A stretch of 63,757 bases of DNA, counting the filler, from Salisapilia sapeloensis CBS 127946 (Eukaryota; Protista; Oomycota): NCBI GenBank assembly GCA_023334545.1. It is 13 parts of 13 records of this genome, joined end to end, with 100 filler letters (N's around TTAATTAATTAA, not from the genome) between each part and the next. Parts side by side here need not be neighbours in the genome. Positions count along the whole stretch, not along the records: positions 18,385 to 23,868 come from JAADVB010000614.1; 12 more parts are not named here. The stretch is one strand, 5' to 3'. Below, one piece after another: positions 1 through 63,757 of this stretch. The notes beneath the pieces were generated by a model, which was given only the letters and a program-made list of their open reading frames with translations, was not told the DNA's origin and made no database searches. The number at the start of each line of letters is the position of its first letter. The stretch's first letter is position 1. The translations under genes and the position numbers were made by a program.

Positions 1-165
1 ACGATCATCGTGGCACACCGACTGTCGACGATCCGAAATGCCGACTTGATTGCCGTGACCAAGGACGGGGCGATTGTGGAGCAAGGGACGCACGACAAGT
101 TAATGGAGATCGAGGACGGCGTCTACAAGGCTCTCGTCGCCAGACAAATGTCTTCTGCTGCGTAA
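1..165 (+). CDS. ABC transporter (ABCB/MDR-type), C-terminal end only
   Basis: Frame 1 reads [54 protein letters not shown], the H-loop (AHRLST) end of an ABCB nucleotide-binding domain. The ORF is too short for the supplied track. Confidence 0.88.
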
Positions 166-983
166 AAGATATTACCATGATGGAGAAGACGTTTAATTTC
201 AAATCATTTCTGAATGTCTTCACGGTCTATATGTTTGCTTGCTCATAAACGGATAGAGTACTGTAGTGTTTGTCTTGCTGGTTTCCATGGTTTCATGCAT
301 ATGAGATAGTCGAATGCTGCAAATCCGGTGGAGTGCCTTCAAGTAGATCAAAGCTAACCGCCTGAGCTCATGTGGCACTATGCTATTGTTCACCTTTAAG
401 GATATGTAGACGAGTATGTGAACAATGCGATATGACAGCAATGGATGCATGGTCTGGAGACGTACAAGAGTACGCTTCTTCCAGATCCGTTCGTTTTAGT
501 AATTACATCTGCAAAGTTGCTGCTCGCCATGTATGAGAATAGACCACCCCGTTCGTGATTTTACCATACGAGCACGTACGCAATGGTGTCGTCCATCAGC
601 TTTTACCTCGCCCAATATAAGCAACTCAAGACTGGAAACACGCCGATCATATCGGAGTAGTGAAACTCTACTGATAAAGGAATCGACAAGGTTGTTAAGA
701 GAACGTGTGACAGCATCCATCTGGACCAAACGTTTCTCAGCACCATGTGGGTCGGAGTATATCGACCAGGGTAAAAGGTCGTGTCTTCGCCAAAAGATAG
801 ACAGAGTGATACCCGCTATCCTACAACCTGTCATTGTGGCGACCGAACGCTGCTGTCGACCAGTGGGAAGGTGAAGTGCGTCTATCGTGCCCACTTGGAA
901 GTACCCTGTTTCGTAATGAGACGGCTGACGCCGCACTGGCTGAAACCCTCTTTCCACTCACTTGATTTGCTGAATACAGTGAC

Positions 984-2107
984 ATGACTGCAGATGTATC
1001 TCCGCATTTCCTTAAACGTGACCGAAGCATCAGCATGGGGGACATCGAGACCGAAGACGAGCAGCCCTTCTCGTCCAGCAACGAAACTTCATTCGAGGTA
1101 CGTACTTTCCGATGCATGCTCGGATCCCATTACGCGATCCCAATTGTTCTTCGCGCACCCTTCACTTCTGGATTTTACTTGGCTTCTGTCTTTCGTAGAA
1201 CGCATCGAATAACAGCTCAGAGGGAGATCAACCAGTCCAAGGAACAGACACAATGTTCACCATGTCTCCTCGCCAGCGGTCTTCCAGCTCATGTACCGTG
1301 AAGCGTACTAGTTATGTCGTCTAGCTTTCTTACTCCGTGACTAAATGTGTGCATGTAGAGGCAAGAAAGAAACTGGCGGATGCAGCACGTAAAATCATTA
1401 TTGCTGAAGAAGAAGCGCAACAGGCAAAGAACACACTGGAGACAGCTATGGAGATGAACAACCAATTGGTTCAGCAAAATGAGGAGTTGAATACCATGCT
1501 CCAGTCAACTGCAGCCATGTGCATGGACGAAAACGCAAAATTGCGAGCACAAATTCAGGAACTCGAGGCTAGAGTACAGCAGTCGGAAGAAATCAATCTA
1601 CTGGCTGTCCGAGTAATCGACAGCGCCGTTCGAGAAACCGAGGCTAGACCATTCGTTGAGTACAAACTAGAGTTGGAAACCTCATCACGAGGTACTATCC
1701 ATGTGTGGCATCGCTACAGCACTTTCAGACATTTGGCAGCCAGTTTGCAAGCTAAAAGTGGGTACAAGCACTGGGAAGTACCAAAACTACCAAGTAAACA
1801 GCTATTCGGGAATCTGTCCGATCGAGTTATCCAGGACCGGATTGTAAAATTGAACGAGTTCCTGGACGCAGCCATGATGGCAGACCATCTACAGTGGGGA
1901 ATCCGCGTGGATGACGCCACTTGCGTGTACAAGCGAAGAGTAAAAGGAGCGAGAGCAAGAGAATCCATGAGTGCACCTAGGAAATCATCCGACGGGAGAG
2001 GGAGCAGCAAGTCAGACCAACCATCGCCGGACAACTCTGTCTCTCCTGATCGACGGTCTACCTTTTTGCACTCGATCGGATTGAGAAGAAGTGCTCCTCA
2101 GAACTAA
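984..2107 (+). CDS. Coiled-coil + PX-domain protein, spliced (exons ~984-1097, 1216-1298, 1359-2107)
   Basis: ORF 1337-2107 has a coiled coil followed by a PX signature (FVEYKLEL...VWHRYSTFRHL...PKLPSK...RIVKLNEFL). Upstream GT-AG introns join it in frame to the ATG at 984. Confidence 0.72.
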
Positions 2108-2325
2108 AACTAACACGAACTGCTCTGTACATACCTACTCTTTTCCCTTGCGGTAGACATTTCATACCATCCCCTCGCGCCTTGTCAATCATTTTTCGTG
2201 GCGCGGAGCTCGACGTCCTGATAAGATCTGACTACAACTTCAAACCACGACTGATTGGCGTGAACAACTGTCGGAGTCCACCAAGATCATTCCAGGAGTC
2301 CTCATCCACAGATCATTTTATAAAG

Positions 2326-4971
2326 ATGGGCCTGGACGACGGCGACGATGATGTGCGGAGCTCTGGGGAGGTCCTGCAGACCAGTGTCGGACTCTACTTC
2401 CCCGTCTTTATCGGCGCGTGGCTCCTCTTTGAACTCATTCGAATGAACAAGGAACATATCTTTGAGAACGCCAACCGGTGCCGCATGCCGGAAGGAGACC
2501 GCCATCGGTGGTTCGCCTGGATGCCGTTCGTCATGTCCGTCCCAGATAAGGAGATATACGAAGCTGCTGGGCTAGATGCGCTCGTCTTCCTCCGCTTCCT
2601 TCGTCTCTGCCAAAAGGTGGCTCTGCTCTGTGCCGCTTGGTCCGTTGTGCTCTGCCCTCTCTACGCCTTCTCTGCAACTTGGCTCAAGGCTGAAAGGGTG
2701 GCAAGTAGTGATCTCAACCCGACGGGTTCGCAAGCTGATGAATTCGCGGAGCGCCAAGCTGCGGCAGTGAATAGGCTCGATGAGTCCGACCCGGTCGAGC
2801 GAATCACGATCGCGAACCTCGGCAAGGATGACTGGCGTCTATATTTTACACTGGTGTCCTGCTACTGTATCAGCATCTACGTAATGGTGCTACTGTTCCG
2901 TGAGTACGGTGTGTACACGAAATGGAGACACGAATTTCTCTCCAAGAAGGCGCCTCAGCAGTACACGGTCGTTGTTACCGACATTGTGGAGGGTTTGCGC
3001 CAGCCAGAGACGCTCAAGGCGTACATGGATTACTTGTTCCCGGACTCTGTCCATGGCGTCTACATTGGTGTCGAGACTTCCAAAGTGGAGAAGCTAATTG
3101 CTGAGCGTGAATCCAACTACCACTACCTCGCAGCACAGCAATATAAGTATAAGCAGAGAAAAAATCGAGCGAAGAAGCGAGGCCAAGATGTCAAAGAAGT
3201 ACAGCGTCCTCAGATTGTCGTGGACAGAAAGATCTTTGGTGTGTGCTATGGAGGCGAGAATGTAGATGCGATTAAATACTACAAGAAACGGATCAGTGAG
3301 CTCACGGACGAAATCAATGACGAGCGGGAGGATCTAATAAAGCAGCTCGACAAGCCGTATGAGCAGTCGTACGGATCCTTTGATAAACTCCGGAGTTGGA
3401 AAGTGTTGCGTCAGCTAGAGCAGCGCGTGACAAGCAGGTGGGACAAAGTGCTCTCCAAGTTCTCTGATAGCGATTCAAACAGTCGTAGCGAGAAGGAGTC
3501 ACTCCTAAGGAAGAAGGAACAAGAGGATTCGGACTCAGACTCGGCCTTCGTGTCCCATATCATGCCATTCTTCCAAGACCTGACGATCATGCGCTCCTGT
3601 GCCTTTATTACGTTCCGAAAGCTCCGATCGGCCCACGCGGCTCAGCAGATGCTGCAGGTACAGAATCCGACCGAGATGCGTGTGCGTCAGGCGCCACACA
3701 TCAACGACGTGCTATGGGATAACTTTGGCATGCCCCACAGAGAACGCGCGACGTGGAAACTCATATCCCTGGTGCTTACGTTCTTCATCGTGCTGTTCTG
3801 GACGATTCCGACGACATTCATCGCATCGCTTACAAACGTTGACGTCCTGTGCAACACATTCAAGTTTGTCGACAAGATGGTGAGTGACAACCCGTGGCAA
3901 ATCTTGGTTCTGGAACAAATTGCGCCGCTTGTCTTCTCCGCCATGCAAAAGGTGGCGAATAAAATCTTGAGGTTCCTGTCAACTCGAGAGGGCCATTTGT
4001 CCGTCACGGAGATCGATGCCAGTCTCTTCTCCAAATCCGGCTACTTCCAAATCTTTCAAATGTTCTTCGTCTCCGTAGTTTCAGGATCCTTGCTGTCGCA
4101 ACTGGTGGTGCTACTGGACAGACCAAAGCGTGTGCTCTACTTCCTCGGAAGCAGCATCGCTGGCCAGTCGATGATGTTCATCTCCTTCATCATCGTTCAA
4201 ATTTGCATTGAACTGCCCTCCACTTTGCTCCGTATCGGTCCTGTTCTCGCTGATGCAGCCCACTATATGCTTGCGCCGATGCATGCACAGGTGCCTGAGC
4301 GCATTCCATGGATGGGTCTCGATCCGCTCAATTACAGCTCTGATATGGATCCTCCATTCGCGTTTGCTCAGCAGTACCTCGTGCTATTGCTTGTGCTTGT
4401 GTTCGCCCCTATCGCTCCTCTCGTGTCCTACTTTGGAGGTGTCTACTTCTTCGCGACAGAAATCGTCTACCGTCGCTACTTTTTCTTCGTCCACTCGCAG
4501 AACCGATCACTTAGTACGATGGGAGTCTTCTGGCCGCCACTCTTCGGCTTCATCGTGCTTGCCCTCATCGTTTCCCAGCTTACTCTCTTGGGCTTGCTGT
4601 CGCTAAAGTCTGCCGGCTGGATCCCGTACATCTTTGCTGGATTGCTTCCGCTTGGCACGATCGTTTTCTATTGGTACGTTGAACAGTCCTACGACTACCC
4701 TCGTGCAGCAGAGAATCTGCCACTGGATCAGGCGTGTGACCTGGATGAAGACCGTGATAAAGAGTCTTTTGATTTCTTGGATGGTGTCTACAAGCAACCA
4801 GCAATGGTCCGTGCCGGTGCTGCAGAAGAGCTGAAGATCAAGTCAGTTACCAAGAGTAACTCTCGTTTTGACTCCTTCAAGAAAGCGCTGTCGTTGGAAA
4901 AGGGAAAGAAGAAGAAGGCAGACAGCTCCGATAGCTCGGATGATTCCGATTCCGATACGAACACCAACTAA
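2326..4971 (+). CDS. CSC1/OSCA/ERD4 (DUF221) family calcium-permeable channel
   Basis: 882-aa multi-pass membrane protein with AGLDALVFLRFLR, AFITFR, AP.INDVLWDN and FWTIP motifs. The likely start is the ATG at 2326. Confidence 0.95.
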   Translation: MGLDDGDDDVRSSGEVLQTSVGLYFPVFIGAWLLFELIRMNKEHIFENANRCRMPEGDRHRWFAWMPFVMSVPDKEIYEAAGLDALVFLRFLRLCQKVALLCAAWSVVLCPLYAFSATWLKAERVASSDLNPTGSQADEFAERQAAAVNRLDESDPVERITIANLGKDDWRLYFTLVSCYCISIYVMVLLFREYGVYTKWRHEFLSKKAPQQYTVVVTDIVEGLRQPETLKAYMDYLFPDSVHGVYIGVETSKVEKLIAERESNYHYLAAQQYKYKQRKNRAKKRGQDVKEVQRPQIVVDRKIFGVCYGGENVDAIKYYKKRISELTDEINDEREDLIKQLDKPYEQSYGSFDKLRSWKVLRQLEQRVTSRWDKVLSKFSDSDSNSRSEKESLLRKKEQEDSDSDSAFVSHIMPFFQDLTIMRSCAFITFRKLRSAHAAQQMLQVQNPTEMRVRQAPHINDVLWDNFGMPHRERATWKLISLVLTFFIVLFWTIPTTFIASLTNVDVLCNTFKFVDKMVSDNPWQILVLEQIAPLVFSAMQKVANKILRFLSTREGHLSVTEIDASLFSKSGYFQIFQMFFVSVVSGSLLSQLVVLLDRPKRVLYFLGSSIAGQSMMFISFIIVQICIELPSTLLRIGPVLADAAHYMLAPMHAQVPERIPWMGLDPLNYSSDMDPPFAFAQQYLVLLLVLVFAPIAPLVSYFGGVYFFATEIVYRRYFFFVHSQNRSLSTMGVFWPPLFGFIVLALIVSQLTLLGLLSLKSAGWIPYIFAGLLPLGTIVFYWYVEQSYDYPRAAENLPLDQACDLDEDRDKESFDFLDGVYKQPAMVRAGAAEELKIKSVTKSNSRFDSFKKALSLEKGKKKKADSSDSSDDSDSDTNTN

Positions 4972-5069
4972 GCCGATAGCAATTTTGCATGAGTGACATA
5001 CTTTTCACGCACTTATGAATCGCAACACGATCAATTACCTTTCAAACTTTCCAAATGCTTTATCACCAT

Positions 5070-5232
5070 CTAAGCAAACAACCTTTCATCATCTTCGCTT
5101 TCTCGTTCGAGTGACACGAGTCCGGTTCCTTCTTCCAGCGTCGAGCTGAGGACGCGGTAGTCTGGTCGCAGACGCTGCGTCTGGGTCAGCGCTGGCTGCC
5201 GGTACACTTGGTTCAAGAAGTCAAACACCCCC
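5070..5232 (-). CDS. 3' end of a second CSC1/OSCA-like gene, truncated by the contig edge
   Basis: Minus strand reads GVFDFLNQVYRQPALTQTQRLRPDYRVLSSTLEEGTGLVSLERESEDDERLFA*. FDFLNQVYRQPAL matches FDFLDGVYKQPAM near the C-terminus of the convergent CSC1 gene. Confidence 0.6.
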
Positions 5233-5332
5233 NNNNNNNNNNNNNNNNNNNNNNNNNNNNNNNNNNNNNNNNNNNNTTAATTAATTAANNNNNNNNNNNN
5301 NNNNNNNNNNNNNNNNNNNNNNNNNNNNNNNN
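5233..5332. other. Artificial contig linker N44-TTAATTAATTAA-N44 (first of 12)
   Basis: Identical 100-nt linkers with stops in all six frames lie at 5233-5332, 11446-11545, 15440-15539, 17040-17139, 18285-18384, 23869-23968, 47144-47243, 49271-49370, 50680-50779, 51878-51977, 60309-60408 and 62193-62292. Confidence 0.99.
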
Positions 5333-5603
5333 CATCAACCACCAGAAGAGATAAGCTCGACGCGACGCCTATCTACTCTACCAGCTACACAACTAGAACC
5401 ATTTTGTGATAAAGAACACATAATACCAATACACAAGATAATATCTTAACTACATCCATTCAGTTTCTTCTTTGCTTCCGATTTTAAGTATCTACTATCA
5501 AAATTATGCTTTACGTTTGTCGGTCAGTGCTGCTTCCAGTCAGCGAGAGTACATCTTAGTATACTTAAAGCAAGTGAAGTGGTGGTAGCCACAAACCATT
5601 AAA

Positions 5604-7589
5604 ATGGACACAAAAGACACAACGTCGGAGATGCAGACGGAGGCTAGTGGAACCCGATGTGAGATGGCCAGTGTAGCATCCGGCAATGCAATTGTAGTTG
5701 GATTGCAAACGTCTACTGAATTGCAAGGTGCTGGTATGGCGTTCATGCGGGTATTTCAAGGACATGTACAGGTTCTCGGCTTTCGACTGCCTTTAGGGAC
5801 ATACCATCCAATATTTGCACCTAAATGGAGTAGTCAACTCTCTATAGAAGCTAAGGAGCATATCAGGTCGAGTGGGGATGCCAAACAAGGTAGGCATGCA
5901 GTTGATGGCAGCTACCAAGCTCCCATGCAAGAACAGAATCTGCAGTTATTGCAGCTCACAGATTCCACAATGCGCATCTCCAAAGCAGATAATGACTCAT
6001 ACAGCAAACTATCAGTCCAGAAACAGCGTCTCATGGAGGAGGAGTATGAGGCAGATACTCTGGCACGTACAATGGCAAGACGGTTTCCCGTTGTTATTAT
6101 ACTTCGTACCATCCCGACTACATACGGAAATGTATCTTGTTTTTACGAGGCCAAAAACGTCTACGATACAGACCTTGTGCTTCCAGGCTTCAAGCTCATT
6201 CGCTCGAGTACTGATCCTGTGTACGGCGATGTTCAGCAGCTCGATGATGCCCATTCAATTGCTCCGAATAAACAGATTCTGCCGGGTCGGCACGACTGGA
6301 AGAGCTCCGAACGGCTTCTTGACGAACTAACAGTTCGAGATACCGTCCGTCCTGTCTTGATATCGGAGGAATGGGCTGCGACAGCCGATGTGATCGAACA
6401 GAGTCTTGTTACTGAGGCAGCCAAGGACTGTCCGCAACGTGTACTCGTATGCGGTGGCAAGGGTGTTGGCAAGTCTACATTCTGCAGGTACTTGGTCAAT
6501 AGGACGCTATCTCACTTTCGCATGATTGCATTCATCGATACGGATGTGGGTCAGCCTGAGCTCACACCCTCTGGCATTGTATCACTCCACTTGCTTGCTT
6601 CGCCCATTTTGTCCTCTGGTTTCATCCACACACAGACGCCCTTCCGATCCTACTTTTGTGGAGCATCAAATCCGAGCAATGACCCTGACAAGTACATGCG
6701 AGCTGTATCCAACTTGATTCGCCTTTATGAGTGCAAGTGGGGAAAGCACCACGATGGAACGCCAGATGAAGTCATCCCGTTGGTGATCAACACGGACGGA
6801 TGGGTCAAGAGCATGGGCCACGATCTCCTCTGTAGTGTCATACAGGACGCCTCTCCTAACCATGTCGTGCAATTACTCGCAACCGCTAGAAGTAAGCAAT
6901 TTGATGTTCCGACCGACGGACAGTGGCAAGTGCACAAGGTCGAGCCATGGAAAGCTCTTGCCGTGTCCCAGGCAACACGAAGCTCACACGATCTTCGCCG
7001 ATATCGCCTACACGCTCACTTCCTCGCTCGTAGTCCATGCTATCTACCGAGAGATGATCTTCGGAACCTCCAGTGGCCAGCCGAAAAGAACCGATTGGAT
7101 CGCCACCTTCGACTGGCCTACGAACGCATGGTTCCTTATGCCGTGTCATTTGATGCTATCGACGTTACCTTTGTCGGTCCGTCCGTGCCTCCCAGTCAAG
7201 TTCTTGTGGCACTTAACAGGAGCATTGTCGGCCTTTGCTTCCAGGTAAAGAGACCAGACACGCCTGAGACTCACGACTACAAGCCTCCTCGTGTGCTCAT
7301 TCCGTCTGACTCGGTACCTCCATGTCTCGGTATGGGAATGGTACGTTCGATCGATCCGACAAACAGAATGATGTACGTGTTGAGCCCATTGCCAGAACAT
7401 GTCATGCAAAAGGTCAATTTACTCGTGTTGAGTCGCATGCCGTTGGATGCCTTCGTCGGTGTCGACAATGCTTCCTCAGTCTACTCCCCGTACGTTCTGG
7501 ACAACGTCCTGTCGGAAGAAGGCACAGGAGCATCTATGATGTTCAGTCGAAATAGCATCAAACGAAGACGAGACGATAAAACAGGTTAA
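5604..7589 (+). CDS. NOL9: Polynucleotide 5'-hydroxyl kinase NOL9/Grc3 (Clp1 family)
   Basis: 661-aa ORF with the P-loop GGKGVGKSTFCRYLVN plus DTDVGQPE, INTDGW and C-terminal CLGMGMVRSID motifs. Confidence 0.9.
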   Translation: MDTKDTTSEMQTEASGTRCEMASVASGNAIVVGLQTSTELQGAGMAFMRVFQGHVQVLGFRLPLGTYHPIFAPKWSSQLSIEAKEHIRSSGDAKQGRHAVDGSYQAPMQEQNLQLLQLTDSTMRISKADNDSYSKLSVQKQRLMEEEYEADTLARTMARRFPVVIILRTIPTTYGNVSCFYEAKNVYDTDLVLPGFKLIRSSTDPVYGDVQQLDDAHSIAPNKQILPGRHDWKSSERLLDELTVRDTVRPVLISEEWAATADVIEQSLVTEAAKDCPQRVLVCGGKGVGKSTFCRYLVNRTLSHFRMIAFIDTDVGQPELTPSGIVSLHLLASPILSSGFIHTQTPFRSYFCGASNPSNDPDKYMRAVSNLIRLYECKWGKHHDGTPDEVIPLVINTDGWVKSMGHDLLCSVIQDASPNHVVQLLATARSKQFDVPTDGQWQVHKVEPWKALAVSQATRSSHDLRRYRLHAHFLARSPCYLPRDDLRNLQWPAEKNRLDRHLRLAYERMVPYAVSFDAIDVTFVGPSVPPSQVLVALNRSIVGLCFQVKRPDTPETHDYKPPRVLIPSDSVPPCLGMGMVRSIDPTNRMMYVLSPLPEHVMQKVNLLVLSRMPLDAFVGVDNASSVYSPYVLDNVLSEEGTGASMMFSRNSIKRRRDDKTG

Positions 7590-7608
7590 AGTAGTCATGT
7601 AAAAAGAG

Positions 7609-7914
7609 TTAGATTCGTTTGCCACAAAGTTCTCCTTGGTAATCGTTCGTCCGTCGTTGGAAACCTACATCCTGCCCAGGTGTATTATCCATCCATGGTA
7701 ACGCTTGCACAATTCGTTCGCCTCCTCCTTCCAGCACATTTATAACCGTCATGAGCACTCGCGACCGTGACTCGTCACGCCACCGTATCTCTTCCTTTAT
7801 ATCTATCGGAAGTAATCCATTCGTTGGAATGTAAGGATACCGAAAGTAGATATGCAACAATGCAGTCCACCAGACGAAGGCTATTGACGCCATGAAGAGA
7901 TTCATGTCGATCAA
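7609..7914 (-). CDS. Possible small hypothetical protein with an N-terminal hydrophobic segment
   Basis: 101-aa ORF filling the gap between NOL9 and the RCC1 gene; no family recognised. Confidence 0.25.
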   Translation of the reverse strand: MIDMNLFMASIAFVWWTALLHIYFRYPYIPTNGLLPIDIKEEIRWRDESRSRVLMTVINVLEGGGERIVQALPWMDNTPGQDVGFQRRTNDYQGELCGKRI

Positions 7915-7991
7915 CGGAGAAACGAGTAAAAAATAAAGTGTCCTTTCGTCATCAAGACATGGTTACGTCTTCTATTTCCTTTACGCGTACT

Positions 7992-9500
7992 CTACTCTCG
8001 CATGGAAAAGTCCTTGTCCATGGCATTCGAGTGCGGCTGAGCAATTGCGCCCATGTGATGATGACCACAGGCCAATCTACATGCGTTGTTAGTACACATC
8101 TTTGTCTATAAAACCAATGAAAACGTACGAAGTGACTTGGATGCCTTCGAGACTCGCCACAGGTTCCGGTTGGAGCTGGTTCTTACGCTCTCCGTTACCC
8201 AGACAAGTCGAACTGCCCTTGCCAAAGGTAAAGATCGTGCCTTGAGCAGATAGCGCCGCCGTATAGTGGCGACCACAGTCCACCGCGACGATTTCGTGGT
8301 CACTCACGGCCGTCATCTCATGCGGCTCGAGCCACAATCTCGATCCCCACATGTACAATCCTCCGTCTTCCGTCACGGCAGCAGCATGGTTATATCCAGC
8401 CGCCACTTGCTTCACTTTAGCACCGTTGAATCCTTCCACAAGCGTTGGAATGGACTCAACATTATAACGGTCCACCGCTAAGCCACCTCCAATACCCAGT
8501 TGATGACCTATTACCATGCTCAATCTCCTGATCTACAAGCTAATTGCAATATACAGTCGTACTGGAGTTGACGCCCCATGAGTAGAGCTCGCCACTGGAC
8601 GTGAGAGCAAAGGTAAAGTCACGACCGACAGCAAAGGACTCAATGTCCTCATTTAAAAAGTATTCCACCGGCTCTGGAACTTCGAACGTCACGGTCTCGC
8701 CATTACCCAATCGACCATACTCTCCGTTTCCCCACGCCCATAATTCCTTGTCTTGAGTCAATGCGACAGTGTGCAGCTCACCACAACGGATGCTGGCGAT
8801 CGGAACTCCTTGGTCAATGAACGTCTGGAGGAGACGAGGTGTAGGCTCGTCTTGGGCGCCAGCGTGGCCGAGGCCGCCAGCTCCTTTGAGCGTCGAGCCG
8901 CCCCACCCCCACGTGTACGCCTTACCTTGGTCATCCACAGCAGCGCTCGTGTATTCGCCGCAAGAGATATCCGTGATACGAATGCCTTCAAACGCATCCA
9001 TCACCTTTGGCTCTGGGTGTGCTTCGACATCGTCGGATCCCAGACCGAGCTTCTTGTACTCGTTCGAACCCCACATGTAGATCCGTCCACTGTCATCCAC
9101 TGCGAGGTACAAGTTAGTAAGACTAGAGTTTCATGCGAGAGTCTATACGACGTACAGGCAGCGCTGTGAGTGACGCCGAGAGACAACTTTGTGATGCCTT
9201 TGCCTTCGAAGAACTCGACAAGTTTCGGACTCAGCTCTTCATACGTGTTGCGAATACCAGACTTGACAATGTCTCCATGACCCAATTGACCGAGACTACC
9301 GGATCCCCACGTATAGACTATAGTTTAGCACGATTTAGAATGAATTGATACAATCACCGAAGCGAAGTAGTCTGAAAAGAGGTCGTACCACTGGATTGTG
9401 TGGAAAAACGTTTCATCTGATGGGATATGGAGAGGTAGCCTGGCCTTTTCAAGCCAGCTCTAGCTTGACGCAGTGTTCTTCCGAGCCATAAAGCCGTCAT
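7992..9500 (-). CDS. RCC1-repeat protein, spliced, with a probable mitochondrial presequence
   Basis: Several RCC1 blades (VYTWGSGSLGQLGHG, IYMWGSNEYKKLGLG, LWAWGNGEYGRLGNG, IFTFGKG) occur across exons separated by GT-AG introns. The N-terminus MTALWLGRTLRQARAGLKR is basic with no acidic residues. The last exon ends LACGHHHMGAIAQPHSNAMDKDFSMRE*. Confidence 0.85.
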
Positions 9501-9890
9501 CTCGATGCAAGCACTTCGATCTAGCGTTTGCTTGTCTGGCACTTGACCATCCACGTTCAAGCGACCTTCGAGAAACCTGGTGCAGATTGAATCACGGATG
9601 CTTGAACGACATGGAGCTTGCTATGTGGATGCCTGCACTCGTTATGAGCGATACATGAAGCATTGCGTGCATTCTCGGTTGTAGAATGAGATAGAGGACT
9701 ATTTCAAAGTAGCTAAGAGAAGGCTGACTCAGCACTTGAAGCTCGCTATCTACGTTTCCATGGTCCTTGCTTGACCGAGTAAAATGTCTAGCAACATAAA
9801 CCATAAAGTGCCATGGTTTTGTCAAAGATAAAGCAAAACCAGTATCGTAGACATAGTAAAATCAAGTAAAAGACTGCTGGCGGACTACAG

Positions 9891-10703
9891 TTGTTGCACG
9901 ACATGCACGGGGTGGATGCTAATGGAGAAGAAATACTATGGAGCTCTTCCGGACAGCAAGTCATGATGCAATGGGAAAAAGATTACATGCAGCATTGCGC
10001 AGACGCGCTAGAAATTCAATCAGGAAAAGATCGAGTGCTTGAAATCGGTTTCGGGCTTGGCTACTCTGCTCACCATATTCAAACGTATGCACCTCGTAGC
10101 CATGTCATCATCGAATACGATGCTGCTGTTGTCGAGCGTGCCCAGCAGTTTGCAAGCCAGCATCATAACGTTGAAATTGTACACGGGTCATGGCAGGAAA
10201 AGCTACCGACCTTGGGTTGCTTTGATTGCATCTTCTTTGACGACTATCCGCTACCTGAGCTTGAGCAGCAGAACTCGATGAAGCCATCTCGATGGCACCA
10301 GTTTCTTGACATTGCATTGCAGCATGTCCAAGATAATTCTAGAATTACAGGCTACCTCGCTCGACACATCAATTTGCAACGCGCTGGCTGCAAGATAAAG
10401 GTGACGCCGGAAAGCGTCCAGGTTCCGGACTCGTGCGACTACTTTCCAACAACCAAGGCTTTCATCCCGTTATTAACTGTGCAATCTTCGATTACAGCCG
10501 CTACTTCCGTTTCTCCAACTGCAATAGATGAGCCACCAGTCGACGCTCGGACTAGATACCAAGCGGTTCAAGAATATCTCCATCTTCAACAAGCATCTGA
10601 AGAAGTAGACACTCATAGCGAACGTTCCTCACCTCGTCGCTATCATGATGTGTCATCTCGTCGAAAGTACCTCGAAAGTCTTCGTTCCAAAGCTCGAAAG
10701 TAG
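9891..10703 (+). CDS. RMT2/GAMT-like class I SAM-dependent methyltransferase (5' end uncertain)
   Basis: VMMQWEKDYM, VLEIGFGLG (motif I), HVIIE, G.WQ and FDCIFFDDY motifs. Confidence 0.8.
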   Translation: MLHDMHGVDANGEEILWSSSGQQVMMQWEKDYMQHCADALEIQSGKDRVLEIGFGLGYSAHHIQTYAPRSHVIIEYDAAVVERAQQFASQHHNVEIVHGSWQEKLPTLGCFDCIFFDDYPLPELEQQNSMKPSRWHQFLDIALQHVQDNSRITGYLARHINLQRAGCKIKVTPESVQVPDSCDYFPTTKAFIPLLTVQSSITAATSVSPTAIDEPPVDARTRYQAVQEYLHLQQASEEVDTHSERSSPRRYHDVSSRRKYLESLRSKARK

Positions 10704-10902
10704 GAAAAATTCAACTAAATTCTATTTCATTCGCGATCTTTTTCGTCTACGCATCTTTTTCAAGATATTTCATTGGACTAAAATACACATGAGTCATCGT
10801 CTGATTTGTTGAAACCATGTCCGCCTTCAAAACTTGCTGCTTGAGTAGCTGGTCATAATCTATTTTTCCTCGGAACATCGGAAGAAACAAATCAAGCAAA
10901 CT

Positions 10903-11220
10903 ATGGTAAGCGTCAAGGACACTGTGCAGGAGAAGATCAACTCCAACACCCTCTTCGTCTTCAGCAAGAGCTACTGTCCCTTCTGCGCCAAGACCAAGGC
11001 ACTACTCGACTCGATCGGAGCCAAGTACGAGGCGATCGAGCTCGACCAGGTCAGCGACGGCGACGACATGCAGGACGCCGTCGAAGAAATCTCTGGCCAG
11101 CGTACGGTCCCGAACGTCTTCGTCTCCGGCAAGTCCATCGGTGGAAACTCGGAGGTGCAGAAGTTGCACAAGGCCGGCAACCTCGAGCCACTTCTCCGTG
11201 AGAAGGGTGTTGTCGCTTAA
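10903..11220 (+). CDS. Dithiol glutaredoxin (CPFC)
   Basis: 105 aa with SKSYCPFC, GQRTVPNVFV and IGG motifs. Confidence 0.95.
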   Translation: MVSVKDTVQEKINSNTLFVFSKSYCPFCAKTKALLDSIGAKYEAIELDQVSDGDDMQDAVEEISGQRTVPNVFVSGKSIGGNSEVQKLHKAGNLEPLLREKGVVA

Positions 11221-11304
11221 GATTGAATCAATATACAACACATTATAACAGACCAGCAAACATGTCCACGTTCTACGATACATTACATTAAATACAGGCT
11301 GTAA

Positions 11305-11445
11305 ACGTCTACTCGTTCGCAGTCGTGCTGTGGGAGATGCTGGCAAAGGACCAGCCGTTCCGAGGTCTGACGCCGATCCAGGCAGCGTTCGCAGTGGCGA
11401 GACAGCAGATGCGGCCGGCACTGCCGAAGCAGACGCCCGTGAAAG
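11305..11445 (+). pseudogene. Orphan fragment of a TKL-type protein kinase (subdomains IX-X)
   Basis: Reads VYSFAVVLWEMLAKDQPFRGLTPIQAAFAVARQQMRPALPKQTPVK. It begins abruptly ~85 nt after the glutaredoxin stop, with no upstream kinase sequence. Confidence 0.6.
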
Positions 11446-11546
11446 NNNNNNNNNNNNNNNNNNNNNNNNNNNNNNNNNNNNNNNNNNNNTTAATTAATTA
11501 ANNNNNNNNNNNNNNNNNNNNNNNNNNNNNNNNNNNNNNNNNNNNA

Positions 11547-11729
11547 TTCTTCGCGAAGCGTCAATTGGTGACGCTCTTCTCTGCGCCCAACTACTGCGGC
11601 GAGTTCGACAATGCCGGCGCGATGATGTCGGTGGACGAGACGCTCATGTGTTCGTTCCAGATCCTAAAGCCCGCGGAGAAAAAGCACAGATACGGCGGCG
11701 CGATCGGCAATGCAGCATCGAAACAGTAG
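11547..11729 (+). CDS. PP1: Protein phosphatase 1 catalytic subunit, C-terminal end
   Basis: [60 protein letters not shown], containing the SAPNY motif. Confidence 0.95.
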
Positions 11730-11887
11730 GCTGGCGTTCAAGATACGTAACTGCGGATGGAATCCAATCGCATTTTTTCATTTCGATCGTATGTGCACCC
11801 TACCGCCTCCACACGAAACCCACTCGACCCTCCATTTTTTATCGTTTCCATGTTTTCAGAATTATACGACACTCGAGGAAAAAGGAC

Positions 11888-14466
11888 CTAGATCTCATGC
11901 GACATGGCTGTCGACGGAGAAGGAGACGCCATGGACGTCGCTGACTGATCGAAACTCGCCCTCGACATGTAGCTGCCGTTCGAACCGTCGTACGTGAAGC
12001 CTGCAAAAGTGTACGACAGATTCCGCAGCGAGTTGTTCCGGTCGGCACTAGAGCTCAGCGCCACGCTGCCCTTGCGCTCGTGCGTCTTCTCCGCCTGCTC
12101 CGTGCCCCAGTTCCCACCGACCTTGGCCTTGGACGGGTCCTGCCGCTCCTCTTCGCTGACCACCCGCAGTCCCGCAGCGTCGATCTGGGCAGGCGGGAGC
12201 TGCGTGAACTCGTCCTCAAAGTTCGCAGCGTCAATCGGGTCCGTGTACTGGCACGGCTTGTACCACGGCTGCACTTGCTTCGTGTAGAGCGCGTGCCAGT
12301 CAATGTCGGCAAAGAACGGGTGGTACGTCACTTCTCTCGCGTCCATGGCGCCCAGTCGCTTGGCTGGGTCTCTCGTCAGCAGCCCTCGGATAAAGTCCAT
12401 GGCCTCATTCGACATGACGTCGTCCGGGAACTCGAGCGGCGCGTCTCGCAGGTTGGCAAAGAGCTGCTCTCGATCCTGCGTGTACCATGGCGGTCGACCA
12501 GTCAGCATCTCGTACAAGACCATGCCGAGGTTCCAGTAGTCCACGGCCGTCCCGTGTCCTCCACGATTGAGGATCTCGGGAGGAAGGTACTCTGGTGTTC
12601 CGCACATGGTGTACGTGCCCTGCACTTCGCTATTGAGGTTCTCCTTGGCCAGCCCAAAGTCCGCGAGCTTCACGTGCCCATCGACGTCCAGCATGATGTT
12701 CTCTGGCTTGAGGTCGCGATAGGCGATGCCTTGTTCATGCAAGTGGATGAGTGCCAGGACGATTTCCGCAGCGTAGAACTTGGCCATGGGCTCCGGAAAG
12801 CTTCCGTGCCGAGTCAAGTGGAAGAAGAGGTCGCCACCAGGGCAATAGTCCAGGACGAAAAAGAGCTTGTCTTTTGTCTGGAAGGCGTAGTGGAGGCACA
12901 CGACGAACGGATGGTTGACGCTCGCTAGCACACGCCGCTCTGTCCGTGTGTGCTCCACCTGCTCTTTCTTGACTACGATAGGTTTGCTCAGGATCTTCAC
13001 GGCAAAGAGCTGGGAAGAGTGCTTCTTTCGTACCAAAAGCACTTTTCCAAACGACCCTCGACCGATCATTCTCAAGGCGTCAAAGTCTCGAAGAGAAATC
13101 TTTCGCTTCTTGCTACTAGTCTCCGGCTCTTCTTCTACTTCCTGCACCTCGACACTCCGACTCTCGGCGCCGGACAGCACACCTCCATTCACACTGGCGG
13201 CCAGATGCCCTTCCTTGGTGGTTGGAGACGGAACACTTGCGGACAGACGCTGTAACCTTACGTCTCCCATCAGATCGCTCTGCCGGAGACTAGAGCTCAG
13301 GTCGTCCATAGAGGAAGCATCCTCCTGCTTGTCTCCACTGGAGCTTTCGCTGCCAAATACGCCGGAAGAAGAGTTGTAGGCAGAGGACGATAACGAAGTC
13401 TTTCCTTCCGGGATGTTAGGGAGAGACGAGCGTTCTTCTACGTTCGAGTCTACGCCCTCAAAGGCAGGAGGCTGGTTCGCCTCTCGTGTCAGGAACTCTC
13501 GAATGGCTTGCGCACACACGTGCGAGCTCTTGTTCCGACACGAGCAGTAGCCGTACTCTGGCGTGTCCTTGTCGCAGTTGCTTATGGACACGAGCATCAG
13601 GACTTCTCGAAGCCACCGATCGAGCTCTACCTGTCGCTTCTGAAGGAATGTTGTGTCTAGAGTTCGTCTTAGTGTCTTTGTCGGGACTTGAGGAACTCGA
13701 ATGCCCTGCAAAGACATATGATTGTAAGCTGTTGGGTAGGAATGGATCACGTATGCTACGTACCTCGTTTTTGAGCTGATGCGCTAGCTGCTTAAAGTCG
13801 TGGAAACGGCGATAGATGGTCCACTGCTTTTCGTTCACTATGCACTCGACCTCGAGACGGAAGACAGCGTATAGGCGATGGGTCACACCTTCCCTCGCGA
13901 ACGAGAATCCTTGTATCCGATTGAGCCGTCCGTCCGCTCCCGGTGGGATAAAGGCAGATGTGTTGCCGACACTGGCCTCTGAGCGCTCAAAGTTTGCTGC
14001 CCATAGCTTTTCAAATATCGCTCGCTCTTCTGGCGGCTGAGCCGGACGCTCGTCTTTCGGAATACTGATGCTGCGTCGGAGGTCTTCCGGCTCCTCTTCG
14101 TGGTCATCCCCGTGATCGATGGACATGTGATGCAGGGACAGGGATGGCCCTTCCTCTTCCTCCCCATCGCTGGAGTTGAGGATGTGAAAGGGTTCGCGCA
14201 TGGGAGGGACCGGCGATGCGCTCGTGTCCTGGTACGGCACCTGGTGTACTCTAGAACATTACATAAGGATATTGGCATTAAATTAGCAAGTAGGTGGAGC
14301 TTACGTGTGGGATCCATTGTACTGGAACTTTTCAGACGGCACGGAGGCGTAGGCAGGGTAGTCCCGAGAAGCTTTGCGCTTCTTGCATTCACTACGAGGC
14401 CAACACGCAAAAGTACAGTTCAATTAGGAGTGAGCTTTTGGTAGATCAGAGCGGGACGTACGCCAT
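11888..14466 (-). CDS. PX-domain AGC-family Ser/Thr kinase (SGK/Akt-like), spliced
   Basis: The PX domain (WTIYRRFHDFKQL...PQVPTK...KRQVELDRWL) is split by an intron near 13700-13760. Kinase motifs are GRGSFGKV, YRDLKPEN, DFG, TMCGTPEY and the AGC hydrophobic motif FAGFTY. The 5' exons are inferred from GT-AG sites. Confidence 0.9.
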
Positions 14467-14936
14467 GAGGTGGGATGCGGCGACGGAGCGGTCCAGTTCC
14501 TACGAGCTAGCGGAGAAACGGAGGAAGAGAGCGGGCGAGCGGCGCCACTTGGACTAAGTTTCTCGAGACTTTTTTATCTCTGCGTCTCGGTCGGAGACGA
14601 CGGACAGCTAAATACACTCCTTCTCGGCCGTCGAAATAGCAGATTTCGCCCCATCCGCTAAAGAATGTGAGCTAATACGCCTTATCTAACGATCAGACAA
14701 AATTCAGGCTAATTACACCACCCTCTGATTTGCTTTTGAGTTGGCCATTGGTCCACTTTATTCGGACTGCTTCCGCCAGTAAGCAAAGTAAGGACCGAGT
14801 CCACTCTATAAACCAGGACACTTGCAGTTGGTGGCAGCAGCTGCTTCTATACAAAGGTATAGTAAAACGTAGGTACACACGCCATTTCGGTCGCCCGCTC
14901 GCGGTGGCAGTAGCGATAAAACGGAAGGACACGACG

Positions 14937-15439
<503 letters not shown>

Positions 15440-15917
15440 NNNNNNNNNNNNNNNNNNNNNNNNNNNNNNNNNNNNNNNNNNNNTTAATTAATTAANNNNN
15501 NNNNNNNNNNNNNNNNNNNNNNNNNNNNNNNNNNNNNNNCACTGTAGCCGTCCCAGTAAAGCAGCGAAGAGCTCAATGGAGCAAGTAAATCGAATGACAC
15601 TTCAACCTGGACGGCTTCTGAGGATACGCTCGACACTAGGCCCTGCCAAAGCTTGACAGAGGAACGGAGGATACATGTGGGTAGGAATAGAAAAGTATAT
15701 AGCGACGTAAGAGCAGGACAAACCACCAAAGGCTTGGGCATTGATTCCTTCTACAGTGTTTACATGTTTGTTCACATAGTGCCTATTATGCCTAGCCTGA
15801 TACACGATTGCCCACTCAACAAACACAGCCCAACAAGAAGCCTTTCATGAAGACATACGTCTCCCTTTTGATATTCCAGCAAGCGATACTTCCCTTCATG
15901 GGCTTACAACACACGAC

Positions 15918-17039
15918 TTAGTCCCCCGAGATTAATCTCGTGTACACTTGCTGCAGCCACCTGAGCTCAAGGCTCTTCCGGAAGGCGTCTTCTGACAGAG
16001 TCTCGTCCTCGCCCGTGTACGTGTAGCTCAGCACCTTGTCCTCCTCCGGCAATATCAGGAACGAGTTGTCGCTGAAATGGCCAGGGACACCCACGGCCTC
16101 CAGCTCCACGAACAGCCCCACAAACTTTTCGGGCTGCAGTCGTACCTGGAACTCCGTCGGAGAGACTTTGGTCACGGACGCAATGGTGATATCTCCACTG
16201 CCCAAGTGCAGGTCCTTGTAGGCTGCGAGGAAATGAAAAGCGTCGTTGCACTCGACTTGCTTTTCGCTCGACTGCACAGAGCACTTGGCGTACACAAAGC
16301 AGGAAGACAGAGTGCAGCCGTCCCCTTCAGACAGCACATCGGAAAGCGCCACCGTCGCGAGCTCCTTGCTCTCCTATCAGACAACCTCCATCAATCCAGT
16401 TGAAATCAACACAAACGCAAGATAGAGACGTACCAGACTATCGAGGCTGTACACACTCTCCCCAACCTGCTTCACCATCTCCCCAGTGTCCGTGCGACGG
16501 ACCTCGAATGTCACTTGCATACCCACTTCCTCCGTGACGTCGCTAACGCCAAAGAACACAGCGTCGCCAGTCTCGGGATGAGCGTGGACGGACAGCACGA
16601 GCGGAGCGTACTCTCGTTTGACAAAGTGGTGGAGACTCTTCCACTGACCAGAGTATTCGATGCTCGACCAGCTCAACCCCTGCCACACGTCGTTCAGCTG
16701 CCAGTACAAGATGCCCATCGTCTTGCCCAGTGCCTCCTGCTTGCCACGACGCCACGTCCGGATGGCTGTCTCGTAGCACAGTCCCTGCTGCACCTGTGTC
16801 AGGTAGAGGTACGACTCCACTCGCTTCTTCACGTCAAAGTGGAATTGCAACGGCGAGCTCTCGTTTGCGACAGGCATGTCCAGCCACTCTTCGTGGTTGA
16901 ATGGGAACGGAACGTAGAAGCGGCGACTGATTTGGTTGTACAACTGCTTGGTGCCGTTCGGATGACGCTCGCGAAGCTTGTAGAGATCCCAGAACGAGTG
17001 GAAGCTGTCCCAGTCCTCGGGTCCGCTGACCTCTCGGAG
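15918..17039 (-). CDS. Beta-mannosidase (GH2), C-terminal part, spliced, 5'-truncated
   Basis: YLYLTQVQQGLCYETAIRTWRR...TMGILYWQLNDVWQGLSWSSIEYSGQWKSLHH, then the C-terminal Ig-like domain with GHFSDNSFLILP. Confidence 0.9.
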
Positions 17040-17204
17040 NNNNNNNNNNNNNNNNNNNNNNNNNNNNNNNNNNNNNNNNNNNNTTAATTAATTAANNNNN
17101 NNNNNNNNNNNNNNNNNNNNNNNNNNNNNNNNNNNNNNNGCCGAGACGACTTGAAGTCTCTCGGTATCTCATTCCGGAATCGACCACCAAGCACCTCGTT
17201 CGAC

Positions 17205-18284
17205 ATGTCCAACACGCCGCTCAAGATCGTCGTCTCCGGCGCTGCTGGGCAGATTGCCTACTCCCTCCTCCCCTTGAGTGCGTTTTACTTGCCAAGGTTT
17301 ATAAATCCTAAACTAACTCCTGCTAGTCGCCAATGGCCTCGTCTTTGGCCCCGAGCACCCCGTCCAGCTCCGACTGCTCGACATCCCTCCGGCCCAGGAA
17401 GCACTCGAGGGCGTCAAGATGGAGCTCCAGGACTGTGCCTTCACCCTCCTCCAAGGTAACTCGGATACTTTATAGCTCATGGGAGTTTGGACCGACCTCG
17501 TTCGTGTCCGAGTAGAGATCGTCGCTACTTCAGACCTCGAGACTGCCTTCAAGGACGCTGACGTGGTACGTCGCCTCCCTCCTCTCCATCTGAAAGTAGA
17601 CTTATGCTTCTCCCGAATTACAGGCTGTGCTCGTCGGAGGTTTCCCTCGCAAGCAGGGCATGGAGAGGTACGTTACCGTCACGTCGGACACGTACTCTAC
17701 GTGATTCTCACCTGTGTCTGCAGAAAGGATCTGATCGAGAAGAACGTGACAATCTTCAAGGCCCAAGGTGAGGCACTGGAGCAGTACGCCAAGCGAGACG
17801 TCAAGGTGCTCGTGGTGGCCAACCCAGCCAACACCAACTGCCTCATCGCCATGACGTACGCCCCCAGCATCCCTCGATCCAACTTCACCGCCATGACGCG
17901 ACTCGACCACGAGCGTCTGCGTGGCTTCCTCGTCGAAAAGGTGAACGGCGAGAACAAGACGGACCGCATCTCGCCCAAGCACGTGCGTCGGTGCATCATC
18001 TGGGGCAACCACAGCAGCACCCAGGTGCCAGACTACTCGCAGGTCGAGGTCCTGACAGACGACGCCAAGGGTCCGCAGCCGCTGTCTGCCTTTGTGACCG
18101 ACAACCAGTGGCTCCAGTCGCAGTTGGTGCCGGACGTCCGGCAGCGTGGAGCTGCCATCATCAAGGCGCGGAAGCTGTCCAGCGCCATGTCTGCGGCCTC
18201 AGCCATCGGTGCCCACCTGCGTGACTGGCTGGGTCCCAAGGGTACTCCGGACGGAGAGTTCATCTCCATGGGCGTGTGCTCGGA
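17205..18284 (+). CDS. MDH1: Cytosolic-type malate dehydrogenase, spliced, 3'-truncated
   Basis: [44 protein letters not shown] and [12 protein letters not shown] motifs across 5 exons. Confidence 0.93.
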
Positions 18285-18385
18285 NNNNNNNNNNNNNNNN
18301 NNNNNNNNNNNNNNNNNNNNNNNNNNNNTTAATTAATTAANNNNNNNNNNNNNNNNNNNNNNNNNNNNNNNNNNNNNNNNNNNNA

Positions 18386-18488
18386 ATTAAGCCTCAATAC
18401 AATCAGTTCTCATTTTGCTTTCTAAAGCACAAGTGTCTTACACTACTTCCGTACTTTTAGTACAAGAGTTTCATACTCCGCGTCTTAC
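18386..18488 (+). repeat. 103-bp direct repeat, copy 1
   Basis: Matches 23766-23868 with one mismatch (C18484 vs T23864), at an offset of 5380 bp. Confidence 0.97.
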
Positions 18489-18579
18489 GCTTTCCTTACG
18501 TTGAAAGGGCTATCGTTGTTACTTTCGTCACAGAAATAGCTATACGAGTGATACTTTGTATGCGAAACCCGACTTCTTA

Positions 18580-19260
18580 TTTGCGCCAAATCTTGTTGTC
18601 GGAATAAGATCCTGCGCGACAATCAATAGACATAGATTATCCGTTTGCGCCGACAAGAGTTTACACATTAACGGCTGGATAGCCTTATCTACAATAGAAG
18701 CCCTCATGTTCTCTCGGGCGTGGTATCTGTAGGATCGTTCCGTCTATTGCACTCACTACGTCAGGAAAATCTTTAGTTTTCATAAATTCACTCTTGACTT
18801 TAGTCCATTGTTCAGTAGACGTAGGAAAAGAGATTATCGTCGGCGTTATCTTCGAGATTACATTAACAAACATCGTCACATTTTCTTGCATCCATGATGT
18901 CGCCCTTCCAAACGTAATATGAGCTTTTTATAGCCAATTTAAGATGTAAGATAGTACATAAATACAGCAACCTTCTTCTTAAACGAATGTTGCTTTGTAT
19001 ACTTTACCGTCTCTACATCAAGCATTTATGTGGCAAGAAAGTTCACAATTCCTTTAAACATCGACTTCGTACACATCAGGTTCTGCTGAATCCAAGCATC
19101 GTACGATCTGTCGTCAAGCATGCAATCGAACGGCAAAGTGTCCAATGTGAGTGTGTTTACTTTCTCAAAGCTGAAAACTTTTAAAACGGCAAAAGCGGGT
19201 GACGCAGACACCGTAGCTACTGCTAGAACGACGTTGTCATTTTTGTCTTCCTCCGATTGC
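18580..19260 (-). mobile_element. PIF/Harbinger-type DDE transposase relic (stops and a frameshift)
   Basis: DAWIQQNLMCTKSMF...KKKVAVFMYYL...FPDVVSAIDGTILQIPRP...FYCR*GYPAVNV*TLVGANG*SMSIDCRAGSYSDNKIW, the DDE_Tnp_4-type AIDGT core. Confidence 0.85.
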
Positions 19261-19502
19261 TCTTTCAGTGTCGAAACCCTTCCGTAATTTCTGCTAATAC
19301 CAATGGGTCGTTGGTATTAAAATTAATTATAAAAAACCTAGCACAGTTATTTATATCTACCAATCGGAAGTAGTGTACCAGCTCCAAAATACCGATCATC
19401 GGAGTTTCTTAGTTCCCTAATAACGCTCAAGTGTAAATTGTATTTCCTGTAAAGACAGAATTAAAAGAATTATAATTTTATTGTTTTATTGTGTCTGTGT
19501 CT

Positions 19503-19575
19503 TCTCCTATAGCTCAGTTGGTAGAGCGTATGACTGTTAATCATAAGGTCGCTGGTTCAAGCCCAGCTGGGAGAG
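19503..19575 (+). tRNA. trnN: tRNA-Asn (GTT)
   Basis: Complete cloverleaf: acceptor TCTCCTA/TGGGAGA, D arm GCTC/GAGC, anticodon arm TATGA-CTGTTAA-TCATA, T arm GCTGG-TTCAAGC-CCAGC, discriminator G. A T5 run follows. Confidence 0.95.
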
Positions 19576-19898
19576 TAATTTTTATAAATATATGTTGAGC
19601 TACGAATGCTCTTTGCGTATCTTTAAACACTTCCGTAAAGAAAGCAGTAGCGTAAACTTCAAATTTTATTTCATACTAAGGGCATATCTGACGGCGCTTC
19701 CGCATCACTATTCATCTCATGGGGATGAAGACAAGAGCCCCTAAGCCGTTCTCATTGATACAGTTGCGCCTCTCGTCTTTATATCCTCCAAATTTAGGGA
19801 CCCACTTGTCCAAATTAGCCTTTTCGATTGGCCAGTTCCTATAGCGTTTAGATTCCTCATCGGCCATCCCTAATATTTCTCATTTGACTCCCATTAAA

Positions 19899-20166
19899 AT
19901 GCCACAAAGAAAAACGTGGACCAAAGATGAAGAGAAAGCTAATTGCCTCTCTTACATTCGTGCGAGCGAGGACCCTCAGCCCGGAGAAGACTAATCGACA
20001 AATATGTTTTAGGATAAAGTCGTGCAATTATCTGCTGATCAGCAGCCGCAGTCTAGAAGGACTCGAAAGGCTATGGGTAATCGACGGTCTACAATTCAAC
20101 ATAATGTGATGAAATTTCAAGGACTGCACAGTGCTGCAAGTCGAAATTAAAGGAGTGGGGCTTTAG
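19899..20166 (+). mobile_element. Myb/SANT-like DNA-binding gene relic of the kind carried by Harbinger elements
   Basis: MPQRKTWTKDEEKANCLSYIRASEDPQPGED*STNMF*DKVV...RTRKAMGNRRSTIQHNVMKFQG, with in-frame stops at 19992 and 20010. Confidence 0.65.
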
Positions 20167-20384
20167 GGGAGGAAGCCCCATCTATTGCTCACGATATACA
20201 TAAGGGTTATCGTACCTTTTTTAGTATGGGGCCCGGACCAGGTCTTTAGACGAGACACTGGCCTAAATGACCTCTCGTTGATAATTGAATGTCGAATTTC
20301 AACTAATAGAAACGCTATTCAGCCTAAAACTAAAACTGACGAATTAGTGGATGCTCGCTGACTATATCCAAATCAAAGTAGACA

Positions 20385-21854
20385 ATGGATAGGAGCTCAT
20401 TACATCAGGAGGATATACATGCGGGAGATAATGTTATATACTTTAGCCTTGTCTTCGTATGTGGTGACCCTCGTGGTCATCGGATTACTAAAGTACTTGA
20501 GATGAAAAAAGCTGAAAATTCTGACTATCCACTTCATGTTGCAACGGATGAAGTGATACCAGCGACAATGCTTATGCGCCGCGTGCTCGATACAAAAGGC
20601 AATCGAGTAGAAGCAGTGTTATGGCGCAAGGTGCGCACCTATCAATTTATGGTTGGTTGAGTTTTGGCACCTAGTGTCCGACAGCAGTTTAGCGTTGTGC
20701 ACCAGCAAACTGTTCAACAAGCGACTTAGCATGTGTATCGTCGACAAACGAACGAAGCCAGCGACACAGTACATTACGAACCTAGTGGTGAAGAAAGTGA
20801 AAGTGAAGAGCTTTTTCATGCGCAAAGTGAAGTTGTGGAGCCAGCTGAGCGTACCTAACTTACTAGAGACAAAGCCGCTCACGTTATTAACAGCGTTCCA
20901 ACGTATGCGGAGCATCACACGAAGAGACATCGGTGAAAACAGCGTCCAGATGGGTTTCACCTGCGCTACTCTAGACAGAAACGGTATCGGGATAGACGAA
21001 GCGTTGTACGTGACTCGAAGATTATTCGACATGCACGCGCTCTTCTTTTCACGTTTGCCGAAGAATATGCTCTTCTGCCTGCTGTGCAAGCTGCTCTTGA
21101 GTCTACTCGAACGAGCCAAGATGATATTTTCGAGCTGCTACAGACATTGCCCCAGCCAGAACGAGTTGCTGATGGAACAGAAAATACCATAGCTATGAGC
21201 GAGCTCAATACGGTGATTGAGAGTGAAGCCATGTGTGCGGAAGAAGTGAGTCAATTAAGCAATGCGAGTGAGGGCGGCAGCGTGGGTCATTGTATGTGCG
21301 AGACTGAATGCTTCAGAGATGTCTGCCTGAATGCCGCTAGCGCTATGTTTTGCAACGCCTCGAATTGCAACATTCGAGCGAAGTATAAAAGTCGTTCTTT
21401 TAATAGTACCCGTGAGCTCCGCGACTTACACTTGTACGAGTCGAACATTGGCCTAGGTGTTTTCAAGGACATGTCGATAGAAGCTGGCGAAATAATTGGC
21501 GAATACAAGGGCATACTATAAGGCTTCAAGCCATTGGAGGACGGTGGTAACGATGTTACAGGGCAATTAGAATACACCACTGGTTATACGCTTCTGTAAC
21601 AGACACGAGCTGTAAATGGCCGATTTATATGCATAGAATCAATAGAGCGAGGGGGTCTCATGCGATTCTGCAACCACTCCTGTGACTTTAACTGCGTCTA
21701 CTTGGAAATGCGAAATTGGCGCCAAGTTAAGGTGTTTCTTGTAGCTACTAGATACATTAAGCCATTTACGTCAATTACAACAAACTATGGCGAACAACTG
21801 TCCTTTGCATGCAAGTCAAATGCCACCAATCGTGTTAGCAAACAAGTTGACTAG
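20385..21854 (+). pseudogene. Decayed SET-domain gene (GDPRG-type N-terminal domain + Cys-rich pre-SET + SET)
   Basis: ORFs 20385-20660, 21084-21521 and 21660-21854 share one frame, broken by about six stops. Motifs include HCMCETECFRDVCLN, GLGVF...GEIIGEYKG, RFCNHSC and ITTNYG. Confidence 0.8.
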
Positions 21855-21911
21855 TTATCTACTACATTGTGTTTGTTCGTTAAATTTTTCCTTTTCATTA
21901 AATCCTCTCTA

Positions 21912-22575
21912 TCATTTCCGCGCATCCACGAAATTCACTATTATCTGGTGAGTTGGTAGATGCTACGCATGCTAAACAAAAACAAAAATTTTAAATGCTG
22001 TACCCATTCAAAAATTTCTTAGAAGCCCAAAGTATTTTACATATACCTTACACAACAAACCCGCGCATGCATAGATAAGTACAAAATTTACCAGCAACGA
22101 ATACAGTGTTGTTTTGTGTCAAAAAGCGAAATTGACGATGCTGTGCTAAAATAACGGAGACGCTTTGTAAATTCACTGTAGTGTAATTTCCGCGTATGCA
22201 TGGTAAACTACAAGTTGCTTTGAGAGCGATGACACAATTTTTTTTGAGTTGGAGGTACTAACTGAAGATGCTGGGCTAAAACTACATATCTCTACATTCC
22301 CAGCTTCTATATACGTTCTTTATTACTTCTTTCACCAAATTCCCGCGTATCCATAATACAATCCAGCTTTTATAAATATACCGATACAGTAGAAATGATC
22401 TTACGCGCAATAATGAAGGTGCTGTGCTAATTCAAAAAATTTGATGTATTTGAGATCAAATAAGTGACGTATGAACAAATCTCGCGCATCCATAACGTTC
22501 AAACAGGTCTACTACTTACCATGAAATCATCTACATTGAAACCCGAACAAATTTGCCAATGCTGAGCAGTGTCAA
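21912..22575. repeat. Five-unit array of two conserved motifs (A: AAWTYCCGCGYATSCA; B: RTGCTG(T)GCTAA) at fixed spacing
   Basis: CGCG of motif A is at 21919, 22062, 22191, 22344 and 22483. RTGCTG of motif B is at 21995, 22138, 22268, 22419 and 22559. A-to-B distances are 76, 76, 77, 75 and 76 nt. Confidence 0.85.
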
Positions 22576-22582
22576 CGATGAA

Positions 22583-23570
22583 CTATACGTTAAATTTTTT
22601 ATTAAGCCTATCAATGTTGTTTGTAAACCAATTCAACGTTTTGCGGTTCTGCTCTCTGTATTGGTCCATTGCTGCAATTACAGCTTTCCTCGCTTTCGTC
22701 TCATCCCAGCTATACTTCGTTTGGCATTCTGACGTTAGCTGCCGAATAAAGTCGAGAATGCGTCTTCGTCGATTGACGAATCTCCTCTCATCGGCAGTAA
22801 ACCAATTCGACCCATATCGTTGCTCAAGCTCTCGAATAGACTTAAAACCAGGTAAATCATTGTATCATTCAGTCCACAAATCTTGTACTGATTGAATCCC
22901 TCGGCTAAGTTTGTGCATTAATACAGAATTTTCACTAGGCGTGCGCACTGGGACCAGTGCTGTTGGTCGTTGGACATCCTCATGGGCAGCCGCACTGTCG
23001 TCGTTTTGCACTAGCCGAACTTGTAACATGGGAGTGCCGTTGCGCAAAGGGTAAAGTATCTCGTGCACGTCGCCGAGATTTCTTTCCAGGTTCTTTAGAC
23101 TATCACTTACTTGTTCAACGATAGATTTTAAATCATAATGTACTCCGTCTATCTTTGCTGCCAGGCTTGGCATCGCCTTCTGAAACCGCATCTCAGCAGG
23201 TTCATCCATTGCATCGATCGTGTTAATTGCATGCATCTTAAATTTGTTTAACTCACGCGATTGAAACAGCACATGCTGCCACAGTGGATGACAATGTACG
23301 TTGTCAATTAAAAGAGCTGCATCCTGTATAATAACCTTGCGTAGGTATTCTAATAACTCAAGGACACCTCCTGCAACTATCGACGGTTTACATCGTCGAC
23401 TTTCAAACGCTGATTCTCACGCCTCTATCTGCGGGTAAATCTGTGTCGTCAAAACCACGGGAGGTTCGACCATCGATCTAGCGACAAAGTAGCTACCTCT
23501 AACAGGTTCAAAGCCTGCGAGCTTGCGCATAGCTTCGCGTGGAAGTGATGTTAGATAGCATTTGTAACGG
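22583..23570 (-). mobile_element. Crypton (tyrosine-recombinase transposon) relic: NDC10_II-like region + GCR1_C domain
   Basis: One frame with two TGA stops at Trp positions (23417, 22865). It reads CYLTSLPREAMRKLAGFEP..GSYFVAR..VEPP..L..QIYP...LLEYLRKVIIQDAA...HPLWQHVLFQS, then HKLSRGIQSVQDLWTE*YNDLPGFKSIRELEQRYGSNW...ERRFVNRRRRI. Confidence 0.82.
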
Positions 23571-47243: not shown

Positions 47244-48363
47244 CTCTCTCAAGATGAAAGCTGATGAACGATAGAGGATGGAGGAATGGAGGAATGGAAG
47301 GACTGCCATGCTGTAGTACTTGTACGACCGGAGGTATCCATCAACCTCCTCGATCCGACTTCATCGAGATTCATTTCTTGCGGCCAAAGTACCATCAGAA
47401 GTTTGAATAGTAGTGCTAGAGCTAGATACACGGGCAGAATCATTTTCCGAATCATTAGACGACGATGATACTTCCGAGAGTTTATTGTACTGCTTTGATG
47501 TCCTTTTTGACATCATTAGGTTTTGTTGTCGTTTTGCAATTTCGATTGACAAATCGGACGATGATGCATTTTTCTTTAACACGTATGAGTTTCCCGTTCT
47601 ATCACGTGTTTCCACTTTGTTTTCCATTTCTGTTTCACTATCACCCAGCGGCGAAGCAATTCTGGAAGGTTTCATAGGTACTGCTTTGCATTCACTTTGC
47701 CCAAAATCCTCCGATACGCTATCAGATAAAATTTCATCATCTATTGGCATGAGTAGAGTGCCAGTTAGATACATTAAAGCAAATAGAAACAGCAATTTAA
47801 GTGTCATATAACAAGATAGGATTACCAAGCATGCTTTGTCGCTTAATCTTCATTGATGCGGATAGATTTTGAGCTCGCTTGCCACGTCTGCTGCCAACAA
47901 GATTTGCATATACCTTGACAGCTAGTGACCATAGTGAACTGGTGTTATTAAGTCATTTTCCTTTACATTCACTTACCTTTACAACTTGTAGTAAAACTTG
48001 GCGTTTTTCCTCGTGCAGCACTTCCAGTAGGTTTTGCCGACTCGAGATGCCTTTGAAGCCTAAGAGTAGCTAAGTCATTCAAACAAAAGGTTAGTTTATA
48101 AAGGTGGTGGGAGACGTTTATTCAAGTACTGCATTACATTCACGCTGTTGTTCCGTTGGTTGAGCTTTCGCGAGCTTTCCAGCTTGCTGTCGTCTAGCAA
48201 ACCGCTCTTTGTTTCGGCTTTGCGCTTGTTTGATTATATCGTGGGCAGACACACCAAGAAGAATTGGCGCAAAGGTGTCAATGGCATTATCGTCACCAAC
48301 GTTACCAGACGCTGGAGAGTCCGGTGGTGTCATGGTTCTTGGCGTGGAGGACTCGTCACTCAT
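47244..48363 (-). CDS. Multi-exon hypothetical protein, 3'-truncated by the contig edge
   Basis: Minus-strand coding-like blocks (48118-48363, ~47960-48060, ~47830-47915, 47361-47750) with GT-AG boundaries; no family recognised. Confidence 0.45.
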
Positions 48364-48582
48364 TTAGACCTGTTGAGCTACGTAGGGGTCAGAAATGGAA
48401 GGTCAACGGTGACGACTGACTTGAACTTGTGAGTTGGTTCCCACTTGTCTTCACTATAAGTATTTGAACATGAATATGGAAACTTGGTATATTTCCTTTA
48501 GTTCAAACACTTAAAGTATGCTCTAGTAGATGGAAATCTGATTTATTTACTCCTGCTCTGTGTATAAGACCCACTGTCTCTA

Positions 48583-48966
48583 TCTACCCGGAGGACCCAT
48601 CATCATGCCAACGCATCATTACCTCCTCCGTGATTTACTCGTCCGTGGCGATAACTCCTACCTTTTAAAATCTAGACTCTATAGCTTGCACTCGAAACTT
48701 ACACATGCTTCAGTGAAGATGTACTCAGAGATTTGTGTAAAAAGATAGTTTTGAAAATTTAATCATGTCGCGTTAACGCATTCGGCTATAAAATTTACTC
48801 TGCCTTAGCAAGCGTTCATTAAAATGTCGCAAATGGAATAGTGTTTAACGAATAAAACTAGCTCTTCATAACTTTAACTGTCTTACATTGTCATTTTATT
48901 ATCCTTACTGCATAGCTCAGCATCCGAGCATGGCAAGCCGCTCGCGGAGCGAGCGACAACAGCTAG
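48583..48966 (+). mobile_element. Candidate non-autonomous Helitron (3' end clear, 5' end tentative)
   Basis: Hairpin CGCTCGC-GGA-GCGAGCG (48939-48955), 7 nt, then CTAG|T at 48963-48967. A possible A|TC 5' start lies at 48583. Confidence 0.5.
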
Positions 48967-50779
48967 TACGGTATACAGAAAGCAGCAGACAATAGTATCA
49001 TGTTAATTGCTCTTCTAAAAAATCTATATTCAAAAAGAGCAAACCCAACTTCACACGAGCTTTTCCATTCAAGCATCACGTTTCTCTTCTTCCCTCCATC
49101 CTACAGTGGTTACCTCATCCTGGCGAAGTCGCAGTTCAGTCATCTTCAGCCACGCCAGCTGACGACCACGCTCTTGGTCGTTCAGAGAAAGTTCGGAAAT
49201 ACTGCCTCTCCACACTTTTTCAATCATCGTATCTAACTCATCTTCACCGCTTTGTCTACCTTGAGTAAGANNNNNNNNNNNNNNNNNNNNNNNNNNNNNN
49301 NNNNNNNNNNNNNNTTAATTAATTAANNNNNNNNNNNNNNNNNNNNNNNNNNNNNNNNNNNNNNNNNNNNGATAATAAATCAAACAGCAACCAATTGAAG
49401 TTTCCAATCCGATCTCTCTTTGTTCGCTTCTCTCGAATGCAGTCTACTGAATGTGTGTGGTTTGTGAGTTGGGGGGCCTGTTGATCATAAGCATGCAGCT
49501 CAGTGAATGTTTTCAGCACTTGCGATAGTAATGTCGGATCGCTTTAACCGGTGTATTTATTAAAATTAGTTTTTTTGTGATTTATAGGACAGTTTTTGCC
49601 AGAAGATAGCTTACGAAGTTTGGGCATGCATGAAGAACTGAAGGAATTGACCAGGATAGTTTGACAAACGGGGAGAAAGAATATTTAGCGCTAAATGTAA
49701 TGACTTCTTCATACAGAAAATTTTAAAACGAGCATTAGCTTTCCTGACACACTTTGGGGAATTTACTGGAAAATCATGAAGTCTAAATTGTTATTGTACT
49801 TTTAGTTACGACTATTAGACAAGTGTATAAACTGTATGAGCATGGAAATAACTGGTTATATAGTCTTTGATCAGGGCAGAAAGAAAGGCTAGGAAAGAAC
49901 CATAGTTTTCGACTGTTTAAAACATTTACGCTCATTGTTGCCCTGTTTTCTTATGAATGACTTCAGATTTACGCTATTATTTACTTCGCTGTGTCTACAT
50001 CTCCTATCTCGGTGGGTCTGGCAAGACTGTCAAGATTTCAACGTGTCATCCAGAAAACTTCAATATATATCTTGTAGTGAAGTTGAGCCGTATGATGCCG
50101 CGATGATCTACTTGCTCAAAATTCTATCGAACAAGTTTTAGCAACGATATTCAAGTAAGACAAATCTGGATTTAGTTCCTGCATCAAACGACTTAATGAT
50201 TTATATAATCTCGAGTTGTGTTGATTTAGCACAATCGATACTAATGAAGCATCTAATTTGAACTTTAAGCGAGTATGTATTAGCTGCCAACAGCATCGAG
50301 GCTATCTTCAAACTGTCTAAAATGCTAAGGCGGCCTTCCAGCTAGAACTGCCTAACAGATTCCATATTTACTTGTAATCAATTTTAAAGAATAGTGTTTG
50401 CGCTTGGTTGTATGTACTGACATTTTCCAGCTTCGTCCATCCATCTTGCTTATTCCGTCTACTTCCTACCATGATTCAAAAATTTCCAGCATTTGATAGT
50501 TTCACACTTTCGTTGATGACGAATGTGCGCGTAGTCGTGCAAGTTGTCACTGGTAAGTTGTTGGAGCAGTTATGCTAAGTAGATGTCGGCCCTTATACTA
50601 CGTGGTACATTTCCGGGAAGTCATCGCAACTGGAACGGTGATGCATCCTACACTTATAGAGGTGTCCTAAGGAATATTANNNNNNNNNNNNNNNNNNNNN
50701 NNNNNNNNNNNNNNNNNNNNNNNTTAATTAATTAANNNNNNNNNNNNNNNNNNNNNNNNNNNNNNNNNNNNNNNNNNNN

Positions 50780-50920
50780 CACTCGGACCTGGACTGGGAT
50801 ACCACTGATAAAACCCATGAGCTTTCCAGTCTTTTGGTTTCGGACGCCGACGTGCCAGTTCTTGATATATCCTGGAGGAGTCAGGGCCCACTTTAGGAAC
50901 TCAATCGAGTAGTCGAAACG
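50780..50920. repeat. 141-bp perfect inverted repeat, paired with 51737-51877
   Basis: The two contig ends are exact reverse complements for 141 nt; the first mismatch is at 50921/51736. Confidence 0.97.
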
Positions 50921-51259
50921 AAACATGTTGTCATCATCCTCCACGTAGTTCTTGTTGAGCAGATCGTAGACTTCCTGGGCTTGAGATGGCTCTGCGAAGT
51001 CAATGTCGACCCATTCGAATCCAGCGGGCATCGCATACGGTTCCTGTCGTACTTGATCCACCGTCTTGGGCTCATCAATCGGACCTTTGACGTCAGGCTT
51101 TTCATCAAAGCCAGGCACAGGTTGTGTTTTCCAGAACTTAAAGTCGCGTTCTATGGACTGGCCGGATCCCCCAGGGTTGTCGGCTAGTCTTAGCTGTTTG
51201 AGCAACCGAAGGAACTCCTCCTGCTCCTCCACCGTGTTCACTTCGTCCTTATCTGCCAT
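50780..51259 (-). CDS. NMT: Glycylpeptide N-myristoyltransferase, copy A, 3'-truncated
   Basis: FKFWKTQPVP, GPID, LLNKNYVEDDDNMFRFDYSIEFLKWALTPPG and WHVGVR motifs. Confidence 0.95.
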
Positions 51260-51388
51260 GAATACCGTTGGATTTCCAATAGCTACGAGATATGTGTGTC
51301 TTGGGATCTATATCCAATCAAATCCATGGAATTGAATTTCAGCCAATCACCACAGCTGACCGTCGAGCGATACGTCACATACGCGAAA

Positions 51389-51877
51389 ATGAGCACCGGA
51401 CCCGACGATAAGGAGATCGTGTCTGTGGAAGAGCAGGAAGAGTTCCTGCGTATCTTAAAGCAACTGAACGTTCCAACAGGAGCTCCACAGCCGCCTTCTA
51501 TGGCTGATGCGGATCATAAATTTTGGGAGACGCAGCCTGTGCCGAGTCTCCAGGACAGTTCTGATGACAAGGGTCCTATTGACGAGCCTAAGACGGTCGA
51601 TCAAGTACGACAAGAGCCGTATGCGATGCCCGCTGGATTTGAGTGGGTCGAAATGGATTTCACCAACCCGGAGCATGCACAAGAGGTCTATGACTTACTA
51701 ACACGTAACTACGTCGAAGATGACGATGCCACCCTCCGTTTCGACTACTCGATTGAGTTCCTAAAGTGGGCCCTGACTCCTCCAGGATATATCAAGAACT
51801 GGCACGTCGGCGTCCGAAACCAAAAGACTGGAAAGCTCATGGGTTTTATCAGTGGTATCCCAGTCCAGGTCCGAGTG
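51389..51877 (+). CDS. NMT: Glycylpeptide N-myristoyltransferase, copy B, 3'-truncated
   Basis: HKFWETQPVP, GPID and LLTRNYVEDDDATLRFDYSIEFLKWALTPPG motifs. The likely start is the ATG at 51389. Confidence 0.95.
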
Positions 51878-51977
51878 NNNNNNNNNNNNNNNNNNNNNNN
51901 NNNNNNNNNNNNNNNNNNNNNTTAATTAATTAANNNNNNNNNNNNNNNNNNNNNNNNNNNNNNNNNNNNNNNNNNNN

Positions 51978-52034
51978 AACCTTGGCACGTTCCGCCATGG
52001 ATGGTTGGGTCGAGTTGTCGTTGGTGTTGCTCAT
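51978..52034 (-). CDS. 5' end of an unidentified hydrophilic protein, truncated by the contig edge
   Basis: ATG at 52034 reads MSNTNDNSTQPSMAERAKV into the gap; codon usage is gene-like. Confidence 0.35.
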
Positions 52035-53205
52035 CTTCAGGTAAGTTGGTTTGGGTTTCTTGTGGTGCTCGTAGCAAATTCGAAAATGATCCTTCGGCTT
52101 TCCGACGCGGTCGAAAACATTCCGAAAGTGAAGAAACGTTGAAGAAGAGGTTTCTTTTATATCTTTTCGGTCACCTTCCTTTTCAATAAACTTCGACATG
52201 TCCTAACGAATATGAAACGTGAAATTTTGGAAGTCACTTCGCAGCTTTAAAAATCTATTTTTCACTATAGAGACACCCATTAAGCGTTCTCGCGCATTAA
52301 AACCGTGGTATAGAACACGACGAAAATGAATTTTTGGCGTGTTTTTCGAGTTAAGAAAGTAGCAAAATTTAAATTGTTGGAAATGTTGTCCAGGTCAATT
52401 CTACTGCAAGATCGCCATATCTTCACATGACAATTTCGCAAAGAGCTATCGAGGTATCTACACTTGTAGGATGCCGAGTATACACATCTAAGAAGATCTC
52501 TACTTCAGTTTTGAAACGTGTAAAGGTATTGAACACCGTGTTGGGTGGTAGAGTCCATGCGCAATAAAGTAGGATCGAAAAGTTTACACGCACCCAGTGC
52601 CTTACGCATCTCTGGTCCGAATGCGACACTCTTTTCACGTAAACCTGCCCTGGATACGCTATCGCGTCAAGTTTCCTCCTTGCACTGCAACAAGCAGCTT
52701 CCATCAAGGATAGACGTGACTCTTGAAACTTCAACTGACGATCCGACCTATCATTTCGGTGTGCACAATTGCTTCAAGTATCTTTGAACTTGAGTCATCA
52801 TAAATCAAGAACATGTACAAAGTCTAATTTAAAACCGCTTCTCTACTTCGTCTTGCATTTCATCACATGTATGCTAAATCCTACTCTCTGCTGCCATCGA
52901 GCATGCAAGAAATCTCTTTGCTTCAAGTTTTATCATCTTCCTCGTAAGCATATCTTCCCATACATTACTTCATACTGCATACTGTCAATACTCTCTTATC
53001 TGCATACATCGTTTATATGATTGATACATGCTCGATTGTGAATGCTGCGTTCGAGATGTCCACGTCCTATCGCTAGCTGATCCTTATATAAACTAAGCAC
53101 TTAAGACCAAGTGCTCTACTCAAATAAAAGACAAGGTCTAACAGGTCGAACGCATACTATTCGACGTTACGACGGATCTATCTATCCATCCTTTTCCTCC
53201 ACATC

Positions 53206-54429
53206 TTACCTCACGGCATCGTATCGCTCCGGACGTTTCTTTGAGAACACCGTCTGAGTCAATTGGATCGTACGTGCACGGAACCCAGCAGCACAGTACT
53301 GAAGGTAGAACTCCCACATACGGTGGAACACTTCACCACGATCGATCACGCCACTCTTGACGTGAGCACGGTAGCGTTCCAACCAGCACATGAGCGTCTT
53401 GTCATAGTCCGGACCCAAGTTATGGACATCCTCCACGACCATCTTGCGCTCCGCAAACAATAGAATTTGCGCGACGGACGGCAGGAAGCCGTTCGGGAAG
53501 ATGTACTTGAGGATCCAGAGCTGCACCGGCACCTTGAGCGATCGGTTAGCAGCAATCGAGTGGACGAGCGACAATCCACCAGGCTTGAGGCAGCGCTCAA
53601 TTACGCGGTAGTACTCATCCATGTTCTGGTATCCGACGGCCTCAAGCATAGCGATGGACACGACACGGTCGAATTGTCCTTGCATCTCCCGATAGTCACA
53701 GTACTCAAAGCTCGTGAGGTCCGAGACGTTCTCACGCTCGGCCCAGTCACGAGCACCCTTGAGCTGCTCATTCGAGATCGTGATACCAGTGACGTGGACG
53801 CCGTAGTGCTTGGCGAGGAAGCATCCGAGACCTCCCCATCCACATCCGATCTCAAGCACAGTCATTCCCTTTTCGAGTTTCAACTTTCGAGCAATCAAAT
53901 GCATCTTTTGCTCTTGTGCAGCATCCAACTGGTTGCTCTCCAAGTCCTTAAAGTAGGCACAAGAGTACTGCATGAACGGGTCCAGCCAGAGCTTGAAAAA
54001 GTCATTGCCCAAGTCGTAGTGGTGGGCACCGACGATACCAGCTCGAGAGGGAGACTGGTAGTTGAAGACCTGCGCGGCGAGGCCGACCGCACGGGCGTTC
54101 CAGGCCTTAAACAGACGGCGCTTGGCGTCCGCAGGGAGCGACAGGAGACGCGTCAGCAGCTCATCAAGCGGGATGATGGCGTCCCACTTGCCAGCCATGT
54201 ACGACTCGCCGATGCCAAGCATACCGTTGTGCACCCAGTCGAGGTAGATGGCATCGTCGTGGATGGCAATGTCACGGCCGACGATGATGTCCGCGTCACG
54301 TAGCATGGTCTTGATGAACGTAGCTGCGCGAGCCTGGACGACCGGTCGAATGAGTCGACGGAAGGCTAGAGCACCGAGGGTAACACCTGCAGCAGTGCCA
54401 GCATACACGAGAGCTTTGTTGTCTTTCAT
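53206..54429 (-). CDS. cfa: Cyclopropane-fatty-acyl-phospholipid synthase (E. coli Cfa-type), intronless
   Basis: LGIGESYM, HYDLGNDFF..WLDP.MQYSCAYF, LEIGCGWGG, G.TIS.EQ, DYR, EDVHNLGPDYDKTL and RMWEFYLQYCAAGFRAR motifs. Confidence 0.93.
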   Translation of the reverse strand: MKDNKALVYAGTAAGVTLGALAFRRLIRPVVQARAATFIKTMLRDADIIVGRDIAIHDDAIYLDWVHNGMLGIGESYMAGKWDAIIPLDELLTRLLSLPADAKRRLFKAWNARAVGLAAQVFNYQSPSRAGIVGAHHYDLGNDFFKLWLDPFMQYSCAYFKDLESNQLDAAQEQKMHLIARKLKLEKGMTVLEIGCGWGGLGCFLAKHYGVHVTGITISNEQLKGARDWAERENVSDLTSFEYCDYREMQGQFDRVVSIAMLEAVGYQNMDEYYRVIERCLKPGGLSLVHSIAANRSLKVPVQLWILKYIFPNGFLPSVAQILLFAERKMVVEDVHNLGPDYDKTLMCWLERYRAHVKSGVIDRGEVFHRMWEFYLQYCAAGFRARTIQLTQTVFSKKRPERYDAVR

Positions 54430-54727
54430 GGTAAGGAAATCGGGAGGGGGAGAGTACCACGTACTAAAAGCAGATCAGGAATGAGCAGATCATGTCATGC
54501 ATCAGTGGCACGTGGCTACAAAAGAATTAGAGCGTCACGTAAACGCTTTTACTGCTTAAAATTCTGTATTTACTGCCTTATACACTATAATAGGCTGTAT
54601 TTAATGCTGAATTTAATGCTGAATTAAACTATACAGCATATTTATCTATTAAAAACGCATGATAATAATGTAAAAAGCTCCTCGGACGTAAAGCGGAGCA
54701 CAAGGGAATTGGATTGTGTACGCGGAT

Positions 54728-55284
54728 ATGGGCTCATCGGAATCGCGCGTAGAGTCATCGGACGATGCATTTAACTTGCACGACCAGGAAGAAATGAAGG
54801 GGGAGCCGTCCGCGACCATCAGTATCACGCCGGAGCTCACACAGCAGCTCAACGGCTCGGCACCAGCCGCAGAAGCCTCCGCCTCTCATCTGACGAACGA
54901 GTACTTATTCTTTCGATTCTCCGTCTTCTACACGTCTAACCAAACTCTAGGCAAATGAAAGAGCAGATGCAAGCAGCCTACCGTAAAGGTGTACAGGACG
55001 CAAAGGCCCACTACGCAAACGCCAATAAGCACGGTGGGAACGCCAGTAGTGCCGAGCAAGCCAAGCGATCGGAACAAGCCGAAAGCGCTCGCGTCGAAGA
55101 GCTCGTCCAAGAGCTCAACTCTAAGCACTACCGAGCCCCTCTCCGAGACGTCCAATGCTCGTCGGAACGAGACGCTTGTCTCGAGTGCTACCGTAGTGAA
55201 GGTAACGTCCTTAAATGCAAGGAGGTCGCCGACGCTTTCACGCAATGCGCACGTCGTTCGACCGAGAAATTCGTCCAGGCATAA
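54728..55284 (+). CDS. MIC19: MICOS subunit MIC19/CHCHD3-like protein (1 intron, ~54901-54950)
   Basis: N-terminal MGSSES (myristoylation consensus MGxxxS), a coiled coil, and C-terminal Cys pairs (CSSERDACLECY...LKCKEVADAFTQC). Confidence 0.7.
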
Positions 55285-55353
55285 GTTCTGCAATAAGAAA
55301 GAATAAAGATGCGACTCATGTACTAAATTCTTTTCTTTTCTCCATCTACAAGT

Positions 55354-57636
55354 CTACTTGGTCACTCCGAGCGCATTGCCGTTGAATCCAGGTCGAACGT
55401 AATCCTTCCCGGCATGAATCTCAGCACCAAGTGCATCGAATGAATCCACTTGAATGATGATCTCTCGAGCAGCTTCCACCTCGTCAATCAGCTTCTGCTC
55501 GTCACTCGTCGGCTGGTACTTTTCCTTCCGCACACGCGTGAGGATCTCATCAGCCTTGACAGCCTTCGGAAGGGTATCGTTGATCAACGCCACGCGGTCG
55601 TCCAGACTCTTCGAGATGAAGAACGATTCCGCCAACATGTTACGGACGCCAGAGTCAGTCGAAATGAGTTTCGCGACCTCCTTCTTCTGCTTATCCGTCG
55701 GTGGCTTGTACGTAAGTCCGAATGGGAAGCACATACGACGCATGATCGGTCCGACACCAGGGACAGGGAAATTGCCACTCACACCAACAATCGCCTCTTG
55801 AATGTCATAGCAGAGCTTCGTCATGGCATAGTCAAACACCTTGTCGATACCTTCCACATCCTGGTGGTTCTGGTAGTACCACATTGTCGCGTAGCCGAGG
55901 TACAGACTCGAAAAGACATCGGCAAAGCGACCAGAGACCATCTCGGCTAGCTTCAGCTTACCACCCATCGTCAGTGACAAATCGGCACACATAGCGAAGT
56001 TGCGCGATAGCTTCTCCATCTGACTCTCATAGTGTCCAAGCAAGTCGCTCTTGCTACGAGAGCGACGGAATGCCATCGACAGACTACCTGTCGTATTGGT
56101 AAATCCGTGTCGGACAAAGTTCTTGAGCTCACGCATGAAGCCATCGACGTCATCTCCTTTCTGGATCGTCTTCAAGAGATCGTACATGTGCGGATGGGCG
56201 CGGATAAGTCCTTGGCCGTAGATGATCAACGACCGAGTCAAAGTGTTCGCGCCCTCGACTGTGATCAGCACAGGTGTCACAACGTGCATTGCCGCCATAA
56301 AGTTGTTCGGACCACGACAAATACCTGCGCCACCGAGCACATCCATGCCATTCTCCACAACCTCTCGACCACGCTCCGTGCCTTGGTACTTGGCCACACC
56401 GCTAAGCACAGCAGGCTGTTCATGCTGGTTAATCATGGCGTTTACCAAGTGCTGACCGCTCTGCATGATGAACGTCTGCGAGGCAATCGTAGCTAGATGC
56501 TCCTGCACACCTTCTAGCTCCGCGACGGGAACCTTGAACTGCTTGCGGATACGAGCGTAAGCGCCAACGACTGTAGAGCTCATCTTCGCACCAGCAAGCG
56601 CAGAGGAAGGGAGACTGATGGCACGACCTTCGCTCAGACAGTCCATGAGCATGTTCCAGCCAAAGCCGACGCGTTCCTGACCTCCGATGACCTTGTCCAT
56701 GGGGATGAACACGTCTTCTCCTTCCACAGGACCGTTCATGAATGGAATGGAGATGGTATCGTGACGCTTACCCATCCTCAATCCCTTGTGGTTACGCTCC
56801 ACCAGCACGACGGTGATGCCTTCGCTGCCCTTGGAACCAAGTAGACGGTCTGGATCGGAGATGTCTAGTGCCAATCCGACGCACGTGGCGACAGGAGCCA
56901 AGGTAATGTATCGCTTGCTGAACGACGCACGAATACCAAGGACACCGTCCTGCTCACACACGACGCCCTTGTCACGCATTGATGCAGCATCCGATCCAGA
57001 TGCCGGGCCGGTAAGACCAAAGCATGGGAGCTGCTTGCCCGTCGCCAAGTCTCTCAAAAAGTAGTCCTTCTGCTCCTGCGTGCCGTACCTCAGCAGCAAT
57101 TCTGCCGGGCCGAGAGAGTTCGGGACGCACACTGTGACTGAAGCAGCAGGAGATCGCGACGCGAGCTTTGTGATGACTTGCGAGTGTCCGTGAGCAGAGA
57201 GCATGCGTCCACCATACTCCTTCGGGATGATCATACCAAGAAATCCCTTCTCCTTGATAAAATCCCACGCTTCTTTTGGTAGATCTTGGTCATTCATGAT
57301 GCTGTAGTCATCCAGCATCTCACATAGTTGCTGCACTTCATTGTCGAGGAAAGCTTGATCTTCCGGCGTGTTCACGGCCGAGTATTTTTCCTTGAGTGCT
57401 TGTAGACTAGGCGCACCACTAAATAAGTCTCGATCGAATCCAACGGTACCGCTTTCAAGTGCCGCACGCTCCGTGTTGCTCATTTTCGGCACCGCTTTCT
57501 TCGCGAGCTTGTAGAGCTGTTTCGACATGAACGTCCGTCGCTGCGTATCAGGATTAAAAGCCGACAGGACTGGAGCGACGTGACGCGCGTTGATCGTGCG
57601 CTTCGAAGCCGTCTTTAAGAGCGCAGGAGAAAGCAT
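55354..57636 (-). CDS. FadE-type long acyl-CoA dehydrogenase with a mitochondrial presequence
   Basis: CFGLTGPASGSDA, KRYITLAPVAT, YARIRKQF, LITVEGANTLTR and GQGLIRAHP motifs plus a FadE-like C-terminal extension. The likely start is the ATG at 57636. Confidence 0.9.
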   Translation of the reverse strand: MLSPALLKTASKRTINARHVAPVLSAFNPDTQRRTFMSKQLYKLAKKAVPKMSNTERAALESGTVGFDRDLFSGAPSLQALKEKYSAVNTPEDQAFLDNEVQQLCEMLDDYSIMNDQDLPKEAWDFIKEKGFLGMIIPKEYGGRMLSAHGHSQVITKLASRSPAASVTVCVPNSLGPAELLLRYGTQEQKDYFLRDLATGKQLPCFGLTGPASGSDAASMRDKGVVCEQDGVLGIRASFSKRYITLAPVATCVGLALDISDPDRLLGSKGSEGITVVLVERNHKGLRMGKRHDTISIPFMNGPVEGEDVFIPMDKVIGGQERVGFGWNMLMDCLSEGRAISLPSSALAGAKMSSTVVGAYARIRKQFKVPVAELEGVQEHLATIASQTFIMQSGQHLVNAMINQHEQPAVLSGVAKYQGTERGREVVENGMDVLGGAGICRGPNNFMAAMHVVTPVLITVEGANTLTRSLIIYGQGLIRAHPHMYDLLKTIQKGDDVDGFMRELKNFVRHGFTNTTGSLSMAFRRSRSKSDLLGHYESQMEKLSRNFAMCADLSLTMGGKLKLAEMVSGRFADVFSSLYLGYATMWYYQNHQDVEGIDKVFDYAMTKLCYDIQEAIVGVSGNFPVPGVGPIMRRMCFPFGLTYKPPTDKQKKEVAKLISTDSGVRNMLAESFFISKSLDDRVALINDTLPKAVKADEILTRVRKEKYQPTSDEQKLIDEVEAAREIIIQVDSFDALGAEIHAGKDYVRPGFNGNALGVTK

Positions 57637-59164
57637 TTTCGATGCGGGCGGAAGCGAGCTAAAAGGGAAATGAGCAACTTCCAACAGGCGCGAGGTACGT
57701 GGGTATAGTAGACGCAAGAGAGGAACAAGTGACTGAAAGATTGTATGGGTTCACGTCGAAAAGGACGAGAATAGATGTCGTTTAGTGAGGGATAAAGAAA
57801 TTGATCGAAAAGTATTTTTAGCTTTTCTTATCTTTTGGAATGACTGTAAATGAGAATGGAAGGAGATGATTGTAGGTTTCTATTTGTGCTCTTGTTTAGT
57901 TGATGTGGGTGGTTGCATGAGTCGTTGTGAGAATGGAGAGAGTGGATCGAAGGCATGTGGAGGTGACTGCTACGTAACTTCAAGAACGACGGGCAGGTGG
58001 TACTGAAGATCGACGTGTCGCTCGAAGTGAGATGAACAGCTCATGTGTCGTTTGAACGTTAGAAATGTATATAGCGAGAGGAGGTGATGAAGATCATGGT
58101 TGATTTTGGATGAGGATGAGTCGCTTCTGGATGTCTCGTTAAAGCTTCTGGGTAGGATGGAATTTGGCAAAAGATAGAGTAGAAAGAACCTTTCTAATGC
58201 AGCGAAAAAGAGTGTGGAAGAGAGAAAATCATCATGTACTCGTAGTATCTCGAATATAAAGCAGAACATCTTGCAGCTTTTATAGAGATAAAGCTGAGAT
58301 GTACCATCTAGCAGTCATATGTAGTGTTGGGTGCTTATTTCATAGAGTATTCTCCTCAGCTTTAGCCTTTAGAAGCCACACTGTTGTTCATAAACGACCA
58401 CAAGGAGTGGTCCATCAGAGCGGAAAGCTTCATGAAAGCTGATTTATTGCGGTACCTATTTGGCAATCTAGGTTGCTCTAGCTTCCAGCCACAAGTACAC
58501 AGATTTCGCAGCCATGTCGACCATTATACATGCGCTTTTATCTTAGGTACAAGGTCAGAAAGGCTATATGGGTTAAGCCAACGATACGTTCTGCGGTGAA
58601 ATATGCAAACTGTATTAATCTGCAAAGACATCGCTAGGAAACTTGTATGAGCAATCCCACGCACCTTTATCTTTTCATCCACGATTTTGACAATTCTATT
58701 GAGGCTGCTGACCTATAAACAATGCGTGCAAGCAATCGGATAGGCTAGATTTTAGATTACCATCTTGAAACCTTTCCTTATGAACAGTTTCATGCGTAGA
58801 AGACTTTAGCGTTGAAAGTATTGTGATAGGGCAATCAACATTCGCATATATGAGTTTGAGTGAGACGAGTAAGCTAGACTTCATCACTAGATTGCTTCCA
58901 ACACTACAGAACGAATGCTCGCTACATTAACGAAGGACTAAACCTTATAGGTCATGACTAATAAGTTCTTGATGCCCAATGAAGACTCGTTAACATACAG
59001 CATACCATGATACAGTTGCTACATCTAGTGTTCCAGCTCCCCACAGAACAGTACTCGCTTGCTGCATCAACTTGAAGTACGTGACAAAGCAATCGAAGAC
59101 CATCATTCATATAACCATCTTCTGAAAAACATTTTACATATCCTCCTTCCGTGTCTCTTAGATC

Positions 59165-60308
59165 ATGAGATCCGGCGACTCTACCAAGACCTCTTTTCCT
59201 AAAAACGACCAATTTCCGGATGAATTTTACGTCGAGCACCCAAGACAGACCTCCACTGTCACTTGGAAGGATGCATTCGCCCACAAACGCTTATCGACCT
59301 TGCACAGGAACAAGGCGTAAAGCTGCCAACGTATGACGCAAAGGAGCTTAACACCACTGTCTTTAAAGAGACGTACGATAGTTTGAAAGAGTATCTCGAG
59401 TGCTTTAGCTATACGTGTGCTGTCCTTGGTAAGACTGACGCCTTGGAACGTGTGGTATACGAGCTCGGATGCGACCAATATGCCATCAGTGTCCGGTACT
59501 TTGAGGCTCGCTTCGCACCACAATTGGTGGTTGATCCAGGTAGAATGTATCTAGAGGAAATGCTTGCTAGTGTCAAAAATGGACTGAAGCGAGCTGCTCA
59601 GGAATACAATAAGGGGCAAGAAGTAGTCGATGGTATTGCGCCCAAGTACGACTACGGCATCATCGTATATGCCATGCGCTACTTTAACGCCAACATGGGT
59701 CCATACTATAAGCATTTCTGTGAAGTCCATTGCTCCGAAGACAACCATCGTCTCTATGGCTTGGCGTCCATGGCACTCGTGACGCAGGCGTACGAGGTCA
59801 AGGAACGACTCGGCATTCCGATCGTGGCGCTGGATATTGCAGGCACAGAGAACGGATATCCGGCGCAAGATCACGCTGAAGCATATGACTTTGCTCACAA
59901 GAAGTTTTTGAATAAAACGGTGCATGCAGGCGAGAGCTATGGTCCGGAAAGTGTCTTCCAAGCGCTCACGGACCTCCATGCTGATCGTATCGGTCACGGT
60001 TTCCACTTGTTCCATGCTCATGAGATTAAAAAGGAGATGAGTGAGAAAGAGAAGGAGGAGTATTGCCATAAGATTGTGCAGTATCTAGGTGATAAGCGAA
60101 CGTGTATCGAGGTCTGTGTTTCCAGTAACCTACAGACTGTCCCTGCGATGAACCACGATGCGTCCAAGCACCCGATTCGCCGCATGATCGATAACAAGCT
60201 AGCTGTGTCTCTGTCTACGGACAATTGCACCGTGTCGCACACGAACATGCTGCGAGAAGTGCGTCTCGCATGCGACGCCTTCCGCTTGACGCCGCACGAA
60301 CTCAAACG
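59165..60308 (+). CDS. ADA: Adenosine deaminase family protein, 3'-truncated, with an apparent 1-nt frameshift near 59226
   Basis: [40 protein letters not shown] and STDN motifs. Confidence 0.88.
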
Positions 60309-60408
60309 NNNNNNNNNNNNNNNNNNNNNNNNNNNNNNNNNNNNNNNNNNNNTTAATTAATTAANNNNNNNNNNNNNNNNNNNNNNNNNNNNNNNNNNNN
60401 NNNNNNNN

Positions 60409-60549
60409 TCCGACAGGGAGAAGCCTTCGTATGCGTCTGCTGCCCATGATGTCGCCATGAATTCGAGCTTAGTGTCGGCTTGCTAATTTGTAAATGGAAT
60501 TAAGGTGCTATGCCAATCGATCAGGTGCAGACGATGCTGCGGGAAACAT
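60409..60549. repeat. 141-bp perfect inverted repeat, paired with 62052-62192
   Basis: The contig ends are exact reverse complements, and weaker similarity continues ~35 nt inward. Confidence 0.97.
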
Positions 60550-62142
60550 GACTGTCGTGCTTTATGCATCGTCCTTTCTGTCGCGTCTGTCTTGTCTTGC
60601 GCTAGATTGGGTGTCCTACCTCGGACAGAAACAAGGTCAACGTAGCTGAAATTCGTAGACTTGTGAAGGTTCAATTGCAATCAAATTTATCTGAAAGATG
60701 AGCCCCTGAGCAAACGATACCTGCCCTTGTTCGTATCAAGATAGTGCTGTTTGAGCTGCCTATCCAACTTTACATCTACCTCTGAGACTTACCAAAATTG
60801 AGTTCAACTGTTAAAAAGAAGATGAAAGTGATTTCGGTGAAATGCAGGAATAGCAGGATGCAAGGTACGATAGATGATGAATCCAAACAATGAGAGAACA
60901 ATTTTATCTCGTGCCAGTCACTTGATGTTCTCTTGCTCTCTGATTGCGGCCATCTTTGTACCTCTCGAATGCAGTAAAGACAAGTCTCATCTTTCTCGTA
61001 GTAATTGCTGATAATAGCTGACCCAGACGTCGAGTAAACAATATACATCACGTTGATCAATTTGTGCTCTCCTCTTCGTCGAATGCGACTGTCTTTGTAA
61101 CTTCCGAGGGAAATGAAGCCAAGACTGAATGACAAAAAGGGAGTAAGTAATGGTATCTTCAACCAGATTACTGGTAATCCAGTTCTTTTGGGCTCAGTGG
61201 AAACTCGATGCTAGGGCATTTAAAGCACTCATAGTCTGGTGTAATGAGGCATTGCTTACTAATAGTATACCAGAGAAAGACAGAAAGATTGATGCCAGCT
61301 AATTGCTGAAGCTCAGGGTGAAAAGGCAAATAAAATCAATGACTTCCAGATGTATATGGCGCGATACTCGGTTTCCTTACCGCTTGAACACACAAAAACA
61401 AGTGGAAAAAGGGAAAGCAAGCTGTATTTAGTGCAGTGAAGTGCTTGATCCTGTGGGCTGAGAAATATTTGTGCTTTATTCACCTGGACATCACTATGTT
61501 AATACGCCCTGAAACGAGCTCTAGTGCAGTGAGTTGGCTACCACCATGGCTGTAGAATGACCTACCTCTAATTGTTTGCTAAGAAGATTCCACCCACCTA
61601 AGGCGCTTTTACTGCTAATGTCATTTTGAACTCGCGCTTCGTTATGTTCATACCGTTTCCAGCTTCATTATTGTACAAGTGTCAGGTAAATTTAAGCAGT
61701 CCAACAACAAGCTCACTCACTATCGGGAGGTTGAGAAGAGTGGTATTTGACCCCATCCCCTCAGGTATTACAAAGGCACGTGCAGTTGAAGAACAGGAGT
61801 GTATTGAGTGACCGGCACGATGACATATCGTTTCCTCGTCAGTTGGGGATATCATCTTTGGACTCCCATGGTGTGATGTTCGTGTAGCTCACCGATATCA
61901 TGCGCCCAGGTACTATTTGAGTACCTAATAAAAAAGACAGATTTGATCTCTAAATCATATGCTATATTTTGGTTTTTATCCAAGATATATTACAAAAGCT
62001 GCAACGAAGCAAAGCAATCTGATAGAGGGCGATACACTCAGCACGTCAGAAATGTTTCCCGCAGCATCGTCTGCACCTGATCGATTGGCATAGCACCTTA
62101 ATTCCATTTACAAATTAGCAAGCCGACACTAAGCTCGAATTC

Positions 62143-62192
62143 ATGGCGACATCATGGGCAGCAGACGCATACGAAGGCTTCTCCCTGTCGGA
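62143..62192 (+). CDS. Putative 5' end of an unidentified gene read outward in the inverted arm (mirror copy at 60458-60409, minus strand)
   Basis: ATG then MATSWAADAYEGFSLS. Differences from the homologous arm in the next contig are mostly synonymous in this frame. Confidence 0.4.
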
Positions 62193-62292
62193 NNNNNNNN
62201 NNNNNNNNNNNNNNNNNNNNNNNNNNNNNNNNNNNNTTAATTAATTAANNNNNNNNNNNNNNNNNNNNNNNNNNNNNNNNNNNNNNNNNNNN

Positions 62293-62433
62293 GCGTCTGA
62301 GAGTGAAAAGTCTTCATATGCGTCGGCAGTCCATGGCGTCGTCATGACTGAGTCTTATATGCGTGCTAATGTGGAAATGACATGAAGACGCTGTGTCAAA
62401 TCTTCAGGTGGAGACGATACGGCGGCAATCACT
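62293..62433. repeat. 141-bp perfect inverted repeat, paired with 63617-63757
   Basis: The contig ends are exact reverse complements and are clearly homologous to the arm of the preceding contig. Confidence 0.97.
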
Positions 62434-62472
62434 ACATGCGTGCTTTAGAAGCCAACCTCTCTGTTTTTAGAT

Positions 62473-62546
62473 TTCCCTCGTGTTAGGTATGTTACAGTAC
62501 CTAGAACAGAAAAGCGGATGATTAGATTAAGCACTCGTAGACTCGT
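62473..62546. repeat. Inner 74-bp inverted repeat, paired with 63502-63575 (2 mismatches)
   Basis: ttccctcgtgttaggtatgttacagtacctag(a/g)acagaaaagcggatgattagattaagcactcgtag(a/g)ctcgt. Confidence 0.93.
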
Positions 62547-63704
62547 GACGACCAGTGATCAACGTTATCCATCATATACGCTGAAAGTACCTGAGAAAAT
62601 TGTGTCGTCGAGCTGACATTATTGGGTTTTCCAAAAGTGGATCTATTCTACTAGCCGATACAATAGTGCGACCAATATGTAGGGCTGTGCAAAGATAAAT
62701 AAGTGTCAGAAAATGTTCCAACAAATAAATTTGATTATTAATTGTTCTTTAGAATAGCCTCAGTTTCCTAATCAAATTTGCGGTAAGATTACTCAATGTA
62801 CGAGTCTAAAGATCAAAGCAAGCGTGCATTTGTCTGTTAATTCTATTTTTCGTGAGTAAATAAGATATATTTATAACAGTCCTGCTGTCATGCCAAAATG
62901 GGGCTATCCGAAAAGAGTGACTACTTTCCGCCTTGTCTAAAATACCAACAGTGTGAACCCTTAGTATTCGTATACCCCAAGTGGGGAGTCGTATAGAGCG
63001 TTCATTTTCGTAGCTTCTAGCAAGGTTTGTTGTAGTAAGCGGAATGGAGGAGCAGCGTGTTGAAGTTAGATCGAAAGTAGCTTCAAATTTCAATCGGAAG
63101 ACTAGAAGGGTGACAATCACAAGAACACCTATTCATAAGACCATAGTAAATAGTTGAGATTGAGTGGGGTTCCAAAAGACCTACTTCATCATTTGTGAGG
63201 TTTAAATGAAGAGGCCTCCACTTTTGACATCTCTGTCCCACTTTTGTCTCGATTACTAGAATATACTTCTCTTTTATGAAAAGCTCGAAGTTGTTGATGA
63301 CCAGCAAACAACATCACAACGTATCGGAGACTTGAAAGCAATAGCGGATGTACTTGGTAAAGCTGCCTTGCCAAACTTCCTCATGCTATTCTAAATAAGT
63401 TATCTGTGTTTGATGATTATAAGGCCCATAAATATTTTATAATGAGATTATACGGGCAGTGCTTACTACCAATCAACGGTATCACTAGCTACCTCGCCAT
63501 AACGAGCCTACGAGTGCTTAATCTAATCATCCGCTTTTCTGTCCTAGGTACTGTAACATACCTAACACGAGGGAAGCGAAATCAGACAGAAACGATGATA
63601 TATAAAGTACGTCAGCAGTGATTGCCGCCGTATCGTCTCCACCTGAAGATTTGACACAGCGTCTTCATGTCATTTCCACATTAGCACGCATATAAGACTC
63701 AGTC

Positions 63705-63757
63705 ATGACGACGCCATGGACTGCCGACGCATATGAAGACTTTTCACTCTCAGACGC
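63705..63757 (+). CDS. Putative 5' end of a paralogous unidentified gene (mirror copy at 62345-62293, minus strand)
   Basis: ATG then MTTPWTADAYEDFSLSD. Confidence 0.4.
   Translation, partial: MTTPWTADAYEDFSLSD

Follow-up and report, generated by a model that had tools for sequence, protein, structure and literature searches.

The window analysed in this study is a 63,757-nt stretch of DNA from the oomycete Salisapilia sapeloensis CBS 127946, composed of 13 parts of genome records joined end to end. In the piece that comes from record JAADVB010000614.1 (positions 18,385 to 23,868), the region 21912-22575 contains five units arranged head to tail, each consisting of a motif A followed by a motif B. 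Two convergent reading frames, each interrupted by stops, point towards the array with their 3' ends, and the array takes up all of the 728 bp that separate them. One of these frames (20859..21854, plus strand) encodes a SET domain (Pfam SET, 21600-21851), contains in-frame TAA codons at 21519 and 21597 and ends in a TAG at 21852-21854, 59 nt ahead of the first motif A. The other (22586..23572, minus strand) is of CryptonF type and ends in a TAG at 22585-22583. The last motif B ends at 22567, leaving a gap of about 15 nt to the Crypton-frame stop rather than the 13 nt or so given in an earlier note on this DNA.

Pfam analysis of the Crypton frame identified NDC10_II, at profile positions 205-317 only, and GCR1_C (PF12550, E 5.3e-10, 22586-22864). 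Pfam and relatives together show that the frame, read from 23572 to 22586, comprises the end of the recombinase (NDC10_II-like) fold and GCR1_C. It matches only the C-terminal part of CryptonF-type proteins, equivalent to residues 117-357 of P0001 and 354-668 of the 714-aa P0014. The N-terminal part is missing, and the full R-H-R-Y catalytic set of a tyrosine recombinase is absent from the frame. In-frame TGA codons occur at 23419 and 22867, where they align with tryptophan in 7 of the 12 and 11 of the 13 aligned relatives, respectively, and a third occurs at 23590, just upstream of the homologous part; the in-frame stops of this frame are TGA without exception. The closest relatives of the Crypton piece, found in Phytophthora parasitica (ANJA01002884), P. 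sojae (JH159167) and metagenome contigs, are 43-46% identical to it, and word-based protein searches with the Crypton and SET pieces gave no matches within the length range searched. The ORF adjacent to the array is a truncated CryptonF remnant with no intact recombinase. The earlier note, which placed the array beside a Crypton ORF, was right that a Crypton-type frame adjoins it, but this frame is an interrupted remnant and no intact recombinase.

The two ends of the piece (18386-18488 and 23766-23868) carry the same 103 nt with one mismatch, and because of this terminal overlap the piece looks like a circular molecule or a tandem-repeat unit of 5,380 bp. The site of the missing N-terminal half of the recombinase is occupied by a fragment of a Harbinger/PIF-type transposase with an AIDGT motif (18688-18927, minus strand) and several in-frame TAA codons. 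An Atlas search with the Harbinger-like fragment returned DDE_Tnp_4 (0.94), and Pfam gave no match to the 80-aa piece. Its presence in place of the Crypton 5' half suggests that an insertion or a deletion truncated the Crypton. The only stops that interrupt the SET and Harbinger-like frames are TAA codons, about two and about seven of them, respectively, and there are no frameshifts; the Harbinger-like TAA stops span 18560-19100 on the minus strand, and the SET and Crypton frames both terminate in TAG. This stop pattern reflects either unusual pseudogene decay or stop-codon reassignment, and TAG-free runs were not significantly longer than in shuffles when TAG was considered as the sole stop. 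The 5.38-kb unit also has an intact tRNA-Asn(GTT) gene at 19502-19576 on the plus strand (ARAGORN and Rfam search, 71.5 bits). Within the array, ten bases of its D-arm (AGTTGGTAGA) turn up again at 21951, inside unit 1.

Motif A (AAWTYCCGCGYATSCAT, five sites) was the top result of the de novo motif search, and motif B (TGAMGRTGCTGNGCTAA) was recovered de novo once A had been masked. The pattern CGCGYATSCA has five matches in the entire window (0.06 expected), all of them on the plus strand and within the array, at 21919, 22062, 22191, 22344 and 22483. A search with the 15-mer TTCCCGCGCATCCAT, allowing up to 3 mismatches, found the same five motif A sites and no others. The pattern RTGCTGNGC has four matches (22138, 22268, 22419 and 22559; 0.28 expected), and motif B of unit 1 is a weaker copy, ATGCTGTAC, at 21995. 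The weakest B copies are those of units 1 and 5; the B extension of unit 1 shows 82% identity over 22 nt to that of unit 4 (repeat family D6). The cores of A and B hold an inverted GCATC/GATGC pair. Since both patterns had been defined after inspection of the sequence, an unbiased five-site log-likelihood motif search was run on 21850-22600 against 100 dinucleotide shuffles. The best motif was A (z 12.3-12.8), and with A masked the search returned B (z 6.4-8.9). The motif array is confirmed as real and statistically robust, and the five two-motif units of the earlier note hold up against the shuffled control.

Pattern scan and motif search located motif A at 21914..21929 (ATTTCCGCGCATCCAC), 22057..22072 (AAACCCGCGCATGCAT), 22186..22201 (ATTTCCGCGTATGCAT), 22339..22354 (ATTCCCGCGTATCCAT) and 22478..22493 (AATCTCGCGCATCCAT) in units 1 to 5, respectively, all on the plus strand. 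On the same strand, motif B of unit 1 was identified through repeat family D6 at 21995..22014 (ATGCTGTACCCATTCAAAAA, 76 nt past A). Pattern scan and motif search placed the other copies at 22133..22151 in unit 2 (TGACGATGCTGTGCTAAAA, 76 nt past A), 22263..22281 in unit 3 (TGAAGATGCTGGGCTAAAA, 77 nt), 22414..22439 in unit 4 (TGAAGGTGCTGTGCTAATTCAAAAAA, 75 nt) and 22554..22568 in unit 5 (TGCCAATGCTGAGCA, 76 nt), the last of these with no subsequent A-run. Unit 1 contains an extra B-like site (GATGCTACGCATGCTAAAC, 21959..21977, plus strand), found by masked motif search 40 nt past A.

Measured from start to start, the A-to-B distance is 76, 76, 77, 75 and 76 nt in units 1-5, whereas the distance from B to the next A is 67, 53, 76 and 64 nt, as the earlier note had stated. 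The unit periods are 143, 129, 153 and 139 nt, and the array spans about 660 bp. Conservation is uneven along the units. Gapless pairwise identity is 0.64-0.68 in the motif windows and 0.35 in the flanks, and averages 0.30-0.32 in the interiors; composition alone predicts 0.27. Local alignment of the interiors and of the spacers gave no significant pair, in agreement with the earlier description of the interiors as largely unalignable, and Tandem Repeats Finder reported no array for the region. Saturated sequence should also gain indels, yet A-to-B varies by only +/-1 nt while B-to-A has a 23-nt range, and this points to selection on the A-to-B distance, as judged from one array at a single locus. 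The comparison supports modules of about 90-95 bp that are constrained in motifs and spacing while their interiors lie at background, as the earlier note had proposed, and it speaks against an ordinary, neutrally decayed minisatellite.

Several further identities were tested and rejected. A coding repeat is contradicted by the absence of any ORF of 60 aa or more within the array; one plus-strand ORF begins at 22569, at the 3' edge. Furthermore, no coding register is kept because the spacings of 75, 76 and 77 nt and the periods of 143, 129, 153 and 139 nt are not all multiples of 3. A splice-site reading was also rejected, as GY...AG is inconsistent among units. When 21880-22600 was scanned for inverted repeats whose arms lie no more than 40 nt from each other, no classical tyrosine-recombinase core site (11-13-bp inverted arms, 6-8-bp spacer) appeared at A or B, nor any hairpins or local inverted repeats of attC type at the motifs. 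The recognition core of Gcr1 is CWTCC (PMC7826247). Gcr1 CT boxes were rejected since CATCC is present in two of the five units only (1 and 5), and CWTCC, which occurs 24 times in the piece, is not enriched in the array. In addition, the variable positions Y and S of motif A fall within the would-be CT-box core, and the GCR1_C binding sites suggested earlier gain no support as CT boxes. A widespread element finds no support either: searches for the pattern A-gap-B-gap-A gave zero matches in viral contigs and, in metagenome contigs, two GC-rich bacterial chance matches only (L001 and L002).

Comparison with CryptonF relatives revealed short-motif arrays near their ORFs, though with other sequences: motifs A and B are absent from all relatives among the 16 fetched loci. 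In P. sojae JH159167 (L012), where the ORF ends near 6760, five GGTACCGCAGTG sites occur at 7018-7150, about 260 nt past the ORF. These sites form the palindrome TGCGGTACCGCA (z 11-12) and are followed by TTGCTGCATTGA at 7169, and about 1.3 kb past the array comes a convergent gene for a C48 peptidase. A metagenome relative represented by L004-L008, which are one locus, has three GTACCGCACTGAC sites and then TTGCTGCATTGA 3' of the ORF; the distance to the GTACCGCACTGAC sites is about 80 nt from the last GCR1_C-frame ORF and about 300 nt from the point where protein homology stops. TGCGGTACCGCA and TTGCTGCATTGA are common to L012 (7018-7180) and L004 (10990-11215) and occur in the same order, and no other nucleotide similarity was found between the two loci. 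Because their order is kept without other nucleotide similarity, the motifs common to these loci are likely to be selected cis sites. L014, a 2.8-kb contig, carries a pair of near-perfect palindromes (196-341) just 5' of a full-length Crypton ORF; their arms measure 25 and 30 nt, they have the core GTTACGTAAC in common and they lie 90 nt apart. L011 has no significant array (z < 1.5). In L010 (7540-7630), two repeats resembling tRNA 3' halves (CCTGGTTCAAGTSCG ... TTTTTG) lie 150-230 nt past the Crypton ORF, and ARAGORN and Rfam report no tRNA there. The A-B pattern, whose linkage to Crypton ORFs the earlier note had proposed to check, thus has no counterpart in the fetched relatives. Its suggestion of recombinase binding sites is made plausible by the 3' short-motif arrays of the relatives, although these arrays lack A and B. 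The cis sequences described for Cryptons are only terminal direct repeats of 4-6 bp, such as GATAAT/ATTATC and TACTTA in CryptonF or TATGG in CryptonS (PMC3212892). ORF-flanking arrays appear to be absent from the description of Cryptons in that paper.

These observations lead us to put forward as the reading we favour, tentatively and well short of regarding it as established, that the array consists of cis-acting bipartite protein-binding modules of a CryptonF-type mobile-element family. Each of the five modules would comprise a site A of about 17 bp (core CCGCGYATSCA) and a site B of about 15-20 bp (core RTGCTGNGCTAA), 75-77 bp apart. One protein with two DNA-binding parts (the recombinase fold and GCR1_C), or two bound proteins, would bridge A and B in a manner comparable to the arm-type and core-type sites of phage attP. 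The units would be old paralogues; during the activity of the family, selection would have acted on the two sites and their distance only, while the 56-66 bp between them drifted to randomness. The 5' half of the recombinase gene would have been lost from the array-bearing copy later. Because the units, in this proposal, diverged while the family was active, a copy that is truncated today can combine random interiors with conserved motifs and spacing. We infer protein binding at A and B, the identity of the proteins concerned, and the ownership of the array by the Crypton rather than by the host or the SET-carrying unit.

Several lines of evidence are in favour of Crypton binding modules. The array begins about 15 nt past the stop of a Crypton-type frame, full-length relatives have short-motif arrays at the same relative place, and the L012 array likewise lies between a Crypton ORF and a convergent second gene. 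The two palindromes 5' of the ORF in L014 count on the same side. Since CryptonF relatives carry short-motif arrays past the ORF, a reading as cis-acting binding sites is plausible, and a distance that stays within +/-1 bp across about 66 bp of unrelated sequence is compatible with a geometric constraint at the DNA level. The inverted GCATC/GATGC pair of the cores agrees with this reading, and RNA-level and coding explanations are without support. On the other hand, neither A nor B was seen in any relative examined, the arrays of the relatives are compact and palindromic with a 21-38-bp period rather than bipartite with a period of 129-153 bp, and L011 has none. The lack of a classical core site at the motifs and the scarcity of CWTCC (two of the five units, without enrichment) also count against Crypton modules. 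Furthermore, the adjacent gene is truncated, so that its own product cannot bind here, and the evidence is one copy of the array, whose owner could be the Crypton, the SET-carrying unit or the host.

The main rival to Crypton binding modules is a cluster of small non-coding RNA genes with common control elements and differing bodies, which we consider possible but on the unlikely side. Read on the minus strand, the genes would have B' (TTTTAGCACAGCATC) as a promoter element placed upstream at a constant distance, A' (ATGSATRCGCGGRAAT) as the start or a common 5' handle, and the variable 45-70 nt as a body that ends in a T run; alternatively, on the plus strand, a longer precursor would be processed into RNAs of about 90 nt, one from each A-to-B stretch, with a short A/B helix closing each of them. 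snRNA-type genes typically fix the promoter-to-start distance across unconserved spacers, and each internal variable segment ends, on the minus strand, in T4-T6 no more than 16 nt from B' (plus-strand A runs at 22010, 22148, 22278 and 22434). A 4-bp A/B helix (GYAU/RUGC) is possible, its variable positions (C/U vs G; U vs A/G) stay paired on the plus strand only, and three of the five plus-strand minimum-energy folds are closed by it. The strand clues are nevertheless opposed, with T runs pointing to the minus strand and wobble pairs to the plus strand, and the plus-strand modules of units 1-4 contain T4-T8 runs that would stop RNA polymerase III. A cmscan search against Rfam at E up to 10 gave zero matches in 21912-22575, and the only tRNA reported by ARAGORN, the tRNA-Asn, lies outside the array. 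Folds of every module and every spacer were weak on both strands and inconsistent from unit to unit, with no common architecture, and the fold z-scores of the A-to-B stretches ranged from -2.8 to +2.0 on both strands, most of them positive. C/D and H/ACA boxes of snoRNAs were absent by eye; NUGA precedes B in three of the five units without a C box. Neither the rest of the piece nor the relatives' loci contain a match to the bodies, and the guide-like RNAs of the earlier note gain no support from Rfam, folding or target matches.

A protein-binding array that belongs to the host or to the 5.38-kb unit and is unrelated to the Crypton is rated as rather unlikely. Such an array might group composite transcription-factor sites in a homotypic cluster, act as an insulator, or serve the partition or replication of the unit as STB does in yeast. 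The constraint evidence is the same as that for Crypton binding modules, the piece closes on itself through its 103-nt overlap, the motifs are missing from Crypton relatives, and the CGCG core of motif A is of alternating purine-pyrimidine type. However, with its stop-interrupted, truncated frames (Harbinger-like, SET and Crypton) the unit looks less like a maintained plasmid than like chromosomal repeat debris, the array is flanked by two 3' ends instead of preceding a gene, and no known factor site was identified in it. That the array is a non-functional relic, a decayed tandem repeat of about 140 bp with patches kept by chance, gene conversion or mutation bias, is improbable. Such a relic would agree with five head-to-tail units of 129-153-bp period, and selection is indeed deduced from one array at a single locus; it accords poorly with motif z-scores of 12 and 7-9 beside interiors at background identity, and with an A-to-B distance that varies by +/-1 nt despite saturation while B-to-A varies by 23 nt. 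Nor is there a bias to invoke, since RIP or CpG decay was rejected as the source of the patchy conservation on the basis of normal dinucleotide indices without CpG depletion. The interiors may instead never have been related: a ruler-like mechanism of a recombinase element could set unrelated segments of about 66 bp between A and B, or the element could express guide-like RNAs with common handles, both of which we hold to be very improbable. Either, if true, would give eukaryotes a cassette or guide system of a kind not known from them. Least credible of all are integron-like or CRISPR-like cassettes, in which a tyrosine recombinase captured unrelated inserts of measured length. Unrelated interiors of near-constant length between conserved motifs, next to the remnant of a recombinase gene, are what such cassettes would give, but the interiors show no attC-like self-complementarity, which with their mostly positive fold z-scores also disposes of the attC-like logic of the earlier note. 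Captured fragments were rejected as well, given that the interiors share only chance 10-13-mers with the piece or the relatives' loci and match nothing in available sequences, and one fixed plus one variable interval suits neither the integron nor the CRISPR model. We know of no integron-like or CRISPR-like cassette system in eukaryotes.

The closest systems we know of share part of the features of the array. Like the arrays of the CryptonF relatives (L012; L004-L008), which have 3-5 short-motif copies, it lies in non-coding DNA a few hundred bases or less past the stop of a recombinase and GCR1_C ORF; unlike them, with their single palindrome TGCGGTACCGCA, 21-38-bp period and extent of about 130 bp, the Salisapilia array has two motifs at a 76-nt distance, a period of 129-153 bp, a length of 660 bp and other sequences. 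In phage lambda attP and other heterobivalent tyrosine-recombinase sites, a single protein with two DNA-binding domains spans sites of the arm type and the core type. The array resembles attP in having two site types at a defined distance beside a recombinase gene, the bridging being a proposal in the case of the array; attP, by contrast, is one site of about 240 bp in which inverted core arms flank a 7-bp overlap, whereas the array has five tandem modules and no core-type site was found in it. Integron attC arrays likewise combine short conserved end motifs and unalignable content with an adjoining tyrosine recombinase gene, but attC sites vary in length (57-141 bp), form imperfect hairpins and belong to ORF cassettes, whereas the modules are of fixed length with no hairpin or ORF. 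The yeast 2-micron plasmid, a small circle with a gene for the FLP tyrosine recombinase, has a partition locus, STB, made of about five tandem repeats of 62-63 bp. With STB the array shares about five non-coding direct repeats on a small, possibly circular unit with a tyrosine-recombinase gene; STB repeats, however, are alignable end to end, and the unit described here has a truncated recombinase and remnants of other elements.

Plant USE and Dictyostelium DUSE are upstream elements placed at a fixed distance in snRNA-type genes. As in such genes, one conserved element of the array keeps a fixed distance to a conserved start region across a spacer that is not conserved, and a T run marks the end; the array departs from them in that 76 nt is longer than usual and that no RNA family or fold was found for it. 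If the modules were small RNA genes, they would represent a new promoter architecture in the lineage. The terminal direct repeats of Cryptons find some echo in TATGG in A' of units 4 and 5 and in ATTATC inside unit 1; these matches could be chance, and the terminal repeats are single crossover sequences at element ends, not arrays. Cryptons are the source of Ndc10/Cbf2 and Gcr1. To our knowledge, how Crypton recombinases find and synapse their DNA, and what role GCR1_C plays, are unknown in the field. If Cryptons have arrays of sites beside the ORF, bipartite here and palindromic in Phytophthora, these would provide DNA substrates for the biochemistry of a poorly understood class of eukaryotic transposons. 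Overall, the array is best filed among the cis-site arrays of mobile elements.
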